DNA of 64,000 bases from Escherichia phage vB_EcoM-G3F7. The notes under the pieces were generated by a model. It did no database searches. It saw nothing but the letters and a program-made list of their open reading frames with translations, and was not told the DNA's origin. Of this stretch, positions 1-64,000 are shown piece after piece; positions within the stretch are counted from its first letter, which is position 1, and every line of letters starts with the position of its first letter. The position numbers and the translations under genes were made by a program. The DNA is taken from sequence record MZ234035.1, one strand, 5' to 3'.

Positions 1-969
1 ATGAAAACTGTAACTATCAATAAGGGTATCTACTTCGGTAAAGAAATCTCTGGAACTTTTGAGCTCTTAGGTGAATGGTTCCCAGATAATGCTCCGGTAG
101 ATGCACAAGGAGATGGTAAAGTTTTTGTTGAAATTGACGGTAAGCGTCGCGGTGTTTGGGTTTACAAATCAGACATTTCATATGATGGTGTAAAAGTTGA
201 AGAAGTTAAAGAATCATATGAAGATATGAAAACCCGCATTAATAAAAGATTTAATGTTATGGGAATGATGACGAATGGTATTATTAACGGAAACATTCGT
301 TCATTAATTATCTCTGGTGCGGCGGGTATTGGTAAAACGTATTCTTTAGATAAAGCTTTGAATAAAGCAAATGATAATGGATACATTGAATATAAAAGCA
401 TTAACGGTAAAATCTCCGGTATCGGTCTTTATGAACAACTTTGGAATAATCGTGAAGAGAATTCTGTCCTTTTGATTGATGATGTGGATGTTTTCTCTGA
501 TATGGACATTCTTAATCTTCTGAAAGCTGCTCTGGACACTGGAGAGACCCGTAAAGTCTGCTGGAGCACCGCATCTTCTTACTTAGAAGAAAAAGGCATT
601 GAGCGTGAGTTTGAATTTAAAGGAACGATTGTTTTTATCACAAACGTTGACATTGACCGCGAATTAGACCGTGGTACTAAACTTGCTCCACATTTACAAG
701 CATTAGTGTCCCGCTCGGTTTATTTGGATTTGGGTGTTCACACTAATGAAGAAATTATGGTCAGGGTTGAAGATGTTATTCTTTCAACTGACATGATGCA
801 AAAGCGCGGTCTTTCTGATGAAGAAACTTATAAAGCATTATCATGGATGAAAGTTAATGTTAATCGTTTACGCAATGTTTCACTGCGTACTGCTCTTTAT
901 CTTGCTGACTTTATTATGACCGACAAAAACGGTTGGGAAGAAATTGCTGAGGTTACTCTTCTGAAATAA
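1..969 (+). CDS. P-loop NTPase (AAA-like), nrdC.11-like early protein
   Basis: 322-aa ORF; Walker A GAAGIGKT and Walker B LLIDDVD motifs. Confidence 0.7.
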   Translation: MKTVTINKGIYFGKEISGTFELLGEWFPDNAPVDAQGDGKVFVEIDGKRRGVWVYKSDISYDGVKVEEVKESYEDMKTRINKRFNVMGMMTNGIINGNIRSLIISGAAGIGKTYSLDKALNKANDNGYIEYKSINGKISGIGLYEQLWNNREENSVLLIDDVDVFSDMDILNLLKAALDTGETRKVCWSTASSYLEEKGIEREFEFKGTIVFITNVDIDRELDRGTKLAPHLQALVSRSVYLDLGVHTNEEIMVRVEDVILSTDMMQKRGLSDEETYKALSWMKVNVNRLRNVSLRTALYLADFIMTDKNGWEEIAEVTLLK

Positions 970-1058
970 TTCATAAGAGGACTTCTATGACAAAAAGGCA
1001 GTTCAGAAATAGATTATATGGACTGCCATTAAAAAGATGACTAGAATTAAACTGGTGA

Positions 1059-1373
1059 ATGGAGGTAATGATGTTATACTCAAAGGCTCGTGAAATTTAC
1101 GAAACTAAAATTAAAGAAGCAGTATTTAAGTTCGCAACGACAATGCGATGGACAAATGACTGGGAGTATTCAAAAAATCATAAGAAGCCCATGGTGACAA
1201 GAAAGGCTCATATGTTAGTGTTAATAGACCGTGAGCAGATTAAAGCCCGAGAAGCCCTCCAGAATCATAAAAAGGCTGCCTTTGAATGGTTTATGGATAA
1301 CACTGCTCCTGAGACTAAGAAAGCGGTAAGCGCATGGTTCAGTGGAAAAAATTGTGAAAGAAGTTTCTTTTAG
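1059..1373 (+). CDS. hypothetical protein
   Basis: 104-aa ORF; GGAGG RBS precedes internal ATG at 1071, so true start may be 1071. Confidence 0.45.
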   Translation: MEVMMLYSKAREIYETKIKEAVFKFATTMRWTNDWEYSKNHKKPMVTRKAHMLVLIDREQIKAREALQNHKKAAFEWFMDNTAPETKKAVSAWFSGKNCERSFF

Positions 1374-1375
1374 TG

Positions 1376-1405
1376 GTTTACAAGACTGTTCCTCTGTGGT
1401 ACTAT
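1376..1405 (+). promoter_or_regulatory. T4-type early promoter
   Basis: GTTTAC, 18-nt spacer with TGG, TACTAT. Confidence 0.6.
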
Positions 1406-1433
1406 ACAACTATCAACTACGGAGGAACACAAA

Positions 1434-1961
1434 ATGAACGCTAAAGATATTTTCAACCTGGTAAATTACAACGATGGTAAATTTAAATCTGAAGCACAAA
1501 GTAAGTTCTTTAATGACATCTCAATCGAAGGTGAAATCACGGTTGACGGAGGACAAATTTACAAATCTCGTTGGAATTGGATCGTTATTATCGATGAGAT
1601 TGGTATTGTAGAAATTTACAAGAATACGAATAAAAATCGTACATTACACTGGTCTCGTGATACTAACGAACAGTACAAAAAGGATAAAGCATCTAAATTA
1701 TCTCGTGTAACTCAAGAAGATATTGAGTTCATCAAGAAAGATATTTTGATGTATGATAACTTAATTGCTGAAGAGCAAGCTGTTATTGATAAATTTGATG
1801 AGATTAAAGCTTCTCGTGAAATTCCTGATTTTATGAAAGAATCAGTAAATGAACGATACACTCTCATTTCAGAGCGTATTGAAACTTACAAAAAGCAAAG
1901 AGCTGAACGCCAGAATACTCTTCGGAAGTTTGAAGAACGGTTAAAGACGGTACTCGCATAA
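1434..1961 (+). CDS. hypothetical early protein
   Basis: 175-aa ORF immediately downstream of early promoter 1376-1405 and GGAGG RBS. Confidence 0.55.
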   Translation: MNAKDIFNLVNYNDGKFKSEAQSKFFNDISIEGEITVDGGQIYKSRWNWIVIIDEIGIVEIYKNTNKNRTLHWSRDTNEQYKKDKASKLSRVTQEDIEFIKKDILMYDNLIAEEQAVIDKFDEIKASREIPDFMKESVNERYTLISERIETYKKQRAERQNTLRKFEERLKTVLA

Positions 1962-1962
1962 C

Positions 1963-1987
1963 CGCTTTATACCAAGGATGGTATAAT
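1963..1987 (+). promoter_or_regulatory. MotA-box-like middle promoter
   Basis: CGCTTTA box, 11-12-nt spacer, TATAAT. Confidence 0.4.
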
Positions 1988-2016
1988 GGTTCTAAGCCCT
2001 TTTAATTGAGATTATT

Positions 2017-2424
2017 ATGAAACAGTTGATAATTAAAAGATTGAATTTATTGATATGTTGTTTATGTATAGCAATTGCATATGGTTATTACGCAATTAAT
2101 GATTATATGCATTATAAAGATTATGATGTTACTGTAGTTAATACCATTACAGGAACACAAGGAAAAGGGTCTAGTTTATCGTTTATTGCCGTATATGAAC
2201 TCAAAGATGGTTATAGATTTAGTGAATATATTTCCCCAGAGATGTATTCATCAATAGAAAAAGGTGATAATATTACTGTAAGTTTACGTCCTTTCGACGT
2301 AAAACAGACATTGTTTGATAATATTGTTTGGTTCTTTGGAATGGTATTAGTTCAATCTGTGTGTGGTGCTTATATAGTCTGTTCCATCTTATTCTGTATA
2401 TTTAGTAAAATTGAAATTGAGTGA
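2017..2424 (+). CDS. hypothetical membrane protein
   Basis: 135-aa ORF with hydrophobic Cys-rich segments at both ends. Confidence 0.5.
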   Translation: MKQLIIKRLNLLICCLCIAIAYGYYAINDYMHYKDYDVTVVNTITGTQGKGSSLSFIAVYELKDGYRFSEYISPEMYSSIEKGDNITVSLRPFDVKQTLFDNIVWFFGMVLVQSVCGAYIVCSILFCIFSKIEIE

Positions 2425-2431
2425 GGAAAAT

Positions 2432-3319
2432 ATGTCAGTAGTAATTAATAATGTCAATGCAGTAATTAAATCTTTAGTTAATAAAAAATTAAATGAATGG
2501 ACTGTACTTCGTCGTGGAGAGCCAGATAAATTTTTTCATAGATTTAACCCAACTTTGGATTTGAATGTTATTGACAGAGATGTTCATGCTGAAATTTTAG
2601 ATAAATTTAAAGTTGATATTGGGTTTGGGTTAGATAAACATTTGCAACGAACAAACGGATCTGGAATGGGTTTATCTAATCGCATCATGAAAGCCCTTAA
2701 TAAAATTGGAGCGTTGTCTCGTATTAATGCGAGTGAAATCCTTCGCAATTATAATAAAGGATATGACCTTTATGGTCGACTAATGCCGAAATTATCATTT
2801 GACCAAATGATTGCGGATTTGTGGGAAAATCAACGACGATTATTAGCATTAGGCGCTCGATTAGCTAAAGGTCTAGATAAACAAATGATTTTTAAGACCA
2901 ATAATACAGAAGACCTTAAATGCTTTAAATTTAGTACTCGTGGAGATGATTATTACATCAGAGCTCGCTCTACAGATTATGTTAATATGGGGCATCATCT
3001 CTGTTTAGCTTTTGAAGTTTTAAAAGAAGCCGGAACATTAGAATATGTGTCTGGTGCTAAATGTCCGATTGGTTCAAATTGCATTTTAATTTATCGCCCA
3101 GATGAATCCAGTTCAACTAAATTACCTACAAAACCTGTACCAGTTCGCAGTAATGAAAAACATTCTGAACAAATTGCTTATTTTAATAAGCAGATTGAAG
3201 AGCTAAATATTTCTATTCAGCAATATGATGATGAAATTTTCAGACTATCTGGATTGAGTAGTAAAGCTAAATCTGAGCGTGAAAAATTAATTAAAATCGT
3301 TGATTTACTTAAATCTTAA
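2432..3319 (+). CDS. hypothetical protein with C-terminal coiled coil (paralog A)
   Basis: ATG at 2432 after GAGGA RBS; C-terminal heptad-rich tail. Confidence 0.55.
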   Translation: MSVVINNVNAVIKSLVNKKLNEWTVLRRGEPDKFFHRFNPTLDLNVIDRDVHAEILDKFKVDIGFGLDKHLQRTNGSGMGLSNRIMKALNKIGALSRINASEILRNYNKGYDLYGRLMPKLSFDQMIADLWENQRRLLALGARLAKGLDKQMIFKTNNTEDLKCFKFSTRGDDYYIRARSTDYVNMGHHLCLAFEVLKEAGTLEYVSGAKCPIGSNCILIYRPDESSSTKLPTKPVPVRSNEKHSEQIAYFNKQIEELNISIQQYDDEIFRLSGLSSKAKSEREKLIKIVDLLKS

Positions 3320-3327
3320 GGAACACC

Positions 3328-4356
3328 ATGAAAACTCGTTCTCAAATTGAAGATATGGTTCGTAATGCCAGCTATACTCGTGATGTTATGACATTTTTGT
3401 GTGAAAATAATTTAGACCCTGATAAAGTTAATCGTGTTATTCATCACTTTAAGTATACGAATAGCAGTGAATGGGTGCGTAATTTTAGTAAAGCAGGGTA
3501 TATTACACAAATGACTGCTCGTGAACAGCTCACCGATTTCTGTAAAACTATTGATTATAAAAATCCTTTGATTGTTCAAGGCGTTGGTCAAAGTAAGGTC
3601 GATTTATCATCTGGATTTTTCAATCCAAATCATTATCGTATTGAATGGAGATTTATTGCTCTATTCCGTAAACAATTAAAGCAAATTTTGTCTACTGCTA
3701 GTCGATTAAAAGGCTCTGATATTAACTTAAAGAACCTGAAATTTGATGGTTATACTCTTCAGATGGAAGTAAGACCGTTAAAAGAAAATAATAGAACTGC
3801 ACGAATTAGCTTTAAGCCTAATACTAAAAATTCTCTTTCAATTTGTGAATGTCTTAAATCACAGCTGACAGAAGCATTTAAGTATATGGATGTTGTTGCT
3901 GCTGTTCAATCTAAGATTTTACCTCGTTTTGAGCGAAATTGGGAACATACAACAACATATGAACTTGATATGATCGTTTCATTTAAATATGAATTTTTGA
4001 GAAAGGATGAAATTGTTCAAGAGAAAAAGCAGGAAGTGCAAGATACCTTAAATTTAAATTTATCCAATTACTTATCAAACGATCCTAAATTTTGGATGTA
4101 TAGCTCAAGCAATATAGATGCATGTAAACTTAATAAAGTGAGTTTTCTTCCTACTGAAAATTCAAATTTTAAACCTGTAGAAAAATGGCACGCTGACGCG
4201 ATTGAGAAGTCTCTTAAGGCAGTAGATGATGAACTCGTTAAAGCGACCAATGAAGTGCTAGAAGCTGAAAAGGCGTTAGAACAAGCTCAGTCAAGGGTTC
4301 AAAATCTGACAAAGCAACGTTCTAAACTGAACAATGCACTAAATGCACTGAACTAG
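3328..4356 (+). CDS. hypothetical protein with C-terminal coiled coil (paralog B)
   Basis: 342-aa ORF; tail ...LEAEKALEQAQSRVQNLTKQRSKLNNALNALN; core resembles next two ORFs. Confidence 0.6.
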   Translation: MKTRSQIEDMVRNASYTRDVMTFLCENNLDPDKVNRVIHHFKYTNSSEWVRNFSKAGYITQMTAREQLTDFCKTIDYKNPLIVQGVGQSKVDLSSGFFNPNHYRIEWRFIALFRKQLKQILSTASRLKGSDINLKNLKFDGYTLQMEVRPLKENNRTARISFKPNTKNSLSICECLKSQLTEAFKYMDVVAAVQSKILPRFERNWEHTTTYELDMIVSFKYEFLRKDEIVQEKKQEVQDTLNLNLSNYLSNDPKFWMYSSSNIDACKLNKVSFLPTENSNFKPVEKWHADAIEKSLKAVDDELVKATNEVLEAEKALEQAQSRVQNLTKQRSKLNNALNALN

Positions 4357-4385
4357 TTTACTTTGCCACAAGGATGTGGTATAAT
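4356..4385 (+). promoter_or_regulatory. T4-type early promoter
   Basis: GTTTAC, 18-nt spacer, TATAAT. Confidence 0.6.
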
Positions 4386-4413
4386 GTTTTTACTTTCTAC
4401 TGAGGAGATTATT

Positions 4414-5415
4414 ATGACTCGTAACGAATATATCAAATCATTCAATAGCGTTATTGATGATAAAGCTATACCGATGTTTGGCCAAAATAGCGTTCTTTCT
4501 ATTATCAATCAATGGCTCAATAGTGTTGATGCAAGTATTGTTTCTTCTACTAAATTTATTCATGAAATTCGTAAAATTTCTAGCCGTGTAGATAAAGATG
4601 TTATCAAGAAAACCTTTAAAGAGTCTCGTCTTCTTTCATATTTGGTTAATCGGGATATTCTTGGTAATTTTGGGAAAGAAATTAAACGAACTAAAGATGT
4701 AGTAGGATACAATTGGTTCGGTGATGTTAATTCTTATCATCTTAATATTAAAGAAGACCCTGAGAATATTTTTACTCGTCGTTGGATCAGTAATTTCAGA
4801 CTTTTTAAGAAACAAATTCTAAAATCAGCTTCTAAATTATGTTATGGCGATTATCGTCAAATTCATCCTTTGGCTTCTGATATGATTATCATAAAAGAAT
4901 ATGAACTTGATAAAAATAAAGTATCTATTTTTGTGAATTATGGATTTTTTACACCAGAAACTAACCAAAAGAATATTAATAAATTTTTCTCAATTGCTAG
5001 CACTATAACTCGTCAATTAGAGACCGCATTACTTTGTATGGAAACAGTAGAAAATATTCATACATATCCTTTTAAGAATATATGCGGTTGGGAAGGATAT
5101 AAACTCGTAATTAGCCTTCGTGAAGTGAAATGTGCTTATTCACCTACTGATAAAGAAATTTACCAACAAAAATGTGATGAAATTGTGAATACTCCTAAAG
5201 AAGAAACTACCCTTGAGGAACTAATGGAATGTCTTGATGATTCACCTGAACCGATAGAAATTCGTCCAGAAGTTATTGCACTAGAAAAAGCTTATAAAGA
5301 AGTTCTAGAAATTTCTAATAAAGCGCAGAAAGAATATGAGCAGGCTAAAAGGATTTGGGAAGAATCTGTTAATCGTCTTGATCGTCTGGAACAAGCTTTA
5401 CAGTTAATTAAGTAA
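4414..5415 (+). CDS. hypothetical protein with C-terminal coiled coil (paralog C)
   Basis: ATG at 4414 after GAGGAG RBS; shares FKKQILKSASKL core with paralog B; heptad tail. Confidence 0.6.
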   Translation: MTRNEYIKSFNSVIDDKAIPMFGQNSVLSIINQWLNSVDASIVSSTKFIHEIRKISSRVDKDVIKKTFKESRLLSYLVNRDILGNFGKEIKRTKDVVGYNWFGDVNSYHLNIKEDPENIFTRRWISNFRLFKKQILKSASKLCYGDYRQIHPLASDMIIIKEYELDKNKVSIFVNYGFFTPETNQKNINKFFSIASTITRQLETALLCMETVENIHTYPFKNICGWEGYKLVISLREVKCAYSPTDKEIYQQKCDEIVNTPKEETTLEELMECLDDSPEPIEIRPEVIALEKAYKEVLEISNKAQKEYEQAKRIWEESVNRLDRLEQALQLIK

Positions 5416-5467
5416 TTTAAAGCCAAGGATGGCTCGGAGTATAAATCATTAACCAAGTGAGAAGAAC

Positions 5468-6394
5468 ATGAAAACTCGTAAACATTATATTGATTATTTT
5501 GACAGTCTTATTACTAAACATCGTAATTATCAGATAGGACACAGAGCAGTAATCAATAATATTCTTCGTGATTTTTTAGACTATATTGGATGGGAAAACC
5601 ATATTTGTAAAGATACACAAAATGCGTATTCACATTCTCTTGGTTCTTTGCTCGAGTGGTTCAAACGTTCCCGATTACTATCTTCTGTGATAGCTGTTAA
5701 TAATGTTAAAAAATTTATGTATCCAAGCTACATTGAGACTAATGTATCAAATGCTAGTGTTGTTACATTTAATATTATTAACGACGTGAAAAGAACTTAT
5801 TTAGAAGAATGGTTTTCTAAAGATAGTAAAGAAAAATTTGCTAGTGAATTTTCACACGAATTCAATAATAACGTGAATATGCTTTTTAAGCATTCTCGTA
5901 GACTGTTTTGTCATGGTGATAACCGTACTATTAATGTGAATGTAAAAGACTGGGTTACGGCTAAATTCACTCCATCGTCCCAGAATGGGCAATTTGAATT
6001 GTCAATTATCATTTGTGCTCCGCACGAGATATATAAAAACCTTCCGTATATGAAACCACGCGAAGCTAATAAACACAATGAAACTATTAGTTCTTTGGCT
6101 TATAATTTACGCGTGTTATTATCTGATATGGATGTAGTCAAATCCTTTGATGATAATACGAATTATGGTCTTTCGCTGTTTGAAACTAAATTTGTTATTA
6201 AATTAAAGGACCCTAGTGAATTTAAACCTACACCAAAATCCAATCATGGAAATGATACTATGAAAGAAGAACGCGAATATCTCAGTGCCCGTTTGATTGA
6301 AGTTGAAAAACAGATTGAAGAGCATACTAAAGTTCTTAAGGCTTTAACCGCCAAAGCAAATGGTTTACGTAATGCTATTGAGGTATTGAAATGA
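5468..6394 (+). CDS. hypothetical protein with C-terminal coiled coil (paralog D)
   Basis: 308-aa ORF; heptad tail ...[31 protein letters not shown]. Confidence 0.6.
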   Translation: MKTRKHYIDYFDSLITKHRNYQIGHRAVINNILRDFLDYIGWENHICKDTQNAYSHSLGSLLEWFKRSRLLSSVIAVNNVKKFMYPSYIETNVSNASVVTFNIINDVKRTYLEEWFSKDSKEKFASEFSHEFNNNVNMLFKHSRRLFCHGDNRTINVNVKDWVTAKFTPSSQNGQFELSIIICAPHEIYKNLPYMKPREANKHNETISSLAYNLRVLLSDMDVVKSFDDNTNYGLSLFETKFVIKLKDPSEFKPTPKSNHGNDTMKEEREYLSARLIEVEKQIEEHTKVLKALTAKANGLRNAIEVLK

Positions 6395-6780
6395 AAAAGC
6401 GTTTATTAGAAGACATTGCAGCTTCAAGTAATTCCAGTTTAATTAAAATTATTATGGCTGGTGAGGAAGATGATATGGAAATGCGTGGAAAGATTCACGG
6501 CTGCGACGATTTAGATTTTAAACCTCCAGCATGGGATGCTATTATGGCTATGGTTGAACGACGTGAAAGAGCTTCTAAAAACGTTCCTAATTGCCCTGAA
6601 TGCGGTACTGAACAAGTTCAATTGATTAACTGGCGTAAACCAGAGCTTGAATATAAATGCCGTCAATGTAAACATAAATTCAGTAAGCATGCTCCGGAAA
6701 TGGTTAAATTGCCTGACTCTACTGAGTTCTTTAAAGAACTTGTGAGTGTTCAACCAATGCCTAATAATATTTTGGATTAA
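6391..6780 (+). CDS. hypothetical zinc-ribbon protein
   Basis: 129-aa ORF; CPECG...CRQC motif; ATGA start/stop overlap with upstream ORF. Confidence 0.55.
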
Positions 6781-6782
6781 AA

Positions 6783-7025
6783 ATGACCAAGCGTAAAGAA
6801 TATATGGAGGCTGCTGAAAAGGCAGTCCGTGAATTAGCAATAGCTTATTATAATGAACATGGTAAATTTCCTGATAGATACAGCGTGCTTAAATCTGCTT
6901 TAACTCGTTCATATAAAAATATGCTATCAGAAGTAAGTGATATTATATACAAACATAAAGAACAAACGGGCCAAAGTCTTGATTACGACGAGACTTTTAA
7001 ACAAGTACTAGGAATTAAGGAATAA
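6783..7025 (+). CDS. hypothetical protein
   Basis: 80-aa ORF tightly packed between neighbours. Confidence 0.5.
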
Positions 7026-7026
7026 T

Positions 7027-7290
7027 ATGTTTAAAGTATATGGTTATGATAGCAACATTCATAAATGTGTGTATTGCGATAATGCAAAACGTCTTTTGAC
7101 CGTGAAGAAACAGCCGTTTGAATTTATCAACATTATGCCGGAAAAAGGTGTTTTTGATGATGAGAAAATTGCTGAGCTTCTGACTAAACTAGGTCGTGAT
7201 ACTCAAATCGGCTTGACAATGCCCCAGGTATTTGCTCCTGATGGAAGTCATATTGGTGGATTTGACCAACTGCGAGAATATTTTAAATGA
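7027..7290 (+). CDS. nrdC: thioredoxin/glutaredoxin NrdC
   Basis: 87 aa; CVYC redox motif; matches T4 NrdC length and sequence as recalled. Confidence 0.85.
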   Translation: MFKVYGYDSNIHKCVYCDNAKRLLTVKKQPFEFINIMPEKGVFDDEKIAELLTKLGRDTQIGLTMPQVFAPDGSHIGGFDQLREYFK

Positions 7291-7502
7291 TGCTCGAAGG
7301 AACTGACTATATTCATGATTACCGCGGAAGCGCGGTATATGTAGGTGATGAAGTTGCAGTTTATTATGGGTATAGAACTTTGATGACAGCCAAGGTTATT
7401 CAAATTAAAAATAATCGTGCTAAACTCGAAGTTTATTATTCTAATGGTGAAAAGTCTATTTCTAAGTGGAAATACGGCGATTGTATGGTTAAATTGGGGT
7501 AA
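7287..7502 (+). CDS. hypothetical protein
   Basis: 71-aa ORF; ATGA overlap with nrdC stop. Confidence 0.5.
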   Translation: MMLEGTDYIHDYRGSAVYVGDEVAVYYGYRTLMTAKVIQIKNNRAKLEVYYSNGEKSISKWKYGDCMVKLG

Positions 7503-7504
7503 AT

Positions 7505-7675
7505 ATGATTTACGATATTAATGTATCAAGAACTCCGTCAATGGTTACTATTCCAGCCGAAGAACTAGATCGTCTTCAGAAAATTGAAGAGCTTCTTTGG
7601 GAAATTGAATCTGATTTGCCATCAGGATTAGAATCCTGGATTGATTATGAAGAACTTAATAAGCTTCGGGGTTAA
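7505..7675 (+). CDS. hypothetical acidic protein
   Basis: 56-aa ORF; a +1-frame ORF (7647-7814) overlaps its 3' end. Confidence 0.4.
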   Translation: MIYDINVSRTPSMVTIPAEELDRLQKIEELLWEIESDLPSGLESWIDYEELNKLRG

Positions 7676-7797
7676 ACCTTGGTGGGCGGCTAGATGGGAA
7701 ACTGTAGAGCCAGAGCCGGAAGAACCGGTTTACATTGATGAAGAAACAGTATATAATGAACCAACGATAAATGACTTAATTGATATGGAGATGGGAC

Positions 7798-8283
7798 ATG
7801 ATTACAGTAGATAAGTGGTTTAGAATTAATCGTGTTGATACAGGGCTATGTAATTACTGGCCGGAACTTAGTGCAGGTACTGTCTTTAAAGTTCGTGAAC
7901 TTGCAAAAGAATGCGAAGATGATATAGAACCTGATACTGGAATTATTGAAATTGAACTTTCCGACGGAAAGATTATTAACATCTATGATAAGCCAATTAC
8001 ATACTGGTGTTTGTGGAATACTGAATCCGTTGAAAATGGCGAAATTGAAGAAGTTGTAGAGAGAACTAGCCAAGATGTTCAGAAGCCTAAAGCCGCTTTT
8101 CAAGGTGAACGTATTTCATACGCATTAGCTAAATTAGCTGCGCAAGAAAATAACGATGGCTATGAAGGTAACCTGATGCAAGCTGCCGCAGAGTACATTG
8201 AATGGCTTGAAACTCAAATTTCTTTTTCTGACCAAAAGATTCGGCAATATAAGCGATTGCATCAAATGTTTTACAATACTTGA
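7798..8283 (+). CDS. pin: Lon protease inhibitor Pin-like protein
   Basis: 161 aa from ATG 7798; position between nrdC and gene 49 as in T4. Confidence 0.5.
   Translation: MITVDKWFRINRVDTGLCNYWPELSAGTVFKVRELAKECEDDIEPDTGIIEIELSDGKIINIYDKPITYWCLWNTESVENGEIEEVVERTSQDVQKPKAAFQGERISYALAKLAAQENNDGYEGNLMQAAAEYIEWLETQISFSDQKIRQYKRLHQMFYNT
8236..8283 (+). repeat. direct repeat copy 1 (3' end of pin)
   Basis: About 46 nt highly similar to 8449-8496. Confidence 0.6.
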
Positions 8284-8319
8284 AAAAACTCAAAATTCTT
8301 TTTCTGACAGGACATTTTA

Positions 8320-8496
8320 ATGAAAACCGAATTGGTTTATACTGAAAAGTTAAATGGCGGTAAGGTTTGGAAACTTTTTATTAAAGGACATTCTACGGAC
8401 CCTCATATGACCACTTGCGTAGGAACCTATTCTCGTCCTACTAAAAAGATGATTCGACAGTATAAACGATTGCATCGAATGTTTTACAATACTTAA
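8320..8496 (+). CDS. small ORF sharing duplicated C-terminal tail with pin
   Basis: 58-aa ORF ending IRQYKRLHRMFYNT, near-identical to pin C-terminus. Confidence 0.35.
   Translation: MKTELVYTEKLNGGKVWKLFIKGHSTDPHMTTCVGTYSRPTKKMIRQYKRLHRMFYNT
8449..8496 (+). repeat. direct repeat copy 2 (3' end of small ORF)
   Basis: Near-identical to 8236-8283 with a 3-nt insertion and a few substitutions. Confidence 0.6.
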
Positions 8497-8539
8497 AAAT
8501 AATAAATACCCTTATCTATTTAAGGTAAGGGTATTTATT

Positions 8540-9013
8540 ATGTTATTGACTGGCAAATTATACAAAGAAGAAAAACAAAAATTTTATGATGCACAAAATG
8601 GTAAATGCTTAATTTGCCAACGAGAACTAAATCCTGACGTTCAAGCTAATCATCTTGATCATGACCATGAATTAAATGGACCAAAAGCAGGAAAGGTACG
8701 TGGATTGCTTTGTAATCTCTGCAATGCTGCAGAAGGTCAAATGAAGCACAAATTTAATCGTTCTGGCTTAAAGGGACAAGGTGTTGATTATCTTGAATGG
8801 TTAGAAAATTTACTTACTTATTTAAAATCCGATTACACCCAAAATAATATTCATCCTAACTTTGTTGGAGATAAATCAAAGGAATTTTCTCGTTTAGGAA
8901 AAGAGGAAATGATGGCCGAGATGCTTCAAAGAGGATTTGAATATAATGAATCTGACACCAAAACACAATTAATAGCTTCATTTAAGAAGCAGCTTAGAAA
9001 GAGTTTAAAATGA
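8540..9013 (+). CDS. 49: endonuclease VII (Holliday junction resolvase)
   Basis: 157 aa; Cys/His zinc-site pattern; matches T4 gp49 as recalled. Confidence 0.85.
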   Translation: MLLTGKLYKEEKQKFYDAQNGKCLICQRELNPDVQANHLDHDHELNGPKAGKVRGLLCNLCNAAEGQMKHKFNRSGLKGQGVDYLEWLENLLTYLKSDYTQNNIHPNFVGDKSKEFSRLGKEEMMAEMLQRGFEYNESDTKTQLIASFKKQLRKSLK

Positions 9014-10827
9014 CAATTGAAAAAGAAATTGAAGGATTGATTCATAAAACTAATAAAGACCTTTTAAACGAGAATGCTAATAAAGATTCTCGTGTTTTTC
9101 CAACTCAACGGGACCTTATGGCTGGTATTGTGTCTAAACACATTGCCAAAAATATGGTCCCGTCTTTTATTATGAAAGCGCATGAAAGCGGAATTATTCA
9201 TTTCCATGATATTGATTATTCCCCTGCTCTTCCATTTACTAATTGTTGTTTAGTAGATTTAAAAGGAATGCTTGAAAACGGATTTAAGCTTGGTAATGCA
9301 CAGATTGAAACTCCTAAATCAATTGGCGTTGCTACTGCAATTATGGCGCAAATTACTGCACAGGTTGCTTCTCACCAATACGGCGGAACGACTTTTGCTA
9401 ATGTAGATAAAGTACTTTCTCCTTATGTTAAACGCACCTATGCAAAACATATTGAGGATGCAGAAAAATGGCAAATCGCTGATGCGTTAAATTATGCTCA
9501 ATCTAAAACAGAAAAAGATGTATACGATGCATTCCAAGCTTATGAATATGAAGTAAATACTCTCTTTAGTTCAAACGGACAGACTCCTTTTGTAACAATT
9601 ACATTTGGTACGGGAACTGACTGGACTGAACGAATGATTCAGAAAGCAATTCTGAAAAATCGTATTAAAGGTCTCGGTCGTGATGGGATAACTCCTATTT
9701 TCCCTAAGCTTGTTATGTTCGTTGAAGAAGGCGTTAATCTTTATAAAGACGATCCGAACTATGATATTAAGCAGCTTGCTTTAGAGTGTGCAAGCAAAAG
9801 GATGTATCCTGATATTATTTCAGCTAAGAACAATAAAGCTATCACCGGCTCATCTATTCCTGTTTCTCCAATGGGTTGCCGCAGTTTCTTGAGCGCGTGG
9901 AAAGATTCAACCGGTAATGAAATTCTTGATGGACGTAATAATCTTGGTGTTGTAACACTGAATCTTCCTCGTATTGCGTTGGATTCTTATATTGGAACAC
10001 AGTTCAATGAACAGAAATTTACTGAATTGTTCAATGAGCGAATGGATTTATGTTTTGAAGCTTTGATGTGTAGAATTAGTTCCTTAAAAGGAGTTAAAGC
10101 GACTGTTGCTCCTATTCTTTACCAAGAAGGTGCATTCGGGGTTCGTCTTAAACCTGATGACGACATAATTGAGTTATTTAAAAACGGTAGAAGTTCAGTG
10201 TCTTTAGGATACATTGGTATTCATGAATTGAATATTCTTGTCGGTCGTGATATTGGACAAGAAATTTTAACTAAAATGAATGCTCGTCTTAAACAGTGGG
10301 CTGAAAGAACTGGGTTTGCTTTTAGTTTGTATTCGACTCCTGCTGAAAACCTTTGTTATCGCTTCTGTAAACTTGATACAGAAAAATATGGAAGTGTAAA
10401 AGATGTTACCGATAAAGGATGGTACACTAACAGTTTCCATGTTTCAGTAGAAGAAAATATTACTCCGTTTGAAAAGATTTCTCGCGAAGCCCCATATCAT
10501 TTCATTGCGACAGGTGGTCACATTTCTTATGTTGAACTTCCTGATATGAAAAATAACCTAAAAGGTCTTGAGGCTGTCTGGGATTATGCTGCACAACATT
10601 TAGATTATTTTGGTGTTAATATGCCAGTAGATAAGTGTTTTACATGCGGAAGTACCCATGAAATGACTCCTACTGAAAACGGATTTGTTTGTTCTATTTG
10701 TGGAGAAACTGATCCTAAAAAGATGAACACAATAAGAAGAACATGCGGCTATCTTGGAACTCCTAGCGTTGTTCCATGGAATTTAGGTAAAATGAAAGAA
10801 ATGGTAAAACGAGTAAAACATGCATAG
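9010..10827 (+). CDS. nrdD: anaerobic ribonucleoside-triphosphate reductase NrdD
   Basis: 605 aa uninterrupted; C-terminal glycyl-radical motif RRTCGYLG and CxxC...CxxC zinc ribbon. Confidence 0.92.
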   Translation: MTIEKEIEGLIHKTNKDLLNENANKDSRVFPTQRDLMAGIVSKHIAKNMVPSFIMKAHESGIIHFHDIDYSPALPFTNCCLVDLKGMLENGFKLGNAQIETPKSIGVATAIMAQITAQVASHQYGGTTFANVDKVLSPYVKRTYAKHIEDAEKWQIADALNYAQSKTEKDVYDAFQAYEYEVNTLFSSNGQTPFVTITFGTGTDWTERMIQKAILKNRIKGLGRDGITPIFPKLVMFVEEGVNLYKDDPNYDIKQLALECASKRMYPDIISAKNNKAITGSSIPVSPMGCRSFLSAWKDSTGNEILDGRNNLGVVTLNLPRIALDSYIGTQFNEQKFTELFNERMDLCFEALMCRISSLKGVKATVAPILYQEGAFGVRLKPDDDIIELFKNGRSSVSLGYIGIHELNILVGRDIGQEILTKMNARLKQWAERTGFAFSLYSTPAENLCYRFCKLDTEKYGSVKDVTDKGWYTNSFHVSVEENITPFEKISREAPYHFIATGGHISYVELPDMKNNLKGLEAVWDYAAQHLDYFGVNMPVDKCFTCGSTHEMTPTENGFVCSICGETDPKKMNTIRRTCGYLGTPSVVPWNLGKMKEMVKRVKHA

Positions 10828-11650
10828 GTATTATATAATTTATAAAATAACAAATATAATTAATTCAAAGGAATATATCGGTGCGCATAGCACCGATAAC
10901 ATAAATGACGGTTATATGGGGTCAGGAACATTGATTCGTGCCGCTTTATTAAAATATGGTAGAAAAAATTTTAATAAAGAAATTTTACATGTTTTTGATA
11001 ATGAAAAACAAATGTATGATAAAGAAGCTGAACTTGTAACCGAAGAGTATTGTCTAAAAGAAAATACATATAATATTAAACCTGGTGGAAAAGGTGGAAC
11101 TGCTTATGAACAGACACTTGAACATCGCCACAAAAATAGTTTAGCAAATAAAGGTAAAAAGAAAACAGCAGAAACTAAAATAGCTATTTCACGTGCTTTA
11201 AAGAAATATAAACGTACACCAGAGCATCAAGCAAATTTAAATAAAGCTGTAAGCATAGCTATGAAGCGAAAAGATGTTAGAAGTAAATTAGTTGGAGAGC
11301 GGTCTGAGAAAGATAAATTATCTATATCAAACGGTGTTAAAAAATATTACAATTCTTTGAGCGAAGAAGAACGCGAACTTCATCGCAAGCGAATTATTGA
11401 AGGTAAAAAGAATTCTCCCATGTCATTGGAATCTAGACAAAAGCTTTCAAAAGCTTTAAAAGGACTTCAAGTTGGTTCAAAAAATCCAATGTATGGAAAA
11501 ATTTCTCCAACTAGTAAAACCGTTTCAGTTGACGGTATTAAATATGATTCAATTAAAAAGTGCTCAAATGCCATAAAAGTTTCTAGACATCTTATACTGA
11601 AACGCTGTAATTCTACTGATGAAGCTTGGAAAAATTGGATATTATTATGA
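10820..11650 (+). CDS. free-standing GIY-YIG homing endonuclease (Seg-like)
   Basis: 276 aa; N-terminal IIY...(10 aa)...YIG motif; basic C-terminal half; overlaps nrdD stop and nrdG start. Confidence 0.8.
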   Translation: MHRYYIIYKITNIINSKEYIGAHSTDNINDGYMGSGTLIRAALLKYGRKNFNKEILHVFDNEKQMYDKEAELVTEEYCLKENTYNIKPGGKGGTAYEQTLEHRHKNSLANKGKKKTAETKIAISRALKKYKRTPEHQANLNKAVSIAMKRKDVRSKLVGERSEKDKLSISNGVKKYYNSLSEEERELHRKRIIEGKKNSPMSLESRQKLSKALKGLQVGSKNPMYGKISPTSKTVSVDGIKYDSIKKCSNAIKVSRHLILKRCNSTDEAWKNWILL

Positions 11651-12118
11651 ACTATGACAGAATATACCCGTGCTGCTTTGTGAATGGTCCTGGATGCAGG
11701 ACCGTTCTTTTCGTTACAGGTTGTTTGCATAAATGCGAAGGGTGTTATAATAAATCAACATGGAATGCTAGAAATGGTATTCCATTCACTGGTGAAACAC
11801 TAGAACAATTAATTGAATGTTTGAATAATGATTATATAGAAGGATTAACTATAACCGGAGGTGACCCTCTTTATCCTGATAACAGAGACGTGATTCATTG
11901 CATCGTTCAAACAGTAAAAAAATCTTTATCCCAATAAAAGCATTTGGTTGTGGACAGGATATAAGTTTGAAGATATTAAACAACTAGAAATGCTTAAATA
12001 TGTTGATGTTATTATTGATGGAAAGTATGAGAAAAATCTTCCGACTAAAAAGCTGTGGCGAGGATCAGATAATCAGCGACTTTGGTCAAATACCTATGGG
12101 GTGTGGAAACATGATTAA
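11647..12118 (+). CDS. nrdG: anaerobic RNR activating protein NrdG, apparent +1 frameshift
   Basis: Radical-SAM CxxxCxxC (GCLHKCEGC) part stops at 11935-11937; conserved C-terminal part continues in +1 frame to 12118. Confidence 0.8.
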
Positions 12119-12238
12119 ATTGAATTATATTATATTATGGATACTATAAATGATATGATTTTTCATTTTGGTCCAGAATTTTATTCCCAATATAGTTTAG
12201 TGCTTATCAATGCTTGGTTAATTAATTAAGGGTAAAAT

Positions 12239-12454
12239 ATGTATAAATTTCGTAAAGGTTTAGCTGATTTTCTTACAACTGTAACATTCTTTCTGTTTAT
12301 GGCAGTTGGAGCTATTTTCCTTATTCCTTTTATTGCTATATTTTTCGTGATTAGTTTAATTTCTCCAGAAAAGGGCTTATCTTCTAGTGAGTTTAATGAG
12401 CGTCTGGATAAAATTACTAACAAGCTGAATGCTGTTCTTGATAAAAAGGCTTAA
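12239..12454 (+). CDS. hypothetical membrane protein
   Basis: 71-aa ORF with one long hydrophobic helix. Confidence 0.45.
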   Translation: MYKFRKGLADFLTTVTFFLFMAVGAIFLIPFIAIFFVISLISPEKGLSSSEFNERLDKITNKLNAVLDKKA

Positions 12455-12456
12455 TT

Positions 12457-12768
12457 ATGATTAGTTTTGAGCGGTATGTAGTAGAGAGTTGGAATGGTTT
12501 TGATATGTTCGGTAATGACTATTATTTCTATGAATGTAGTCTGAACCCAAGCTTCTGGGCTGGACGTGAACAAGACCTCGAAGAAATCAACGCTCGTGCC
12601 GATTTGTTAGGTGAACTGCCTACTACTTATTTCACCTTTGATGAATCCGGCTTCGTTATCCAGGTTTATTTTCCTGAAGAAAACTCTGGTGAGGATTCTG
12701 TTAATCCTCCTTATTGGGCTTACCAAGGAATTATTTCTCGTGGAACAAAACTCGAACTTAAAGAATAA
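12457..12768 (+). CDS. hypothetical protein
   Basis: 103-aa ORF, acidic. Confidence 0.5.
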   Translation: MISFERYVVESWNGFDMFGNDYYFYECSLNPSFWAGREQDLEEINARADLLGELPTTYFTFDESGFVIQVYFPEENSGEDSVNPPYWAYQGIISRGTKLELKE

Positions 12769-13063
12769 GATTGAAGTCTATGGAATTCCAGATGAAGTAG
12801 GTCGTTGTCCTGGATGTCAATCAGTTACAAAACTTCTAAAGGAGCTCAATGCTCCTTTTACTTTCTATAAAGTTCTTACAAATAATGGTAAGATTGAGTA
12901 TGATCGTCCACTGATTGTATCTCTTGCTAAACGCGCTGGATTCACATCTCTTAGCATTCGTTATCCAGTCATTTTCATTAATGATTCTAGACAAAAGAAC
13001 ATTAAACACTTCAAAGAAACTCTCATTTCACTTGGATATGATAGAGATATCATAGAAGACTAA
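12740..13063 (+). CDS. nrdH: glutaredoxin-like protein NrdH
   Basis: CPGC redox motif; start uncertain (GTG 12740 after AAGGA, no in-frame ATG near N-terminus). Confidence 0.55.
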   Translation: MEQNSNLKNKIEVYGIPDEVGRCPGCQSVTKLLKELNAPFTFYKVLTNNGKIEYDRPLIVSLAKRAGFTSLSIRYPVIFINDSRQKNIKHFKETLISLGYDRDIIED

Positions 13064-13066
13064 GAC

Positions 13067-13090
13067 GGGCCCTCTGGGCCTTTCTTTCTC
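13067..13090 (+). terminator. intrinsic terminator after nrdH
   Basis: GGCCC-TCT-GGGCC hairpin followed by TTTCTTTCTC. Confidence 0.55.
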
Positions 13091-13160
13091 ACATTCTGTA
13101 TATTACCATTCTAAGCTATCGTTCCCTTCTTATCATTCCCTAAAATAATTTCACAAAGTT

Positions 13161-13190
13161 GTTTACAACAAGTTCAAACTGTGGTATTAT
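13161..13190 (+). promoter_or_regulatory. T4-type early promoter
   Basis: GTTTAC, 18-nt spacer, TATTAT; A/T-rich upstream element. Confidence 0.6.
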
Positions 13191-13220
13191 TAACATATGA
13201 ATTGCCTTTGAGGATTTGAT

Positions 13221-13403
13221 ATGGTTGTGGTTGATAAAGAGATTAAAAAGGGACAATATTATTTTATTAATGGTAATGTTGTTCGTGTTACTTATGTAAA
13301 CGGTTTTGAAGTTTATTATCTTATACTCAAGTTACATAAACAGATGATTTGTGATCGTGCTGTATTTAGTTCAGTTGCTAAGGAAATTAAACTCCATGGG
13401 TAA
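13221..13403 (+). CDS. hypothetical protein
   Basis: 60-aa ORF downstream of early promoter 13161-13190. Confidence 0.35.
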   Translation: MVVVDKEIKKGQYYFINGNVVRVTYVNGFEVYYLILKLHKQMICDRAVFSSVAKEIKLHG

Positions 13404-13689
13404 AACGTATCGTCGTAAAGATTTAAAAGTACGTGATTATGACTATTTCGGAAAGCGTAAAGCTCCTGATGGTGTAAGTCATAAAGATATGGTTGAAAAC
13501 ATTTTTCGCTCTGATAAATGGCGTAGAATGAAAGGCATTGATTCAGAAGTTAAAGATGAGCTAAATCGTCAATTACGTAGTGAAGTAAGAAAGTTGAAAA
13601 AATCAGTTTACATTGACGATGATTTTGATTACAATACTTCTCAACGAGTTGCTAAGCGCAAATCAAACGAGTGTTATCGTTATAGCTGA
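13396..13689 (+). CDS. hypothetical basic protein
   Basis: ATG at 13396; about 97 aa, Arg/Lys-rich. Confidence 0.45.
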   Translation: MGKTYRRKDLKVRDYDYFGKRKAPDGVSHKDMVENIFRSDKWRRMKGIDSEVKDELNRQLRSEVRKLKKSVYIDDDFDYNTSQRVAKRKSNECYRYS

Positions 13690-13828
13690 GGAAAATATGA
13701 ATATCAAACGCATGCTTTTTAAGCAAGGGCTATATACTTTAAATGCTACTCCAAAAGGAGATACAACTAAGTGGTTAGTAAATGACTGGATTAAATTTAT
13801 TGATGAAAATGGTAATTGGGAAATTTAA

Positions 13829-14029
13829 ATGAATCCTGAATCTAAATTATCGCAGCGAATTGCTGAAGAACGCGCCAAATTTTTCCAGAACATGAAACAC
13901 AATGGTATTGAGGATGAAGTTTTTCTAAATTGGTTCTGGAATAATAAGTATGCAGCATGCGAAGGAGCTTTGTCATTGTCAGTCGCAATGATGTACGAAG
14001 GCTGGAAGGGTGCCAAAAAGTTTAGCTAA
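13829..14029 (+). CDS. hypothetical protein
   Basis: 66-aa ORF ending at terminator hairpin 14029-14047. Confidence 0.45.
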   Translation: MNPESKLSQRIAEERAKFFQNMKHNGIEDEVFLNWFWNNKYAACEGALSLSVAMMYEGWKGAKKFS

Positions 14030-14047
14030 GGGCTTCGGCCCTTTTTG
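14029..14047 (+). terminator. intrinsic terminator (UUCG tetraloop)
   Basis: AGGGC-TTCG-GCCCT followed by TTTTT. Confidence 0.7.
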
Positions 14048-14081
14048 GATAATAAAATTTTAATGCAATTGAGGATAATGT

Positions 14082-14408
14082 ATGACTATTCAAATTAAAA
14101 ACGCCATCAATTCTTACGCATATGATAAAGTAGTTTCTCTGCTAGAAAAAGGCGATATTGTAACTCCTCAAATTTTGGATAAATGGGAAAAAGAGCTTCA
14201 TCAGACGATGAAACAGAATGATCAGAAGATTGGACGCAATACTGTCCGTGAATTGTTGGTTCAATATATCTTGTCAGAATTTGATGTTAAAGCTTTTGGT
14301 GTAGAATCTAAAGCTTATCAAAAGCATGAAATTTCCGATAAAACTATTCGTCGTATGAAAAATCAACGCAAGAAAAAATTTGCAGACCTGAAAATTACTA
14401 AGGTATAA
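14082..14408 (+). CDS. hypothetical protein
   Basis: 108-aa ORF with RBS. Confidence 0.5.
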   Translation: MTIQIKNAINSYAYDKVVSLLEKGDIVTPQILDKWEKELHQTMKQNDQKIGRNTVRELLVQYILSEFDVKAFGVESKAYQKHEISDKTIRRMKNQRKKKFADLKITKV

Positions 14409-14410
14409 TT

Positions 14411-14626
14411 ATGAACGAAGCTCTTATTAACGATTTGCGTCTTGCCGGATATGAAGTAAATACAAATGGCATTGGTTTAACTCAAATTGAAGGAAACGGA
14501 TTCATCCTTGAGTATGAATTTAGCCAATGGTGGTTATATGCCAATTACGGCGAATTGATTGAATATGTTGACCAATTTGATTCACTAGATGCAGCTCTTG
14601 AAGCGGCTAAGTTGATGAATGTATGA
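14411..14626 (+). CDS. hypothetical protein
   Basis: 71-aa ORF. Confidence 0.5.
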   Translation: MNEALINDLRLAGYEVNTNGIGLTQIEGNGFILEYEFSQWWLYANYGELIEYVDQFDSLDAALEAAKLMNV

Positions 14627-14892
14627 AATTAATTAATATTTCTATTGCTATTGAAAATTTTGGTATTTTCTATGTTGACCAATACATGAAAATTTCATTT
14701 TTCCCAAATAAAACTGGTGTTGGATATTGGGAAAGCCATGTTTCTGAATTAAATGAAAGTGAATATGTTAGTACACATAAAAAGTTTTTAGACTTTTTAT
14801 ATCGCGCTGATATTAATGATCATTACATAGATATTCATGAATTTAAAAAGATGATGGAGAAAGTGTTCCAAGCATACTGCTTACTTAGATAA
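14623..14892 (+). CDS. hypothetical protein
   Basis: 89-aa ORF; ATGA overlap with upstream ORF. Confidence 0.5.
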   Translation: MKLINISIAIENFGIFYVDQYMKISFFPNKTGVGYWESHVSELNESEYVSTHKKFLDFLYRADINDHYIDIHEFKKMMEKVFQAYCLLR

Positions 14893-14970
14893 CTGATATC
14901 CTCTATGCTTTAAGATAGATCTTCAAATATTATGATATAATAGATCTATGAATTGAGCTAAGAGGTGAAA

Positions 14971-15528
14971 ATGTCAGAAACTAAGCCTAAATATAATTAC
15001 GTAAACAATAAAGAGCTTTTACAAGCTATTATTGATTGGAAAACAGAATTAGCAAATAATAAAGACCCAAATAAAGTAGTTCGTCAGAATGATACTATCG
15101 GATTAGCCATTATGCTTATTGCAGAAGGCTTATCTAAACGTTTCAACTTTTCAGGATACACCCAGTCTTGGAAACAAGAAATGATTGCAGATGGTATAGA
15201 AGCTTCTATTAAGGGGCTTCACAATTTTGATGAAACGAAATATAAAAACCCACATGCGTATATAACTCAAGCTTGTTTTAATGCATTTGTCCAACGTATT
15301 AAAAAAGAACGTAAGGAAGTTGCAAAGAAATATAGTTACTTCGTTCACAATGTCTATGACAGTCGTGACGACGATATGGTTGCGTTAGTAGATGAAACTT
15401 TTATTCAAGACATCTACGATAAAATGACGCATTACGAAGAATCAACCTATAGAACACCGGGGGCTGAAAAGAAAAGTGTTGTAGACGATTCTCCTAGTTT
15501 GGATTTTTTATATGAGGCTAACGATTAA
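14971..15528 (+). CDS. 55: late-transcription sigma factor gp55
   Basis: 185 aa from ATG 14971 ([23 protein letters not shown]...), matches T4 gp55 as recalled. Confidence 0.9.
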
Positions 15529-15730
15529 CCTCTCCGGATTCTTGGAAGAAATACCTGAAGTTGAAGCTATTCCCTATTTACTTAAAATGTATCTCAGGGA
15601 AGTTTTAGCTCTTGACATTGATATTGATCCAGAAAATCCGTATGATACCGCTTTTAAATCTAATGGTGTAGAATTAAACTATCGGTATCATTTAACAGAT
15701 GATGATTTTTATTTTATATTAGAGAAATAA
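15512..15730 (+). CDS. hypothetical protein
   Basis: 72-aa ORF overlapping gp55 3' end. Confidence 0.45.
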
Positions 15731-15731
15731 T

Positions 15732-16049
15732 ATGACTGATAAACCCGAAATTAATGATGAAGTGGAAAAGCTTATTTCTTCTATTGAAGAAAAGAACCGT
15801 CTTGAAGCAGAAAGAAAAGCAAATAAGTTATTGTCTAAAAACAAACGCGAACTGAATCGTCTTTATAAGCACGCTCAGATCGCAGCTGAAAACAATAATT
15901 TTGCTCAATACGAATATGCTATCAAGAAAAGTCGGGATATTCTGAAACAGCCATATAACGATGAACTCATCAGTATTCTTTGGAAGACTACTAGATCGCA
16001 GATTGAGGATATGATTGATGCTTACACACGTAAAATTCAAGCGTCTTAA
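15732..16049 (+). CDS. hypothetical protein
   Basis: 105-aa ORF. Confidence 0.5.
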   Translation: MTDKPEINDEVEKLISSIEEKNRLEAERKANKLLSKNKRELNRLYKHAQIAAENNNFAQYEYAIKKSRDILKQPYNDELISILWKTTRSQIEDMIDAYTRKIQAS

Positions 16050-16221
16050 AATTAATGCAGGATTTACTGAATCTTTGAATGGTCATCTTTGTGTGAAAAT
16101 TTCTGAAAAAGAATACCATGATAGTTCAATTAAAGAAGTTAATCCTCCTATTGTAAGAGCAGACCCCAATATGAAAGTGTGGGTTGATTCTTATCAAGTC
16201 AAAAAATGGTGGCAGTTATGA
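16015..16221 (+). CDS. hypothetical protein
   Basis: 68-aa ORF. Confidence 0.4.
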   Translation: MMLTHVKFKRLKINAGFTESLNGHLCVKISEKEYHDSSIKEVNPPIVRADPNMKVWVDSYQVKKWWQL

Positions 16222-16396
16222 AAGATGAACACCCAGACTTCTGAAATAGATTATAATAAAATTCGTTCCTCTAAAGAGGAAATGATGAGACGCTTTAAAG
16301 AGTCTCATGATAAAGCTAAAGCAGAAGGAACTATAAAATATAAGCGCATAAAATTTAAAAGTTCTAACGAGCCTCTGTATGGCGTATTATGTGGAT

Positions 16397-16420
16397 AGGA
16401 GCTTCGGCTCCTATATTGCT
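16397..16420 (+). terminator. terminator-like hairpin
   Basis: AGGAGC-TTCG-GCTCCT; weak T-run. Confidence 0.45.
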
Positions 16421-16440
16421 TTATAAATTTTTGGTAAAAT
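16416..16440 (+). promoter_or_regulatory. MotA-box middle promoter upstream of agt
   Basis: TTGCTTTA box, 11-nt spacer, TAAAAT. Confidence 0.5.
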
Positions 16441-16464
16441 AAACCAAAACAAAGAGGATATTAA

Positions 16465-17667
16465 ATGAAAGTATGTATTTTTATGGCTCGAGGTCTTGAA
16501 GGTTGCGGTGTAACTAAATTTTCTCTTGAGCAGCGTGATTGGTTTATTAAAAATGGTCATGAAGTAACTTTGGTTTATGCTAAAGATAAATCATTTACTC
16601 GTAATTGTGCGCATGATTATAAATCATTTTCAATTCCGGTTTTATTAGCAAAAGAATACGATAAAACACTTAAGCTGGTAAATGATTGTGATATTCTAAT
16701 TATCAATTCAGTTCCTGCTACTTCGGTTGAAGAAGACACTATTAATAACTATAAAAAAATTATTGATAACATTAAACCTTCTGTTCGTGTTGTAGTTTAT
16801 CAACATGACCATTCTTCTCTTTCTTTGCGCCGAAATTTGGGATTAGAAGAAACTGTTCGTCGAGCTGATGTTATTTTTAGCCATTCTGATAATGGTGATT
16901 TTAATAAAGTTCTGATGAAAGAATGGTATCCTGAAACAGTTTCTCTGTTTGATGATATTGAAGAAGCACCGACAGTATATAACTTTCAGCCTCCTATGGA
17001 TATTGCGAAGGTTCGGTCAACCTACTGGAAAGATGTTTCTGAAATTAACATGAATATCAACCGTTGGATTGGTCGTACGACTACATGGAAAGGTTTTTAT
17101 CAGATGTTTGATTTTCATGAAAAACATCTTAAACCTGCAGGACTAAGTACTATTATGGAAGGTCTGGAACGTTCTCCAGCGTTCATTCCTATTAAAGAAA
17201 AAGGAATTCCATACGAGTATTATCGTCTTCATCAAGTAGACCAAATTAAAATTGCTCCTAATTTGCCAACGCAAATTCTTGACCGTTATGTAAATAGCGA
17301 AATGCTTGAACGCATGAGTAAATCCGGATTTGGTTATCAGCTGAGTAAGTTGGACAAAAAATATCTACAACGTTCTTTAGAATATACTCATCTCGAGCTT
17401 GGTGCATGTGGAACAATTCCTGTTTTCTGGAAATCTACTGGCGAAAATTTAAAATTCCGTGTTGATAATACTCCTTTGACCTCACATGATAGCGGTATCA
17501 TTTGGTTTGATGAAAATGACATGGAATCAACATTCGAGCGTATTAAAGAATTGTCATCTGACCGAGCTCTTTATGACCGTGAGCGAGAAAAAGCATATGA
17601 ATTTTTGTATCAGCATCAAGATTCAAGCTTCTGTTTTAAAGAACAGTTTGACATTATTACAAAATAA
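16465..17667 (+). CDS. agt: DNA alpha-glucosyltransferase
   Basis: 400 aa; N-terminus MKVCIFMARGLEGCGVTKF...; length matches T4 alpha-gt. Confidence 0.85.
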   Translation: MKVCIFMARGLEGCGVTKFSLEQRDWFIKNGHEVTLVYAKDKSFTRNCAHDYKSFSIPVLLAKEYDKTLKLVNDCDILIINSVPATSVEEDTINNYKKIIDNIKPSVRVVVYQHDHSSLSLRRNLGLEETVRRADVIFSHSDNGDFNKVLMKEWYPETVSLFDDIEEAPTVYNFQPPMDIAKVRSTYWKDVSEINMNINRWIGRTTTWKGFYQMFDFHEKHLKPAGLSTIMEGLERSPAFIPIKEKGIPYEYYRLHQVDQIKIAPNLPTQILDRYVNSEMLERMSKSGFGYQLSKLDKKYLQRSLEYTHLELGACGTIPVFWKSTGENLKFRVDNTPLTSHDSGIIWFDENDMESTFERIKELSSDRALYDREREKAYEFLYQHQDSSFCFKEQFDIITK

Positions 17668-17690
17668 AGGGCTTCGGCCCTTTAGCTTTA
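17668..17690 (+). terminator. intrinsic terminator after agt
   Basis: AGGGC-TTCG-GCCCT followed by TTAGCTTT. Confidence 0.6.
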
Positions 17691-17709
17691 TACGGAGTTT
17701 GATATAATG
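17684..17709 (+). promoter_or_regulatory. MotA-box-like middle promoter upstream of gene 47
   Basis: AGCTTTA box, 12-nt spacer, TATAAT. Confidence 0.45.
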
Positions 17710-17843
17710 ATATTTCTTGGATATGTGATACTTTTTCTTGCATTTTATCTATTCACTAGAGCATGTTGGATTGGGTTCTTTAGCACTCCAGATGGATTTA
17801 TTTCAATAATTTTATTTTGCATTTCAATGACGGTTCTTGATAT

Positions 17844-18863
17844 ATGAAAATTTTAAATTTAGGTGATTGGCATTTAGGCGTTAAAGCCGATGATGAGTGG
17901 GTTCAATCTATTCAGTTGGATGGAATTAAACAAGCAATAGAATATTCTAAGAAAAATGGAATTACTACATGGATTCAATATGGCGATATTTTTGATGTGC
18001 GAAAAGCAATCACACATAAAACTATGGAGTTCGCCCGTGAAATAGTTCAAATGCTTGATGATGCTGGTATTACCCTACATACTGTTGTAGGAAACCATGA
18101 TATGCACTTTAAAAATACTTTAACCCCAAATGCTTCTACTGAGCTTTTGGCTAAATATCCTAATGTTAAAGTATATGATAAGCCTACTACAGTAGATTTT
18201 GACGGATGTTTGATTGATTTAATTCCTTGGATGTGTGAAGAAAATACTGGTGAAATTCTTGAGCATATCAAAACTTCATCTGCTTCTTTTTGTGTTGGTC
18301 ACTGGGAACTGAATGGATTTTATTTTTATAAAGGAATGAAATCTCATGGTCTTGAACCTGATTTCCTTAAGACTTATAAAGAGGTGTGGTCTGGTCACTT
18401 CCATACTATTTCTGAGGCTGCTAACGTCAGATATATTGGGACACCATGGACACTAACTGCAGGTGACGAGAATGACCCTCGTGGGTTCTGGATGTTTGAC
18501 ACAGAAACAGAACGAATGGAATTTATTCCAAACAATACTACCTGGCATCGTAGAATTCATTATCCATTTAAAGGAAAAATTGACTATAAAGATTTTACAA
18601 ATCTATCAGTACGTGTTATAGTAACTGAAGTAGACAAAAATCTGACGAAGTTCGAATCTGAACTAGAAAAAGTTGTGCATTCATTACGAGTTGTGTCAAA
18701 GATTGATAACTCTGTCGAGTCAGATGACAGTGAAGAAGTTGAAGTTCAATCTCTTCAGACGTTGATGGAAGAGTATATTAATGCAATTCCAGACATCACT
18801 GATTCTGACCGTGAAGCACTTATTCAATATGCAAATCAGCTATATGTAGAGGCAACACAATGA
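17844..18863 (+). CDS. 47: recombination nuclease subunit gp47 (Mre11-like)
   Basis: 339 aa; phosphoesterase motifs GDWH, GDIFD, GNHD. Confidence 0.9.
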   Translation: MKILNLGDWHLGVKADDEWVQSIQLDGIKQAIEYSKKNGITTWIQYGDIFDVRKAITHKTMEFAREIVQMLDDAGITLHTVVGNHDMHFKNTLTPNASTELLAKYPNVKVYDKPTTVDFDGCLIDLIPWMCEENTGEILEHIKTSSASFCVGHWELNGFYFYKGMKSHGLEPDFLKTYKEVWSGHFHTISEAANVRYIGTPWTLTAGDENDPRGFWMFDTETERMEFIPNNTTWHRRIHYPFKGKIDYKDFTNLSVRVIVTEVDKNLTKFESELEKVVHSLRVVSKIDNSVESDDSEEVEVQSLQTLMEEYINAIPDITDSDREALIQYANQLYVEATQ

Positions 18864-19123
18864 CTTTTGATGAATTTAAAAATGTTATGATGAGTCAGCA
18901 TTTTGAATGCGAAGTAAAAGATGATATTGGGCATAAAGAAATTATTGAATATTGGTTTGAACCGTTAGAGGTTGAAGATAATTGTATTAAAAAGGTTACA
19001 GTCTGCACTGACTGGGCTGTATCTTTTAACTTCAACATTTTAGATAATGACACACCTAAATCATTACGAGATATGGCTGTATCTTGTATTAAGGATGCAT
19101 ACTGTGAAGTTTTCGACATTTGA
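18860..19123 (+). CDS. hypothetical protein (46.2 position)
   Basis: 87-aa ORF; ATGA overlap with gene 47 stop. Confidence 0.5.
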   Translation: MTFDEFKNVMMSQHFECEVKDDIGHKEIIEYWFEPLEVEDNCIKKVTVCTDWAVSFNFNILDNDTPKSLRDMAVSCIKDAYCEVFDI

Positions 19124-19310
19124 CATTAATGATGAATTCATAGCAAATATTGATTACACCGAAGAAGATTCTAGATATGTTGGAATAATTTATATCACAT
19201 CAAAAGCAGCACAAGGTGTTGTTTGCATGGCTGAATTTGATGAATACTTTTTAGATTATGATGATATGATAGAATGGTCTAAAAGATACATTAAAAGGAA
19301 TCTTTTGTGA
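19095..19310 (+). CDS. hypothetical protein (46.1 position)
   Basis: ORF with internal ATG at 19095; start uncertain. Confidence 0.4.
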   Translation: MHTVKFSTFDINDEFIANIDYTEEDSRYVGIIYITSKAAQGVVCMAEFDEYFLDYDDMIEWSKRYIKRNLL

Positions 19311-20989
19311 AGAATTTTAAACTAAACCGAGTTAGGTATCAAAATATAATGTCAGTAGGTGGAAATCCTATTGACATTCAACTAGATAAGGTTCAAAAAA
19401 CTCTTATTACTGGACGAAATGGTGGTGGTAAGTCTACTATGTTAGAAGCCATCACATTTGGGCTTTTTGGCAAGCCATTTCGTGATGTAAAGAAAGGTCA
19501 ATTAATAAACAGCACAAATAAGAAAGAACTTTTAGTTGAACTGTGGATGGAATATGATGAGAAAAAGTACTATATCAAAAGAGGACAAAAACCGAACGTT
19601 TTCGAAATCACCGTTAACGGTACACGTCTTAATGAATCTGCCAGCAGTAAAGATTTCCAAGCAGAATTTGAACAGCTTATCGGAATGTCATATGCCAGTT
19701 TCAAGCAGATTGTTGTCCTTGGTACAGCAGGGTATACCCCTTTCATGGGTTTGTCGACCCCTGCGCGAAGAAAGCTTGTGGAAGACCTGCTTGAGGTAGG
19801 AACATTAGCTGAAATGGATAAGCTTAATAAAGCACTAATACGTGAATTAAATTCACAAAACCAAGTGCTTGATGTTAAAAAAGATAGTATTATCCAACAA
19901 ATTAAAATATATAATGATAACGTTGAACGCCAGAAAAAATTAACGGGTGACAACCTTACTCGTCTTCAAAATATGTATGATGATTTGGCAAAAGAAGCTA
20001 GAACGCTAAAATCGGAAATAGAAGAAGCTAATGAAAGATTAGTTAATATTGTTTTAGATGAAGACCCGACTGATGCATTTAATAAAATCGGTCAAGAAGC
20101 AGTTTTAATTAAATCAAAAATTGACTCGTATAATAAAGTCATTAATATGTATCACGAAGGTGGATTATGTCCAACCTGCTTGTCACAATTAAGTTCCGGT
20201 GATAAAGTTGTTTCTAAAATTAAAGATAAAGTTTCTGAATGTACGCATTCGTTTGAACAGCTTTCAACACACCGTGATAATTTAAAAGTTCTTGTTGATG
20301 AATACCGAGATAATATTAAAACCCAACAGTCGTTGGCAAATGATATTCGCAATAAAAAGCAATCTCTAATCACGACGGTAGATAAAGCTAAAAAAGTTAA
20401 AGCGGCTATAGAAAAAGCATCTTCTGAGTTTATTGACCATGCTGATGAAATAGCACTGCTTCAAGAAGAACTTGATAAAATTGTTAAGACAAAAACTAAT
20501 TTAGTAATGGAAAAATACCACCGAGGAATTTTGACTGATATGCTCAAAGATTCTGGTATTAAAGGTGCTATTATTAAAAAGTACATTCCATTATTTAATA
20601 AGCAGATTAACCATTATCTTAAAATAATGGAAGCGGATTATGTGTTTACATTAGATGAAGAATTTAATGAGACAATTAAATCCCGTGGTCGCGAAGATTT
20701 TAGTTATGCTTCATTTAGTGAAGGTGAAAAAGCAAGAATTGATATTGCTCTTTTATTTACTTGGCGTGATATTGCTTCTATTGTATCTGGTGTTAGTATT
20801 AGTACATTAATACTCGATGAAGTGTTTGATGGGTCATTTGATGCCGAAGGTATTAAAGGTGTAGCTAATATTATAAATTCAATGAAAAACACTAATGTTT
20901 TTATAATTTCGCATAAAGACCATGACCCGCAAGAATATGGTCAGCATCTTCAAATGAAGAAAGTTGGTCGATTTACTGTAATGGTTTAA
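19307..20989 (+). CDS. 46: recombination nuclease ATPase subunit gp46 (Rad50-like)
   Basis: 560 aa; Walker A GRNGGGKST; CPTC zinc hook; apparent GTG start. Confidence 0.9.
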   Translation: MKNFKLNRVRYQNIMSVGGNPIDIQLDKVQKTLITGRNGGGKSTMLEAITFGLFGKPFRDVKKGQLINSTNKKELLVELWMEYDEKKYYIKRGQKPNVFEITVNGTRLNESASSKDFQAEFEQLIGMSYASFKQIVVLGTAGYTPFMGLSTPARRKLVEDLLEVGTLAEMDKLNKALIRELNSQNQVLDVKKDSIIQQIKIYNDNVERQKKLTGDNLTRLQNMYDDLAKEARTLKSEIEEANERLVNIVLDEDPTDAFNKIGQEAVLIKSKIDSYNKVINMYHEGGLCPTCLSQLSSGDKVVSKIKDKVSECTHSFEQLSTHRDNLKVLVDEYRDNIKTQQSLANDIRNKKQSLITTVDKAKKVKAAIEKASSEFIDHADEIALLQEELDKIVKTKTNLVMEKYHRGILTDMLKDSGIKGAIIKKYIPLFNKQINHYLKIMEADYVFTLDEEFNETIKSRGREDFSYASFSEGEKARIDIALLFTWRDIASIVSGVSISTLILDEVFDGSFDAEGIKGVANIINSMKNTNVFIISHKDHDPQEYGQHLQMKKVGRFTVMV

Positions 20990-21003
20990 TTTATAAGAGA
21001 TTA

Positions 21004-21027
21004 TGCTTTAATTTATTAGAGTATAAT
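21004..21027 (+). promoter_or_regulatory. MotA-box middle promoter
   Basis: TGCTTTA box, 11-nt spacer, TATAAT. Confidence 0.5.
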
Positions 21028-21044
21028 CTCTATGGAGGAAAAAC

Positions 21045-21233
21045 ATGGAATATTCAACTGGACAGCATCTATTAACTATTCCTGAAATAAAACGATATAT
21101 TCTGAGAAATAATTTTTCTAATGAAGAGCATATAGTTACTGAATCTATGCTTAGGAATGCATTTAAAGCAGAATATACAAAAATAATGTCCAATAGAAAT
21201 GAAGCTTGGACTGTTACTGATTATTATGACTAA
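21045..21233 (+). CDS. hypothetical protein
   Basis: 62-aa ORF after MotA-box promoter 21004-21027. Confidence 0.4.
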   Translation: MEYSTGQHLLTIPEIKRYILRNNFSNEEHIVTESMLRNAFKAEYTKIMSNRNEAWTVTDYYD

Positions 21234-21242
21234 AGGTGTATT

Positions 21243-21632
21243 ATGACTAAAATTACTGTGAATTATAACGTTGATGTAAAAGATATTCAGCCAAAACACG
21301 TGCGTTCTGAATCAAATCCACAAAACCAAAATAAAATTCGTCGAGCATGGGTTTTGTCTCTTTCTGATAACGCAATGGAAGTTATTCAGAACAAAATTAA
21401 ATCTGCACCTGCTCGTCATGCGTATTATGAAGCTATCGATCGTGAAGTAAGTAATAAATGGATTGAACTAATGCGCAAACATACTACAGAATCCCTAAAC
21501 GCCGGTGCTAAATTTATTATGACTTCATGTGGTGAACGTCTTGAAGATGATTATTGCGGTAATGCAGATGAACGTCTAATTGTTGCTGCTCAAATTGTTG
21601 CGGAAACAATTGCGGCTGATTTTAATCGTTAA
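21243..21632 (+). CDS. rpbA: RNA polymerase-binding protein RpbA
   Basis: 129 aa, position upstream of gene 45, length matches T4 RpbA. Confidence 0.6.
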
Positions 21633-21687
21633 TTGCTTTATTAAATTAGTTATAAAATTAAATCTCATTTGAATTGAAGGAAATTAC

Positions 21688-22374
21688 ATGAAACTGTCTA
21701 AAGATACACTGAATATTTTGAAAAATTTCGCTACTATTAACTCTGGCATTATGCTTAAATCCGGTCAATTTATTATGACTCGCGCAGTTAATGGTACAAC
21801 TTATGCGGAAGCAAATATTTCTGACGTTATTGATTTTGATGTAGCAATTTACGATTTGAACGGTTTTCTCGGTATTCTGTCTCTAGTTAATGATGATGCA
21901 GAAATTTCCCAGTCAGAAGATGGAAATATTAAAATTGCTGATGCTCGTTCAACAATTTTTTGGCCAGCAGCCGATCCGAGTACAGTAGTTGCTCCTAATA
22001 AACCAATTCCATTCCCGGTAGCATCTGTTGTTACTGAAATTAAAGCTGAAGACCTTCAACAACTGTTGCGTGTATCTCGTGGTCTGCAAATTGATACAAT
22101 TGCTATCACGGTAAAAGAAGGTAAAATCGTAATTAACGGTTTTAATAAAGTAGAAGATTCTGCTCTGACCCGTGTTAAATATTCTTTGACTCTTGGTGAT
22201 TATGATGGTGAAAATACATTTAATTTCATTATCAATATGGCAAATATGAAAATGCAACCAGGAAATTATAAACTTCTGCTCTGGGCAAAAGGTAAACAAG
22301 GTGCTGCTAAATTTGAAGGTGAACACGCGAATTATGTAGTAGCTCTTGAAGCTGATTCTACCCACGATTTTTAA
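21688..22374 (+). CDS. 45: sliding clamp gp45
   Basis: 228 aa; matches T4 gp45 length; followed by terminator hairpin. Confidence 0.9.
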   Translation: MKLSKDTLNILKNFATINSGIMLKSGQFIMTRAVNGTTYAEANISDVIDFDVAIYDLNGFLGILSLVNDDAEISQSEDGNIKIADARSTIFWPAADPSTVVAPNKPIPFPVASVVTEIKAEDLQQLLRVSRGLQIDTIAITVKEGKIVINGFNKVEDSALTRVKYSLTLGDYDGENTFNFIINMANMKMQPGNYKLLLWAKGKQGAAKFEGEHANYVVALEADSTHDF

Positions 22375-22377
22375 TAG

Positions 22378-22396
22378 AGGGCTTCGGCCCTTTATA
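22378..22396 (+). terminator. intrinsic terminator after gene 45
   Basis: AGGGC-TTCG-GCCCT followed by TTTAT. Confidence 0.65.
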
Positions 22397-22425
22397 ATTT
22401 ACACTAAAACTTGAATGAGGAAATT

Positions 22426-23385
22426 ATGATTACCGTAAATGAAAAAGAACACATTCTTGAACAGAAATATCGTCCATCTACTATCGATGAATGTATTCTT
22501 CCCGCCTTTGATAAAGAAACCTTTAAATCTATTACAAGTAAAGGTAAGATTCCACATATTATTCTTCATTCTCCTTCTCCAGGAACAGGTAAAACAACTG
22601 TAGCAAAAGCATTGTGTCATGATGTAAATGCTGATATGATGTTTGTAAATGGATCAGACTGTAAAATTGATTTCGTTCGCGGTCCTTTGACTAATTTTGC
22701 CAGTGCAGCTTCATTTGATGGTCGTCAAAAAGTAATCGTTATTGATGAATTTGACCGTTCAGGGCTAGCAGAGTCTCAGCGACATCTTCGTTCATTTATG
22801 GAAGCTTATAGTTCAAACTGTAGTATTATTATTACTGCTAACAATATTGATGGTATTATTAAACCACTTCAGTCACGCTGCCGAGTTATTACATTCGGTC
22901 AACCGACCGATGAAGATAAAATTGAAATGATGAAGCAGATGATTCGTCGATTGACTGAAATCTGTAAGCATGAAGGAATTGCTATAGCTGATATGAAAGT
23001 TGTAGCAGCTTTGGTTAAAAAGAATTTTCCTGATTTTCGTAAAACTATTGGCGAGCTCGATAGTTATTCATCTAAAGGTGTTTTGGATGCTGGTATTTTA
23101 TCACTGGTTACTAACGATCGTGGTGCTATTGATGATGTTCTTGAGTCTCTCAAAAATAAAGATGTTAAACAACTCAGAGCTTTAGCACCAAAATATGCAG
23201 CTGATTATTCGTGGTTCGTGGGTAAACTTGCCGAAGAAATCTATACACGCGTAACTCCGCAAAGTATTATTCGTATGTATGAAATTATTGGTGAAAATAA
23301 CCAGTATCATGGTATTGCAGCTAATACTGAATTGCATCTAGCTTATCTTTTCATTCAGTTAGCATGTGAAATGCAGTGGAAGTGA
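22426..23385 (+). CDS. 44: clamp loader large subunit gp44
   Basis: 319 aa from ATG 22426; Walker [11 protein letters not shown]. Confidence 0.9.
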
Positions 23386-23386
23386 T

Positions 23387-23950
23387 ATGAGCTTATTTGA
23401 AGATGATATTCAATTAAACGAGCATCAAGTTGCTTGGTATTCAAAAGATTGGACAGCTGTCCAATCCGCTGCTGATTCTTTTAAAGAAAAAGCTGAAAAT
23501 GAATTTTTTGAAATAATTGGAGCTATTAATAATAAAACTAAATGCTCTATTGCTCAAAAAGATTATTCAAAATACATGGTTGAGAATGCATTATCACAAT
23601 TTCCTGAATGCATGCCAGCTGTATATGCTATGAATTTAATTGGATCAGGTTTAAGTGATGAAGCTCATTTTAATTATCTGATGGCTGCAGTTCCTCGTGG
23701 TAAAAGATATGGTAAATGGGCAAAACTGGTTGAAGATTCCACCGAAGTATTGATTATTAAGTTACTTGCTAAACGGTATCAAGTTAATACAAATGATGCA
23801 ATTAACTATAAATCAATTCTTACTAAAAATGGAAAACTTCCTTTAGTATTAAAAGAACTAAAAGGTTTAGTCACGGATGATTTTTTGAAAGAAGTGACTA
23901 AGAACGTAAAAGAACAGAAACAACTCAAAAAACTAGTATTGGAATGGTAA
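23387..23950 (+). CDS. 62: clamp loader small subunit gp62
   Basis: 187 aa from ATG 23387; position between 44 and regA. Confidence 0.8.
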
Positions 23951-23951
23951 A

Positions 23952-24320
23952 ATGATTGAAATTACTCTTAAAAAACCTGAAGATTTTCTGAAAGTAAAAG
24001 AAACTTTGACTCGTATGGGAATTGCTAATAATAAAGATAAAGTTCTGTATCAGTCCTGTCATATTCTTCAGAAAAAAGGACTATACTATATCGTTCATTT
24101 TAAAGAAATGCTTCGTATGGATGGTCGCCAAGTTGAAATGACAGAAGAAGATGAAGTTCGTCGTGATTCGATTGCATGGCTGTTAGAAGATTGGGGACTG
24201 ATTGAAATCGTTCCTGGTCAAAGAACTTTTATGAAAGATTTAACTAATAACTTCCGAGTTATTTCTTTTAAACAAAAACATGAATGGAAGCTCGTTCCTA
24301 AATATACGATTGGTAATTAA
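23952..24320 (+). CDS. regA: translational repressor RegA
   Basis: 122 aa; matches T4 RegA length and position. Confidence 0.85.
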   Translation: MIEITLKKPEDFLKVKETLTRMGIANNKDKVLYQSCHILQKKGLYYIVHFKEMLRMDGRQVEMTEEDEVRRDSIAWLLEDWGLIEIVPGQRTFMKDLTNNFRVISFKQKHEWKLVPKYTIGN

Positions 24321-24321
24321 T

Positions 24322-24543
24322 ATGACTGCTATAACTCCGCAAGAATACATGGCGTCTCTTAAAGAAAAATATAATCTTTCTGCAACAGAAACACTTTTTG
24401 ATTTACCAGAAAACCTTCAACTAAAATTTCAGGTAGAATTTCAAAAATTAATTCATCCAGAACAAAAACACTTTACCGCAGTCGTTAAGTCAATTAATGC
24501 AGATGGAATGACAATTTTTCACCGACAAATAGTACTAATTTAA
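24322..24543 (+). CDS. hypothetical protein
   Basis: 73-aa ORF from ATG 24322 ending at terminator hairpin. Confidence 0.4.
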   Translation: MTAITPQEYMASLKEKYNLSATETLFDLPENLQLKFQVEFQKLIHPEQKHFTAVVKSINADGMTIFHRQIVLI

Positions 24544-24545
24544 GC

Positions 24546-24568
24546 AAGGGGCTTCGGCCCCTTATTTG
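24546..24568 (+). terminator. intrinsic terminator upstream of gene 43
   Basis: AAGGGGC-TTCG-GCCCCTT followed by ATTT. Confidence 0.6.
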
Positions 24569-24585
24569 GAGTATAATATATCAAG

Positions 24586-24621
24586 AGCCTAATAACTCGG
24601 GCTATAAACTAAGGAATATCT
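24586..24621 (+). promoter_or_regulatory. gene 43 translational operator hairpin
   Basis: AGCCU-AAUAACUC-GGGCU stem-loop just 5' of gene 43 RBS and ATG. Confidence 0.55.
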
Positions 24622-27318
24622 ATGAAAGAATTTTATATCTCTATTGAAACAGTCGGAAATAACATCGTTGAACGTTATATTGATGAAAACGGAAAGGAAC
24701 GTACTCGTGAAGTAGAATATCTTCCGACTATGTTTAGGCATTGTAAGGAAGAGTCAAAGTACAAAGACATCTATGGTAAAAACTGCGCTCCTCAAAAATT
24801 TCCATCAATGAAAGATGCTCGAGATTGGATGAAACGAATGGAAGACATCGGTCTCGAAGCTCTCGGTATGAACGATTTTAAACTCGCTTATATCAGTGAT
24901 ACATATGGTTCAGAAATTGTTTATGACCGAAAATTTGTTCGTGTAGCTAACTGTGACATTGAGGTTACTGGTGATAAATTTCCTGACCCAATGAAAGCTG
25001 AATATGAAATTGATGCTATCACTCATTATGATTCAATTGACGATCGTTTTTACGTCTTTGATTTGTTGAATTCAATGTACGGTTCAGTATCAAAATGGGA
25101 TGCAAAGTTAGCTGCTAAGCTTGACTGTGAAGGTGGTGATGAAGTTCCTCAAGAAATTCTTGACCGAGTAATTTATATGCCATTCGATAATGAGCGTGAT
25201 ATGCTCATGGAATATATCAATCTTTGGGAACAGAAACGACCTGCTATTTTTACTGGTTGGAATATTGAGGGATTTGACGTTCCGTATATCATGAATCGCG
25301 TTAAAATGGTTCTCGGTGAACGCAGTATGAAACGTTTCTCTCCAATCGGTCGAGTAAAATCTAAACTAATTCAAAATGTGTACGGTAGCAAAGAAATTTA
25401 TTCTATTGATGGCGTATCTATTCTTGATTATTTAGATTTGTATAAGAAATTCGCATTTACTAATTTGCCGTCATTCTCTTTGGAATCAGTTGCTCAACAT
25501 GAAACCAAAAAAGGTAAATTACCATACGACGGTCCTATTAATAAACTTCGTGAGACTAATCATCAACGATACATTAGTTATAACATCATTGACGTAGAAT
25601 CAGTTCAAGCAATTGATAAAATTCGCGGGTTTATCGATCTAGTTTTAAGTATGTCTTATTATGCTAAAATGCCTTTTTCTGGTGTAATGAGTCCTATTAA
25701 AACTTGGGATGCTATTATTTTTAACTCATTGAAAGGTGAACATAAGGTTATTCCTCAACAGGGTTCGCACGTTAAACAGAGTTTTCCGGGTGCATTTGTG
25801 TTTGAACCTAAACCAATTGCTCGTCGATATATTATGAGTTTTGACTTGACGTCTCTGTATCCGAGCATTATTCGTCAGGTTAACATTAGTCCTGAAACTA
25901 TTCGTGGTCAGTTTAAAGTTCATCCAATTCATGAATATATCGCAGGAACAGCTCCTAAACCAAGTGATGAATATTCTTGTTCTCCGAATGGATGGATGTA
26001 TGATAAGCATCAAGAAGGTATCATTCCAAAGGAAATCGCTAAAGTATTTTTCCAGCGTAAAGATTGGAAAAAGAAAATGTTCGCTGAAGAAATGAATGCC
26101 GAAGCTATTAAAAAGATTATTATGAAAGGCGCAGGGTCTTGTTCAACTAAACCAGAAGTTGAACGATATGTTAAGTTCAGTGATGATTTCTTAAATGAAC
26201 TATCGAATTACACCGAATCCGTTCTCAATAGTCTGATTGAGGAATGTGAAAAAGCAGCTACACTTGCTAACACAAATCAGCTGAACCGTAAAATTCTTAT
26301 TAACAGTCTTTATGGTGCTCTTGGTAATATTCATTTCCGTTACTATGATTTGCGAAATGCTACTGCTATCACAATTTTCGGTCAAGTCGGTATTCAGTGG
26401 ATTGCTCGTAAAATTAATGAATATCTAAATAAAGTATGTGGAACTGATGGTGAAGATTTCATTGCCGCGGGTGATACTGATTCGGTATATGTTTGTGTAG
26501 ATAAAGTAATTGAAAAAGTAGGTCTTGACCGCTTTAAAGAACAAAATGATTTAGTTGAATTCATGAATCAGTTTGGTAAGAAAAAGATGGAACCTATGAT
26601 TGATGTTGCATATCGTGAGTTATGTGATTATATGAATAATCGCGAGCATCTGATGCATATGGACCGTGAAGCTATTTCTTGCCCTCCACTTGGTTCAAAG
26701 GGCGTTGGTGGATTTTGGAAAGCGAAAAAGCGTTATGCTCTGAACGTTTATGATATGGAAGATAAACGATTTGCTGAACCGCATCTAAAAATCATGGGTA
26801 TGGAAACTCAACAGAGTTCAACACCAAAAGCAGTGCAAGAAGCTCTCGAAGAAAGTATTCGTCGTATTCTTCAGGAAGGTGAAGAGTCTGTCCAAGAATA
26901 TTACAAAAACTTCGAGAAAGAATATCGTCAGCTTGACTATAAAGTTATTGCTGAAGTAAAAACTGCGAACGATATAGCGAAATATGATGATAAAGGTTGG
27001 CCAGGATTTAAATGTCCGTTCCATATTCGCGGTGTGCTAACTTATCGTCGAGCTGTTAGTGGTCTGGGTGTAGCTCCAATTTTGGATGGAAATAAAGTAA
27101 TGGTTCTTCCATTGCGTGAAGGAAATCCATTTGGTGACAAGTGCATTGCTTGGCCGTCGGGCACAGAACTTCCAAAAGAAATTCGTTCTGATGTACTATC
27201 TTGGATTGACTACTCAACTTTGTTCCAAAAATCGTTTGTTAAACCGCTTGCGGGCATGTGTGAATCGGCTGGTATGGACTATGAAGAAAAAGCTTCGTTA
27301 GACTTCCTGTTTGGCTGA
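24622..27318 (+). CDS. 43: DNA polymerase gp43 (family B)
   Basis: 898 aa; exonuclease DIE and polymerase DTDS motifs. Confidence 0.95.
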   Translation: MKEFYISIETVGNNIVERYIDENGKERTREVEYLPTMFRHCKEESKYKDIYGKNCAPQKFPSMKDARDWMKRMEDIGLEALGMNDFKLAYISDTYGSEIVYDRKFVRVANCDIEVTGDKFPDPMKAEYEIDAITHYDSIDDRFYVFDLLNSMYGSVSKWDAKLAAKLDCEGGDEVPQEILDRVIYMPFDNERDMLMEYINLWEQKRPAIFTGWNIEGFDVPYIMNRVKMVLGERSMKRFSPIGRVKSKLIQNVYGSKEIYSIDGVSILDYLDLYKKFAFTNLPSFSLESVAQHETKKGKLPYDGPINKLRETNHQRYISYNIIDVESVQAIDKIRGFIDLVLSMSYYAKMPFSGVMSPIKTWDAIIFNSLKGEHKVIPQQGSHVKQSFPGAFVFEPKPIARRYIMSFDLTSLYPSIIRQVNISPETIRGQFKVHPIHEYIAGTAPKPSDEYSCSPNGWMYDKHQEGIIPKEIAKVFFQRKDWKKKMFAEEMNAEAIKKIIMKGAGSCSTKPEVERYVKFSDDFLNELSNYTESVLNSLIEECEKAATLANTNQLNRKILINSLYGALGNIHFRYYDLRNATAITIFGQVGIQWIARKINEYLNKVCGTDGEDFIAAGDTDSVYVCVDKVIEKVGLDRFKEQNDLVEFMNQFGKKKMEPMIDVAYRELCDYMNNREHLMHMDREAISCPPLGSKGVGGFWKAKKRYALNVYDMEDKRFAEPHLKIMGMETQQSSTPKAVQEALEESIRRILQEGEESVQEYYKNFEKEYRQLDYKVIAEVKTANDIAKYDDKGWPGFKCPFHIRGVLTYRRAVSGLGVAPILDGNKVMVLPLREGNPFGDKCIAWPSGTELPKEIRSDVLSWIDYSTLFQKSFVKPLAGMCESAGMDYEEKASLDFLFG

Positions 27319-27330
27319 TAGAATAAATCT

Positions 27331-27355
27331 AGGGACCTCCGGGTCCCTTTTTCAT
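27331..27355 (+). terminator. intrinsic terminator after gene 43
   Basis: AGGGACC-TCCG-GGTCCCT followed by TTTTC. Confidence 0.7.
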
Positions 27356-27435
27356 ACAAGTAATATAAATCTATACTTAGGAAAAATAGATGATTCTAGG
27401 TCCTGTAAATTCATTAAAAATTTTTTCACAAAACT

Positions 27436-27465
27436 GTTTACAAGACTGTTCCTCTGTGGTACTAT
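27436..27465 (+). promoter_or_regulatory. T4-type early promoter (repeat cassette)
   Basis: GTTTACAAGACTGTTCCTCTGTGGTACTAT, near-identical to 1376-1405. Confidence 0.6.
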
Positions 27466-27499
27466 ACAATTATCAACTAATACGGATTTGGAGAATAAA

Positions 27500-27736
27500 A
27501 TGAAAATTGTTATGGGATGCTTAGCAGTTTGTTTAGTTGCATTAGCAGCAGTTCCATTTGTTAGTGTTGAAAATGATACTCAACCTGTGATTGAATCTAG
27601 CACCGTTATTCACACTAATGGTAAAATATCAGTTAAAATTGATGATAATCTTCATGTGAATACTAATGGAACGCTGGGTGTTCAATTAGGTAATATCTGT
27701 GTAAGCACTACTGGAGTAATTACTACTTGTATTTGA
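27500..27736 (+). CDS. hypothetical secreted protein
   Basis: 78 aa from ATG 27500; N-terminal signal-like hydrophobic segment; downstream of early promoter. Confidence 0.45.
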   Translation: MKIVMGCLAVCLVALAAVPFVSVENDTQPVIESSTVIHTNGKISVKIDDNLHVNTNGTLGVQLGNICVSTTGVITTCI

Positions 27737-27746
27737 GGAAATTATT

Positions 27747-28127
27747 ATGAAAATCGCTATTTTGGTTATTGCATTAGGTCTTACTGGTTGTGTAGCTCAA
27801 GGACCGGTAGTAAATCAGTCTGATGCAGGAAAAATTGTAAACTGTTCAAGCAAATTTTATAATCCTAATGTCAAGTGTTATAAAGAAGCTCCAAAGCAAA
27901 CAGTCGAACAAATGCAGGCGAATTTTGACGAAGCTATTCGTCCAGATGAATCTGCTCAAGCATATCGTAATTCTGATGTAATTACACGCGAAGAAAAAAT
28001 TGAAAACTACTGCGCCGAAATTTGGGCTAATTGGGCTAATAATTACCAATGGCGTACTGGTAAAAATGCTCCGATGGAGTATGTAGTGAATTCTTATAAT
28101 TCATGCGTAAAAAATTTGACTAAGTGA
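27747..28127 (+). CDS. hypothetical lipoprotein
   Basis: 126 aa; lipobox-like LTGC after hydrophobic leader. Confidence 0.5.
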   Translation: MKIAILVIALGLTGCVAQGPVVNQSDAGKIVNCSSKFYNPNVKCYKEAPKQTVEQMQANFDEAIRPDESAQAYRNSDVITREEKIENYCAEIWANWANNYQWRTGKNAPMEYVVNSYNSCVKNLTK

Positions 28128-28134
28128 GGAAAAC

Positions 28135-28386
28135 ATGGAAACTTTAGTAGCAGGTTCAATTTTTATGGTTTTAGTATCAGGCGTGTTGGCTATTATTATA
28201 TACATGCTTCCATGGTTTATCGCCTTGATGCGTGGGTCAAAATCGACAGTAGGAATCTTTTTCACATCTTTACTGTTTAACTGGTCAATTATTGGTTGGT
28301 TTATTACATTTATTTGGTCAATTGTAGGTGAAACTAAAAAGTCTGCGCAGCCAAATCAGGTAATTATCATCAGAGAGAAGGAATGA
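28135..28386 (+). CDS. imm: superinfection immunity membrane protein Imm
   Basis: 83 aa, two hydrophobic helices; matches T4 Imm as recalled. Confidence 0.85.
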   Translation: METLVAGSIFMVLVSGVLAIIIYMLPWFIALMRGSKSTVGIFFTSLLFNWSIIGWFITFIWSIVGETKKSAQPNQVIIIREKE

Positions 28387-28532
28387 AAAGCAAAATTATA
28401 GCAGTGTTGCTTTTAATCTTGATGGTTATAATAAGTATATACTATAGTGTAACGGTTCCTCTTATGATTCCAACTATTATTTTAGGTTGGAGTTTATTAC
28501 TGTTACAAATTAAATATGAATGCATCAATTGA
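28383..28532 (+). CDS. small hydrophobic protein
   Basis: 49-aa ORF; ATGA overlap with imm stop. Confidence 0.35.
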   Translation: MKSKIIAVLLLILMVIISIYYSVTVPLMIPTIILGWSLLLLQIKYECIN

Positions 28533-28539
28533 GGTTTAA

Positions 28540-29280
28540 ATGATTAACGATTATATGACAGTTGAAGAAATCCGTCTTGATTTGGGTCTTGCATTAAAGG
28601 AAAAAGATTTCGTAATTGATAAAACCGGGGTTAAAACTATTGAAATTATTGGTGCATCATTTGTAGCAGATGAACCTTTTATTTTTGGCGCTCTTAATGA
28701 TGAATACATTCAGCGTGAACTTGAATGGTATAAATCTAAGAGCTTGTTCGTTAAAGATATTCCAGGTGAAACACCGAAGATTTGGCAGCAGGTAGCATCT
28801 TCTAAAGGCGAAATTAACTCGAATTATGGTTGGGCTATCTGGTCAGAAGATAACTATGCTCAGTATGATATGTGTTTAGCTGAACTTGGTCAAAATCCTG
28901 ATTCTCGACGTGGTATCATGATTTATACTCGTCCATCCATGCAATTTGACTACAATAAAGATGGTATGTCAGATTTCATGTGTACGAATACAGTACAGTA
29001 CCTGATTCGTGATAAGAAAGTCAATGCAGTAGTAAGCATGCGCTCAAATGACGTGGTCTTCGGATTCCGTAATGATTATGCATGGCAAAAATACGTATTA
29101 GATAAATTAGTATCTGATTTGAATGCAGGCGATTCAACTCGTCAGTATAAAGCAGGTTCTATTATATGGAATGTTGGAAGTCTTCATGTATATTCTCGTC
29201 ATTTTTACTTGGTTGATCATTGGTGGAATACTGGCGAAACTCATATTGTGAAAAAAGATTATAACGGTGAGTGGAAATGA
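28540..29280 (+). CDS. 42: dCMP hydroxymethylase gp42
   Basis: 246 aa; thymidylate-synthase-like fold; matches T4 gp42 length. Confidence 0.9.
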   Translation: MINDYMTVEEIRLDLGLALKEKDFVIDKTGVKTIEIIGASFVADEPFIFGALNDEYIQRELEWYKSKSLFVKDIPGETPKIWQQVASSKGEINSNYGWAIWSEDNYAQYDMCLAELGQNPDSRRGIMIYTRPSMQFDYNKDGMSDFMCTNTVQYLIRDKKVNAVVSMRSNDVVFGFRNDYAWQKYVLDKLVSDLNAGDSTRQYKAGSIIWNVGSLHVYSRHFYLVDHWWNTGETHIVKKDYNGEWK

Positions 29281-30119
29281 TTCAATTCGTAATTCCAAGC
29301 TATCAACGCGTAGGGGCAGTTTCTGCCCTTGATATGTTTCCGACTGATTATGAACCACATATTGTAGTGCGTGAACACGAAGAAAAAGCTTATTATGATG
29401 CTTATGGGTCTAGAGCTAAAATTGTAACTATTCCTGATGATGTTAATGGAATTGCCGGTACTCGTAAAGCAATTACTGATATGTATGCAGGTCAACGAAT
29501 CTGGATGATTGATGATGATACTACTATTCGTATGAGTTCAATACGAAAGAGAGACGATAAACGGCGCGTAGATAAAATTAATCAATTAACTCGTGAACAG
29601 TTCTATGAATTAATTCAATACGTTGAGGATGCTATGGATTGCGGGTATTATCACGGTCATGCTCGTCTACCAATTTTTAAAATTACTTCATCTTGGGGTA
29701 ATTATCGTGAAAACTCATATGGATTCACGAATACATGGTATGACCTCGGAAAACTTACGACAGAACAAATTGGGTATGGAAAAATTGATTTATGTGAAGA
29801 TATGTACGCATTTCTCAATTTAATTAATCAAGGTTATCCGCATTTGGCCTTGTTCAAATATCTAGTTGTATCTGGAAAATCACACGCTCCCGGCGGGTGC
29901 AGTTCAATTCGTAGTAATTCTAAACATAATAGAGCGCTTGAACAAATCAATAGAGAGTTTCCAGAGCAAGCTCGTTGGAAAACTTCTAATATTGAAAAAC
30001 GAAAATCGTTGGGTGAAGAAGACGAGCCATTAAAGGTTCTTCGCATGTGTGTTTCTCGTAAAGAAAAATCAGAAGCATTTCATAAGTTTAATGCTATTCA
30101 TCCAATAGCAGTTGATTAA
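29277..30119 (+). CDS. putative GT-A glycosyltransferase at the beta-gt locus
   Basis: 280 aa from ATG 29277; DxD-like IWMIDDDTT motif; unlike T4 beta-gt sequence. Confidence 0.55.
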   Translation: MIQFVIPSYQRVGAVSALDMFPTDYEPHIVVREHEEKAYYDAYGSRAKIVTIPDDVNGIAGTRKAITDMYAGQRIWMIDDDTTIRMSSIRKRDDKRRVDKINQLTREQFYELIQYVEDAMDCGYYHGHARLPIFKITSSWGNYRENSYGFTNTWYDLGKLTTEQIGYGKIDLCEDMYAFLNLINQGYPHLALFKYLVVSGKSHAPGGCSSIRSNSKHNRALEQINREFPEQARWKTSNIEKRKSLGEEDEPLKVLRMCVSRKEKSEAFHKFNAIHPIAVD

Positions 30120-30196
30120 TGCCTAAATTTATTGTGTTATAATTACTCTATCTTTAACCAGTGAGGAAAATATAATGATGCCTATGGAAAAAATGA

Positions 30197-31378
30197 ATGT
30201 CTATTGCAGATTTAAAATCCCGTTTGATTAAAGCTTCCACTTCTAAAATGACTGCTGAGCTGACTACATCTAAATTCTTTAATGAAAAGGATGTAATTCG
30301 TACAAAAATTCCAATGCTTAATATTGCTATTTCTGGTGCGATTGATGGTGGTATGCAGTCTGGTTTAACTATTTTCGCAGGGCCTTCTAAACACTTTAAA
30401 TCAAATATGTCTTTGACTATGGTTGCGGCGTATTTGAACAAATATCCTGACGCGGTTTGTCTATTCTATGATAGCGAATTTGGTATTACTTCAGCTTATT
30501 TGCGATCCATGGGAGTTGATCCGGAACGTGTAATTCATACACCAATCCAGTCAGTTGAACAGCTGAAAATTGATATGGTGAATCAGCTTGAAGCTATTGA
30601 GCGTGGTGAAAAAGTTATTGTATTCATCGACTCAATTGGTAATATGGCTTCTAAGAAAGAAACGGAAGATGCCTTGAATGAAAAATCTGTGGCAGATATG
30701 ACTCGTGCTAAATCACTGAAGTCATTATTCCGTATTGTTACTCCTTATTTTAGTATTAAAAACATTCCATGTGTTGCGGTTAACCACACAATTGAAACAA
30801 TTGAAATGTTTAGTAAGACCGTGATGACAGGTGGTACAGGCGTAATGTATTCGGCTGATACTGTATTCATTATCGGTAAGCGTCAGATTAAAGATGGTTC
30901 TGATCTTCAGGGGTATCAATTTGTTCTAAATGTAGAAAAATCTCGTACCGTTAAAGAAAAAAGTAAATTCTTTATTGATGTTAAATTTGACGGTGGCATC
31001 GATCCTTATTCTGGATTGTTAGATATGGCTCTAGAATTAGGATTTGTAGTAAAACCTAAGAATGGTTGGTATGCTCGTGAATTTCTTGACGAAGAAACCG
31101 GTGAGATGATTCGCGAAGAAAAATCTTGGCGTGCAAAAGATACCAACTGCACTACATTCTGGGGTCCTTTATTTAAGCATCAACCATTCCGAGATGCTAT
31201 TAAACGTGCTTATCAGTTAGGTGCTATTGATAGTAATGAAATTGTTGAAGCTGAAGTTGATGAATTGATTAACTCAAAGGTTGAAAAATTTAAATCTCTA
31301 GAAAGTAAAAGTAAATCAGCTGCTGATTTAGAAACTGACCTCGAGCAGTTAAGTGATATGGAAGAATTTAATGAATAA
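30197..31378 (+). CDS. uvsX: recombinase UvsX (RecA-like)
   Basis: 393 aa; Walker A GPSKHFKS; near-identical to T4 UvsX as recalled. Confidence 0.95.
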   Translation: MSIADLKSRLIKASTSKMTAELTTSKFFNEKDVIRTKIPMLNIAISGAIDGGMQSGLTIFAGPSKHFKSNMSLTMVAAYLNKYPDAVCLFYDSEFGITSAYLRSMGVDPERVIHTPIQSVEQLKIDMVNQLEAIERGEKVIVFIDSIGNMASKKETEDALNEKSVADMTRAKSLKSLFRIVTPYFSIKNIPCVAVNHTIETIEMFSKTVMTGGTGVMYSADTVFIIGKRQIKDGSDLQGYQFVLNVEKSRTVKEKSKFFIDVKFDGGIDPYSGLLDMALELGFVVKPKNGWYAREFLDEETGEMIREEKSWRAKDTNCTTFWGPLFKHQPFRDAIKRAYQLGAIDSNEIVEAEVDELINSKVEKFKSLESKSKSAADLETDLEQLSDMEEFNE

Positions 31379-31715
31379 AGATGATTTAGACTTAGATCTA
31401 GAAATTATCGATGAATCCCCCTCTTCGGAGGGGGAAGAAGAAAGAAAAGAACGTCTTTTTAATGAGTCTCTTAAGATAATTAAATCTGCTATGGAAAATG
31501 TTATCCAGGAGATTGTCATTAAACTAGAAGATGGTTCTACACATATAGTGTATGTAACTAAACTGGATTGGGTTGATGGAAAGGTTGTAATGGACTTTGC
31601 TGTTCTTGACCAAGAAAGAAAAGCTGAGTTAGCTCCTCATGTAGAAAAATGTATTACAATGCAACTGCAAGATGCATTTAATAAAAGGTCAAAGAAAAAA
31701 TTTAAATTCTTTTAA
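31353..31715 (+). CDS. 40: gp40-like protein
   Basis: 120-aa acidic ORF between uvsX and 41. Confidence 0.55.
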   Translation: MIWKNLMNKDDLDLDLEIIDESPSSEGEEERKERLFNESLKIIKSAMENVIQEIVIKLEDGSTHIVYVTKLDWVDGKVVMDFAVLDQERKAELAPHVEKCITMQLQDAFNKRSKKKFKFF

Positions 31716-31724
31716 GGAGTAAGT

Positions 31725-33152
31725 GTGGTAGAAATTATTCTTTCTCATCTCATATTTGATCAAGCTTATTTTTCAAAAGTTTGGCCATATATGGATTCAG
31801 AATATTTTGAAAGTGGTCCAGCTAAAAATACATTCAAATTAATTAAATCTCATGTCAATGAGTATCATAGCGTTCCATCTATTAATGCGTTAAATGTTGC
31901 ATTAGAAAATAGTTCATTTACTGAAACAGAATATTCTGGTGTAAAAACACTTATTTCAAAACTAGCTGATTCTCCGGAAGACCACAGCTGGTTAGTAAAA
32001 GAAACAGAAAAATATGTTCAGCAAAGGGCGATGTTTAATGCTACGTCTAAAATAATCGAAATTCAAACTAATGCTGAGCTTCCTCCGGAAAAACGAAATA
32101 AGAAAATGCCAGATGTAGGTGCTATTCCTGACATCATGCGCCAAGCATTATCAATTTCATTTGATAGTTACGTTGGTCATGATTGGATGGATGACTACGA
32201 AGCACGCTGGCTATCTTATATGAATAAAGCTCGTAAAGTTCCATTTAAACTCAGAATTCTAAACAAAATTACGAAAGGCGGAGCTGAAACTGGAACACTG
32301 AACGTTTTAATGGCTGGCGTTAACGTTGGTAAGTCATTAGGTCTGTGTTCATTGGCAGCAGATTATTTGCAGCTCGGACATAATGTTCTTTACATTTCCA
32401 TGGAAATGGCAGAAGAAGTCTGTGCTAAGCGTATTGACGCTAACATGCTTGATGTTTCTCTTGATGACATTGATGATGGGCATATTTCTTACGCTGAGTA
32501 TAAAGGAAAAATGGAAAAATGGCGTGAGAAATCTACTCTCGGCCGTTTAATCGTTAAACAGTATCCTACTGGTGGAGCAGATGCTAATACATTTCGGTCG
32601 CTTTTAAATGAATTAAAGCTCAAGAAGAATTTTGTTCCAACAATCATTATTGTTGACTATCTAGGTATTTGTAAATCTTGCCGCATTAGAGTTTATTCAG
32701 AAAATAGTTACACAACTGTTAAAGCCATCGCAGAAGAATTGCGTGCTCTGGCTGTTGAAACTGAAACTGTTCTTTGGACTGCAGCACAGGTTGGTAAACA
32801 AGCTTGGGACTCTTCCGATGTTAACATGAGTGATATCGCAGAATCTGCTGGTCTTCCAGCGACAGCTGATTTTATGCTTGCGGTCATTGAAACCGAGGAG
32901 TTAGCAGCTGCTGAACAACAACTCATTAAGCAAATCAAATCACGATATGGTGATAAGAATAAATGGAATAAGTTTTTGATGGGTGTTCAAAAAGGAAATC
33001 AGAAATGGGTAGAAATTGAACAAGATTCTACTCCAACTGAAGTGAACGAAGTAGCAGGTTCACAACAGATTCAGGCTGAACAGAATCGCTATCAAAGAAA
33101 CGAATCGACTCGAGCTCAGTTAGATGCTTTGGCGAATGAATTAAAATTTTAG
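31725..33152 (+). CDS. 41: replicative helicase gp41 (DnaB-like)
   Basis: 475 aa; Walker A GVNVGKS; apparent GTG start. Confidence 0.95.
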   Translation: MVEIILSHLIFDQAYFSKVWPYMDSEYFESGPAKNTFKLIKSHVNEYHSVPSINALNVALENSSFTETEYSGVKTLISKLADSPEDHSWLVKETEKYVQQRAMFNATSKIIEIQTNAELPPEKRNKKMPDVGAIPDIMRQALSISFDSYVGHDWMDDYEARWLSYMNKARKVPFKLRILNKITKGGAETGTLNVLMAGVNVGKSLGLCSLAADYLQLGHNVLYISMEMAEEVCAKRIDANMLDVSLDDIDDGHISYAEYKGKMEKWREKSTLGRLIVKQYPTGGADANTFRSLLNELKLKKNFVPTIIIVDYLGICKSCRIRVYSENSYTTVKAIAEELRALAVETETVLWTAAQVGKQAWDSSDVNMSDIAESAGLPATADFMLAVIETEELAAAEQQLIKQIKSRYGDKNKWNKFLMGVQKGNQKWVEIEQDSTPTEVNEVAGSQQIQAEQNRYQRNESTRAQLDALANELKF

Positions 33153-33181
33153 TTTACAAGCTGACAAGACTATGGTATAGT
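33153..33181 (+). promoter_or_regulatory. T4-type early promoter upstream of dmd
   Basis: GTTTAC, 17-nt spacer, TATAGT. Confidence 0.5.
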
Positions 33182-33210
33182 AGTCTTGTTGGTTAAATGA
33201 GGAGATTGTT

Positions 33211-33393
33211 ATGGAATTGGTAAAGGTAGTTTTTATGGGGTGGTTTAAGAATGAAAGCACGTTTACTAAAGAAACCACAATGATGAAAGATGACGTTCAA
33301 TGGGCTACTACTCAGTATGCTGAAGTTAATAAAGCATTAGTTAAAGCTTTCATTGATGACAAGAAAGTATGTGAAGTGGATTGCCGAGGATAA
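33211..33393 (+). CDS. dmd: Dmd-like antitoxin
   Basis: 60 aa, directly downstream of gene 41 and an early promoter; size and position match T4 dmd. Confidence 0.6.
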   Translation: MELVKVVFMGWFKNESTFTKETTMMKDDVQWATTQYAEVNKALVKAFIDDKKVCEVDCRG

Positions 33394-33394
33394 T

Positions 33395-33652
33395 ATGCAT
33401 ATTGTTTTATTTAAACCTACTCCGTATAACGTCAGGAAAAATACACAATTCAAAGCACTTATTGCCGATACGTGGGAATTGGTGTTAGATATTCCAGCAG
33501 AAGAAAGTCCTCCATTTGGTCGAGTGGAATTTATTAAGTTTGCTGTTCGCCCTACGAAGCGGCAGATTCGTCAGTGTAAAAGGTATTTTCGTAAGATCGT
33601 TAAGCTAGAGAAACAGTTTGTAACATGTGATTACGCAAAAGTTTTAAAATAA
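33395..33652 (+). CDS. hypothetical basic protein (61.4 position)
   Basis: 85 aa from ATG 33395; Lys/Arg-rich. Confidence 0.45.
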   Translation: MHIVLFKPTPYNVRKNTQFKALIADTWELVLDIPAEESPPFGRVEFIKFAVRPTKRQIRQCKRYFRKIVKLEKQFVTCDYAKVLK

Positions 33653-33710
33653 CTGTTTACTTTTATTGGAAATTGAGATACTATAAACATAAACTACTGA
33701 GGAGATTATC

Positions 33711-34004
33711 ATGAAAAAATTTATCTTTGCTACAATTTTTGCTTTAGCTTCTTGTGCTGCTCAGCCTGCTATGGCAGGTTATGATAAAGATTTGTGCGAA
33801 TGGTCTATGACTGCGGATCAGACTGAGGTTGAAACTCAAATTGAAGCAGATATTATGAATATCGTTGAGCGTGATCGTCCTGAAATGAAAGCTGAAGTGC
33901 AAAAACAGCTTAAGTCTGGTGGTGTAATGCAGTATAATTACGTTCTGTATTGTGATAAAAACTTTAATAATAAAAATATCATCGCTGAAGTGGTAGGTGA
34001 ATAA
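33711..34004 (+). CDS. sp: Spackle-like periplasmic protein
   Basis: 97 aa with N-terminal signal peptide; size and position match T4 sp. Confidence 0.6.
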   Translation: MKKFIFATIFALASCAAQPAMAGYDKDLCEWSMTADQTEVETQIEADIMNIVERDRPEMKAEVQKQLKSGGVMQYNYVLYCDKNFNNKNIIAEVVGE

Positions 34005-34017
34005 TTAGAGGCTAATA

Positions 34018-34182
34018 TGAAAACGTTTAAAGAATTTATCAAAGAAGATATGGTCGCTGGAGATTCAGGTGGTAGTCCTGAAAATATCTCTACTGGAACA
34101 ACGTCAGGCGCTGTAGTAAATAAAGGTCCTGAACAGATTCCTAAAAAGAAAAAAGAGGAATCTAAAGAAAAAGAAGAGTAAA
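34018..34182 (+). CDS. small hypothetical protein
   Basis: 54-aa Lys/Glu-rich ORF between sp and 61. Confidence 0.35.
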
Positions 34183-34183
34183 A

Positions 34184-35212
34184 ATGTCATCAATACCTTG
34201 GATTGATAATGAGTTTGCATACCGTGCATTAGCTCATTTACCTAAATTCACACAAGTAAATAATAGTTCAACTTTTAAATTACGGTTTAGATGCCCAGTT
34301 TGTGGAGATTCAAAAACCGACCAGAATAAAGCCCGTGGATGGTATTATGGTGATAATAATGAAGGAAATATTCATTGTTATAACTGTAACTATCATGCAC
34401 CAATCGGAATATATTTAAAGGAGTTTGAACCTGATTTATATCGTGAGTATATCTTTGAAATAAGAAAAGAAAAAGGTAAAAGTCGTCCAGTAGAAAAACC
34501 TAAAGAACTTCCTAAACAACCTGAGAAGAAAATAATTAAATCTCTTCCGTCATGTGTTAGATTAGATAAACTGGCGGAAGACCATCCAATTATAAAATAT
34601 GTAAAAGCTCGTTGTATTCCAAAGGATAAATGGAAATATCTTTGGTTTACAACCGAATGGCCTAAATTAGTTAATAGCATAGCACCGGGAACATATAAAA
34701 AGGAAATTTCTGAGCCTCGTCTTGTTATTCCAATTTATAATGCTAATGGAAAAGCTGAGTCTTTTCAAGGACGCGCATTAAAGAAAGATGCTCCTCAAAA
34801 ATATATCACCATCAAAGCTTATCCTGAAGCAACAAAAATTTATGGAGTCGAACGAGTTAAAGATGGTGATGTATATGTTCTAGAAGGACCTATAGATTCA
34901 CTTTTTATTGAAAATGGTATAGCTATTACGGGTGGTCAATTAGACCTAGAAGTTGTTCCATTTAAAGATAGACGAGTGTGGGTTTTAGATAATGAACCTC
35001 GTCACCCTGACACTATTAAACGAATGACTAAATTAGTTGATGCAGGAGAAAGGGTTATGTTTTGGGATAAATCTCCCTGGAAATCAAAAGATGTTAATGA
35101 TATGATTAGAAAGGAAGGTGCAACCACTGAACAAATTATGGAATATATGAAAAATAATATTGCCCAGGGGTTAATGGCTAAAATGCGGCTATCTAAATAT
35201 GCTAAGATTTAA
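34184..35212 (+). CDS. 61: DNA primase gp61
   Basis: 342 aa; N-terminal zinc ribbon CPVCGD...CYNC; Toprim-like region. Confidence 0.9.
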   Translation: MSSIPWIDNEFAYRALAHLPKFTQVNNSSTFKLRFRCPVCGDSKTDQNKARGWYYGDNNEGNIHCYNCNYHAPIGIYLKEFEPDLYREYIFEIRKEKGKSRPVEKPKELPKQPEKKIIKSLPSCVRLDKLAEDHPIIKYVKARCIPKDKWKYLWFTTEWPKLVNSIAPGTYKKEISEPRLVIPIYNANGKAESFQGRALKKDAPQKYITIKAYPEATKIYGVERVKDGDVYVLEGPIDSLFIENGIAITGGQLDLEVVPFKDRRVWVLDNEPRHPDTIKRMTKLVDAGERVMFWDKSPWKSKDVNDMIRKEGATTEQIMEYMKNNIAQGLMAKMRLSKYAKI

Positions 35213-35409
35213 ATTAACCCAACTAAAGCAAATGCTAAATCTACGAATGTATCAAGAGTAACTACTGGAATACTAACGCCATGAGCAATAGCAACTGGCG
35301 ATAAAACAAAATTCCAAAGTAAAATTCCTATCATAGCAGTAATAGTAAAAGCTATACGTTTCTTATTACCTTTTATGGCATTAACAAGTGCCATTAATTT
35401 TTGTACCAT
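35209..35409 (-). CDS. small hydrophobic membrane protein, antisense to flanking genes
   Basis: 66-aa ORF; AAGGAGGA RBS 3 nt before ATG; two hydrophobic helices. Confidence 0.45.
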   Translation of the reverse strand: MVQKLMALVNAIKGNKKRIAFTITAMIGILLWNFVLSPVAIAHGVSIPVVTLDTFVDLAFALVGLI

Positions 35410-35422
35410 ATGTCCTCCTTAT

Positions 35423-35446
35423 TGCTTTATATATTTATTGTATAAT
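35423..35446 (+). promoter_or_regulatory. MotA-box middle promoter upstream of gene 56
   Basis: TTGCTTTA box, 11-nt spacer, TATAAT. Confidence 0.55.
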
Positions 35447-35482
35447 TAATCTACTAACCCATGAATTGAAAGGAAAAATAAC

Positions 35483-35998
35483 ATGCCACATTTCAACGAA
35501 TGTAGTCAACTGATCGAAGGCGCTGATAAAGCTCAAAATGAATATTGGGATATTCTCGGTGATGAAAAAGACCCGCTGCAGGTAATGCTTGATATGCAGA
35601 AATCTTTACAGATTCGTTTAGCAAATGACCGCGAATACTGTTATCATCCAGATAAATTAGAAACTGCCGGTGATGTTGTTTCTTGGATGCGTGAACAAAA
35701 AGACTGTATTGATGATGAATTCCGCGAACTTCTGACTTCTCTTGGTGAAATGTCACGTGGTGAAAAAGATGCATCGGCAGTTTGGAAAAAATGGAAAGCA
35801 CGTTATATTGAAGCGCAAGAAAAACGCATTGATGAAATGTCCCCAGAAGATCAGCTCGAAATTAAATTTGAGCTTGTGGATATATTTCATTTCGTATTAA
35901 ATATGTTTGCTGGCCTTGGAATGAATGCGGAAGAAATCTTTAAACTTTATTATTTGAAAAATAAACATAATTTTGAACGTCAAGATAATGGGTATTAA
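35483..35998 (+). CDS. 56: dCTP pyrophosphatase gp56 (MazG-like)
   Basis: 171 aa; matches T4 gp56 length; MotA-box promoter upstream. Confidence 0.85.
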   Translation: MPHFNECSQLIEGADKAQNEYWDILGDEKDPLQVMLDMQKSLQIRLANDREYCYHPDKLETAGDVVSWMREQKDCIDDEFRELLTSLGEMSRGEKDASAVWKKWKARYIEAQEKRIDEMSPEDQLEIKFELVDIFHFVLNMFAGLGMNAEEIFKLYYLKNKHNFERQDNGY

Positions 35999-36662
35999 AC
36001 AAAAATTTTATAGAACATATATCGTAAAAGTTAGGACGCCGAAAGGCGTCTTTTGGTACGCTGGGAAACATGAATCATTTATTGTAAATCCATATGATGA
36101 TAAATATCCGGGGTCAGGCAAAATACTATGGAACATATATCGTAAGTATGGTTTTAATTATAAAATACGTTGGTCAAAATGCCATGGTTCTAGAGAAAAA
36201 TCATATGAAGTTGAACGCGAGCTAATATCTGCATTAAAACGTAAACACCCAGATACTTGCATTAATATTTCTCCTGGTGGTCAGGGTGGAGAAGGAAGAA
36301 AATGGACTGAGCAACAACGATTAGAACATAAACTTAGATTAAACAATCCTGAAACAAAAACTCGGATGAAGAATTCACAACGTATAGCCCAAAATAGAGC
36401 AGAACGAAAAGCTCGGCAATCTGAAGTAATGAAAAAGTTTTATTCGAATGGCGGAAATAAAAAGATTTCAGAAGGAACTTCAAGGGCGCAAAGAAAAGCG
36501 CCGCATTGGCATGAACCGCTTAAAAGCGAAATACATGAGTTATGGGTTTCTTTAGGTAAACCAGCAACAGGCCCGGTTGTAAAGGCGCTTAAAGGAAAAT
36601 ATGATGTAACAAGTTCAGCTCTTAAGAATTTAATTTACTTATTCAGAAAAGAAGATGTATAA
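35988..36662 (+). CDS. segF: GIY-YIG homing endonuclease SegF
   Basis: 224 aa from ATG 35988; GIY-YIG-like N-terminus; between 56 and soc as in T4. Confidence 0.8.
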   Translation: MGIKQKFYRTYIVKVRTPKGVFWYAGKHESFIVNPYDDKYPGSGKILWNIYRKYGFNYKIRWSKCHGSREKSYEVERELISALKRKHPDTCINISPGGQGGEGRKWTEQQRLEHKLRLNNPETKTRMKNSQRIAQNRAERKARQSEVMKKFYSNGGNKKISEGTSRAQRKAPHWHEPLKSEIHELWVSLGKPATGPVVKALKGKYDVTSSALKNLIYLFRKEDV

Positions 36663-36665
36663 ATA
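36658..36665 (+). promoter_or_regulatory. late promoter motif for soc
   Basis: Exact TATAAATA about 30 nt upstream of soc ATG, overlapping segF stop. Confidence 0.55.
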
Positions 36666-36695
36666 ATCATGTAATTTAAATAAAAGGAGAATTAC

Positions 36696-36941
36696 ATGGC
36701 TAGTACTCGCGGTTATGTTAATATTAAAACATTTGAGCAGAAATTAGATGGAAATAAGAAAATTGAAGGAAAGGAAATTTCTGTAGCTTTCCCTCTTTAT
36801 TCTGACGTTCACAAAATTTCTGGTGCTCATTACCAGACGTTCCCTTCAGAAAAAGCAGCATATACTACTGTATATGAAGAAAATCAGCGTACTGAATGGA
36901 TTGCTGCAAACGAAGATTTGTGGAAAGTAACTGGTGGTTAA
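36696..36941 (+). CDS. soc: small outer capsid protein Soc
   Basis: 81 aa; matches T4 Soc; late promoter TATAAATA at 36658-36665. Confidence 0.85.
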   Translation: MASTRGYVNIKTFEQKLDGNKKIEGKEISVAFPLYSDVHKISGAHYQTFPSEKAAYTTVYEENQRTEWIAANEDLWKVTGG

Positions 36942-36947
36942 TAATTC

Positions 36948-36975
36948 AAGGACTCCTTCGGGAGTCCTTTTTTCA
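36948..36975 (+). terminator. intrinsic terminator after soc
   Basis: AAGGACTCC-TTCG-GGAGTCCTT followed by TTTTTC. Confidence 0.75.
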
Positions 36976-36983
36976 TTTAAATG

Positions 36984-37013
36984 GTTTACTTTCCAAAATG
37001 AGTATGGTATAAT
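36984..37013 (+). promoter_or_regulatory. T4-type early promoter
   Basis: GTTTAC, 18-nt spacer, TATAAT. Confidence 0.55.
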
Positions 37014-37039
37014 AGAATTATCTTATAGAGGAGAGCGCT

Positions 37040-37246
37040 ATGTTAAATCGTTGGATTAAACCGAATGAAGATTTAGATATTATCATTTCACGACACGTAA
37101 TGAAGAAATATGAATTGCAACCATGGTCTACAGAAGTTGTTGTGCATTCATTTATGATGTACGCAGATGGTTCTGTTGAATTTAATGCAGAGATTCGATA
37201 CGATTATGGCGAGAAGCAAGTTGAATTCAAAAGAGGCTTTTTGTAA
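37040..37246 (+). CDS. hypothetical protein
   Basis: 68-aa ORF downstream of early promoter 36984-37013. Confidence 0.45.
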   Translation: MLNRWIKPNEDLDIIISRHVMKKYELQPWSTEVVVHSFMMYADGSVEFNAEIRYDYGEKQVEFKRGFL

Positions 37247-37587
37247 TGTTTATCTTTAATTGGTTTAAAAATTTCTTTACGGATTTTTTCTCTACAGTTC
37301 CTGGGGAAGGTGTAGTTCCTATTTCAAATGACGACCTTCCTTTAACTGTAGTTGAGTATGTTTATATGGGAGATGGAACAGTAGAAGCAGTCACTATGAC
37401 TTATGAAGAAGCCCAAGAATATTATAAAAATCCTTGGCGCTGGTCAGTACCTACTACATCATCTAATGCACAGAATACACAGTCTAGTTCTGATTCATAT
37501 GATACTAATGTTCCTGTTCATGTATGGACGGGCGATTCATGTGGAAGTTCTTGTGATTCTAGTTGTTCATCTACATCTTGTGATTGA
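37246..37587 (+). CDS. hypothetical protein with Cys/Ser-rich C-terminus
   Basis: 113-aa ORF ending [17 protein letters not shown]. Confidence 0.45.
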
Positions 37588-38081
37588 GGAAAATTATGGA
37601 AGCAATTTTGTTTGAAATGTCTATCAATAGTATTAGTATGGCGTTTGTCAAGGATGTTCCAATTACCGTAGCAGTAATGATTGATAAAAGATATGACAAT
37701 GACATGTATCTAGTAGAAGATTTTATTTCAATGCCAGTTCCAGAAGATGTTGAAATAAAACTTAAAAAGATCGGAATTATTGAAACTGTACAAAATTCTC
37801 CATTTATGGCAATTCAAGCATTTACTAAATCTAACTATATTGATGTTGCTGAAGCATACTATAATAATAAACCGTTATCCTTCTATTCATATGATTCAAT
37901 ATATGACTGGAAAATTGATAAGGGAAATAAATTTATAATTACGGACGAAAGTGCGCTATCATATTTTATTACCTCTTTATGGAATAATTTAAATCCTAAT
38001 TTGCTAAAAATTCATGAATTTGACGGTGTCCATACTATTGTTTTAGGTAAAATAAATGAAAGCTCTCAAGAAGATTCTTGA
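37584..38081 (+). CDS. hypothetical protein (mrh region)
   Basis: 165-aa ORF; ATGA overlap with upstream ORF. Confidence 0.5.
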
Positions 38082-38259
38082 ATGGTTCAATAGACCAAAC
38101 TCAATGTACATTGATGATGGTTGGGTTGAACAAGCAAATAAAGAAATGCAGAACGAATCAGAAGAATGGATGAAATCAATGATTAGTGCTGAGAAAGAAA
38201 AGAAATTAGAACGCTCAGCGCTTAAATTAATGAGAGACATCTATGGGGATAAATCGTGA
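38056..38259 (+). CDS. hypothetical protein
   Basis: 67-aa ORF. Confidence 0.4.
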
Positions 38260-38412
38260 ACAAAGATATGACGTTAGAAGAGGCTAAAGCAAAAGCAAAT
38301 GAAGCATTGGATTTGCTTCTTAAAATTGGCAGTAAAATGATGGAAGAAAATGAGAAATATATCCAGGAAAACAAAATTCCTGACGGCCCATTAGTAGGCA
38401 AGAGGAAATCAC

Positions 38413-38883
38413 ATGATTGAAGTAGCAAAACATTATTCAATAGAATTTATGTCTAAAGAAGGTAAATCAGTAAATACACTTGACAAAAAGTGCTCGTTAA
38501 TTATTCCTTTAGCAGAAAATCCGGATATTTTAATTAAAGATATAAAAGAAAGAAAATACCCAGAAAATGTTATTCTAATTATAAAGCATACTGAAGATAT
38601 TTTGCAGAATACTGATTCACCGTTTTCTTCTTCTGAAGCTTTAACTATTAAAGGCTATAAAAGAGCTCATGAATATGGTCTTTTTGACCTGTTTGAAGAC
38701 GATAAAGTTAAATTAGCGAGTCAACCTTCTAAAAGTAAAACATTCATTATTGAAGATATTAAAGATATAAATGCATTCGTTAAGATGGTCTGGGCTCATT
38801 TTGATGTTGGACTACGCTGGAGAATGTCCGAAGAAGAAAGAAAGATTATTGAAGCTAATCGTCAATTTGGTTTTTATCGCTAG
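38413..38883 (+). CDS. hypothetical protein
   Basis: 156-aa ORF. Confidence 0.5.
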
Positions 38884-38891
38884 GAATTAAT

Positions 38892-39074
38892 ATGGATTTA
38901 TTTGAGATGTTAGAAGATAATCATTCTACGAATATCCAGAATGATTCTAGTGATTATAAGAAAGAGTACCGTATAGTATTACAGAATTATGGAATTGAAG
39001 CCCCAGATGCTCTTCTAGAAGAACTAGCTTCATACCATCTTGACCCTCCGCCTTGGGCTCCTTGGGCAAAATAA
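38892..39074 (+). CDS. hypothetical acidic protein
   Basis: 60-aa ORF. Confidence 0.4.
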   Translation: MDLFEMLEDNHSTNIQNDSSDYKKEYRIVLQNYGIEAPDALLEELASYHLDPPPWAPWAK

Positions 39075-39085
39075 TTCAAAAAGTT

Positions 39086-39115
39086 GTTTACTTTCCTTTC
39101 TAACGATGATATGAT
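39086..39115 (+). promoter_or_regulatory. T4-type early promoter upstream of modB
   Basis: GTTTAC, 18-nt spacer, TATGAT. Confidence 0.45.
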
Positions 39116-39141
39116 AGCTTCTGAAGTATACGGAGGCTATC

Positions 39142-39765
39142 ATGATTATTAATCTTGCAGATGTTGAACAGTTATCTATAAAAGCTGAAAGCGTTGATTT
39201 TCAATATGATATGTATAAAAAGGTCTGTGAAAAATTTACTGACTTTGAGCAGTCTGTTCTTTGGCAATGTATGGAAGCTAAAAAGAATGAAGAGCTTCAT
39301 CGGCAATTGAATAAAATCATTAAAAAGCATTTAACTAAATCGCCTTATCAGTTATATCGTGGTATATCAAAATCGACAAAAGAACTTATTAAAGATTTAC
39401 AAGTTGGAGAAGTGTTTTCAACGAACAGGGTAGATTCATTTACTACTAGTTTGCATACAGCGTGTTCTTTTTCTTATGCTGAATATTTTACTAAAATAAT
39501 ACTTCGTTTAAAAACTAATAAAGCTTTTAATTATTCTGACCATATCAGCGATATTATACTTTCTTCTCCTAATACTGAGTTTAAGTACACGTATGAAGAT
39601 ACTGATGGGCTAGATTCAGAGCGTACTGATAACTTAATGATGATTGTGCGTGAACAAGAATGGATGATTCCAATTGGAAAGTATAGAATAACTTCTATTT
39701 CAAAAGAAAAATTACACGATTCATTTGGAACATTTAAAGTTTATGATATTGAGGTAGTTGAATGA
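39142..39765 (+). CDS. modB: ADP-ribosyltransferase ModB-like
   Basis: 207 aa; R...STN...E-x-E-like motifs (YRGIS, EQEWMIP). Confidence 0.6.
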   Translation: MIINLADVEQLSIKAESVDFQYDMYKKVCEKFTDFEQSVLWQCMEAKKNEELHRQLNKIIKKHLTKSPYQLYRGISKSTKELIKDLQVGEVFSTNRVDSFTTSLHTACSFSYAEYFTKIILRLKTNKAFNYSDHISDIILSSPNTEFKYTYEDTDGLDSERTDNLMMIVREQEWMIPIGKYRITSISKEKLHDSFGTFKVYDIEVVE

Positions 39766-40364
39766 AATACTCAGTAATGCAACTAAAAGATTTTAAAATA
39801 AAATCAATGGATGCATCGGTGCGTGCTTCTATTCGTGAAGAATTACTTTCTGAAGGGTTTAATTTATCTGAAATTGAACTTTTAATTCATTGTATTACTA
39901 ATAAGCCAGATGACCATACTTGGTTAAATGAAATAATCAAATCTCGTTTGGTTCCAAACGATAAACCTCTTTGGAGAGGTGTTCCAGCTGAGACTAAACA
40001 AGTATTAAATCAAGGAATTGATATTATTACATTTGATAAAGTCGTATCAGCTTCATATGATAAAAATATAGCTCTACATTTTGCTTCCGGTTTAGAGTAT
40101 AACACACAAGTTATTTTTGAATTCAAAGCTCCTATGGTATTCAATTTCCAGGAGTATGCTATAAAAGCTCTGCGCTGTAAAGAATACAATCCAAACTTTA
40201 AGTTTCCGGATAGCCATCGTTATCGTAATATGGAATTAGTTTCAGATGAACAAGAAGTAATGATACCAGCTGGAAGTGTATTTAGAATTGCAGATAGATA
40301 TGAGTATAAAAAGTATTCAACATACACTATCTATACTCTTGATTTTGAAGGATTTAATCTATAA
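39762..40364 (+). CDS. modA: ADP-ribosyltransferase ModA-like
   Basis: 200 aa; paralog of upstream ORF (WRGV, EQEVMIP). Confidence 0.6.
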   Translation: MKYSVMQLKDFKIKSMDASVRASIREELLSEGFNLSEIELLIHCITNKPDDHTWLNEIIKSRLVPNDKPLWRGVPAETKQVLNQGIDIITFDKVVSASYDKNIALHFASGLEYNTQVIFEFKAPMVFNFQEYAIKALRCKEYNPNFKFPDSHRYRNMELVSDEQEVMIPAGSVFRIADRYEYKKYSTYTIYTLDFEGFNL

Positions 40365-40420
40365 TGGAAGGACTTAGATTCATTATACCATGAAATTTTT
40401 GAAGCATTTTTCATAAAATT

Positions 40421-40450
40421 GTTTACAAGCCAAGGTAAAAATGTTATAGT
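40421..40450 (+). promoter_or_regulatory. T4-type early promoter
   Basis: GTTTAC, 18-nt spacer, TATAGT. Confidence 0.5.
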
Positions 40451-40485
40451 ATAGTAGTCAATCGTCCGTAAGATGTGAGAAAAAT

Positions 40486-41232
40486 ATGAAACTGTCTAAT
40501 AATCAAATTCGTAAAATTAAACGTCGTTTAGAGCACACTCAGGCATCTGCAAAAAGACGTTCTAAAGATTTTAACTTAGACTTCAATTACATTAAGAATA
40601 TTTTAGATCAAAAAGTTTGTGCCTATTCAGGAGAACCTTTTGATAATCGTATTGAAGGAGAGAAATTATCATTAGAACGTTTTGATAATAACATTGGATA
40701 CATTAAAGGGAATGTTATTGCAGTAAAGAAAAAGTATAATACATTTCGTTCTGATTATACTTTAGAAGAGTTGATTGAAAAACGGGATTTATTTGCTTTG
40801 CGAATTGGTCGTTCATCTGCGAAAAAAGTTCATAAACTAAATTTAGATGAAAAGAAATGGGCTAAAATCAAAAAGACTTATAATCAAATTAAAGCTATAC
40901 AGAAAAAGCGTGAAAATCGAATTGAACACATTTCTCAGCTTTCTAAATCAAAACAGACCTCTGACATTAAGCTAAGAATTATAGCACTTAAAGCTCGTAT
41001 TGATGGTTCTCGCATAGCAGAAGGCGCTGAAGTTGTTAAACTGAACGTTCTTCTTAAAGGCTCGGATTGGAAAATTGTGAAAAAGTTGTCAGAAGCAGAA
41101 ATGCAATATGATGTGTGTGATAAAATTATTCAAGGTGTAGAGCGGTATCAAAACTTGTCTTTTATTGATAAACTTAAACTGAAAAGAGGATACCCGCTAA
41201 ATTGTTCAATTTTTAAACTTATCCGAGGATAA
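40486..41232 (+). CDS. srd: hypothetical protein, Srd-like by position
   Basis: 248-aa basic ORF between modA and dda; identity by synteny only. Confidence 0.35.
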   Translation: MKLSNNQIRKIKRRLEHTQASAKRRSKDFNLDFNYIKNILDQKVCAYSGEPFDNRIEGEKLSLERFDNNIGYIKGNVIAVKKKYNTFRSDYTLEELIEKRDLFALRIGRSSAKKVHKLNLDEKKWAKIKKTYNQIKAIQKKRENRIEHISQLSKSKQTSDIKLRIIALKARIDGSRIAEGAEVVKLNVLLKGSDWKIVKKLSEAEMQYDVCDKIIQGVERYQNLSFIDKLKLKRGYPLNCSIFKLIRG

Positions 41233-41233
41233 T

Positions 41234-41545
41234 ATGGTTTATGTATATGCGATAGTTTACCGAGACAAAGACGGATTTACGGCGCCAGTTCCACTTGATG
41301 AACATCGTCCTGCTGTGTTTTTTGAAAGAGAGATTGCTGATAGAGTTTTTACTACTCTCAAAGACCAATATAAACTAGCTTTAGGTATGGGAATTCCAAG
41401 ACTAGTTGAGACTCCACGCAAGTTTTGGTTTAATAAAATAGAAGTTAAACATGTTAAGCCTGATGTAGATACACAAAGATTATATCAACGAATTCTAGAT
41501 ACTGGGCGTATTGTTAGTATTCCAATTGCAGGGACTTTCCGATGA
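41234..41545 (+). CDS. hypothetical protein (dda.1 position)
   Basis: 103-aa ORF. Confidence 0.5.
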   Translation: MVYVYAIVYRDKDGFTAPVPLDEHRPAVFFEREIADRVFTTLKDQYKLALGMGIPRLVETPRKFWFNKIEVKHVKPDVDTQRLYQRILDTGRIVSIPIAGTFR

Positions 41546-42861
41546 CATTTGATGATTTGACAGAAGGCCAGAAAAATGCCTTTAACATCGTTATGAGGGC
41601 TATTAAAGAAAAGAAACATCATGTAACTATTAATGGACCTGCTGGTACTGGTAAGACTACTCTTACTAAGTTCATCATTGAAGCTTTAATATCTACGGGT
41701 GAAACTGGTATTATTTTAGCAGCTCCTACACATGCAGCTAAAAAGATTCTTTCAAAACTGTCGGGGAAAGAAGCGAGTACTATTCACAGTATTCTTAAAA
41801 TTAACCCAGTTACGTATGAAGAAAACGTTCTTTTTGAACAGAAGGAAGTACCAGATTTAGCTAAATGCAGGGTATTAATCTGCGACGAAGCGTCAATGTA
41901 TGATAGAAAGCTATTTAAAATTCTGCTTTCAACTATTCCACCTTGGTGTACTATAATTGGAATAGGTGATAATAAGCAAATTAGACCTGTTGATCCAGGA
42001 GAAAATACTGCTTATATCAGTCCATTCTTTACACATAAAGATTTTTATCAGTGTGAACTCACTGAAGTTAAACGCAGTAATGCTCCTATTATTGATGTAG
42101 CTACTGACGTTCGTAACGGTAAGTGGATTTATGATAAAGTTGTTGACGGGCATGGAGTACGTGGATTTACTGGTGATACCGCTTTACGCGATTTTATGGT
42201 AAATTATTTTTCAATCGTCAAATCTCTAGATGATTTGTTTGAAAATCGCGTAATGGCATTTACGAATAAATCTGTTGACAAGTTAAATAGCATTATTCGT
42301 AAAAAGATTTTTGAAACTGATAAAGATTTTATTGTCGGTGAAATTATTGTAATGCAGGAACCATTAATTAAAACATATAAAATTGATGGAAAGCCTGTGT
42401 CAGAAATTATTTTTAATAACGGACAATTAGTTCGTATTATAGAAGCAGAGTATACATCAACATTTGTTAAAGCTCGTGGTGTTTCTGGAGAATACTTAAT
42501 TCGTCATTGGGATTTAACAGTAGAAACTTACGGCGATGATGAATATTATCGTGAAAAGATTAAAATAATTTCATCTGATGAAGAGCTATATAAGTTTAAC
42601 CTATTTTTAGGTAAAACAGCAGAAACTTATAAAAACTGGAATAAGGGTGGAAAAGCTCCATGGAGTGATTTTTGGGATGCTAAATCACAGTTTAGTAAAG
42701 TGAAAGCACTTCCTGCATCAACATTCCATAAAGCGCAGGGTATGTCTGTAGACCGTGCTTTCATCTATACACCTTGTATTCATTATGCAGATGCTGAATT
42801 GGCTCAACAACTTCTTTATGTTGGTGTTACCCGTGGTCGTTATGACGTATTTTATGTGTGA
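41542..42861 (+). CDS. dda: DNA helicase Dda (SF1)
   Basis: 439 aa; Walker A GPAGTGKTT. Confidence 0.9.
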   Translation: MTFDDLTEGQKNAFNIVMRAIKEKKHHVTINGPAGTGKTTLTKFIIEALISTGETGIILAAPTHAAKKILSKLSGKEASTIHSILKINPVTYEENVLFEQKEVPDLAKCRVLICDEASMYDRKLFKILLSTIPPWCTIIGIGDNKQIRPVDPGENTAYISPFFTHKDFYQCELTEVKRSNAPIIDVATDVRNGKWIYDKVVDGHGVRGFTGDTALRDFMVNYFSIVKSLDDLFENRVMAFTNKSVDKLNSIIRKKIFETDKDFIVGEIIVMQEPLIKTYKIDGKPVSEIIFNNGQLVRIIEAEYTSTFVKARGVSGEYLIRHWDLTVETYGDDEYYREKIKIISSDEELYKFNLFLGKTAETYKNWNKGGKAPWSDFWDAKSQFSKVKALPASTFHKAQGMSVDRAFIYTPCIHYADAELAQQLLYVGVTRGRYDVFYV

Positions 42862-42867
42862 GGATAT

Positions 42868-43128
42868 ATGATTAACATCAATTCAAAATATTTAAATCGT
42901 CTAATAGATTGTATAAGGAAGCATACTAATAAGCAAGATAATCTCGATGTTATGGTAACAGGAGCTGAGCTCCTTCATAAGCTTTATCTTATAAGTGATA
43001 CTATATTAGCAATTAAACGAATTGAAAAACAATCATATCACAGTAATACAGATACGGTAATTACACTAGATGAAAGTGTCTGTAAATTACTAATTAAATT
43101 TGAGGAAGCTATTCGTGGAAATAACTAA
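42868..43128 (+). CDS. small hypothetical protein, paralog 1 of 3
   Basis: 86-aa ORF. Confidence 0.45.
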   Translation: MININSKYLNRLIDCIRKHTNKQDNLDVMVTGAELLHKLYLISDTILAIKRIEKQSYHSNTDTVITLDESVCKLLIKFEEAIRGNN

Positions 43129-43360
43129 AGACCAGTTTTATCTGCTTCAAGATAAAGTGAGCGAAATTTATGAAATAGCTTATAGTAAAAATCGTGAAAC
43201 TGTAAAAATTGAATCTAGTAAGTTGATGCTTCAATTAGAAGAAATTGAACGAGATTTAATTGCGTTAGAATTCTTTTGTGGTGAAGTGAAAACTGTCACA
43301 ATCAGTGATTATGTTTTAGGTGAAATTAGCTATCTTTATAAGGCGATTATTAATGATTGA
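43100..43360 (+). CDS. small hypothetical protein, paralog 2 of 3
   Basis: 86-aa ORF; tail TVTISDYVLGEISYLYKAI resembles next ORF. Confidence 0.45.
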   Translation: MRKLFVEITKDQFYLLQDKVSEIYEIAYSKNRETVKIESSKLMLQLEEIERDLIALEFFCGEVKTVTISDYVLGEISYLYKAIIND

Positions 43361-43595
43361 ATTAAGTTGGTGTCAGTTTAAATCTCTTATGACAAATGTT
43401 AAAGCTGTCATTGAGAAAAATTCTGGTCCTGAAAATATTACTATTCGCGAAAAAGCTTTAAAGATAATATACAGTCTTGAAGAGATGCAAAAAGATATTG
43501 AATCTATGGCAAAATTTATTGATGAACCTATTAATAAAGTTTATATTCAAGACTATACTGTAGGCCAAATTCGCGATTTAGCGAGGAAAATTTAA
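43320..43595 (+). CDS. small hypothetical protein, paralog 3 of 3
   Basis: 91-aa ORF; tail KVYIQDYTVGQIRDLARKI. Confidence 0.45.
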   Translation: MKLAIFIRRLLMIELSWCQFKSLMTNVKAVIEKNSGPENITIREKALKIIYSLEEMQKDIESMAKFIDEPINKVYIQDYTVGQIRDLARKI

Positions 43596-44278
43596 TGTTT
43601 GATTTTATTATAGATTTTGAAACAATGGGAAGTGGTGAAAAAGCAGCTGTTATTGATTTAGCTGTAATTGCTTTTGACCCTAACCCAGAAGTAGTTGAAA
43701 CATTTGATGAATTAGTTTCACGCGGCATTAAAATCAAATTTGATTTAAAAAGCCAAAAAGGACATCGTCTTTTTACTAAAAGCACTATCGAATGGTGGAA
43801 AAATCAGTCTCCTGAAGCTCGAAAAAATATTGCACCGTCCGATGAAGATGTAAGCACTATCGACGGTATTGCGAAATTTAATGATTACATCAATGCACAT
43901 AATATCGATCCTTGGAAATCTCAAGGCTGGTGCCGTGGAATGTCGTTTGATTTTCCAATTTTAGTCGATCTCATTCGTGATATTCAACGTCTTAATGGTG
44001 TTTCTGAGAATGAACTTGACACATTTAAGTTAGAACCATGTAAATTCTGGAATCAGCGTGATATTCGTACCAGAATTGAAGCACTTCTGCTTGTTCGTGA
44101 TATGACCACGTGTCCTCTTCCAAAAGGAACTTTAGATGGATTCGTTGCGCATGATTCTATTCATGACTGCGCGAAAGACATCCTGATGATGAAGTACGCT
44201 TTGCGATATGCTATGGGTCTTGAAGATGCTCCATCAGAGGAAGATTGCGATCCTCTATCTCTTCCAACAAAACGATAA
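43595..44278 (+). CDS. dexA: exonuclease A DexA
   Basis: 227 aa; DEDD-like exonuclease; matches T4 DexA length. Confidence 0.8.
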   Translation: MFDFIIDFETMGSGEKAAVIDLAVIAFDPNPEVVETFDELVSRGIKIKFDLKSQKGHRLFTKSTIEWWKNQSPEARKNIAPSDEDVSTIDGIAKFNDYINAHNIDPWKSQGWCRGMSFDFPILVDLIRDIQRLNGVSENELDTFKLEPCKFWNQRDIRTRIEALLLVRDMTTCPLPKGTLDGFVAHDSIHDCAKDILMMKYALRYAMGLEDAPSEEDCDPLSLPTKR

Positions 44279-44284
44279 AAAGTT

Positions 44285-44314
44285 GTTTACTTCCTCGGTT
44301 AGTTGTGGTATTAT
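44285..44314 (+). promoter_or_regulatory. T4-type early promoter
   Basis: GTTTAC, 18-nt spacer with TGG, TATTAT. Confidence 0.55.
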
Positions 44315-44341
44315 AACACCATAGCTACTGAGGATAATAAA

Positions 44342-44842
44342 ATGAAAATTTATCGTGTTGAATCATCGTTTAGTATTCTTGATTATGAAGATGCTATAAC
44401 AATACGTCGAAATCTTTGTGTTCAAATAACGCCGTACAGGAGTATAATAGATTCATGGAGCGAAGAGTGGCTATTACACGTAGGTTATGACAGACCTAAT
44501 TTTATGCATCATAGCGATAATAATAAAAGAATTCCTTTACCACACGAAGATAAACTATTAGTTAAAAACGCTAATATAGTAATTAATACTAAGTTCAAGA
44601 AAGATTATGTTGGAGTAGAATATCATATTCCAGGATGGTTTATAGCTCTTTATCATTTTGCTTTCGCTAGCGAATATGATATGATGAGATGGTTCACACG
44701 AGAAGAGCGTGAAGAATTAGCTTCGAAAGGATTTTATCTTGCTGTATACGAAGTACCAGATGACCAAGTTATCGTTGGCGGGCATCAAGTAATGTTCCGT
44801 AAATCCCATGCTGAACTTGTAGATTTTATTGAAATGAGATAA
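44342..44842 (+). CDS. hypothetical protein
   Basis: 166 aa from ATG 44342 downstream of early promoter 44285-44314. Confidence 0.5.
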   Translation: MKIYRVESSFSILDYEDAITIRRNLCVQITPYRSIIDSWSEEWLLHVGYDRPNFMHHSDNNKRIPLPHEDKLLVKNANIVINTKFKKDYVGVEYHIPGWFIALYHFAFASEYDMMRWFTREEREELASKGFYLAVYEVPDDQVIVGGHQVMFRKSHAELVDFIEMR

Positions 44843-44844
44843 TT

Positions 44845-45390
44845 ATGAAATTTAATTATAATCCTGAATACACACCGAATCCGGCAGCTAAACTGATTGA
44901 TTTTGACGTTGTAAGTACTTATGTATGCCCTGTTAAACCACTGGAAATTAAGGAACCTACTATGACTACCGCTATTGAAATCGGCAAAACCTACAAACTG
45001 GTTGAACCTAAAATTAAAACTAATGCCTTGATTTCTGGTCATAAAACTCTGACTGATGTTTTTGGCGAAGGCGAATTTATTGTTGAAGAATTTGCCAAAA
45101 GTGAGTGGTTTGACAAATCTTACGTCATCCACGGTCGCCGGTTAGATAATAACAAAATAAAGAAAAACCTGGTTTATGAAGATGAGTTCATCCTGTTCCA
45201 AGAAGTTGAAGAACAAGACCCTACAGACCTGTTGTGTGCTGCTGTGTCTATCCGTCGTCCTTTTGATAATCCTATCTGTGGTTGGGTAACAGACCAGTGG
45301 ATTGAAGATGGTGTTGAGCTTCTGAACGTTGTCCATGCAGGAGATTTTAGTGTAGTACCTCGTAGTGCGGTGGTAGCTATTTTGAATTAA
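44845..45390 (+). CDS. MotB-family paralog
   Basis: 181-aa ORF; C-terminus WIEDGVELLNVVHAGDFSVVP resembles next ORF. Confidence 0.5.
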   Translation: MKFNYNPEYTPNPAAKLIDFDVVSTYVCPVKPLEIKEPTMTTAIEIGKTYKLVEPKIKTNALISGHKTLTDVFGEGEFIVEEFAKSEWFDKSYVIHGRRLDNNKIKKNLVYEDEFILFQEVEEQDPTDLLCAAVSIRRPFDNPICGWVTDQWIEDGVELLNVVHAGDFSVVPRSAVVAILN

Positions 45391-45392
45391 TA

Positions 45393-45422
45393 GTTTACAA
45401 ACTCTTGGGACCAGAGTATAAT
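45393..45422 (+). promoter_or_regulatory. T4-type early promoter upstream of motB
   Basis: GTTTAC, 18-nt spacer, TATAAT. Confidence 0.55.
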
Positions 45423-45466
45423 GGTCCTGTGGAGTATAAAATCTTTTTAACAAGTGAGAGATAACT

Positions 45467-45955
45467 ATGATTATTAATATTGGTGAAATTGCTCGTGTAT
45501 CTGATAAATCCCGTTCTAAAGCAGCAGGAAAATTGGTCGAAGTTGTAAGCATTCAGCTTAAACACGGTGTTAAAGATGAAGATTCTGAAGTAAAAGTACG
45601 TATCATTGCTAAAGATGGAATGTCTAAGCCCCAGTTTGGTTATGTTCGATGGAAATTTCTTGAGCCTGCGTTTTTGAAAGCTGTTCCTGCTAAAGGAATT
45701 GAAACGATTGATACTTCGCATGTAGGTGTAGACTTTAAGTGGAAACTCGGTCAAGCTATCAAGTTCATTGCTCCTTGTGAATTTAAATTTATCAAAGATG
45801 ATGGAAAGGCTGTTTATACTCGCGCTATGTGTGGATACATTACCGATCAATGGGTAGAAGATGGCGTTAAGTTGTACAACGTGGTATTTTTAGGAACATA
45901 TAAAGTCATTCCTGAAAGTTGGATTAAACACTACAGCAATGCTCTCTATGCATAA
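45467..45955 (+). CDS. motB: MotB-like protein
   Basis: 162 aa as T4 MotB; position upstream of the gene 39 cluster. Confidence 0.5.
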   Translation: MIINIGEIARVSDKSRSKAAGKLVEVVSIQLKHGVKDEDSEVKVRIIAKDGMSKPQFGYVRWKFLEPAFLKAVPAKGIETIDTSHVGVDFKWKLGQAIKFIAPCEFKFIKDDGKAVYTRAMCGYITDQWVEDGVKLYNVVFLGTYKVIPESWIKHYSNALYA

Positions 45956-46126
45956 AGTTTAAAATTTTTTCATAAAACTATATACATCAGTAGTTGATTA
46001 TGGTACTATATCAATATCAACTACTGATACAGAAAACAACTTGGAGAATAAAATGGATAATTCGTTAAAGGTGCGCTGATACTCTTCTGAAACGCATCGC
46101 TCCAATGTTCAATTAATGAGGAAATT

Positions 46127-46345
46127 ATGATGAAACGTAAAATTGTTCAGAATTGCACTAATGATGAATTTGAAGATGTATTATTCGATCCAGATTTGGT
46201 AGTAGTTCAAAAGGAACACACTATCAAGTTTACTCACTTGACTTCGGTTTATGTGTATGAAAAGGTTGGGGATAAACAACCAATTTACGGTGTATTTCGT
46301 GAAATCACTGAAGATGGTACAACTTACTGGAAGGAAATTTATTAA
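46127..46345 (+). CDS. hypothetical protein
   Basis: 72-aa ORF. Confidence 0.45.
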
Positions 46346-46758
46346 TGGCTATTAAATTTGAAGTTAATAAATGGTATCAATTTAAAAATAAACAAGCTCA
46401 AGAAAATTTTATTAAAGACCATACTGATAACGGAATCTATGCACGCCGTTTAGGTATGCATCCTTTTAAAATTTTAGATGTGGATGCTCTTGGGCGTCCT
46501 ATTAAAATTATGTCATTTGCTGGAAATTTAGTACTATCTTCTGGTAAAGATATTTTGGATGAAGATTTTATTTGGCTTTCATCGAATGAAGCTGAATTCT
46601 TTAATGAAGTTGAAAATCCATACCAGGCAGCTGAAGAGCAGGAAGAATCTGCACCGATAACTGATCAATCTAAATTCCCTGTAATGAAAGTTACTATTGA
46701 AAATGATGAACAGGCATGGTCCTTGTATCAGATGTTGAAAGCTCACTTTAAGGAATAA
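46345..46758 (+). CDS. hypothetical acidic protein
   Basis: 137-aa ORF; TAATG overlap with upstream ORF. Confidence 0.5.
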
Positions 46759-46760
46759 TT

Positions 46761-46937
46761 ATGCCGCTTTATGATTATAAATGTCAATCAAAAGACTGCG
46801 CAAAAGAATACGAAAAAATCAAGAAAATTTCTGAAAGAGATACTGATGTATGTCCTGATTGTCATCGGATTGCTATTCGGTTAGTCTCTGCCCCTAAGCA
46901 TGTGAATGGCGGATTTTACGACTTACTTAAAGGGTAA
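46761..46937 (+). CDS. FmdB-like zinc-ribbon protein
   Basis: 58-aa ORF, not in track; YDYKCQ...C...CPDC pattern. Confidence 0.4.
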   Translation: MPLYDYKCQSKDCAKEYEKIKKISERDTDVCPDCHRIAIRLVSAPKHVNGGFYDLLKG

Positions 46938-46939
46938 TT

Positions 46940-47311
46940 ATGTTTAAAATCGGTAAGAAATATCGCATTCGCGAAGGTGAAGAAAAGAAATATCTATTTT
47001 CTGCTATTTATAGGAATGGTTCTATTAATGCTGTAATATCTACAAGCGAATTTATCGTTGAAGATATGAAAGGTAATAATGTTACAATGATTAGTACAGC
47101 ATCTGGAAATGACGGAAAAATTCTTCACAGTTTTCAGAGTAATGTTCTAATTTATGATGAAGAATTTGACTTCTTCGAAGAAGTTCCCGAAGGTTTTGCT
47201 TTTGAATGCACTATCACTATGAAATCTGGTGACCCTCTTTCTTTTACAGTTAAAGATGAAGGAAGTCGCTTGAGAATTATTAGTCTTCTTCAAGCCATTA
47301 AATTTAAGTGA
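46940..47311 (+). CDS. hypothetical protein
   Basis: 123-aa ORF. Confidence 0.45.
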   Translation: MFKIGKKYRIREGEEKKYLFSAIYRNGSINAVISTSEFIVEDMKGNNVTMISTASGNDGKILHSFQSNVLIYDEEFDFFEEVPEGFAFECTITMKSGDPLSFTVKDEGSRLRIISLLQAIKFK

Positions 47312-47577
47312 AAATTATGAAATATATTAATCGTTCTATCGCGGCATTAGTATTAGCAGTGTCTTTAGTAGGATGTACTGATGCTGATAATGCAACCAAA
47401 GTTTTGTCTTCAAGCGGTTTTACTAATATTGAAATCACTGGATATAACTGGTTCGGTTGTTCTGAAAATGATTTCCAACATACTGGATTTCGTGCTATTG
47501 GACCTACTGGGCAGAAAGTAGAAGGAACAGTATGTTCTGGGCTGTTCTTTAAGGATTCAACTATTCGTTTTAAATAA
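47308..47577 (+). CDS. hypothetical lipoprotein
   Basis: 89 aa; signal peptide with LVGC lipobox; followed by terminator. Confidence 0.45.
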   Translation: MKIMKYINRSIAALVLAVSLVGCTDADNATKVLSSSGFTNIEITGYNWFGCSENDFQHTGFRAIGPTGQKVEGTVCSGLFFKDSTIRFK

Positions 47578-47597
47578 AAGGCCTTCGGGCCTTTAGC
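47577..47597 (+). terminator. intrinsic terminator upstream of gene 39
   Basis: AAAGGCC-TTCG-GGCCTTT. Confidence 0.6.
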
Positions 47598-47619
47598 TTT
47601 ATGATTACCGGAGTATAAT
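47594..47619 (+). promoter_or_regulatory. MotA-box-like middle promoter upstream of gene 39
   Basis: AGCTTTA box, 12-nt spacer, TATAAT. Confidence 0.45.
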
Positions 47620-47643
47620 ATTCCCGAAACCAAACGAGGATAA

Positions 47644-49464
47644 GTGATGATTAAGAATGAAATTAAAATTCTGAGCGATATTGAACATATCAAAAAGCGT
47701 AGCGGCATGTACATTGGCTCTTCTGCTAATGAAATGCATGAGCGCTTTCTGTTTGGTAAATGGGAAAGTGTTCAGTATGTACCTGGTCTTGTTAAGCTTA
47801 TTGATGAAATTATCGATAACTCAGTAGATGAAGGTATTCGTACTAAGTTTAAATTCGCAAATAAAATTAATGTTACTATTAAAAACAATCAAGTAACAGT
47901 TGAAGATAACGGTCGTGGTATTCCACAAGCGATGGTTAAAACACCTACCGGTGAAGAAATTCCTGGTCCAGTTGCTGCATGGACTATTCCAAAAGCGGGT
48001 GGTAACTTCGGTGATGATAAAGAACGCGTCACCGGCGGTATGAATGGTGTTGGTTCTAGTTTGACAAACATTTTTTCTGTGATGTTTGTCGGTGAAACTG
48101 GTGATGGTCAAAATAATATTGTAGTTCGTTGTTCAAATGGCATGGAAAATAAATCATGGGAAGATATTCCTGGAAAATGGAAAGGAACTCGTGTTACTTT
48201 CATTCCAGATTTTATGTCATTTGAAACTAATGAATTATCTCAAGTTTATCTTGACATTACACTAGATCGTCTCCAGACACTTGCTGTTGTTTATCCTGAT
48301 ATTCAATTTACCTTTAATGGTAAAAAGGTTCAGGGCAATTTTAAGAAATATGCACGACAGTATGATGAACATGCTATCGTTCAAGAACAAGAAAATTGTT
48401 CTATTGCGGTTGGTCGTTCACCCGACGGTTTTCGTCAATTAACATACGTCAATAACATTCATACTAAGAATGGTGGCCATCACATTGACTGTGTTATGGA
48501 TGATATTTGTGAAGACCTTATTCCACAAATCAAACGCAAGTTCAAAATTGATGTAACTAAAGCACGCGTTAAAGAATGTTTGACTATCGTTATGTTTGTT
48601 CGTGATATGAAAAACATGCGATTTGATTCTCAAACTAAAGAGCGTTTGACTTCTCCATTTGGTGAAATCCGTAGTCATATTCAGCTTGATGCTAAAAAGA
48701 TTTCACGTGCTATTTTGAATAATGAAGCAATTCTGATGCCAATTATTGAAGCTGCTTTGGCTCGTAAATTGGCGGCAGAAAAAGCAGCAGAAACTAAAGC
48801 AGCTAAAAAGGCATCTAAAGCTAAGGTTCATAAACATATCAAAGCGAATCTTTGTGGTAAAGATGCTGATACTACATTGTTCTTGACTGAGGGTGATTCT
48901 GCTATCGGATATCTTATTGATGTTCGTAATAAAGAACTTCATGGTGGTTATCCATTACGTGGTAAAGTTCTCAACAGTTGGGGTATGTCATATGCTGATA
49001 TGCTTAAAAACAAAGAACTATTTGATATTTGCGCAATCACTGGATTAGTTCTTGGTGAAAAAGCTGAAAACTTGAATTATCATAATATTGCTATTATGAC
49101 TGATGCTGACCATGATGGTCTAGGAAGCATTTATCCTTCTCTGCTTGGATTTTTTAGTAATTGGCCAGAACTGTTTGAGCAAGGAAGAATTCGCTTCGTC
49201 AAAACTCCTGTAATCATCGCTCAGGTCGGTAAAAAACAAGAATGGTTTTATACAGTCGCTGAATATGAGAGTGCCAAAGATGCTCTACCTAAACATAGCA
49301 TCCGTTATATTAAAGGACTTGGCTCTTTGGAAAAATCTGAATATCGTGAGATGATTCAAAACCCAGTATATGATGTTGTTAAACTTCCTGAGAACTGGAA
49401 AGAGCTTTTTGAAATGCTCATGGGAGATAATGCTGACCTTCGTAAAGAATGGATGAGCCAGTAG
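47644..49464 (+). CDS. 39: topoisomerase II large subunit gp39 (GyrB-like), unsplit
   Basis: 606 aa continuous; ATPase motif EIIDNSVDE; no gene 60 split or mobA insert. Confidence 0.9.
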   Translation: MMIKNEIKILSDIEHIKKRSGMYIGSSANEMHERFLFGKWESVQYVPGLVKLIDEIIDNSVDEGIRTKFKFANKINVTIKNNQVTVEDNGRGIPQAMVKTPTGEEIPGPVAAWTIPKAGGNFGDDKERVTGGMNGVGSSLTNIFSVMFVGETGDGQNNIVVRCSNGMENKSWEDIPGKWKGTRVTFIPDFMSFETNELSQVYLDITLDRLQTLAVVYPDIQFTFNGKKVQGNFKKYARQYDEHAIVQEQENCSIAVGRSPDGFRQLTYVNNIHTKNGGHHIDCVMDDICEDLIPQIKRKFKIDVTKARVKECLTIVMFVRDMKNMRFDSQTKERLTSPFGEIRSHIQLDAKKISRAILNNEAILMPIIEAALARKLAAEKAAETKAAKKASKAKVHKHIKANLCGKDADTTLFLTEGDSAIGYLIDVRNKELHGGYPLRGKVLNSWGMSYADMLKNKELFDICAITGLVLGEKAENLNYHNIAIMTDADHDGLGSIYPSLLGFFSNWPELFEQGRIRFVKTPVIIAQVGKKQEWFYTVAEYESAKDALPKHSIRYIKGLGSLEKSEYREMIQNPVYDVVKLPENWKELFEMLMGDNADLRKEWMSQ

Positions 49465-49493
49465 TTTACTTTACCACAAGGATGTGGTATAAT
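49464..49493 (+). promoter_or_regulatory. T4-type early promoter upstream of rIIA region
   Basis: GTTTAC, 18-nt spacer with TGG, TATAAT; overlaps gene 39 stop. Confidence 0.6.
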
Positions 49494-49518
49494 TAATTGG
49501 GCAAATGAGGATATTGAA

Positions 49519-49722
49519 ATGAAATCATATAAAGTAAATTTAGAACTTTTTGATAAAGCAGTTCATCGAGAATATAGAATCATTCAACGCTTTTTCGATA
49601 TGGGAGAAGCTGAAGAGTTTAAAAACCGCTTTAAGGATATTAGAGATAAAATTCAATCCGACACCGCAACTAAAGATGAACTACTAGAAGTTGCTGAAGT
49701 TATTAAACGCAATATGAATTAA
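49519..49722 (+). CDS. hypothetical protein (rIIA.1 position)
   Basis: 67-aa ORF between 39 and rIIA after early promoter. Confidence 0.5.
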
Positions 49723-49732
49723 TGAGGAAATT

Positions 49733-51910
49733 ATGATTATCACCACTGAAAAAGAAACAATTCTTGGTAATGGTTCTAAATCAAAAGCATTTAGCATCAC
49801 AGCATCTCCTAAAGTATTTAAAATTCTATCATCTGATTTGTACACAAACAAGATTCGCGCAGTAGTCCGTGAATTGATTACCAACATGATTGATGCCCAT
49901 GCTCTCAATGGAAATCCTGAAAAATTTATCATTCAAGTTCCTGGACGTTTAGACCCACGATTTGTTTGTCGAGATTTTGGTCCGGGTATGAGTGATTTTG
50001 ATATTCAGGGTGATGATAATTCTCCTGGGTTGTATAATTCATACTTCAGTTCATCTAAAGCTGAATCTAATGACTTTATTGGCGGATTTGGTTTAGGTTC
50101 TAAATCTCCGTTTAGTTATACTGATACGTTTAGTATTACTTCGTATCATAAAGGTGAAATTCGTGGTTATGTAGCTTACATGGATGGTGATGGCCCACAG
50201 ATTAAACCTACATTCGTAAAAGAAATGGGTCCAGATGATAAAACTGGTATTGAAATCGTAGTTCCAGTTGAAGAAAAAGACTTTAGAAACTTTGCTTATG
50301 AAGTTTCTTATATCATGCGACCATTCAAAGATTTGGCTATCATTAATGGTCTTGACCGCGAAATTGATTATTTTCCGGATTTTGATGATTATTACGGCAT
50401 AAATCCAGAAAGATACTGGCCTGATCGTGGTGGATTATATGCTATCTATGGCGGTATTGTTTATCCTATCGATGGTGTTATTAAAGACCGTAACTGGCTA
50501 AGCATTCGTAATGAAGTGAATTACATTAAGTTTCCAATGGGTTCGCTTGATATTGCTCCATCACGCGAAGCTCTTTCACTAGATGATCGTACTCGTAAAA
50601 ATATTATTGAACGAGTTAAAGAACTCAGTGAGAAAGCATTTAATGAAGATGTAAAACGATTTAAAGAATCTACATCTCCTCGTCACACATATCGTGAATT
50701 GATGAAGATGGGATATTCTGCTCGAGATTATATGATTAGTAATTCAGTCAAATTCACGACTAAAAATCTGTCATATAAAAAGATGCAGAGCATGTTTGAA
50801 CCTGACAATAAGTTATGTAATGCAGGAGTTGTGTATGAAGTAAATCTTGATCCTCGACTGAAGCGCATTAAGCAAAGTCATGAAACTTCAGCCGTTGCAT
50901 CAAGTTATCGTCTGTTTGGTATTAATACAACAAAAATTAATATCGTTATTGATAATATTAAAAATCGTGTTAATATTGTTCGTGGATTAGCACGAGCGTT
51001 AGATGATAGTGAATTTAATAACACTTTGAATATTCATCATAATGAGCGTCTTCTGTTTATTAATCCAGAAGTAGAATCGCAGATTGATTTGCTTCCTGAT
51101 ATTATGGCGATGTTTGAAAGTGATGAAGTTAACATTCATTATTTGTCAGAAATTGAAGCTTTAGTTAAAAGCTATATTCCAAAGGTAGTTAAAAGTAAAG
51201 CTCCTCGTCCTAAAGCTGCTACAGCATTTAAGTTTGAAATTAAAGACGGGCGCTGGGAAAAAGAGGAATTATTTACGCTCACATCAGAAGCAGATGAAAT
51301 TACTGGGTATGTAGCGTATATGCATCGTTCTGATATTTTCTCTATGGATGGTACTACATCTCTTTGTCATCCATCTATGAATATTTTGATTCGTATGGCT
51401 AATCTTATTGGCATTAATGAGTTTTATGTTATTCGTCCGCTTTTGCAGAAAAAGGTAAAAGAACTCGGTCAGTGCCAATGTATTTTTGAAACTCTGCGTG
51501 ATTTATATGTAGATGCTTTTGATGATGTAGATTATGATAAGTACGTAGGTTATTCAAGTTCAGCTCAACGATATATTGATAAAATTATCAAGTATCCTGA
51601 ACTAGATTTTATGATGAAGTACTTCAGTACAGATGAAGTTTCTGAAGAATATACACGACTCGCTAATATAGTTAGTTCATTGCGCGGTGTATATTTTAAT
51701 GGTGGAAAAGATACCATCGGTCATGATATCTGGACAGTAACTAATCTTTTTGATGTATTATCAAATAATGCTTCAAAAAACAGTGATAAAATGGTTGCTG
51801 AGTTTACCAAGAAATTCCGTATTGTTTCCGACTTCATCGGATATCGCAACTCTTTAAGTGATGATGAAGTTTCCCAAATCGCTAAAACTATGAAGGCCCT
51901 TGCGGCCTAA
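49733..51910 (+). CDS. rIIA: rIIA protein
   Basis: 725 aa; N-terminus [20 protein letters not shown]...; matches T4 rIIA. Confidence 0.95.
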
Positions 51911-51921
51911 TAAGGAAAATT

Positions 51922-52860
51922 ATGTACAATATTAAATGCCTGACCAAAAACGAACAAGCTGAAATTGTTAAACTGTATTCAAGTGGTAATTACACCCAGC
52001 AGGAATTGGCTGATTGGCAAGGTGTATCGGTTGACACAATCCGTCGTGTTTTGAAAAATGCTGAAGAAGCAGAACGCTCTAAAGTTACTATTAGCGGTGA
52101 CATTACAGTTAAAGTTAATAGCGATGCAGTTATTGCTCCAGTTGCTAAATCTGACATTATTTGGAATGCATCTAAAAAATTCATTTCAATTACTGTTGAC
52201 GGTGTAACTTATAACGCAACTCCTAATACTCATTCAAACTTCCAGGAAATTCTTAATCTGCTTGTAGCGGATAAGTTGGAAGAAGCGGCACAAAAAATTA
52301 ATGTTCGTCGCGCTGTTGAAAAATATATTTCCGGCGATGTTCGAATTGAAGGTGGAAGCTTATTCTATCAAAATATTGAATTGCGGTCTGGTTTGGTTGA
52401 TCGTATTCTTGATTCGATGGAAAAAGGCGAAAACTTTGAATTTTATTTTCCGTTCTTGAAAAATCTGCTGGAAAACCCAAGCCAGAAAGCGGTATCTCGA
52501 CTCTTTGATTTCTTGGTAGCAAACGATATTGAAATTACAGAAGATGGTTACTTCTATGCTTGGAAAGTAGTTCGTAGCAATTACTTTGATTGTCACTCAA
52601 ACACTTTTGATAACAGTCCTGGTAAAGTAGTTAAAATGCCGCGTACTCGTGTGAATGACGATGATACGCAAACTTGTTCCCGCGGTTTGCATGTATGTTC
52701 TAAATCTTATATTCGTCACTTTGGCAGTTCAACCAGCCGAGTCGTAAAAGTTAAAGTACATCCGCGTGATGTAGTATCAATTCCGATTGATTACAACGAT
52801 GCTAAAATGCGTACCTGCCAATACGAAGTAGTTGAAGACGTTACTGAACAATTTAAATAA
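51922..52860 (+). CDS. rIIB: rIIB protein
   Basis: 312 aa; N-terminus MYNIKCLTKNEQAEIVKLYSSGNYTQQELADWQ; matches T4 rIIB. Confidence 0.95.
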   Translation: MYNIKCLTKNEQAEIVKLYSSGNYTQQELADWQGVSVDTIRRVLKNAEEAERSKVTISGDITVKVNSDAVIAPVAKSDIIWNASKKFISITVDGVTYNATPNTHSNFQEILNLLVADKLEEAAQKINVRRAVEKYISGDVRIEGGSLFYQNIELRSGLVDRILDSMEKGENFEFYFPFLKNLLENPSQKAVSRLFDFLVANDIEITEDGYFYAWKVVRSNYFDCHSNTFDNSPGKVVKMPRTRVNDDDTQTCSRGLHVCSKSYIRHFGSSTSRVVKVKVHPRDVVSIPIDYNDAKMRTCQYEVVEDVTEQFK

Positions 52861-52876
52861 GGGCTTCGGCCCTTAA
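52860..52876 (+). terminator. terminator-like hairpin after rIIB
   Basis: AGGGC-TTCG-GCCCT; short T-run. Confidence 0.5.
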
Positions 52877-52888
52877 CTAAGGAAAATT

Positions 52889-53083
52889 ATGTTAGGTTAT
52901 CAAGCACGAGTAAAAGAAGAATACGATCAATTAATGCTCAAAATTAATGCACTTAGCAATTTTTTAGAAAGCACAAAGTTTCTAACGGTTAGTGCAGTTG
53001 AGCAAGAATTGCTACTTTCGCAGTTTATCTCAATGAAATCTTACGCAGATTGTTTAGAAAAAAGAATTGCACAATTCAAATAA
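52889..53083 (+). CDS. hypothetical protein
   Basis: 64-aa ORF flanked by terminator hairpins. Confidence 0.45.
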   Translation: MLGYQARVKEEYDQLMLKINALSNFLESTKFLTVSAVEQELLLSQFISMKSYADCLEKRIAQFK

Positions 53084-53087
53084 AATA

Positions 53088-53110
53088 AGGGCTTCGGCCC
53101 TTTTGTTTTA
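53088..53110 (+). terminator. intrinsic terminator
   Basis: AGGGC-TTCG-GCCCT followed by TTTTGTTTT. Confidence 0.7.
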
Positions 53111-53146
53111 AGGGAAATTATGATTCCGACATAAAGGAAAGTTTAA

Positions 53147-53704
53147 ATGCAGAAAACGAATCCGGGTTTGCAGAGACTATTTCAGATTCCGTCATTTACC
53201 CTATCGAACAGTGACTTGACTAGTGAAATGAAGGTCAAAATTGCTGATACTGCAAGATACTCTTTAAAACAAAACCCGAACCAGGATAAAGCAGAAGTTA
53301 TCGAAAGATGTCGTATCGCTGTGTACGCAGAGTTTTTTGTGGCAGATTGGCTAAGAGGGTATGTTAACAAAGGCCAAGAGGATGTTAATGACCCGTATAC
53401 ATACGCATGGGATGTACTGGCGCATCCAAAATACTGCGGGCTTCGTGTAGAAGTTAAGACACATCAAACTGACTCACGTTGGATTTCGGTAACAACAGGA
53501 TGCAGCGGAGAGTATCCATATGGTTCTGGAATAAATCTAGGGCCCATTCTAAATCATCAAGTCGCTGACTGTATAATTATATTCAACACTAAAGAAATTC
53601 ATCCAGGTGTCATCCAGTACACTCCGAAGTTCATCGGTGACAGAGAAGACCTTCGTAAGGTTGTAAGAAAAAGCAACTACAATGGATGGTATCTTTCCAT
53701 TTAA
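53147..53704 (+). CDS. denB: endonuclease IV DenB-like
   Basis: 185 aa; size and position after rIIB match T4 denB. Confidence 0.7.
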   Translation: MQKTNPGLQRLFQIPSFTLSNSDLTSEMKVKIADTARYSLKQNPNQDKAEVIERCRIAVYAEFFVADWLRGYVNKGQEDVNDPYTYAWDVLAHPKYCGLRVEVKTHQTDSRWISVTTGCSGEYPYGSGINLGPILNHQVADCIIIFNTKEIHPGVIQYTPKFIGDREDLRKVVRKSNYNGWYLSI

Positions 53705-53720
53705 AAATTTTCACAAAACG

Positions 53721-53750
53721 GTTTACATACCACAAGGACTGTGGTACTAT
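53721..53750 (+). promoter_or_regulatory. T4-type early promoter (repeat cassette)
   Basis: GTTTAC, 18-nt spacer with TGG, TACTAT. Confidence 0.6.
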
Positions 53751-53777
53751 ACAACTATCAGCTACGGAGGAGTAAAA

Positions 53778-54041
53778 ATGAAATTTAAATTTTATTACGC
53801 TAAACATAAAATTACCGGTGAATTTATTGCATTTACGACTTCAACTACAGATGAAGGAGATATTTTTACTGCAGTATTTTTATCAAAATGGGAATCAGAT
53901 CAACCTTACTTATCATCACGTGAAGATCTCCAACGATTAGTTAATGGAGAATATAATGATTCATGGTCATATTTAGTCCATGATTGTGTTAAAAAGGCAA
54001 TAAAACAAAAACACTTGGAAATCGTTGAGATTGAACTATGA
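53778..54041 (+). CDS. hypothetical protein
   Basis: 87 aa from ATG 53778 downstream of early promoter 53721-53750. Confidence 0.45.
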   Translation: MKFKFYYAKHKITGEFIAFTTSTTDEGDIFTAVFLSKWESDQPYLSSREDLQRLVNGEYNDSWSYLVHDCVKKAIKQKHLEIVEIEL

Positions 54042-54226
54042 GTTCATTATGGTGGTGTTTCGTTTGGTTAATTAGTATTCCATTAATTTGTTTAACATTT
54101 ACTTTTGTGATGAGGTTATTATGAAAATTTTGAATTCTGTGCTTATTGCTTGTGCGTGGTGGGTTGCGCAAGTTTCAGCAGTAGTAGTTGGTATTCACAT
54201 TTATTACGAATATTTTTAAAAAAGTT

Positions 54227-54256
54227 GTTTACAAGACTGTTCTTCCGTGGTATTAT
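54227..54256 (+). promoter_or_regulatory. T4-type early promoter (repeat cassette)
   Basis: GTTTACAAGACTGTTCTTCCGTGGTATTAT. Confidence 0.6.
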
Positions 54257-54384
54257 TACCCTATCAACTACGGAGGAACAGAAAATGAAAAAGATTGTTA
54301 AAGCTATATGGAATGTAGTTATAATACTAATAGTTTTGAGTATATTCCCAATCGTTTTAATGATTGATGTATTAAACGCTTACT

Positions 54385-54603
54385 TTGGATTTATGTGAGG
54401 AAAATATGAAGCGTAAACGCAGTGCTTTTACATTTATTGAATGGTTTTTCGATAATATTTTTCCGGCTTTATTCATTTTCATGCTGATTTTTGCTTTAGG
54501 TTCAGTTGTAGTTGGAATCTATTTGATGACAGTAGTCGGAATTGATATTCATCAAAATGGTTTAAAATCCGTAGTTGAAACAATTTGGAACGGTGTAAAA
54601 TGA
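54385..54603 (+). CDS. hypothetical membrane protein
   Basis: 72-aa ORF with hydrophobic helices. Confidence 0.4.
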   Translation: MDLCEENMKRKRSAFTFIEWFFDNIFPALFIFMLIFALGSVVVGIYLMTVVGIDIHQNGLKSVVETIWNGVK

Positions 54604-54718
54604 TGAATTTGCTGAGCGGTTGGTTTTATATTCTTATGTTTTACATTGGCGCAAATTTTCCATATTGGATGGGATGGTCAACAACTGCGTTTGGATTTTA
54701 TACTCCTTGAGGTGAATT

Positions 54719-54934
54719 ATGAAAATCTTTAAAGATGTAAAAGTTGGTGAAATTTTCTGTTTAGATAACGGTGATCAGTTAATTCGTATTTCACCTCTTA
54801 AGAGCACTAGCGAGAAACCGACAGTTAACGCTACTTTAGCAAACAATAGTAATGAACGTTTCTGTATTGAAAATGATACTGAAACTTATACCGTAGAAGA
54901 GTTTTGGGAATTGAGCGTCGACTGCGACGATTAA
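54719..54934 (+). CDS. hypothetical protein
   Basis: 71-aa ORF. Confidence 0.45.
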   Translation: MKIFKDVKVGEIFCLDNGDQLIRISPLKSTSEKPTVNATLANNSNERFCIENDTETYTVEEFWELSVDCDD

Positions 54935-54994
54935 TTTAATGGCCGTGTGTATTCATGCGGCCTTGGAGTAGAAAATAATTTAGAGGAAATTAAT

Positions 54995-55453
54995 ATGAAA
55001 TACATGACTGTTACTGATCTGAATAATGCAGGCGCTACCGTTATTGGTACAATCAAGAACGGTGAATGGTTTTTGGGAGTTCCACATAAAGATATTTTAT
55101 CTAAACCTGGATTTTACTTTTTAGTAAGTAAATTAGATGGTCGTCCATTTAGTAATCCATGTGTGTCTGCACGATTTTATGTAGGTAATCAGCGTTCTAA
55201 GCAAGGATTTAGTGCGGTTCTAAGTCATATTCGTCAACGTCGGTCTCAGCTTGCGCGTACTATTGCAAATAACAATGTTCCATACACAGTATTTTATCTG
55301 CCTGCTTCTAAGATGAAACCTCTGACTACGGGATTTGGAAAAGGTCAGTTAGCTTTGGCGTTTATTCGTAATCATCATTCTGAGTATCAAACACTTGAAG
55401 AAATGAACCGTATGTTGGCTGATAACTTTAAATTCGTTTTGCAGGCATATTAA
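54995..55453 (+). CDS. ndd: nucleoid disruption protein Ndd-like
   Basis: 152 aa from ATG 54995 after GAGGAAA RBS; size and position match T4 ndd. Confidence 0.7.
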
Positions 55454-55533
55454 TGAGTAATTTCCACAACGAACATGTGATGCAGTTCTATCGTAATAAT
55501 TTTAAAACTAAAGGCGTCTTCGGACGCCAGTGA
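55453..55533 (+). CDS. stp: Stp peptide
   Basis: 26-aa [29 protein letters not shown], near-identical to T4 Stp as recalled; not in ORF track. Confidence 0.85.
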
Positions 55534-55540
55534 GGAAAAT

Positions 55541-55699
55541 ATAAATATTGCAAAATTATTAGGAGTTATTTCATTTATTTGTTGGATAGTAGCATGTGTT
55601 TTAACTATCTGTATTGATGTCAGCAGTGTGTTTTCGCAAGCTTTAGCTCAGGGTATGTGTGCATATTTAACATTTGTGTTGTTATCTACTAATGATTAA
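55541..55699 (+). CDS. ac: small hydrophobic protein, Ac-like by position, non-AUG start
   Basis: About 50 hydrophobic codons open from ATA/ATT after GAGGA; no in-frame ATG near start. Confidence 0.3.
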   Translation: MNIAKLLGVISFICWIVACVLTICIDVSSVFSQALAQGMCAYLTFVLLSTND

Positions 55700-55832
55700 G
55701 AAAATCTTGGGCTATTCATTAGCCCTTGCTATTTTATTGATAGCATTATATTACGGAATAATGTTCGGATTAATTCAAGTCGTGCTTTTCATTTCTGATG
55801 TTATTATGGCACTACATTCACTAGTATGGTAA
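55692..55832 (+). CDS. small hydrophobic membrane protein
   Basis: 46-aa ORF immediately upstream of gene 52. Confidence 0.35.
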   Translation: MIKKILGYSLALAILLIALYYGIMFGLIQVVLFISDVIMALHSLVW

Positions 55833-55836
55833 ATTT

Positions 55837-57165
55837 ATGCAACTGAATAATCGTGATTTAAAAAGTATCATTGATAATGAAGCATTGGCTTATGCTATGT
55901 ACACGGTTGAAAATCGTGCCATTCCAAATATGATTGACGGATTTAAGCCAGTTCAACGATTTGTTATTGCTCGAGCTCTTGATTTGGCACGAGGAAATAA
56001 AGATAAGTTTCACAAACTCGCTTCTATCGCAGGCGGTGTAGCGGACCTTGGATATCATCATGGTGAAAACTCTGCGCAAGACGCAGGTGCTTTGATGGCT
56101 AACACTTGGAATAATAACTTTCCTCTGTTAGACGGTCAAGGAAACTTTGGTTCTCGTACTGTCCAAAAGGCAGCAGCAAGTCGTTATATTTTTGCTCGTG
56201 TAAGTAAAAATTTCTATAACGTATATAAAGATACTGAATATGCTCCAGTACATCAAGATAAAGAACACATTCCGCCTGCTTTCTATTTGCCTATTATTCC
56301 TACTGTTCTTCTTAATGGCGTTTCCGGTATTGCAACTGGTTATGCAACTTACATTCTTCCTCATAGTGTTTCTTCTGTCAAGAAAGCTGTACTGCAAGCT
56401 CTTCAAGGAAAGAAAGTAACTAAACCGAAGGTAGAATTCCCAGAATTTCGTGGTGAAGTCGTTGAAATTGATGGGCAATATGAAATTCGTGGAACATATA
56501 AGTTTACTTCACGAACTCAAATGCATATCACTGAGATTCCATATAAGTATGATCGTGAAACTTATGTGAGTAAAATCTTAGACCCGCTTGAAGATAAAGG
56601 CTTCATTACATGGGATGATGCTTGTGGTGAGCATGGCTTTGGCTTCAAAGTTAAATTCCGAAAAGAATACTCTTTGAGCGATAATGAAGAAGAACGCCAT
56701 GCAAAAATTATGAAAGACTTCGGGTTGATTGAGCGTCGTTCCCAGAATATTACCGTCATTAATGAGAAAGGAAAGCTGCAAGTTTACGATAATGTAGTTG
56801 ATTTAATCAAAGACTTCGTTGAAGTTCGTAAAACTTATGTCCAAAAACGAATTGATAACAAAATCAAAGAAACTGAATCAGCATTTCGTTTAGCTTTTGC
56901 CAAGGCACATTTCATTAAGAAAGTAATTTCAGGTGAAATTGTTGTACAAGGTAAAACTCGCAAAGAACTGACCGAAGAACTTTCTAAAATTGATATGTAT
57001 TCTTCTTATGTTGATAAACTAGTTGGAATGAACATTTTTCATATGACTTCCGACGAAGCAAAGAAACTTGCTGAAGAAGCTAAAGCCAAAAAAGAAGAAA
57101 ACGAATATTGGAAAACTACTGATGTAGTTACAGAATACACCAAAGATTTAGAGGAAATCAAATGA
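55837..57165 (+). CDS. 52: topoisomerase II medium subunit gp52 (GyrA-like)
   Basis: 442 aa; matches T4 gp52 length and sequence as recalled. Confidence 0.9.
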   Translation: MQLNNRDLKSIIDNEALAYAMYTVENRAIPNMIDGFKPVQRFVIARALDLARGNKDKFHKLASIAGGVADLGYHHGENSAQDAGALMANTWNNNFPLLDGQGNFGSRTVQKAAASRYIFARVSKNFYNVYKDTEYAPVHQDKEHIPPAFYLPIIPTVLLNGVSGIATGYATYILPHSVSSVKKAVLQALQGKKVTKPKVEFPEFRGEVVEIDGQYEIRGTYKFTSRTQMHITEIPYKYDRETYVSKILDPLEDKGFITWDDACGEHGFGFKVKFRKEYSLSDNEEERHAKIMKDFGLIERRSQNITVINEKGKLQVYDNVVDLIKDFVEVRKTYVQKRIDNKIKETESAFRLAFAKAHFIKKVISGEIVVQGKTRKELTEELSKIDMYSSYVDKLVGMNIFHMTSDEAKKLAEEAKAKKEENEYWKTTDVVTEYTKDLEEIK

Positions 57166-57311
57166 GTCCATTCATTGGTATCACAAGCGCTGCATTAGTA
57201 TCTGGTGGCATTTTACTGGCGGGTTTAGGTGTTGTTCCTGCCGTAGCAGGAGGTCTTCTTGCGTTCGGAATTCAACGTGTTATCATGACAGTTATCACAG
57301 TCATGCAGTAA
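57162..57311 (+). CDS. small hydrophobic membrane protein
   Basis: 49-aa Gly/Ala/Val-rich ORF; ATGA overlap with gene 52 stop; followed by terminator. Confidence 0.35.
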   Translation: MSPFIGITSAALVSGGILLAGLGVVPAVAGGLLAFGIQRVIMTVITVMQ

Positions 57312-57315
57312 TTTT

Positions 57316-57346
57316 AGGGAGAGCCTCGGCTCTCCCTTTTTATTTC
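57316..57346 (+). terminator. intrinsic terminator after gene 52 cluster
   Basis: GGGAGAGC-CTCG-GCTCTCCC followed by TTTTTATTT. Confidence 0.75.
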
Positions 57347-57366
57347 AAAAATTTTTTCACAAAACG

Positions 57367-57396
57367 GTTTACAACCAAAGCATACTGTGGTACTAT
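57367..57396 (+). promoter_or_regulatory. T4-type early promoter (repeat cassette)
   Basis: GTTTAC, 18-nt spacer with TGG, TACTAT. Confidence 0.6.
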
Positions 57397-57445
57397 ACAA
57401 CTATCAAATAAATGAACTGAAACAAACAACCCGGAGATACAAAAA

Positions 57446-57673
57446 ATGAAATTTAAAATCGAAAACGAAATCGTTAAAGCTAAAAATGCTCTGACTGCTA
57501 ACAAACTGGTTGTAGATGGTATTGAATATGATATCTGTGGAGTTCGTGAAGAAAAACCTGGTGTTCTGACTTTCTTCACAATGATTTTTAAATTTAAAGG
57601 TGACACAGAATTCAAACAGTTTGATTTTGCCCATGAAGACGAAATCGAAGTTCGTAATCTGAACATTAAGTAA
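57446..57673 (+). CDS. hypothetical protein
   Basis: 75-aa ORF downstream of early promoter 57367-57396. Confidence 0.5.
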   Translation: MKFKIENEIVKAKNALTANKLVVDGIEYDICGVREEKPGVLTFFTMIFKFKGDTEFKQFDFAHEDEIEVRNLNIK

Positions 57674-57712
57674 GTACTTTATTAGAGCTCTTGAAAAAGA
57701 GTGCAAAAAAGT

Positions 57713-57741
57713 GTTTACTTCTGCTTTAAACATGATACTAT
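57713..57741 (+). promoter_or_regulatory. T4-type early promoter upstream of motA
   Basis: GTTTAC, 17-nt spacer, TACTAT. Confidence 0.55.
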
Positions 57742-57778
57742 AGACCTATCAAATAAATGAACTGAAACGGAGATTAAA

Positions 57779-58414
57779 ATGTCTAAAGTAACTTACATCA
57801 TCAAAGCTTCTAACGATATTCTGAATGAAAAAACTGCTGCGATTTTAATTACCATTGCTAAGAAAGATTTCATTACAGCTGCAGAAGTTCGTGAGGTGCA
57901 TCCAGATTTAGGCAATGCAGTAGTTAATAGTAATATTGGGGTATTGATTAAAAAAGGCCTGGTGGAGAAATCTGGTGATGGATTAATCATTACTGGTGAA
58001 GCTCAGGATATTATTTCAAATGCAGCAACTTTATACGCACAGGAAAACGCTCCGGAACTGCTGAAAAAACGAGCAACTCGTAAAGCTCGCGAAATTACTT
58101 CTGATATGGAAGAAGATAAAGACTTCATGTTAAAACTTTTAGATGAAAATGGATTTGTTCTTAAAAAGGTTGAAACTTACCGCAGTAACTATCTCGCTAT
58201 TTTAGAAAAACGCACTCACGGAATTCGTAATTTTGAAATTAACAACAATGGAAATATGCGAATTTTTGGATACAAAATGATGGAACATCATATTCAGAAA
58301 TTTACTGACATCGGAATGTCATGTAAAATCGCTAAAAACGGTAATGTGTATCTTGACATTAAACGTTCGGCAGAAAACATTGAAGCTGTAATCACTGTAG
58401 CATCTGAACTGTGA
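57779..58414 (+). CDS. motA: middle-transcription activator MotA
   Basis: 211 aa; N-terminus MSKVTYIIKASNDILNEKTAAILITIAKKDF; matches T4 MotA. Confidence 0.9.
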   Translation: MSKVTYIIKASNDILNEKTAAILITIAKKDFITAAEVREVHPDLGNAVVNSNIGVLIKKGLVEKSGDGLIITGEAQDIISNAATLYAQENAPELLKKRATRKAREITSDMEEDKDFMLKLLDENGFVLKKVETYRSNYLAILEKRTHGIRNFEINNNGNMRIFGYKMMEHHIQKFTDIGMSCKIAKNGNVYLDIKRSAENIEAVITVASEL

Positions 58415-58424
58415 GGAATAAATA

Positions 58425-58754
58425 ATGAACAAGTTAGAAATTGTCAATGAACTTCGTCGTTGTGTAGAACCTACTCAAGAGGGTTGGGACATCTGGTACC
58501 ATGGAGCTTATCTTGGAACTATCGTAAAGATTAAGACTGGCAAATACATGATTATTCGTGAAAGTAAAGATGCTCCAGTAGGTATTCGCAATAATTTCAT
58601 GGCAGCTATAAGTTCCTTTATGGATTCAGCTTACGAAATTTACCTTGCTGATTATAAAGAATTCCATGAATCTCAACCAGTTATTCGCTCAATTGGTGTT
58701 AACAAAGCTCAACAGAAAACTTTATGGCAACGTATTAAAGGATGGTTTAAATGA
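58425..58754 (+). CDS. hypothetical protein (motA.1 position)
   Basis: 109-aa ORF. Confidence 0.5.
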   Translation: MNKLEIVNELRRCVEPTQEGWDIWYHGAYLGTIVKIKTGKYMIIRESKDAPVGIRNNFMAAISSFMDSAYEIYLADYKEFHESQPVIRSIGVNKAQQKTLWQRIKGWFK

Positions 58755-58906
58755 AAACATTTAAAATTGTCGTAGAATTTTATAACGGCGAAGGTGTAGT
58801 CCATCTTAAAGCGGCCAACCAGTTTGATGCGGTAAGAGTATATTGTCAATGCTTTGAAAGTTCTAAACAAGCTATAAAAATTAAAAGTGTTGAGGAAACC
58901 AAATGA
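58751..58906 (+). CDS. small hypothetical protein
   Basis: 51-aa ORF; ATGA overlaps at both ends. Confidence 0.35.
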
Positions 58907-59370
58907 AAACCTTCAAAGAGCGTCTTGAATTATTAGACCTGGCTTTATTACGTGAAACTCCAGAAAGTCTAGCAGCTAAATTACAGGCCTATGGCGACTA
59001 CACCGAATATACGGAAGAGGATGTTTTAGAAGAGGTTCCTGAAATCTGTTGGCAAGTAGCTCATTGGAACAATAATGAAAAATATCAACGTCGAATTGTG
59101 TGTGCAGCCAACCGCTTTAAGTTAAAAGATGGTGGGACTCTGGTTATTCCTGGTGCTCGTCATTATTCTAAAGATATGGCTGAAGTTCTTGACCAGGTAA
59201 GTGATAAACTTGTATCAGACCATGTTTGTGGTGAAGACCAAGGATTTATTGACCAGTATAGCAATTACTGGACACGTGAAGAAGCAATGATTATTGCAAC
59301 TTACGCTGGACAAGTGCGTATTGAACGTGGTGGTAGTGAAAAAGAACTTTACTCTGAGGACCTTTACTAA
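58903..59370 (+). CDS. hypothetical protein
   Basis: 155-aa ORF; no motif recognised. Confidence 0.5.
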
Positions 59371-59666
59371 TGAATATTAAAAAGTTTCAAATTGATGGAA
59401 TTAAGAATCAAATCCAGGCGTTGGAATATGCCAATAAAATGATGTCAACTAATTGGGGAATTTATACAAATGAACCGGCATTTCAGTTCTGTGATATGGA
59501 ATTCACTAAAAAGCTCGTAGGAAAAGATTATGTATGCCCATTTAGTTTTCCGGTAAATGGAATGCTAAAACCTGCTTTACGCGATCTTTATATTGCGATG
59601 AACGAAGAAATGATAAAAGAATTAAAACGTCAACTGAAGGTGATTCAATTTGGCCAGGGAAATTAA
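59370..59666 (+). CDS. hypothetical protein
   Basis: 98-aa ORF; TAATG overlap with upstream ORF. Confidence 0.5.
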   Translation: MNIKKFQIDGIKNQIQALEYANKMMSTNWGIYTNEPAFQFCDMEFTKKLVGKDYVCPFSFPVNGMLKPALRDLYIAMNEEMIKELKRQLKVIQFGQGN

Positions 59667-59868
59667 TTCAAAATCTGATTATTTTAATTCTCTCAATGAT
59701 AAAGATAAAAATCTAATACGGCATTTTATTGTTGAGATGGGATATACTGATACACGTGATTTAAGAGAACATATATTTGAATGTGGTGTAGCTAAAAAGT
59801 TTTCATTCACATGCAAATGTTTAAGAGAGGTAATTCAGCATTATGAACAATTTAGTCGCAAAACATAA
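59650..59868 (+). CDS. hypothetical protein
   Basis: 72-aa ORF with non-ATG start in track. Confidence 0.4.
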   Translation: MAREINSKSDYFNSLNDKDKNLIRHFIVEMGYTDTRDLREHIFECGVAKKFSFTCKCLREVIQHYEQFSRKT

Positions 59869-59951
59869 TTTTAATAAAGCTTCTGTCCATAAAGATAAGA
59901 AGAAAGCGTTTAAAGAATCTAATCGCAAACAGAAACATAAGGGGAAGGTCT

Positions 59952-60230
59952 ATGATTATTGATTCTCAATCTGTGGTTCAATATACAATCAAAATTGATA
60001 TTCTAGAAAAGCTATATAAGTTTCTACCAAATTTATACCACTCAATTGTTAATGAATTAGTTGAAGAACTACATCTTGAGAATAATGATTTCTTGATTGG
60101 AACTTATAAAGACCTCTCAAAAGCAGGATATTTTTACGTAATTCCAGCTCCAGGAAAAAGTATTGATGATGTATTAAAAACTATAATGATTTATGTCCAT
60201 GATTATGAAATTGAAGATTATTTCGAATGA
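59952..60230 (+). CDS. arn: anti-restriction protein Arn-like
   Basis: 92-aa acidic ORF after GGGGAAGG RBS; size and position match T4 arn. Confidence 0.55.
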   Translation: MIIDSQSVVQYTIKIDILEKLYKFLPNLYHSIVNELVEELHLENNDFLIGTYKDLSKAGYFYVIPAPGKSIDDVLKTIMIYVHDYEIEDYFE

Positions 60231-60379
60231 GTTATAATCTTGAAATGGTAATCGAGCATAATGTAGCTCAGGAACGTGAGTCGTTCAAGGAATTCGTAGA
60301 AAAAATTTTTGAAGAAAATAACACAGACCAGTTTACAAATCAAACGTCTGATGATATTATAACAAAGTCAACTAATTGA
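60227..60379 (+). CDS. small hypothetical acidic protein
   Basis: 50-aa ORF; ATGA overlap with arn stop. Confidence 0.3.
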   Translation: MSYNLEMVIEHNVAQERESFKEFVEKIFEENNTDQFTNQTSDDIITKSTN

Positions 60380-60392
60380 GTGGTATAAGTTA

Positions 60393-60665
60393 ATGAATAA
60401 AAATATTGATACAGTTCGTGAAATTATTACTGTTGCGTCTATTTTGATTAAATTTTCCAGAGAAGATATTGTTGAGAATCGCGCTAATTTTATTGCATTT
60501 CTGAATGAGATTGGAGTAACGCATGAAGGTAGAAAGTTAAATCAGAATTCATTCCGTAAAATTGTTTCTGAATTAACTCAAGAAGATAAGAAAACCCTCA
60601 TCGACGAATTCAACGAGGGTTTTGAGGGTGTATATCGATATCTAGAGATGTATACGAACAAATAA
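60393..60665 (+). CDS. asiA: anti-sigma70 factor AsiA
   Basis: 90 aa; MNKNIDTVREIITVASILIKFSREDIVENRANFIAFLNEIG...; matches T4 AsiA. Confidence 0.9.
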   Translation: MNKNIDTVREIITVASILIKFSREDIVENRANFIAFLNEIGVTHEGRKLNQNSFRKIVSELTQEDKKTLIDEFNEGFEGVYRYLEMYTNK

Positions 60666-61322
60666 TTATTTAGCCCTTCCTAATATTCTGGCCGCCTGAG
60701 CACATATTGATTCAAGGCGGTCATTACTTATATGATCATTTCTATACCAGTACATGGTTATTGTTCCAGCATAGATATTATCCAAATTAAAATATGGACA
60801 ACTGTACATGTAGTTTATTTCGGGAGTAGGCTTTTTAGTTGGTAAAAAAGCAAATTTTGAGTCGGAATAATAATGACGTCCATTTAAATGAACTGTATAT
60901 TCATCCATAGTTTTATCAACAGGATATCCTCCAAGTGATTTTTCACTTATTGTTGAAGGTAATTTTCCTTCATATGCTATAATATCAACAAAATAGTTTA
61001 AGTTTTTAGGGCGGAAAGAATACACCGCACTAAAGTCTGCCTCAGATGATATATGAACTATCTGGAGTTGTTCCAGGGCGACAGATTCAAAGCGTGCATT
61101 TCTTTCCTTTTCAATAATTTCACTGTATGTTTCATACTTTGATTGCTTATAGTACTCAAAGAAACTATCTCCCCTATACCAAACAATCGCCATCATAAAT
61201 AAAAGAATTACGACAGCTACCCGGGAAGCAAGAACTTTCCCGGTAGCGTTATCTTTGAACAAGCGATCTAGAACACCAAACAGAATACCAGAGGGCGAAA
61301 ATGATATTCTAGGTGCTGCCAT
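60666..61322 (-). CDS. t: holin T
   Basis: 218 aa; N-terminal TM segment and large periplasmic domain; matches T4 holin. Confidence 0.9.
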   Translation of the reverse strand: MAAPRISFSPSGILFGVLDRLFKDNATGKVLASRVAVVILLFMMAIVWYRGDSFFEYYKQSKYETYSEIIEKERNARFESVALEQLQIVHISSEADFSAVYSFRPKNLNYFVDIIAYEGKLPSTISEKSLGGYPVDKTMDEYTVHLNGRHYYSDSKFAFLPTKKPTPEINYMYSCPYFNLDNIYAGTITMYWYRNDHISNDRLESICAQAARILGRAK

Positions 61323-61352
61323 AGACCCTCCTTTTAAGGGTATTTATTCACA

Positions 61353-62107
61353 TTATACTCTTGGACCATATATTGCTCCAACATTTTGCCATGTTGGAGC
61401 GGACCCTATGACAGCATAACCAGCAGCGCCGCCATTATATTCAGATCCTTGACCGCGAATATTGCATCTACCTCCCGCGGAACCTACTTCACCACCGTTT
61501 CCACCATTATAGATACCATTCACGGATCCTGAGCCAGGTGCAGAAATAGAATAGATCCTCCTGGCGCACCAAAAGGACGACCGCCACCACCACCAAAGGT
61601 CAATCTCATTCGTGAAAAAGGAGAATAATATCCGCCGCCGCCACCGCCGCCACCGCCTGCAATAGCTCCGCCATTATTAATTCTTAGTCTCCCACCAATA
61701 TCGTTTTGAATACAATGACCTCCAGCTGAGCCAGGACTATTGCTACCGCCATTACCTCCACGACCATACATCGTTACGCCATGTATATTTAACTGAACAT
61801 ATTCATTTGGTGTATCTCCGTACATGAAGAATAAAGGAACATCTTTAGAATAAGAAACGATATCACCAACAATATTGAATACAATAGGTGCACCGCCAGC
61901 TTCAAAGCATCTATCACGGAACCACTGACCATTAAAATTGTGGTTTGCTCCTACAGTATGAATAATTTCTCGTGAGCGACCTGCAAATTGACTCATCCAG
62001 CAAGGAACACCCAATCTTAATTGACCAGCCGCTTGACTCATCCAGCGCTGTCCTGTTTCATTTGCGGCTGAACTTCCAATCCAACCAGGAACACCAACTA
62101 CTGCCAT
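61353..62107 (-). CDS. 38: long tail fibre adhesin gp38 (T2-type, Gly-rich), apparent frameshift
   Basis: N-terminal 195 codons ([13 protein letters not shown]..., poly-Gly) stop at 61520; Gly-rich C-terminal part continues in another frame to stop 61353-61355. Confidence 0.8.
61632..61658 (-). repeat. GC-rich triplet repeat encoding poly-Gly in gp38
   Basis: CCGCCGCCGCCACCGCCGCCACCGCC tract in an AT-rich genome. Confidence 0.6.
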
Positions 62108-62122
62108 AATTTATACTCCAAA

Positions 62123-62137
62123 GGGGGCATTTCCCCC
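62123..62137 (-). other. GC stem-loop between genes 37 and 38
   Basis: GGGGG-5 nt-CCCCC in the 36-nt gap between gp37 stop and gp38 RBS. Confidence 0.4.
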
Positions 62138-62143
62138 TTGTTG

Positions 62144-64000
62144 TTAGAATTTAAAATATTTACTAATTTTGCGAGCAATTTTAGTAAAGAGAGGCGTTTT
62201 CAATTCTTTAATTTCTTCACTCATTTCCTGAATAGCCTTAATTAAAAGAGCATTCACAGCAGAGTTAGAAATTGTCAGAACATCAGATCCATCAACTTCA
62301 ACTTTAGATACAGCTTCCGGTAATTCCTTTTCAAGGTCCTGAGCAATAATACCAACTTCACGTTTAATAACACTACGGTCTTTAATAGACTTAACTTTAT
62401 CGTAAATATAAACTTTCAGTCGGCAAACTTTTTCGACTGCTCCATATTCTAATTCTTCTTTATTAATCTTGAGACGGGAGTCAGAACGAATATACACATC
62501 GCTAAAGCTACCATTTCCTGGTGTATAAAAGAATCCATCATGATGGAATTCAAACACAGCTTGTGGGTGTCCAGCATCAGGAGAAGCCTCCGTGGATCCG
62601 ACACGAATGATTGCTTGCCCCCACTGTGATGGAATACGACGCATACCAAAGTCAACAGCGGTGCTATATCCTTGATTGGTTATAACGCTTCTTGCTTTAA
62701 GAATAGGATAATAACTATCTTGACCAACATAACCATGATCAACGAATAATGGAGCTTCTACTCGCCATTGGTTGCCCCAATCACCCGGTTGTCTAGCAAT
62801 CCATCCAGAACCGTTAATGTGTACACGGTCACGGTTAACGTTAACCATTGCGGTATTTTGCGGGTTTAACGCAATCTCACCATTGTTTGTGATATGTACT
62901 GCCGCCTGAGAAGCATAGCTATAAAATGCTAGCGAATTATCAGCACCACCCTTGCCAATATACCAGTTACCAGTCCCGTCTATGTCACCGCGAATATGCA
63001 AAGAATTACTAGCAGTTGTTGATAATACAATAGAATCATTAGGTGCATTGATTGTTAACCGACCTGTCATCGTATCACCGCCTTTACCTAGGCGAGTATT
63101 CAAGGCAGCATCTAAATTGGTTGCATCGTTGTATTTCTTCCAGATTGAACCAGCAATGTTACCATCAGTGTTCAAGAATGCTGCGCCAGCATAAACTCGG
63201 CTTTGTGACATGAATCGGCCAGACGGCAAGAAACGCCATATAGCTAATTCAGTGGCTGTAGTTCCAGTAGCGGATAAATCACCCTGAGCAACGATACGAT
63301 ATTCTGAACTAGCAATATCCATACCAGAAGCCATAGTAATATTTGTTACAGTGTTTTTCTGTTTAACAATTGGCGCAAACTGGTTTTTATTTGAATCGTC
63401 AATAGCCTGATATAATGGCGCAATGGTAGTATTCTGATTTGCGTAAGTATTAGAACCAGAACCGCTAGCAGGGGCTTGAATATATGCTCCTGGAGCAAGT
63501 GAAATTTTCTGATTAGCACCAAGATTAACAGCAGCAGTGATATTCAGCAATCCCCTAAAGTTTTGTTGAGCAGTCCAAGTGTGTGATCCGTCTTCAAGAA
63601 CAACACGACGACAAGTATTAGTCCTACTTCCTGGATTACCAGCGATACGAACAACGAAATAACGATAGTTCGCCTGAGATACAGTACCGCGCCACACTTG
63701 AACAGTTCGACCCGTTCCGGTATGTTCGCTAGGACCGACAGAAAACATAACCAGGTTTCCATCAATCGTGCCCCAATCCATATTTGCTGGCATATTCTTT
63801 ATTTTGTTCAAAGGAACACTAAACATACTACCAGGGACAAAATCAAAGGTTTGCCAATCTAACTCCGCTAATTGAGCTTTAATACCACCCATACCCAAAG
63901 TAATTGGCAGAGAATAAGATGTATATACTTCGTTCCATGCACCCCACGCACCACCAGTATATGCACGCTCAAAAATACGATCGCGAGTAGTTGCACCCGT
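62144..64000 (-). CDS. 37: long tail fibre distal subunit gp37, 3' portion (5' end beyond window)
   Basis: Frame open from window edge to stop 62144-62146; Ser/Thr/Gly/Asn-rich fibre repeats; C-terminal chaperone-like domain. Confidence 0.85.
   Translation of the reverse strand, partial: TGATTRDRIFERAYTGGAWGAWNEVYTSYSLPITLGMGGIKAQLAELDWQTFDFVPGSMFSVPLNKIKNMPANMDWGTIDGNLVMFSVGPSEHTGTGRTVQVWRGTVSQANYRYFVVRIAGNPGSRTNTCRRVVLEDGSHTWTAQQNFRGLLNITAAVNLGANQKISLAPGAYIQAPASGSGSNTYANQNTTIAPLYQAIDDSNKNQFAPIVKQKNTVTNITMASGMDIASSEYRIVAQGDLSATGTTATELAIWRFLPSGRFMSQSRVYAGAAFLNTDGNIAGSIWKKYNDATNLDAALNTRLGKGGDTMTGRLTINAPNDSIVLSTTASNSLHIRGDIDGTGNWYIGKGGADNSLAFYSYASQAAVHITNNGEIALNPQNTAMVNVNRDRVHINGSGWIARQPGDWGNQWRVEAPLFVDHGYVGQDSYYPILKARSVITNQGYSTAVDFGMRRIPSQWGQAIIRVGSTEASPDAGHPQAVFEFHHDGFFYTPGNGSFSDVYIRSDSRLKINKEELEYGAVEKVCRLKVYIYDKVKSIKDRSVIKREVGIIAQDLEKELPEAVSKVEVDGSDVLTISNSAVNALLIKAIQEMSEEIKELKTPLFTKIARKISKYFKF

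Follow-up and report, generated by a model that had tools for sequence, protein, structure and literature searches.

Organisation of the gene 61–56 interval in a dam-free Tequatrovirus genome, and the small minus-strand gene dam.1

Introduction

Three features described in the T-even phages are relevant to the locus considered here: an accessory methyltransferase gene, a small gene of opposite orientation adjacent to it, and a set of promoters used at different stages of infection. In the T4 records, the gene encoding the Dam GATC N6-adenine methyltransferase (dam) lies between gene 61 and gene 56, as had been stated in the initial annotation of this DNA. The dam gene is a dispensable accessory gene. 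In the T4T record (HM137666), a small ORF annotated as dam.1 separates gene 61 from dam; it runs on the opposite strand and overlaps the stop codon of gene 61. It co-occurs with dam in T4, T2 and T6; the T2 copy is unannotated, and the T4 reference records (NC_000866 and AF158101) carry no annotation for this gene. No report of a transcript, a protein or a phenotype was found in the literature for dam.1 or for RB69ORF029w, the name of its counterpart in Mosigvirus JS09, and searches for work on T4 small ORFs, on ribosome profiling and on a T2 dam gene with a restriction partner returned nothing relevant.

The site between dam.1 and gene 56 differs in content between related phages. It may be empty, or it may contain dam (T4), a 186-aa ORF followed by dam (T2 type) or a homing endonuclease gene (fPS-2). 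The 186-aa ORF of the T2 type (ORF186), which is present at full length in 155 records, has a restriction-endonuclease fold and overlaps the dam start with its stop codon. In T4, dam is preceded by a 21-codon remnant corresponding to codons 159–179 of the T2 ORF186.

Of the 50 late-promoter sites listed for T4, 32 match the consensus TATAAATA perfectly, and nine have an A at position -13, the commonest variant (PMC2988020). Late transcripts of T4 may be of either polarity, and several sites are transcribed on both strands at different times (PMC2988020). Middle promoters dependent on MotA have a box with the consensus wwwTGCTTtA, located 12 ± 1 bp from a TAtaaT element, and P56/69, upstream of gene 56, is a mapped T4 promoter of this class (PMC2988021). 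P56/69 also primes oriA, an origin annotated in the T4 records.

Organisation of the locus

The DNA analysed, referred to below as the window, is a stretch of 64 kb that is base-for-base identical to the first 64 kb of Escherichia phage vB_EcoM-G3F10 (MZ234038.1). G3F10 belongs to the species Tequatrovirus gee4498 and has a complete genome of 167,867 bp. The features of the interval are as follows, in window coordinates.

34184–35212, plus strand: gene 61, DNA primase, 342 aa (ORF list; annotated as G3F10_067)
35209–35409, minus strand: dam.1 orthologue, 66 aa (ORF list; annotated as hypothetical protein G3F10_068)
35375–35404, plus strand: terminator-like hairpin downstream of gene 61, ATGGCATTAACAAGTGCCAT then TAATTTTTGT (pattern scan)
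35413–35420, minus strand: Shine-Dalgarno sequence of dam.1, AAGGAGGA, 4 nt before the ATG (read from the sequence)
35420–35446, plus strand: MotA-type middle promoter upstream of gene 56, the counterpart of P56/69 in T4 (consensus and alignment)
35432–35439, minus strand: candidate gp55-type late-promoter box, AATAAATA, A(-13) variant, ending 22 nt upstream of the dam.1 ATG
35483–35998, plus strand: gene 56, dCTPase, 171 aa (ORF list)

The product of gene 61 is 99.4% identical to T4 gp61. The small minus-strand gene is convergent with gene 61, and the two stop codons overlap, with 4 nt in common. The 73 bp between the dam.1 ATG and gene 56 form a promoter region, and the interval contains no other gene. 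The initial annotation, made from the letters of the sequence and an ORF list, had thus correctly placed a 66-codon minus-strand ORF with a strong ribosome-binding site in this gap. It had also described an antisense gene in this region as unusual, and minus-strand genes are indeed scarce here (three of the 99 annotated features in the first 50 kb); if dam.1 is a late gene, however, such an orientation is what the biology of T4 would lead one to expect.

The gene 56 product is 95% identical to T4 gp56, as against 66–80% for other Tequatrovirus alleles. Sliding identity comparisons revealed a mosaic allele, in which a 5' part of the dam-less/fPS-2 type, extending to about position 35600, gives way to T4-type sequence from about 35640 onward. 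SegF is 98.7% identical to its T4 counterpart. Judged by these identities, recombination with a T4-like donor has affected this region, as is shown by segF and the 3' half of gene 56, both of them T4-like.

Absence of dam from the window and from the complete genome

A tblastn search with T4 Dam yielded no homologue in the window (best E value 5.5) or in the complete MZ234038.1 sequence (best E value 0.96). The motif [DNS]PP[YFW] was matched only in unrelated or out-of-frame ORFs, so that neither an ORF homologous to Dam or an N6-adenine DNA methyltransferase nor a DPPY motif in a methyltransferase context was found, and no methyltransferase is annotated anywhere in the MZ234038.1 record. A Dam or DPPY-type methylase encoded elsewhere in the genome was considered and rejected on the same tblastn and motif evidence. 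The statement in the initial annotation that the window has no such ORF therefore extends to the whole genome. Because the lineage has no dam gene, the GATC sites of virion DNA are predicted to be free of methylation by any phage enzyme. The DNA packaged by such phages should carry no GATC methylation directed by the phage, which bears on their restriction sensitivity and on methylation-based analyses.

This absence might be taken for a peculiarity of the phage, a view that is not sustained by comparison with related genomes; some of their maps have no dam, an outcome that the initial annotation had itself named as counting against its claim. A 161-nt probe running from the 5' end of dam.1 to the start of gene 56 was contiguous in 322 of the 512 matching records (about 63%); the cassette-free junction is, thus, the majority state. 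T4-type Dam at an identity of at least 90% was found in about 182 records, versus about 500 with dam.1 at an identity of at least 80%. In the Mosigvirus, Gaprivervirus and Kanagawavirus genomes examined, gene 61, the small ORF and gene 56 follow one another with no dam at the site; a dam gene with 46–57% identity is present elsewhere in the genomes of some Mosigvirus-like and Klebsiella phages. By parsimony across these three other genera, rather than from a dated phylogeny, the cassette-free junction is probably ancestral.

The locus resembles the dam locus of T4 and T2 in its flanking genes, which are the same (61, dam.1, 56, segF and soc), and differs from it in lacking the whole cassette, which measures about 880 bp in T4 and, ORF186 included, about 1.4 kb in phages of the T2 type. 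No remnant of dam or ORF186 is present at the junction, and the context of the late box reads AATAAATATATAAAGCAATAAGGAGG in the window versus GATAAATATTAATTTAAAGGAGG in all dam-positive copies. Since the junction is of the dam-less type and has no cassette remnant, it is read here as uninserted rather than as the product of a recent deletion. An origin by deletion, between short direct repeats that bound the cassette of T4, was also considered, and was rejected because the predicted product matches neither the spacer nor the late-box context of the window.

Identity and distribution of dam.1

The small ORF is 94% identical to Dam.1 of T4T (ADJ39749.1, locus T4Tp032), both proteins being 66 aa long, and it belongs to the same 90%-identity cluster as the T4 protein (UniRef 'Uncharacterized protein dam.1'). 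It matches phrog_2024, a PHROG of unknown function, with an E value of 2.4e-30 (residues 2–66 against positions 1–65 of the 65-position profile). Full-length similarity and conserved position both place it with T4 dam.1, RB69ORF029w and PHROG 2024. By these comparisons, it is the already catalogued, uncharacterised dam.1, and the dam-less junction beside it is ordinary. The initial annotation had seen the ORF as located where dam would otherwise be; T4, T2 and T6 have this ORF beside dam, and, on the evidence of this orthology, it is neither the occupant of a slot vacated by dam nor a substitute for dam.

The window copy and T4 Dam.1 have the same position, orientation, stop-codon overlap with gene 61, Shine-Dalgarno sequence and late-box distance. 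They differ in their surroundings: the T4 copy looks onto the dam cassette, with a late box that reads GATAAATA and is differently flanked, whereas the window copy faces the gene 56 promoter directly, with its late box lying within the spacer of that promoter.

Tblastn detected dam.1 in 697 phage records, with an identity of at least 80% in about 500 and below 60% in 195. Distant copies occupy the same site in three other genera of the Tevenvirinae, namely in Mosigvirus JS09, Gaprivervirus EAWsc9 and Kanagawavirus Q7622, where each runs towards the primase gene and away from gene 56. These RB69ORF029w-type orthologues are also similar to dam.1 in length (65–69 aa) and in having a late-box-like ATAAATA sequence 16–21 nt upstream of the ATG. 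They differ from it in that the identity is only 31–55% and in that their 5' codons contain no terminator-like hairpin; in JS09, the late box, as read from the sequence, lies beside a MotA-like box and not within a promoter spacer. No match to dam.1 was obtained in Pfam or NCBIfam, even at E ≤ 10. When 1.84 billion representative proteins were searched exhaustively with a profile, only six clusters came back, all from one narrow family, so the family is confined to enterobacterial T-even-like phages. A word-indexed search gave 33 close relatives, and five loci were found in IMG/VR; none of these searches provided a distant homologue informative about function.

Evidence that dam.1 is a coding gene

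The length of the ORF is not in itself significant, because longer antisense ORFs arise by chance inside genes 61 and 56. The case for a gene rests on conservation, on the pattern of substitution and on expression signals. Pairwise dN/dS values for eight Tequatrovirus copies lie between 0.07 and 0.30, at about 0.1, revealing purifying selection; the 19 variable sites are distributed 6/2/11 over codon positions 1/2/3 (P = 0.024), with conservative replacements (T/S, I/V, S/N). Between genera, where identity drops to 31–55%, length, Shine-Dalgarno sequence and hydrophobic pattern are retained. G14, W32-N33-F34, P38, G44 and P48 are invariant in the orthologues, and a GGAG-type Shine-Dalgarno sequence is present in all those compared. 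Judged by these comparative criteria, dam.1 behaves as a real gene.

Predicted membrane topology

Two hydrophobic helices had been claimed for the 66-aa ORF, and two predictions agree with this description. In the Kyte-Doolittle profile (19-residue window, threshold >1.6), two segments exceed the threshold, with centres at residues 27–36 and 53–57. The AlphaFold2 model, which is of moderate confidence (pLDDT 74, from an alignment of five sequences), has an amphipathic N-terminal helix (residues 2–13), a long helix (16–42), a short loop and a final helix (52–63). All five lysine and arginine residues precede the first predicted transmembrane helix (TM1), so that, by the positive-inside rule, a hairpin with both termini in the cytoplasm (N-in, C-in) is the likeliest topology. 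The second helix (TM2) contains two aspartates and may therefore be interfacial rather than membrane-spanning; the protein ends in ...FALVGLI, with no C-terminal tail. The conservation of the polar intramembrane residues Asn33, Asp53 and Asp57 would suggest oligomerisation or the binding of a membrane partner. The only significant match of the AlphaFold2 model among viral structure models was to the protein's own orthologue, and inference of function from structure was dropped for this reason.

Expression signals on the two strands

The plus-strand promoter claimed for gene 56 is well founded. It consists of a MotA box, TATTGCTTTA, at 35420–35429, an 11-bp spacer and a -10 element, TATAAT, at 35441–35446; consensus and spacing agree with those published for MotA-dependent middle promoters (PMC2988021), and the region aligns with the T4 region upstream of gene 56 that carries P56/69.

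The predicted late box of dam.1 sits on the other strand, within the 11-bp spacer of this promoter. An xATAAATA sequence is found 16–22 nt upstream of the dam.1 ATG in Tequatrovirus, Mosigvirus, Gaprivervirus and Kanagawavirus, in flanks that are otherwise unrelated, and it is also kept in dam-positive phages, in which the upstream sequence is cassette DNA. The box is a perfect TATAAATA in Kanagawavirus; elsewhere, position -13 departs from the consensus, with A in the window, G in T4 and C in Gaprivervirus. The heptamer ATAAATA is depleted four-fold in the window (10 observed against 39.7 ± 5.2 expected), and TATAAATA is also scarce there (three observed against 10.1 expected, with one copy just upstream of the late gene soc). 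A chance occurrence of the box is unlikely, because these sequences are avoided in the window and the box is conserved across orthologues. By sequence, the element fits the definition of a T4-type late (gp55) promoter, a class in which single deviations from the box are tolerated and a -35 element is lacking; no minus-strand sigma-70-like promoter was found near dam.1. Most probably, then, dam.1 is a late gene, and its opposite orientation within an early/middle region would be explained by this, since late transcripts may have either polarity.

The hairpin downstream of gene 61 comprises a stem-loop at 35375–35394 followed by a T-run, and it overlaps the first codons of dam.1. The 81 nt that contain it (35340–35420, plus strand) have a predicted folding energy of -12.7 kcal/mol (z -2.3). 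The hairpin is kept in all Tequatrovirus copies, is absent from the other genera and is annotated as a terminator in fPS-2. No minus-strand terminator was found after dam.1 within the region scanned (34800–35800), and a late dam.1 transcript would therefore run antisense into gene 61.

Interpretation of the locus and alternative explanations

The interpretation that we favour, with a probability of roughly 0.8, is that the 61–56 interval is a variable locus in its cassette-free and probably ancestral form, in which a late dam.1 gene and the MotA-dependent promoter of gene 56 are interleaved, dam being an accessory insertion. The dam gene of T4 and T2, together with the upstream ORF186 in the T2 type, would have been inserted between dam.1 and the gene 56 promoter. 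On the minus strand, dam.1 would be transcribed late from its gp55-type AATAAATA promoter and translated from its strong Shine-Dalgarno sequence. Because the late box lies within the spacer of the gene 56 promoter, a single stretch of 27 bp would serve both programmes, the middle one on the plus strand and then the late one on the minus strand. The product would be an inner-membrane helical hairpin, with a cationic amphipathic N-terminal helix in the cytoplasm, a TM1 bearing the invariant W-N-F...P residues, a very short periplasmic turn and a TM2 with two acidic residues. As for its role, a best guess, put forward with low confidence, is that, late in infection, it binds a partner in the inner membrane or oligomerises there, modulating envelope or lysis physiology.

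The short gap could instead be the scar of a recent event, in which a T4-like, dam-positive ancestor lost dam by deletion or replacement. Here segF and the last two thirds of gene 56, which are linked to dam in T4, are of the T4 type (95–100% identity bins), and deletions do occur at this site, given that T4 retains only its short fragment of the T2 pre-dam ORF. The junction itself tells against a recent loss: it bears no trace of dam or ORF186, its flank is not of the T4 type, and it is identical to the junction of hundreds of dam-less phages. The T4-like tract begins only at about 35605–35640, inside gene 56, as would fit the import of a T4-type 56–segF segment into a dam-less backbone, and dam is missing from the site in the other genera examined. 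A recent loss thus seems improbable. The import pattern resembles the SegF-mediated homing that Belle et al. reportedly described in 2002. The nature of dam.1 may also be construed in two other ways. Its conservation might reflect a terminator for gene 61, or a late antisense RNA directed against the 3' end of gene 61, with the ORF left untranslated; the hairpin lying within the first dam.1 codons and the antisense course of a late transcript with no terminator in 34800–35800 would both be accounted for. Substitutions nevertheless cluster at third codon positions, replacements are conservative (dN/dS about 0.13), and orthologues with 31–55% identity keep frame, length, Shine-Dalgarno sequence and hydrophobicity, whereas conservation of the DNA itself, with its hairpin, does not extend beyond Tequatrovirus, making a purely non-coding origin of the conservation very hard to credit.

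The other proposal is that dam.1 encodes a holin or a pinholin-like lysis protein. Like the class II holins and pinholins (S21), it is small, with two predicted helices, the second of which carries two aspartates, and a putative late promoter, and submitters have labelled orthologues 'Holin' (vB_EcoM_OE5505) and 'holin family protein' (EAWsc9). A charged hydrophilic C-terminal tail is typical of holins, and T-even phages already use an unrelated holin, T. The dam.1 protein differs from the S21 class in having no such tail, ending instead inside its second hydrophobic helix; it matches no Pfam or NCBIfam holin family at E ≤ 10, its gene adjoins no endolysin or spanin gene, so that the context of a lysis cassette is missing, and its sole structural match is its own orthologue. 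Without a family match, a tail or lysis genes nearby, membership of the holins is not supported, and we consider such a function unlikely. By analogy, dam.1 may resemble the S21-type holins as a small oligomerising membrane protein. The reading of the locus as a cassette-free state with a late, translated dam.1 is retained here.

Implications

A broader proposal, which goes well beyond this reading and which we regard as doubtful, is that dam.1 is a functional late inner-membrane protein overlooked in at least four genera, and, separately, that Dam is the remnant of a restriction-modification system by which dam-less phages could be targeted. It forms part of the same proposal that dam.1 may have gone unstudied because the T4 reference genome carries no annotation for it. 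If this proposal were true, dam.1 could represent a small, previously unrecognised regulator acting on the physiology of the envelope or of lysis, and the nesting of its promoter within the gene 56 promoter, which primes oriA, could couple late transcription to the shut-off of that promoter or origin. In the T2 type, an intact nuclease-fold gene is joined to dam; the 'orphan' Dam of T-even phages may therefore be left over from a GATC restriction-modification pair carried by phages, and the natural targets of such a pair in mixed infections could be dam-less phages like the present one.

Insertions recur at the site between dam.1 and gene 56, a hotspot whose contents differ among otherwise near-identical phages; it can, thus, serve as a marker of mosaicism and, possibly, of competition between phages. 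The dam-less junction and its small ORF have already been deposited, as a 'hypothetical protein', in hundreds of Tequatrovirus genomes. Because the T4 references omit this gene, which is under purifying selection, omics analyses built on NC_000866 or AF158101 will miss dam.1.

Variable slots around the dam.1 and 56 genes

The site between dam.1 (the 66-aa minus-strand ORF) and gene 56 is occupied differently in related phages. In T4T (L001, record HM137666), positions 2238-2300 (+) correspond to codons 159-179 of the 186-aa nuclease-fold ORF that precedes dam in T2-type phages, and lie directly 5' of dam. Since these codons are all that T4 retains of the nuclease-fold ORF, its arrangement appears to have arisen from the T2-type cassette by deletion. 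In Yersinia phage fPS-2 (L004), the slot is filled by a 216-aa homing endonuclease (2281-2931), and the promoter region 5' of this gene is identical to that of the window.

The position of gene 61.2 is a second variable slot within the same block of genes. The gene encodes 208 aa in T4 and 108 aa in T2, and it is absent from the window, in which 61.1 directly follows spackle:

33711-34004: spackle, followed by a 12-nt gap (34005-34016)
34017-34181: 61.1

Mosaic structure of gene 56

Comparison of sequence identity over gene 56 and the region downstream (35483-36662) showed gene 56 to be a mosaic allele. Its 5' part, to about 35600, matches the fPS-2/dam-less allele at 95–100%, and the sequence from about 35640 is T4-type (100%). 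The segF homing-endonuclease gene, which follows gene 56, is 98.7% identical to T4 segF. The gp56 alleles of other Tequatrovirus phages display only 66–80% identity, versus 98–99% for gp61. The gene 56/segF pattern fits co-conversion driven by SegF.

Minus-strand features and late-promoter motifs

Minus-strand features other than dam.1 include:

12451-12573 (-): annotated ORF, 40 aa
45998-46105 (-): annotated ORF, 35 aa
35571-35583 (-): weak terminator-like hairpin with a stem of only 5 bp, located 5' of the dam.1 promoter, within gene 56

Together with dam.1, these two ORFs make up all the minus-strand ORFs that are annotated in the first 50 kb. The hairpin could be a stop for late antisense read-through ahead of dam.1.

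The late-promoter motif is strongly avoided across the window, with 3 copies of TATAAATA (10.1 expected) and 10 of ATAAATA (39.7 expected). Given this avoidance, the few surviving copies are likely to be functional, as for the following example:

36658-36665: late-promoter motif, just 5' of the late gene soc

Annotation and GATC content of the MZ234038.1 genome

The product names deposited for MZ234038.1 are unreliable in places (e.g. 1-7025 and 38268-39074): ten genes in a row are labelled ‘thioredoxin’, and ORFs of the modA region carry the label ‘molybdenum ABC transporter’. Such names are unfit as evidence. Enterobacterial phages are known to avoid GATC, and this site is under-represented in the whole MZ234038.1 genome, which lacks dam (218 sites, versus about 547 expected from base composition).

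Follow-up and report, generated by a model that had tools for sequence, protein, structure and literature searches.

The window (the whole 64,000-nt stretch of DNA that was analysed) contains gene 56, segF and soc in succession on the same strand. The features that delimit this locus are the following:

35483..35998, + strand: gene 56 (dCTPase/dUTPase), 171 aa, identified as an open reading frame (ORF), by a Pfam dUTPase_2 match and by annotation
35988..36662, + strand: segF, 224 aa, gene for a free-standing Seg-type (GIY-YIG-related) homing endonuclease
35988..35998, + strand: overlap between gene 56 and segF, ATGGGTATTAA, 11 nt, by direct reading
35999..36657, + strand: inserted DNA proper, 659 nt, from the comparison with segF-less relatives
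36658..36665, + strand: T4-type late promoter of soc, TATAAATA, containing the segF TAA
36696..36941, + strand: soc, late gene for the small outer capsid protein (81 aa), identified by Pfam Soc (E 1.1e-54) and by annotation

Gene layout and resemblance to phage T4

The segF ORF is made up of 675 nt (224 codons plus the stop). Its ATG (35988-35990) and first codons lie within the final four codons of gene 56 (N-G-Y-stop), whose stop codon can be read directly as the TAA at 35996-35998, and the offset between the two genes (505 mod 3 = 1) puts them in different frames. At the other end, the segF stop codon is the TAA at 36660-36662, inside TATAAATA and 30 nt 5' of soc, the ATG of which begins at 36696. 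The sequence-only reading had described a 224-codon ORF starting at 35988, 11 nt inside the end of gene 56 and in another frame, and had placed its stop within TATAAATA upstream of soc; both statements are exact to the base. The record MZ234038.1 (Escherichia phage vB_EcoM-G3F10) is 100% identical to the window at the same coordinates, and the gene 56, segF and soc CDSs in its annotation agree with those read here. The overlaps at this locus are real, but they have already been described for phage T4, as has everything else in the sequence-only reading.

The overlap between gene 56 and segF, in the form (A/G)TGGNTAYTAA, was found in T4 and in six diverged segF orthologs, and all segF lineages have a start codon at the equivalent position, either ATG or GTG. 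The segF-less T2-type alleles have CGA-GGT at this position and hence no start codon. The likeness to T4 covers the 56/segF/soc locus, the 224-aa length of the protein and the 11-nt overlap with gene 56, and extends to the stop inside TATAAATA, a hairpin internal to segF and the soc leader. The window also differs from T4: it has one extra A at 36682, in the loop of the soc hairpin, its backbone belongs to the species Tequatrovirus gee4498, its gene 56 is chimeric, and both dam (located between genes 61 and 56 in T4) and gene 61.2 are absent at these sites.

The SegF protein and its relation to the GIY-YIG endonucleases

T4 SegF, the product of a gene formerly called 69, was reportedly treated by Belle, Landthaler and Shub in 2002 (cited in PMC2988022 and PMC2330249). 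The alignment with T4 segF, suggested in the sequence-only reading, identifies the ORF as segF, given its 99% identity, its equivalent locus and the same 11-nt overlap. The alignment is gap-free, with 222 of the 224 residues identical, and the only amino-acid changes are G2D and D37N. At the nucleotide level, the 659-nt insert shows 13 differences from T4, and the comparison of the two segF genes gives 12 synonymous and 2 non-synonymous changes (dN/dS 0.04). The protein also matches PHROG 314 (homing endonuclease) with an E-value of 2e-23.

The GIY-YIG label attached to the ORF is supported via intermediate relatives and is recovered neither by Pfam nor by solved structures. No Pfam family (PF01541 and PF19835 included) is matched by SegF at E <= 0.1, NCBIfam yields no GIY-YIG match for the protein or its family, and sequence or profile comparisons of both with the PDB were equally negative. 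The AlphaFold model of the whole protein is poor (pLDDT 66) and its Foldseek matches are meaningless. The model of the N-terminal part (pLDDT 87, pTM 0.77) shows a strand-strand-helix-strand-helix order; Foldseek retrieved no solved structure for it at E < 0.3, and it matches 51 predicted viral structures (E <= 1e-3, TM mostly 0.6-0.8) that include proteins named Seg-like or GIY-YIG endonucleases.

The intermediate relatives link SegF to better recognized sequences. In the search of a SegF profile against 1.8 billion proteins, P0147, P0161, P0123 and P0157 appear at E about 1e-7. These four proteins match the whole domain of I-TevI (E 4e-7 to 3e-4) and also PF01541, P0147 and P0157 above the cut-off and P0161 and P0123 below it. 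Among 80 SegF relatives, PF01541 is matched by 4 and PF19835 by 7. The tyrosine of the first motif is Y11 (in R-T-Y-I), which is invariant in both the 80- and the 87-sequence alignments and is aligned with the GIY tyrosine of the Pfam-positive relatives and of I-TevI (Y6). The second motif, Y24-A-G26, is likewise invariant and corresponds to Y17 and G19 of I-TevI, and the invariant E76 and N93 are aligned to its E75 and N90, weakly by hhalign and through the intermediates by MAFFT. When the SegF family is compared by hhalign with I-TevI alone, the match is weak (E 0.018, probability 2.5%). As judged from these alignments, the membership of SegF in the GIY-YIG family is only transitive, through its intermediate relatives.

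The catalytic domain of I-TevI (PDB 1MK0, 1LN0), the archetype of the GIY-YIG homing endonucleases, provides a point of comparison. It resembles SegF in its two tyrosine motifs, its glutamate (E75=E76), its asparagine (N90=N93) and its KHG/KYG helix, and the strand-strand-helix-strand-helix order is also that of the SegF model. Nevertheless, the similarity between both proteins is not directly detectable, and the helix alpha-1 segment that carries Arg27 in I-TevI has no counterpart in SegF as aligned: no SegF arginine aligns to R27, the stretch FEKRWKRHF lies opposite a gap at SegF 27-41, and the SegF model has a loop instead of helix alpha-1 there. The two enzymes also differ in their genetic context, since I-TevI is intron-encoded and SegF is free-standing, with a cleavage site that does not adjoin its insertion site. 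The sites of free-standing enzymes lie hundreds of bases or more away, versus about 25 for those of intron-encoded ones (PMC2988022).

Several of these observations could suggest a homing endonuclease gene that has lost its activity and is decaying: SegF has no Pfam GIY-YIG match, no canonical arginine can be aligned in it, and solved GIY-YIG structures are not matched by its models. Yet the ORF has its full length and its product shares 99% identity with a T4 enzyme that is biochemically active, and dN/dS ranges from 0.04 in the comparison with T4 to 0.09-0.28 in those with six orthologs (52-82% identity), which points to purifying selection. Y11, Y24, G26, E76 and N93 are invariant among 87 SegF relatives. 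Moreover, the arginine is likewise missing from the aligned sequences of P0147 and P0157, although both are above the Pfam GIY-YIG cut-off; as the gap is common to Pfam-positive relatives, it is a trait of the clade and not a sign of decay. A decayed gene lacking catalytic residues was the outcome that the sequence-only reading had raised against itself, and the intact ORF and its invariant motif residues make this explanation highly improbable. The reading that we favor, with a probability of about 0.92, is that segF is here a functional T4-type copy located in the slot between the gene 56 stop and the soc late promoter. From its 99% identity to T4 SegF, which is listed as an active enzyme targeting gene 56 (PMC2988022), the SegF of this phage would be active.

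One way to account for the lack of an alignable arginine would be that the SegF clade is a distinct Seg-type branch of the GIY-YIG family that lost helix alpha-1 together with the canonical residue, another basic residue having taken its place. This idea is tentative and rather unlikely, and the choice of a substitute is speculative: it might be R9, in the clade-specific R-T-Y of strand 1, or K27/H28 after YxG. If true, the loss of the helix and the arginine would explain why SegF is invisible to Pfam and to searches of solved structures, and an enzyme with known activity would turn out to have shifted one of its active-site residues.

The insertion site and the mosaic structure of gene 56

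In the segF-less phages G4498, U115 and RB51, 30 nt of spacer separate the gene 56 stop from TATAAATAATCATGTAATTTAAATAAAAGGAGAATTACATGGC, which is identical to positions 36658-36700 of the window. The BLAST homology to G4498 picks up again exactly at 36658. The comparison of the 56-soc junction in endonuclease-free relatives, proposed as a check in the sequence-only reading, thus shows that the insert replaces the 30-nt spacer exactly. The start and stop codons of segF both lie outside the inserted DNA (35999-36657); since this DNA replaces the spacer between the gene 56 stop and the soc promoter, the start codon comes from gene 56 DNA and the stop codon from the promoter. The claim of an insertion with minimal disruption is borne out by the pre-existing soc promoter and leader, which are identical in G4498, U115 and RB51. 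Both neighbours, gene 56 and soc, retain their coding sequence and signals.

The position of the segF stop is less constant than that of its start. Four of the seven segF ortholog lineages end inside TATAAATA, one reads through it, one stops 29 nt before it and one has another ORF in between. An ORF that runs into TATAAATA terminates there in one frame of three. Given these mixed positions and the one-in-three odds, the stop inside the promoter looks like a by-product, not a requirement. The idea that the mobile cassette includes the T4-type C-terminus of gp56 was considered and rejected, as the segF-bearing Dhakavirus and Gaprivervirus have a T2-type gp56 C-terminus; in these phages, CGT-GG, which contains a GTG start, is found in place of CGA-GG.

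The presence of segF is polymorphic at this fixed site between conserved genes, and only a minority of T4-like records are positive: of 737 records, 45 match the 1.6-kb query with a coverage of 80% or more, and a SegF with 60% identity or higher is encoded in about 60 records. Other fillers occupy the 56-soc slot in ZCEC15 and HMD-9, and at least four unrelated fillers were found across phages. In HMD-9, gene 56 is of the T4 type and even has the ATG, yet segF is absent. Gene 56 alleles of this type are thus not confined to segF-bearing phages, which makes the direction of gain or loss ambiguous for some events.

Gene 56 itself is a mosaic, in which two further features can be delimited:

35604..35606, no strand: recombination breakpoint within gene 56, from the alignment against G4498 and T4
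35707..35747, + strand: longest block, within the converted part of gene 56, over which T4-type and T2-type alleles are identical, 41 nt

Positions 35483-35604 show 0 differences from G4498, the segF-free type phage of the window's own species, versus 19 from T4, and positions 35605-35998 show 113 differences from G4498 versus 16 from T4. The flanks are 97% identical to G4498, and the T4-type tract of gene 56 is contiguous with segF. Beyond 36658, the informative sites alternate between G4498-like and T4-like, so that the right boundary of the tract cannot be placed. The mosaic looks like a footprint of co-conversion during homing. In that scenario, SegF would have cleaved gene 56 of a segF-less genome, and the repair would have copied the 3' part of the donor gene 56 along with segF (intronless homing with co-conversion). 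Such behavior is known from T4, whose SegF cleaves T2 gene 56 site-specifically (PMC2988022, PMC2330249) and excludes it via gene conversion (PMC2330249). The cleavage site of SegF lies in 31 bp over which T4 and T2 are identical (PMC13565253), and the 41-nt block at 35707-35747 is only a candidate for the region that SegF recognizes or cleaves.

Alternatively, segF could be ancestral and the segF-less phages its deletion derivatives, in which case the mosaic of gene 56 would result from ordinary recombination between lineages and not from homing. Orthologs from several Tevenvirinae genera share the left junction and are saturated at synonymous sites, which does indicate that the arrangement is old, and HMD-9, with its T4-type gene 56 end and ATG, could represent a loss. 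Nevertheless, the gene is carried by a minority of phages, and the window differs from G4498 precisely by segF and the adjoining T4-type tract of gene 56 between flanks that are 97% identical. Gene 56 conversion dependent on SegF has been shown experimentally in T4 x T2 crosses (PMC2330249, PMC2988022), and the variety of unrelated slot fillers fits repeated replacement. An ancestral segF with ordinary recombination therefore seems improbable, and the homing footprint is the preferred explanation of the mosaic.

The arrangement resembles that of other free-standing endonuclease genes of T4. Like segF in T4, a cassette that lacks a promoter, overlaps its upstream gene by 11 bp and has a terminator inside its 5' end (PMC2988022), segC, segG, mobA, mobC and mobE are promoter-less cassettes in intergenic slots: their start codons overlap the upstream gene, the promoters of the downstream genes are at or inside the endonuclease ORF, and cleavage takes place in a conserved neighbour gene, far from the insertion (PMC2988022). 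An internal terminator is also shared by mobE (PMC2988022). For segG, segA, segE, mobB and mobC, the promoters of the downstream genes are within the endonuclease coding region (PMC2988022); contrary to them, the promoter that follows segF here is pre-existing host DNA that merely supplies a stop codon.

At this locus, in textbook fashion, a selfish endonuclease gene has settled in the phage genome and left its neighbours intact, and the window repeats the T4 case. The finding is already known: this is an ordinary T4-type segF, and the known picture of the gene is unchanged. What is added is the definition of the insert at the base level, without a start or stop codon of its own, a natural pair from the same species (G3F10 with segF, G4498 without) with a sharp, apparent co-conversion breakpoint in gene 56, and the maintenance across genera of the 11-nt overlap, the putative terminator hairpin and the soc hairpin, both hairpins with compensatory changes. 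The G3F10/G4498 pair could serve for measuring homing tracts.

Signals for the expression of segF and soc

Four additional features concern expression:

35422..35446, + strand: middle-promoter-like site, with a MotA-box-like TTGCTTTA (35422-35429) and TATAAT (35441-35446), by direct reading
36033..36054, + strand: GC-rich hairpin AGGACGCC-GAAA-GGCGUCUU followed by UU, in segF codons 16-23
36667..36699, + strand: soc leader hairpin, 11 bp, with 36667-36677 paired to 36689-36699
36948..36975, + strand: intrinsic-terminator-like site after soc, with a 9-bp stem, a UUCG loop and a T run

The middle-promoter-like site is at a position equivalent to that of P(M)16.53, annotated in the T4 record X01416, and by this analogy it is presumed to be the source of a 56-segF transcript. 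segF presumably has no promoter of its own, and no Shine-Dalgarno sequence is visible; as in T4, its transcription would be driven by the middle promoter of gene 56, and low-level translation could come from ribosomes that end gene 56 and re-initiate 8 nt upstream. The output may be further limited by the putative terminator hairpin, which is conserved and lies 45 nt from the segF start. This hairpin has a predicted folding energy of -15.8 kcal/mol (z -2.25) and is kept in all seven ortholog lineages with compensatory changes, the phage Cronus having a wholly different stem. A terminator scanner reported it in the minus-strand reading only; on the + strand there are 4 U rather than 5. In T4, the terminator t15.94 is found at the counterpart position (X01416 annotation; review PMC2988022), and by analogy the hairpin presumably attenuates transcription into segF. 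Another hairpin that could hide the segF start (35960-35996, -7.7 kcal/mol, z -2.6) is only partly kept in the orthologs and was treated as unproven.

The start of segF within gene 56 also bears on an older interpretation, according to which a programmed frameshift in the overlap joins both ORFs into a 46-kDa protein, the historical 'gp69'. Old T4 records do annotate a 392-aa gene 69 protein across the two ORFs, and a +1 slip on AAU-GGG-U is conceivable in the window. However, the 1984 T4 sequence is shorter than the current record across the match (1532 vs 1534 nt), and the fusion is therefore attributed to a frame error in sequencing. The codon on which the slip would occur varies, being GGA in T4 and GGC in other orthologs, and the conservation of a start codon in all lineages argues for independent initiation. 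The probability of a frameshifted fusion is close to nil.

Regarding soc, TATAAATA is depleted in the 64 kb, where 3 copies were counted on both strands versus 10.1 +/- 3.5 expected, and the chance of finding it in a given 40-nt window before soc is about 0.003, a rough estimate from the expected density. It is located 27-34 nt 5' of the soc ATG in 13 of 13 related phages examined, and the T4 record X01416 (1984) annotates the late promoter P(L)15.32 over the segF stop. The presence of TATAAATA before soc is no chance match. It stands where the -10 element of a T4 late promoter would be expected; transcription from such promoters depends on gp55, gp33 and gp45 and begins a few bases further 3'.

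The leader between this promoter and soc folds into a hairpin (-8.5 kcal/mol, z -4.48; 1 of 200 shuffled sequences folds equally well) in which the soc AUG (36696-36698) is sequestered and the Shine-Dalgarno sequence AAGGAG (36684-36689) is mostly in the loop. Covariation in this hairpin was observed in 12 of 13 related phages; the Rfam search of 35200-37300 gave only sub-threshold chance matches. From the usual T4 spacing, we assume that the late transcript starts at about 36671, some 6 nt past TATAAATA, a position that falls within the 5' arm of the hairpin. The soc AUG is paired in the modelled read-through RNA and free in the modelled late RNA of the window. According to these models, read-through transcripts would be unable to translate soc because its AUG is paired in the hairpin, and late transcripts, which would lack the 5' arm, would leave soc translatable. 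The soc leader is a known inhibitory structure in T4 (PMC3014915). Start-site hairpins of the same type have been described for T4 e, soc, 49 and I-TevI, in which the AUG is sequestered in transcripts coming from upstream and a late promoter that fires inside the hairpin frees it (PMC3014915); the hairpin of the window does not differ from them in kind, as the locus is the soc example itself.

Gene layout and its precedent in T4

Escherichia phage vB_EcoM-G3F10 (MZ234038.1), which is T4-like and belongs to the species Tequatrovirus gee4498, matches the region 35400-37000 with 100% identity at equal coordinates. The following features were read from the sequence:

35483..35998, plus strand, gene 56 (dCTPase/dUTPase), TAA at 35996-35998
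35988 (ATG) to 36660-36662 (TAA), plus strand, segF ORF of 224 codons in a frame different from that of gene 56
36658-36665, plus strand, late promoter TATAAATA
36696, plus strand, start of soc (small outer capsid protein)

The segF ATG is set within the final codons of gene 56 (…GAT AAT GGG TAT TAA). The sequence-only reading had proposed an out-of-frame 224-codon ORF that overlaps the end of gene 56 by 11 nt and stops within the TATAAATA upstream of soc, and all its coordinates and both overlaps are exact. Since this motif is rarer than expected in the window (3 copies versus 10.1 +/- 3.5) and each of the 13 related phages examined has a copy 27-34 nt upstream of its soc ATG, the copy before soc is no chance match. 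Its depletion suggests that the motif is avoided where late transcription is unwanted. The two other exact copies in the 64 kb (10 expected) are located at 47005-47012 (minus strand, antisense within the plus-strand ORF 46940..47311) and at 55540-55547 (plus strand, about 290 nt upstream of a 442-aa ORF, 55837..57165).

The alignment with T4 SegF recovers 222 of 224 identical residues, and the T4 reference genome has the same 11-nt 56/segF overlap followed by soc. The T4 record X01416 (1984) annotates a late promoter, P(L)15.32, that covers the stop of gene 69* (the segF ORF) and places the terminator t15.94 about 25 nt (some 8 codons) inside it. SegF is listed as an active GIY-YIG enzyme targeting gene 56 by Edgell et al. 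(PMC2988022), where segF is described as a promoter-less cassette with an 11-bp overlap, termed a "hybrid" endonuclease, with an intrinsic terminator within the 5' end of its coding region and a translation, probably at low frequency, by ribosomes that finished the upstream gene immediately before. According to the summary in PMC2330249, SegF excludes the T2 gene 56 via gene conversion when T4 and T2 are crossed. The record of the present phage already annotates segF as a homing endonuclease. Because the T4 records and both publications already describe this feature, the window's arrangement is a rediscovery of the known T4 layout in a close T4 relative. The original observation is confirmed and its interpretation supported; the comparative additions are incremental, namely the exact insert borders, a co-conversion breakpoint of natural origin, and the conservation of overlap and hairpins.

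Insert borders and a probable homing footprint in gene 56

U115, RB51 and G4498, the type phage of the species to which the window belongs, have no segF. In these phages, the gene 56 stop is followed by a 30-nt spacer, CAGCTCGTCTTAAAAGCCGCGAGAATTTAT, and then by TATAAATAATCATGTAATTTAAATAAAAGGAGAATTACATGGC, which is identical to window 36658-36700. The homology between the window and G4498 picks up again exactly at 36658 (BLAST) which, together with the spacer, delimits the inserted DNA to 35999-36657 (659 nt). These endonuclease-free junctions, with promoter and soc leader intact, agree with the suggested insertion with minimal disruption: segF fits the slot and neither neighbour is altered. 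Judged from these alignments, host DNA already contained the late promoter and soc leader before segF was inserted, and the segF stop is simply the TAA already contained in the soc late promoter.

HMD-9 has a T4-type gene 56 end with the ATG, yet no segF; its spacer is different and its soc divergent. In this stretch of HMD-9 (2384-3240 of its record, L009), gene 56 is 96.7% identical to that of the window, segF start codon included, and a 104-nt intergenic region precedes the divergent soc allele. Either HMD-9 lost segF or it arose by recombination at the stop codon of gene 56. In ZCEC15 the 56-soc slot is filled by two small ORFs, and phage T2 presumably carries a similar pair. As the fillers differ among phages, the interval from the gene 56 stop to the soc promoter accepts alternative fillers. 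Directly upstream of gene 56, G4498 has a 216-aa ORF (5185-5835 of its record, L004) that matches NUMOD3 and weakly HNH. It probably encodes a homing endonuclease of the HNH type and is absent from the window (junction 35468-35474). In Klebsiella phage Mexia, gene 56 is preceded by an annotated HNH endonuclease and followed by segF, so gene 56 is flanked by two different endonuclease slots. Compared to T4, the window also lacks dam between genes 61 and 56 (35209-35482 region) and gene 61.2 (34005/34006). Gene 61 is followed by a minus-strand 66-aa ORF (35209..35409) that resembles RB32ORF030w and is a "putative membrane protein" in other records.

The window and G4498 are about 97% identical on both flanks and only 78.8% identical in gene 56, which a site-by-site comparison resolves into a clean mosaic, first G4498-like and then T4-type:

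35483-35604, plus strand, gene 56 segment with 0 differences from G4498 and 19 from T4
35605-35998, plus strand, gene 56 segment with 113 differences from G4498 and 16 from T4

The mosaic thus corresponds to a G4498-like genome with a T4-type tract that starts in gene 56 and extends into segF, the pattern expected from double-strand-break repair after SegF had cut gene 56. Past 36658 the informative sites interleave, so that the tract has no definable right end. The SegF cleavage site was reported inside a 31-bp stretch identical in T4 and T2 (PMC13565253); within the converted part of gene 56, T4-type and T2-type alleles share their longest identical block at 35707-35747, which is a candidate only for this region. 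The otherwise 97% identical tract contains a dense patch of five synonymous third-position differences from T4 in five consecutive codons: at 35776, 35779 and 35782 T4 agrees with the segF-less alleles, and at 35770 and 35773 the window does.

SegF was detected by tblastn in 108 phage records, about 60 of which have a copy with at least 60% identity, and nearly all of the best 34 matches listed adjoin an annotated dCTPase or dUTPase gene. Six diverged orthologs (52-82% amino-acid identity) were examined, from Klebsiella phage Mexia, Enterobacter phage MY742, Dhakavirus AnYang, Gaprivervirus VR7, Gaprivervirus P479 and Erwinia phage Cronus. The 11-nt overlap, (A/G)TGGNTAYTAA, is retained in each of them. 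AnYang and P479 have a GTG start arising from CGT-GG, and the segF-less T2-type alleles have CGA-GG at the same position and hence no start codon. Wherever segF is present, so is the left overlap, as it should be if the conversion tract includes it. The right junction varies more than the left: in four lineages (T4 type, MY742, AnYang, Cronus) segF stops within TATAAATA, in Mexia it continues through the promoter to stop 19 nt beyond it, in VR7 it ends 29 nt before the promoter, and in P479 an extra ORF separates the two. Given this variability, the location of the stop inside the promoter looks incidental.

Intactness and GIY-YIG membership of SegF

The possibility of a decayed gene is contradicted by the substitution pattern, 12 synonymous and 2 non-synonymous changes relative to T4 (dN/dS 0.04) and dN/dS of 0.09-0.28 relative to the orthologs; segF is intact. 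The GIY-YIG label gains nothing from direct searches: SegF has no Pfam match at E <= 0.1, sequence and profile searches of PDB retrieved nothing, and both SegF models gave only noise against solved structures (Foldseek). It stands through intermediates, motif residues and predicted structures. The SegF family profile retrieved 1033 relatives; among 80 scanned, 4 match Pfam GIY-YIG, 7 SegE_GIY-YIG and 17 NUMOD3. Intermediates such as P0147 match the SegF profile (E ~1e-7 in 1.8 billion proteins) and also the I-TevI catalytic domain over its full length (E 4e-7; query sequence confirmed against 1MK0/1LN0), and both P0147 and P0157, another relative, exceed the Pfam GIY-YIG cut-off. In the joint alignment, SegF carries Y11, Y24-x-G26, E76 and N93 at the motif positions, without variation across 87 sequences. 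Strands and helices follow the order strand-strand-helix-strand-helix in the N-terminal model (pLDDT 87), which resembles structures predicted for phage endonucleases of the Seg-like and GIY-YIG kinds (TM mostly 0.6-0.8). From these alignments and models, the link between SegF and GIY-YIG is indirect but coherent. Neither alignment nor model shows an equivalent in SegF of the I-TevI stretch that contributes helix alpha-1 and the catalytic Arg. Since in the alignment this gap is common to the Pfam-positive intermediates, it would be a clade trait and no sign of decay; T4 SegF is experimentally active (PMC2988022).

The top structural match is BFVD entry P04523, an old UniProt "DNA replication protein" of 392 aa that corresponds to the historical gp69, 56 and segF fused (X01416 1521-2699), a fusion that we attribute to a frame error in the 1984 sequence.

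Probable expression signals and RNA hairpins

Three further elements may contribute to expression:

35422-35446, plus strand, MotA-box-like TTGCTTTA and TATAAT upstream of gene 56, where T4 has its middle promoter P(M)16.53
36033-36054, plus strand, hairpin AGGACGCC-GAAA-GGCGUCUU followed by UU, segF codons 16-23, fold -15.8 kcal/mol
36667-36677 paired with 36689-36699, plus strand, 11-bp soc leader hairpin, z -4.5, soc AUG paired

The putative expression scheme for segF and soc agrees with the T4 literature. No Shine-Dalgarno sequence was seen upstream of the segF ATG on reading the sequence, and initiation probably requires ribosomes that terminate on gene 56, whose stop lies 8 nt downstream. 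The internal segF hairpin is present in 7 of 7 lineages with compensatory changes (GGACGCC/GGCGUCU becomes AAACGCC/GGCGUUU in VR7 and P479), and in Cronus these codons form an unrelated stem capped by a UUCG loop. These changes and the replacement stem argue for selection on RNA structure in the segF 5' end, consistent with the terminator described in T4.

Late transcripts would start about 6 nt past TATAAATA and lack the 5' arm of the soc leader hairpin, leaving the soc AUG free in the predicted fold. This stem covaries in 12 of 13 phages (UCAUGUAAU/AUUACAUGG, CACCUGUAAU/AUUAUGGGUG and CGCUCGUAAU/AUUAUGGGCG), and soc is among the T4 genes with such inhibitory structures (PMC3014915). Downstream, the soc stop, the terminator hairpin of soc (36948-36969) and a sigma-70-like promoter (36985-37013) all overlap the annotated ORF G3F10_072 (36934-37059; 41 aa, GTG start), which is probably not a real gene.

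Follow-up and report, generated by a model that had tools for sequence, protein, structure and literature searches.

The large subunit of DNA topoisomerase II is encoded in phage T4 by two genes, 39 and 60, which raises the question whether the corresponding locus of the phage analyzed here holds the split or the continuous form of the gene and, in the latter case, how the continuous form is to be explained. In the following, the window denotes the whole stretch of 64,000 nt that was analyzed. We are highly confident that its gene 39 is the T4-like phage topoisomerase large subunit gene in the uninserted form that is also found in T2 and T6, and no observation of the analysis contradicts this reading. 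According to the mechanism that we propose, the MobA homing-endonuclease element would never have entered this gene 39 allele. The element has taken the place of 64 nt in T4 and in some 40 further sequenced phages, where it splits the gene into 39 and 60, adds about 70 foreign residues and carries a 50-nt bypass that blocks self-cleavage. The product of the unsplit gene would form an A2B2 complex with gp52, i.e. a two-subunit enzyme unlike the three-subunit gp39/gp60/gp52 enzyme of T4. That gene 39 is not split in T2 and T6 has been known since the 1980s-90s. The feature in the window is thus not new. It has been described before, the deposited record includes its annotation, it is the majority state, and its importance is slight beyond correct annotation.

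Reading frame of gene 39 and its closest relatives

An uninterrupted frame on the + strand extends from 47644 to 49464. Counted from a GTG it comprises 606 codons, ends with the stop TAG at 49462-49464 and contains no internal stops. The sequence-only reading of this DNA had described the locus as a single ORF of 606 codons; the frame is indeed intact and has this length from the GTG, but the gene has 605 codons from ATG 47647. Gene 39, the unsplit DNA topoisomerase II large subunit gene (GyrB-like), was therefore placed at 47647..49464 on the + strand (605 aa plus stop), in agreement with the deposited CDS and with the alignments to T4, T2, T6 and PDB entries. ATG 47647 is almost certainly the start because of the Shine-Dalgarno spacing, the deposited CDS (47647..49464), the N-terminus MIKNEIK of the T4 protein and the length of both T2 and T6 gp39, which is 605 aa. 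The Shine-Dalgarno sequence GAGG (47636..47639, + strand) was read from the sequence and is conserved in T4, T2 and T6; it lies 7 nt ahead of ATG 47647 and 4 nt ahead of GTG 47644. The GTG was rejected as a start on the basis of this spacing, the deposited annotation and the N-termini of the T2, T4 and T6 proteins. Besides, ORFs overlapping gene 39 in other frames or on the other strand reach at most 96 aa and are without support, and they were treated as chance.

The window is 100% identical at the DNA level, coordinate for coordinate, to MZ234038.1 (Escherichia phage vB_EcoM-G3F10), and it is also 100% identical to MZ234031.1. In MZ234038.1 the interval 47647..49464 is annotated as "DNA topoisomerase large subunit", and the record is assigned to the species Tequatrovirus gee4498 and not to Tequatrovirus T4.

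For the comparison with T4 we used BLASTP against the T4 proteins translated from NC_000866. Residues 1-473 of the gene 39 product correspond to T4 gp39 1-473 (98.3% identity, gapless), and residues 472-605 correspond to T4 gp60 27-160 (95.5%, gapless, E = 3e-95). A single protein thus covers first gp39 and then gp60 of the orthologous T4 enzyme, which bears out the statement that the gene 60 split is missing here. Against the gp39 of re-sequenced T4, residues 1-473 show 5 differences. Two stretches of the T4 proteins are without counterpart in the window protein, namely the last 43 residues of gp39 (474-516) and the first ~26-30 residues of gp60. The alignment with T4 gp39 plus gp60 and with T2/T6 gp39, which had been suggested as a check, is collinear, and the C-terminal part is homologous to gp60 as expected. 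However, this part had been given as the C-terminal 160 residues, and it amounts to about 130-134, because the first ~30 residues of T4 gp60 are encoded by the element and are absent here.

The similarity to the unsplit proteins is even closer. T2 gp39 is identical at 603/605 positions (99.7%) and T6 gp39 at 602/605 (99.5%), both of equal length and without gaps. T2 gp39 differs from the window protein at F70L and N428D only, and T6 gp39 at D173T, N428D and Q526H. At the DNA level, T2 and T6 gene 39 diverge from the window by about 3.5%, and most of these changes are silent. For T2 this comprises 67 nucleotide differences within gene 39; as they give just 2 amino-acid changes, the comparison indicates that purifying selection acts on the whole uninterrupted frame. 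T2 and T6 also resemble the window in their domain order, their flanks (39.1 upstream; rIIA.1 and rIIA downstream) and their two-subunit arrangement with gp52. The position of gene 39 between 39.1 and rIIA.1/rIIA is conserved.

Domain architecture and subunit composition

All domains expected of a GyrB-like subunit are encoded on the + strand within the one frame. The GHKL ATPase domain (residues 47-149; 47785..48093) was recognized by Pfam PF02518 HATPase_c with E = 2e-9, and its motifs, read from the sequence, are intact: the N-box EIIDNSVDE (47806-47832), DNGRGIP (47905-47925) and GGMNGVGSS (48034-48060). It is followed by the GyrB transducer domain (residues 250-384; 48394..48798; PF00204 DNA_gyraseB, E = 1.4e-13), which includes an intact QTK loop at 48631-48639. 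The Toprim core (48889..49119) lies on one polypeptide, with EGDSA at 48889-48903 (residues 415-419) and DADHDG at 49102-49119 (residues 486-491), both intact, and the TOPRIM_C domain (residues 519-604; 49201..49458) matches PF16898 with E = 4.2e-7. In T4 the Toprim motif EGDSA is located on gp39 and the DxDxD motif on gp60, whereas in the window both motifs are part of the same chain.

The partner subunit is present as well. Gene 52, encoding the GyrA-like protein of 442 aa (55837..57165, + strand; Pfam PF00521 DNA_topoisoIV, E = 9.1e-77), lies about 6.4 kb downstream of gene 39. Among known structures, PDB 8ylu, which together with related entries represents T6 gp39, matches window residues 1-605 with 1383 bits; PDB 8yo3 is an engineered T4 gp39-gp60 fusion. 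Cryo-EM structures exist for the T6 enzyme (PDB 8ylu), and T6 gp39 and gp52 were reported to form an active heterotetramer (PMC11461880). According to the same study T2 and T6 have two-subunit enzymes and T4 alone has a three-subunit enzyme, and the insertion of ~70 aa in the T4 Toprim domain hangs outside the domain and has little effect on activity (PMC11461880). We infer that the gene 39 product would supply the ATPase/Toprim part of a type IIA topoisomerase of A2B2 composition, which would relax DNA with ATP during phage replication, because it is 99.5% identical to the structurally and biochemically characterized T6 enzyme.

The gene 39 product was also compared with cellular enzymes. Human TOP2A/B and yeast Top2 gave full-length alignments with E of about 1e-56 to 1e-60. 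ParE and GyrB aligned over the full length too, in accordance with the same GHKL ATPase/transducer/Toprim architecture in the cellular type IIA B subunits. GyrB, however, is much longer than the gene 39 product, and by sequence score eukaryotic topoisomerase II, whose N-terminal half is the counterpart of the gene 39 product, is closer than gyrase. T-even topoisomerases relax DNA and do not supercoil it.

A discrepancy between T4 records was noted on the upstream side of the catalytic QTK loop. The T4 reference (NC_000866/AF158101) gp39 has MRLIRQTK, whereas the window (48619-48642, residues 325-332), T2 and T6 have MRFDSQTK. At the DNA level the difference adjoining the loop is a compensated -1/+1 frameshift (ATGCGATTGATTCGTCAA vs ATGCGATTTGATTCTCAA). 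Re-sequenced T4 (MT984581) reads MRFDSQTK, so that the difference is probably due to an old sequencing error in gene 39 of the T4 reference record.

The insertion site and the history of the unsplit allele

In the alignment with T4 the homology is broken at a single place. Window positions 47315-49064 align to T4 5661-3911 with 96.0% identity, and positions 49129-49950 align to T4 2793-1972 with 97.8%. Between these blocks T4 has 1117 nt, compared with 64 nt in the window (49065-49128), and this is the sole break. From the homology break and the junction alignments, 49065..49128 (+ strand) is the parental segment of 64 nt that is replaced in T4 by the ~1.1-kb MobA element, consisting of CTE, mobA, NTE, homR and the 50-nt bypass. 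At the upstream junction the break follows ...GGT GAA AAA GC (Ala473). At the 3' end of the T4 segment there is a homR copy of 48 nt, of which 35 (73%) are identical to the window. In T4 this is followed by the 50-nt coding gap (TAGCCTTCGGGC...ATTATTGGA) and, beyond the gap, by 9 further diverged bases (TTAGGTTCT vs CTAGGAAGC in the window). The position that corresponds to the take-off site is GGT in the window (Gly491, 49117-49119), directly followed by CTA (Leu492), so that a bypass would sit at 49119|49120, whereas T4 has the take-off codon GGA and then TAG. Matched GGA take-off and landing codons with a UAG after take-off were not found in the window. Altogether, the T4 features missing in the window comprise the ~1.1-kb element, mobA, the 43-aa C-terminal extension of gp39, the 30-aa N-terminal extension of gp60, the homR-type polymorphisms and the 50-nt gap.

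We further searched the whole 64-kb window for parts of the element. A tblastn search of this DNA with the intact 272-aa MobA of HY03 gave nothing above chance level (best E = 3.3), and the same was observed for the T4-specific CTE/NTE peptides (tblastn, whole window, best E 0.84). In blastn-short searches of the whole window, the 1117 nt of the T4 element gave chance matches of 13-21 nt only (best E 0.22) and the 50-nt bypass gave chance matches of 11 nt only (best E 0.48). A hidden hit-and-run scar or an endonuclease relocated elsewhere in the 64 kb was rejected on the basis of these chance-level matches, which all have E of at least 0.22. A scan with Rfam models at the gathering threshold resulted in 0 matches in the window and 0 in the T4 locus, i.e. 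the real T4 bypass itself is undetected by the Rfam models. The sequence-only reading had called the locus undisrupted, with neither an inserted endonuclease nor a bypass element. All three statements hold: the ORF is contiguous and collinear with T2 and T6 and no element sequence is present in the 64 kb, the search with HY03 MobA remained at chance level, and Gly491 runs straight into the CTA codon while the bypass cassette finds 11-nt chance matches only.

The anatomy of the element has been described in detail. Manning & Atkins reported that the MobA element of ~1.1 kb deletes a parental segment of 64 nt and adds a C-terminal extension of ~43 aa to ORF1 (bioRxiv 10.1101/2022.08.31.505936). 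ORF2 receives a unique segment of 30 aa and a 16-aa N-terminal extension from homR, which is 67-81% identical to the parent, and clade 1 has 9 extra nt beyond the bypass (bioRxiv 10.1101/2022.08.31.505936). The 'parental' Topo2L alleles, e.g. that of RB14, encode 605 aa, and their insertion site spans residues 466-473 through G491 (bioRxiv 10.1101/2022.08.31.505936). The window fits these alleles fully with its 605 aa, its 64-nt segment and its homR value of 73%, which lies within 67-81%, and no difference between the window allele and the parental Topo2L class was detected. By its sequence, gene 39 of the window is another parental-class allele.

To estimate how common the unsplit form is, we used a probe of 301 nt (window 48950-49250) centered on the insertion site, which had matches in 499 phage records; a site was counted as contiguous when one place covered at least 80% of the probe. 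A contiguous, i.e. unsplit, site was found in 454 of the 499 records (about 90%). Since the uninserted allele is this frequent, an allele that never received the element is the simplest reading. The T4 insert, with NC_000866 2780-3790 as query, was found in 43 records. Every T4 record returned by this search carries the insert, and the insert-bearing records comprise T4 isolates as well as other species, e.g. HY03 (Tequatrovirus hy03), whose mobA is an intact ORF of 272 aa, and pSe_SNUABM_01 (Tequatrovirus snuabm). The unsplit form is the rule; the split reflects the polymorphic presence of a mobile element and is not a trait of T4 only. The split as a marker exclusive to the T4 species was rejected, as Tequatrovirus hy03, Tequatrovirus snuabm and further species also have the insert. 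This bears on the proposal that the unsplit gene marks the phage as not T4 sensu stricto. The absence of the insert does exclude T4, and the taxonomy agrees, but taken by itself the unsplit state is of little weight for taxonomy, given that the element is mobile and that phages other than T4 also carry the split.

The T4 records differ in their description of mobA. In the T4 reference (2971-3767) it is annotated as a remnant of 37 aa and a separate gp60.1, and over the insert this record exceeds other T4 records by 11 nt in length. In re-sequenced T4 (MT984581, 2971-3756) a mobA ORF of 261 aa is annotated, which is still termed defective; the ORF of HY03 has 272 aa. The degree of mobA 'pseudogenisation' in T4 thus depends on the T4 record that is chosen.

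A continuous gene could in principle also have arisen by reversion, if the lineage had formerly carried the MobA element and a recombination or back-conversion with an uninserted co-infecting phage had then removed it without residue. The element is mobile and present in several Tequatrovirus species, and T-even phages recombine freely with one another. However, no scar is seen at the site, where the window and T2 have the same sequence in the 64-nt segment as well as in its flanks, and no CTE, NTE, homR-type polymorphism or bypass remnant is left. 'Hit-and-run' clades that lost the endonuclease have been reported and would be a precedent for such a loss, but these cases retain CTE/NTE (bioRxiv 10.1101/2022.08.31.505936). 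A clean back-conversion would leave no mark in the sequence. The large majority held by the uninserted allele among the phage records speaks against a reversion, which we consider very improbable. If it were true, gain and loss of the cassette would be a two-way polymorphism within Tequatrovirus. Even less probable, to the point of being negligible, is an artefact of assembly or annotation in which the insert was, for example, collapsed or omitted. Nothing was found in its favor. Two independent genome records show 100% identity in this region, the contiguous arrangement with a gene of 1818 nt recurs in hundreds of phages that were sequenced independently, T2 and T6 among them, and the protein encoded by the intact reading frame is 99.5-99.7% identical to those of these two phages. 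We therefore keep to the reading that the element never entered this allele.

An uninserted allele is also a potential target of the element. According to the preprint, the nick that MobA introduces into the uninserted T2 allele lies close to the center of the homR equivalent, ~20 nt upstream of the bypass position, and carriers are protected from MobA by the bypass insert and not by the homR polymorphisms (bioRxiv 10.1101/2022.08.31.505936, citing Bonocora et al. 2011). Over codons 468-499 (49048-49143) the window DNA is the same as that of T2, and there is no bypass insert ~20 nt downstream of the reported nick region. Since T2, whose DNA is the same in the vicinity of the reported nick region, is the recipient used experimentally, we predict that the phage is sensitive to MobA as a recipient, and that co-infection with a mobA+ phage could lead to its cleavage and conversion. 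Its T2-identical target region would make the phage usable as a recipient when homing or marker exclusion is studied experimentally.

Flanking DNA and neighboring genes

Downstream of gene 39 the arrangement is as proposed before, with a promoter-like site followed by the ORF upstream of rIIA. This site of the sigma-70/T4-early type (49465..49493, + strand) adjoins the stop codon and consists of TTTACT, 17 nt, TATAAT and an upstream TG; with 10/12 consensus matches it is the best of the region, in which the promoter scan as a whole returned 6 sites, i.e. fewer than the 10.2 in shuffles. By the T4 consensus this site is a reasonable candidate for an early promoter. It is followed by rIIA.1 (49519..49722, + strand; 67 aa), which matches Pfam PF24210 T4_RIIA1 with E = 1.4e-33 and has its T4 counterpart at the same position, and rIIA starts thereafter at 49733. 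The 60 nt from the stop of gene 39 to the ATG of rIIA.1 are 100% identical in T4, T2 and T6.

Upstream of gene 39 a terminator-like hairpin, AAAGGCC-TTCG-GGCCTTT with a UUCG tetraloop (47577..47594, + strand), straddles the last base of the 39.1 stop codon (47575-47577). This hairpin between 39.1 and 39 is identical in T4, T2 and T6, and it was missed by the consensus terminator scan owing to its weak T-tail. It is directly followed by a candidate middle-type promoter of gene 39 (47595..47619, + strand), in which a MotA-box-like AGCTTTA (47595-47601) is separated by 12 nt from the -10 sequence TATAAT (47614-47619). The site is kept in T4, T2 and T6, the only changes being 2 bases of the spacer in T2, and its arrangement presumably fits the T4 middle-promoter consensus. 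The hairpin and the MotA-box-like site could plausibly act as a terminator and middle-promoter pair for gene 39.

Gene 39.1 (47317-47577, + strand), directly upstream of gene 39, is an ORF of 86 aa that starts with MKYINRSIAALVLAVSLVGC. Its N-terminus resembles a lipoprotein signal peptide with a lipobox cysteine, and the search of its product against Pfam gave no match. In the T4 reference annotation 39.1 has 65 aa, and the 86-aa form is present in re-sequenced T4, T2 and T6. Between 39.2 and 39.1 the window has a further ORF of 123 aa (46940-47311, + strand). T6 has a counterpart of the same size (372 nt) and T2 an ORF of 318 nt at this position; in T4 there is none, and 39.2 lies closely after 39.1. 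The phages thus differ by a small indel polymorphism in the neighborhood of gene 39. On the other side, just past rIIB, a short CDS at 52889-53083 (+ strand) is annotated as 'endonuclease' in the deposited record.

Follow-up and report, generated by a model that had tools for sequence, protein, structure and literature searches.

An ATA codon at the ac start in the ndd-stp-ac-52.1-52 block of Escherichia phage vB_EcoM-G3F7: a lineage-private allele predicted to reduce or abolish Ac synthesis

The closest described system for the locus reported here is the early region of phage T4, for which the reference annotation gives the order ndd, stp (165505-165585), ac (165342-165497), 52.1 and 52. T4 ac (NP_049877) encodes a predicted membrane protein of 51 amino acids. 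The gene is non-essential, and its mutation or deletion was demonstrated to make T4 resistant to acriflavine (10.1101/2025.06.30.662393). Ac was proposed to be located in the membrane and to block AcrAB-TolC (10.1101/2025.06.30.662393; also PMC13250531). Spontaneous acriflavine-resistant ac mutants occur at ~1e-5, and 40% of them are base substitutions (PMC4120765). It was in T4 mRNA that hairpins of the C(UUCG)G tetraloop class were originally discovered (Tuerk et al. 1988; PMC4371310). T4 late promoters are composed of an 8-bp box and an AT-rich downstream sequence, contain no -35 element and occur in either orientation (PMC2988020).

With regard to translation initiation at codons other than AUG, AUA and AUU in E. 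coli support 1-2% (range 0.1-3%) of the initiation obtained with AUG (bioRxiv 10.1101/063800). The AUU-initiated E. coli genes infC and pcnB resemble ac in the DNA described here in having a near-cognate codon behind a normal Shine-Dalgarno sequence; however, their non-AUG codon is conserved and regulatory, whereas the ATA found here is absent from all homologues of ac.

The window, i.e., the whole 64,000-nucleotide stretch of Escherichia phage vB_EcoM-G3F7 DNA that was analysed (MZ234035.1), contains a tight early-gene block on the + strand at 54995-57165, as read from the sequence and the list of open reading frames (ORFs). Its gene order is identical to that of T4, and a 501-nt query taken from it was 100% identical to phage vB_EcoM-G3F10 (MZ234038.1; Tequatrovirus) at equal coordinates, with 545 phage records matching the query. 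From its sequence, the region is the ndd-stp-ac-52.1-52 block of conserved T4 early genes, as carried by a Tequatrovirus. Its features, and the related hairpins elsewhere in the window, are as follows.

54995-55453, + strand: ndd, nucleoid disruption protein (G3F10 annotation at equal coordinates, T4 synteny, ORF list)
55453-55533, + strand: stp, 26 aa; by homology, activates the PrrC anticodon nuclease of the host and inhibits type Ic restriction (PF08133, phrog_6763, T4 alignment)
55513-55528, + strand: C(UUCG)G tetraloop hairpin GGCGUC-UUCG-GACGCC, within stp codons 21-26
55532-55536, + strand: ac Shine-Dalgarno sequence GAGGA (sequence; ribosome-binding site annotation in phage U115)
55540-55547, + strand: TATAAATA, perfect match to the T4 late-promoter box (motif match; AT-rich downstream)
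55541-55543, + strand: ac start codon, mutated to ATA by a G to A change at 55543 (T4 and relatives carry ATG; aligned against T4 and WilhelmHis)
55541-55699, + strand: 52-codon ORF of ac, the acridine sensitivity/resistance locus, with two hydrophobic segments (synteny, tblastn, phrog_2501)
55692-55832, + strand: 52.1, DUF7396, 46-aa membrane protein (Pfam PF24129 positions 1-46 of 46; T4 annotation)
55709-55725, no strand assigned: second hairpin, GGGCTATTCATTAGCCC, in 52.1 codons 6-11, terminator-like on both strands
55837-57165, + strand: gene 52, encoding the medium subunit of topoisomerase II, which closes the cluster downstream (ORF list, T4 and G3F10 annotation)
14028, 16395, 17665, 22374, 24546, 29055, 31416, 36948, 47577, 52858, 53087 and 55513, + strand: C(UUCG)G hairpins

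In the GenBank record of G3F10, stp and ac are both unannotated and 52.1 begins at TTG 55674 (52 aa; 55674-55832), whereas the DUF7396 profile and T4 support ATG 55692. Gene callers fail on short genes and on a mutated start codon, and the annotation of stp, ac and the 52.1 start needs correcting. The genes stp, ac and 52.1, and the CUUCGG hairpin class, are all known T4 features, and T4 biology as currently understood is unchanged by the locus. The sole unreported detail is the private start-codon allele of the dispensable gene ac, which also spells a late-promoter box.

A first-pass annotation of the window had taken the 26-codon ORF overlapping an Ndd-like stop to be stp, and this identification was borne out. 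The ndd TAA (55451-55453) and the stp ATG (55453-55455) have one base in common, which gives the TAATG overlap. The peptide matches Pfam PF08133 (anticodon nuclease activator) over positions 1-26 of 26 (71.2 bits; cut-off, 25) and phrog_6763 (E = 3.8e-20). T4 stp (NP_049878) likewise has 26 codons, the TAATG overlap with ndd and an identical hairpin, and 25/26 residues are the same, the difference being L17F (TTT versus CTT at 55501-55503, codon 17). The conserved N-proximal 18 residues were reported to be the functional part of Stp (PMC3014915); 17/18 of them are identical to T4, with L17F as the only change. The same substitution is common to WilhelmHis and one IMG/VR contig, and these residues are otherwise nearly invariant. 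By these matches the ORF is stp, and PrrC activation and type Ic inhibition would follow here by homology.

Homologues of stp were also observed outside the T-even phages. A metagenome scan with an stp 17-mer returned mostly chance matches from soil contigs, with ~10 stp-bearing loci among the matches listed, and thus contributed little diversity. Kagunavirus-type siphophages and related metagenome contigs carry unannotated stp homologues ending [T/A]KGVFGK, such as that of Escherichia phage K1ind3 (GU196281, 40773-40844; locus L016, 601-672) and those of loci L023, L029, L038, L147, L149, L150 and L153. The DNA of this type is ~82% identical to T-even stp and lacks the hairpin, and its stop overlaps the ATG of the next gene. 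In the Dhakavirus-like IMG/VR contigs L151 and L156 (~170.5 kb), the stp start has been lost (CGG AGT AAT TCC versus ATG AGT AAT TTC), while the hairpin and the following ORF are intact; stp in both contigs is likely a natural null.

The GGCGUC-UUCG-GACGCC hairpin that had been described over the last codons of stp is present at 55513-55528 (codons 21-26), separated by 3 nt from the ac Shine-Dalgarno sequence downstream. Its folding energy is -11.5 kcal/mol (z = -4.4), and 0/200 shuffled sequences were as stable. All 12 C(UUCG)G hairpins in the window (stems, 4-9 bp) lie on the + strand, i.e., that of the early transcripts, with none on the - strand, and most of them are intergenic and near the next ribosome-binding site (RBS). 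The stp hairpin is like the T4 mRNA hairpins of this class in its UUCG loop, C:G closure, GC-rich 6-bp stem and position directly upstream of the next RBS; unlike them, it occupies coding sequence, namely the six final codons of stp, and not an intergenic spacer. These features assign it to the C(UUCG)G hairpin class of T4 early mRNA. Stem-loops of the PeSL cassettes (PMC2839356, PMC4122927), which belong to this class, are followed by an early promoter; none follows the stp hairpin, which is thus not a PeSL. Rfam covariance models run over 54500-56500 gave no family match, only one sub-threshold chance hit.

An origin of the hairpin as a by-product of the Stp peptide was rejected on the basis of codon usage and of the Kagunavirus KGVFG without a hairpin. 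The hairpin is made of C-ending codons that are rare in the phage (GGC 12%, GUC 7%, UUC 26% and CGC 14%). With the codon usage of the phage, the peptide GVFGRQ would be encoded with a perfect 6-bp Watson-Crick stem at a probability of ~0.0004. Kagunavirus stp encodes KGVFG by other codons, which form no structure. In Tequatro-, Dhaka- and Gaprivervirus the hairpin is present with G-U-compatible changes, and stem pairing is preserved through G-U in Bp7 (terminal C to U) and TH57 (A to G); the loop is UUUG in VR7 and TH57. Covariation itself is weak, since the independent changes are few and one of them, a C to A in FriedrichZschokke, breaks the stem and leaves an energy of -5.7 kcal/mol. In T2-type stp the C-terminus differs and the hairpin is missing. 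The rare-codon build, the G-U-preserving changes and the unstructured Kagunavirus KGVFG together argue that the hairpin has been selected at the RNA level in T-even phages, and the broken stem of FriedrichZschokke and the T2-type stp argue that it is not indispensable.

The hairpin is probably not a terminator. A Rho-independent terminator on the + strand was rejected because no U-tract is present, the + strand tail being AGUGAGGAAAA. A terminator scan reports the hairpin for the - strand only, where the tail is TTTAGTTTTA; a function on that strand is unlikely, as 12/12 CUUCGG hairpins are oriented for + strand RNA, and the - strand T-run is best explained as the complement of Lys/Thr codons. 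Its class and position suggest, as most likely, a stabilising or insulating role for the hairpin: a very stable structure immediately 5' of the ac RBS would hinder mRNA decay or insulate folding.

Downstream of the hairpin, the first-pass annotation had seen a GAGGA RBS followed by an exact TATAAATA, and both are present (55532-55536 and 55540-55547). The hydrophobic frame beyond them is open from 55481 to the TAA at 55697-55699 and includes ATA 55541 and ATT 55547. It had been described as about 50 codons with no in-frame ATG, a statement that holds for the first 38 codons but not for codon 39, which is an ATG (55655); the first canonical in-frame start is GTG 55628. The position and size of this ORF had been compared with those of T4 ac, and the likeness extends to the sequence. 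A tblastn search with Ac retrieved 468 phage records, nearly all with at least 90% identity. The ORF matches phrog_2501 with E = 2.7e-24 from profile position 1, which corresponds to the codon at 55541, and it is from the equivalent codon that WilhelmHis and U115 annotate an "acridine resistance protein". T4 ac has the same position between stp and 52.1, the same 7-nt spacer, the GAGGAAAATAT leader and the overlap with the 52.1 start, and its product has ~94% amino-acid identity to that of the window. The differences from T4 are ATA in place of ATG, an extra Thr codon near the C-terminus and A27V; the extra Thr and A27V are common to many ATG-bearing relatives, e.g., WilhelmHis. Judged from these comparisons, the hydrophobic ORF is T4 ac, intact apart from its start codon. 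The spacing between GAGG and the start is 5 nt, and the ac junction GAGGAAAATATG is conserved across genera.

At the ac start, the alignment reads GAGGAAAATATGAATATT in T4 and WilhelmHis and GAGGAAAATATAAATATT in the window. The suggestion of a non-AUG gene was therefore not sustained as a property of ac: T4 ac has a canonical ATG at the equivalent position, which is the outcome that had been named beforehand as refuting it, and records with ATG outnumber those with ATA. The alleles were counted by megablast with a 55-mer that carries the variant at position 28, and every 28-nt seed spans the variant. The ATA 55-mer occurs in three records (G3F10, CHD94UKE2 and PM123), all from one laboratory, and the ATG 55-mer in at least 427; a search of IMG/VR with a 33-nt ATA pattern found no copy of the ATA allele. 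ATG is also the codon at the ac junction (hairpin, GAGGAAAATATG) of Dhakavirus Bp7 and of Gaprivervirus VR7 and TH57. All other T-even-type stp loci retrieved (metagenome, IMG/VR) likewise have ATG, even before a different small hydrophobic ORF; the related-locus search of IMG/VR with Ac gave five loci. Because the outgroup genera and the other T-even-type stp loci carry ATG, this codon is taken as ancestral and ATA as derived. In sequence terms, a conserved unusual initiation signal is excluded, and the ATA is placed as a lineage-private point mutation of the start codon.

A single G:C to A:T transition accounts for the change at 55543. Over 501 nt, WilhelmHis shows 99.8% identity, with one mismatch, and in the overlapping 411-nt stp-ac-52.1 alignment the start-codon base is the only difference. 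Since a single base in 501 nt separates the window from its closest ATG relative, the mutation is recent. The intact ac ORF was considered as a sign of selection and rejected as such, given that the start codon alone distinguishes it from the nearest ATG relative; the very recent date of the mutation would be the sole reason why the ORF has stayed intact. CHD94UKE2 was isolated from wastewater, and PM123, a recombinant bred by the Appelmans procedure, has 11% of its coding regions from CHD94UKE2 (Loose et al. 2021, PMC8614997). G3F10 and CHD94UKE2 are 99.9% identical over 20 kb. The ATA allele has a single origin, in one wastewater lineage (CHD94UKE2, G3F10), from which it passed to the laboratory-bred PM123. 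Such an allele could easily be fixed at a plaque-purification bottleneck, as ac mutants arise at ~1e-5 and 40% of them are substitutions.

We consider it likely that the locus is a T4 ndd-stp-ac-52.1-52 block in which a single transition gave ac an ATA start and made it a hypomorph or null, predicted to confer acriflavine resistance, and in which the stp hairpin is selected at the RNA level. Initiation at AUA behind the intact GAGG, or at AUU two codons on, would be expected at ~1% of the AUG level, and Ac synthesis would be largely off. With ac dispensable, the allele would be a tolerated natural hypomorph or null, and phages with it would be acridine-resistant. Among the T4 ac mutants obtained in the laboratory (Wang & Ripley 1998, cited in PMC4120765) there are likewise single substitutions in this dispensable 156-bp target; the present allele is unlike them in that it comes from environmental isolates with no known acridine selection. 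Independent ac lesions were found elsewhere in Tequatrovirus, namely a TCA to TAA change at codon 11 in a T2 stock (PV958097; L017), a 1-nt deletion in Ec_YwIITB1 (L159) and, in Sf25 (L160), a deletion of ~125 nt that fuses stp codon 17 to the last third of ac and removes the stp 3' end together with the hairpin. CHD94UKE2, G3F10 and PM123 are candidate therapeutic phages, and all three are predicted to be natural ac-deficient, acriflavine-resistant variants. Intercalators are antiphage chemicals and Ac is proposed to block AcrAB-TolC, so that natural ac nulls would be handy comparison strains; WilhelmHis is the one-base partner of G3F10 in the compared stretch.

An alternative to loss of function is that initiation at AUA 55541 or AUU 55547 through the intact GAGGA, possibly with reinitiation after the stp UGA, still yields adequate Ac, the allele being neutral or serving to tune expression down. 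The Shine-Dalgarno sequence, its spacing and the ORF are indeed undamaged, near-cognate initiation at AUA and AUU is measurable (bioRxiv 10.1101/063800), and the allele came through 20 rounds of breeding into PM123 (PMC8614997). An Ac level of 1-3% might still suffice for function, and reinitiation at AUA by ribosomes that have terminated at the stp UGA, which lies 8 nt upstream, might be more efficient than initiation de novo. However, the expected output is ~0.1-3% of that of AUG; the codon is conserved in no homologue, with 3 records against at least 427 and ATG in all outgroups; the integrity of the ORF is uninformative, given the one-base gap to the closest ATG relative (411 nt / 501 nt); and loss of ac is known to be tolerated. 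We therefore regard functional non-AUG initiation as unlikely. A sequencing or assembly error with G as the true base at 55543 was also considered, and all three ATA records do come from one laboratory and pipeline; the base is nevertheless present in three separately assembled genomes of different length, including the recombinant with its CHD94UKE2-derived segment, and lies outside any homopolymer run, which leaves an error scarcely credible.

The remaining alternatives concern the promoter box. The G to A at 55543 turns TATGAATA of T4 and relatives into TATAAATA, and the new box satisfies all known sequence requirements of a late promoter. The motif is depleted in the window: shuffled sequences predict 10.1 copies and octamers of the same composition average 14.5, but 3 are present, so that an extra copy is notable. 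One of the two other copies is located 30 nt upstream of an 81-codon ORF on the same strand, which we take to be soc, a late gene. Judged from its sequence, the new box may well fire late and give transcripts from inside ac that cover 52.1 and 52. The transition might accordingly matter, or have been selected, as the source of a new gp55-dependent late promoter with a start at ~55553-55556 and late expression of 52.1 and gene 52, the loss of ac being a side effect. The perfect 8-bp match, the AT-rich downstream sequence, the roughly five-fold depletion of the motif and the copy upstream of soc are on the side of this idea, as is the report that T4 late promoters need nothing else and occur in either orientation (PMC2988020). 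On the other hand, some consensus sites are not proven to be active in vivo (PMC2988020), the box is not conserved in T4 relatives, which have TATGAATA and no late promoter at the ac start, and no benefit of late transcription of gene 52 is known. The box has arisen once, and with this single origin there is no evidence of selection for it. We thus find selection for the box highly improbable. Equally doubtful is an adaptive two-in-one switch, in which the same base change would stop early Ac, protecting the phage from DNA-intercalating compounds, and install a gp55-dependent late promoter that re-times 52.1 and gene 52. The late box is an incidental by-product of the ac start mutation, and this natural locus would allow the late-promoter activity of a newly arisen TATAAATA to be tested cleanly.

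The loss of the ac start may also affect the next gene. The 52.1 ATG is located within AATGATTAA, overlaps the ac stop and has no Shine-Dalgarno sequence. Because of the missing Shine-Dalgarno sequence and the start inside the ac stop region, 52.1 is probably translationally coupled to ac, as far as geometry indicates. If so, 52.1 would lose this coupling with the ac start mutated, and its output may drop too. The AATGATTAA overlap is conserved in Bp7, VR7 and TH57, even with an unrelated upstream ORF.

Several minor observations were made in the same comparisons. At window position 61549/61550, in the gp38 adhesin gene on the - strand, 28 nt (TACCGCCAGTCGCGCCTGATTGCATATC) of MZ234038.1 are missing; the gp38 ORF (61520-62107) encodes 195 aa in the window versus 260 aa in MZ234038.1, i.e., a frameshift, which could be a version difference or an artefact. 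The GGGCTATTCATTAGCCC stem-loop in 52.1 is annotated as an ARNOLD terminator in phage D5505; its loop is changed in Bp7 and VR7, and a change in T2 breaks its stem. The slot between the hairpin with TGAGGAAAATATG and the AATGATTAA of the 52.1 start (window 55534-55699) varies in its small hydrophobic ORFs, holding ac, an ac paralogue plus ac, or unrelated ORFs when the window is compared with Bp7 (L012), VR7 (L013), TH57 (L014) and FriedrichZschokke (L015). This variation looks like cassette exchange at conserved junctions.
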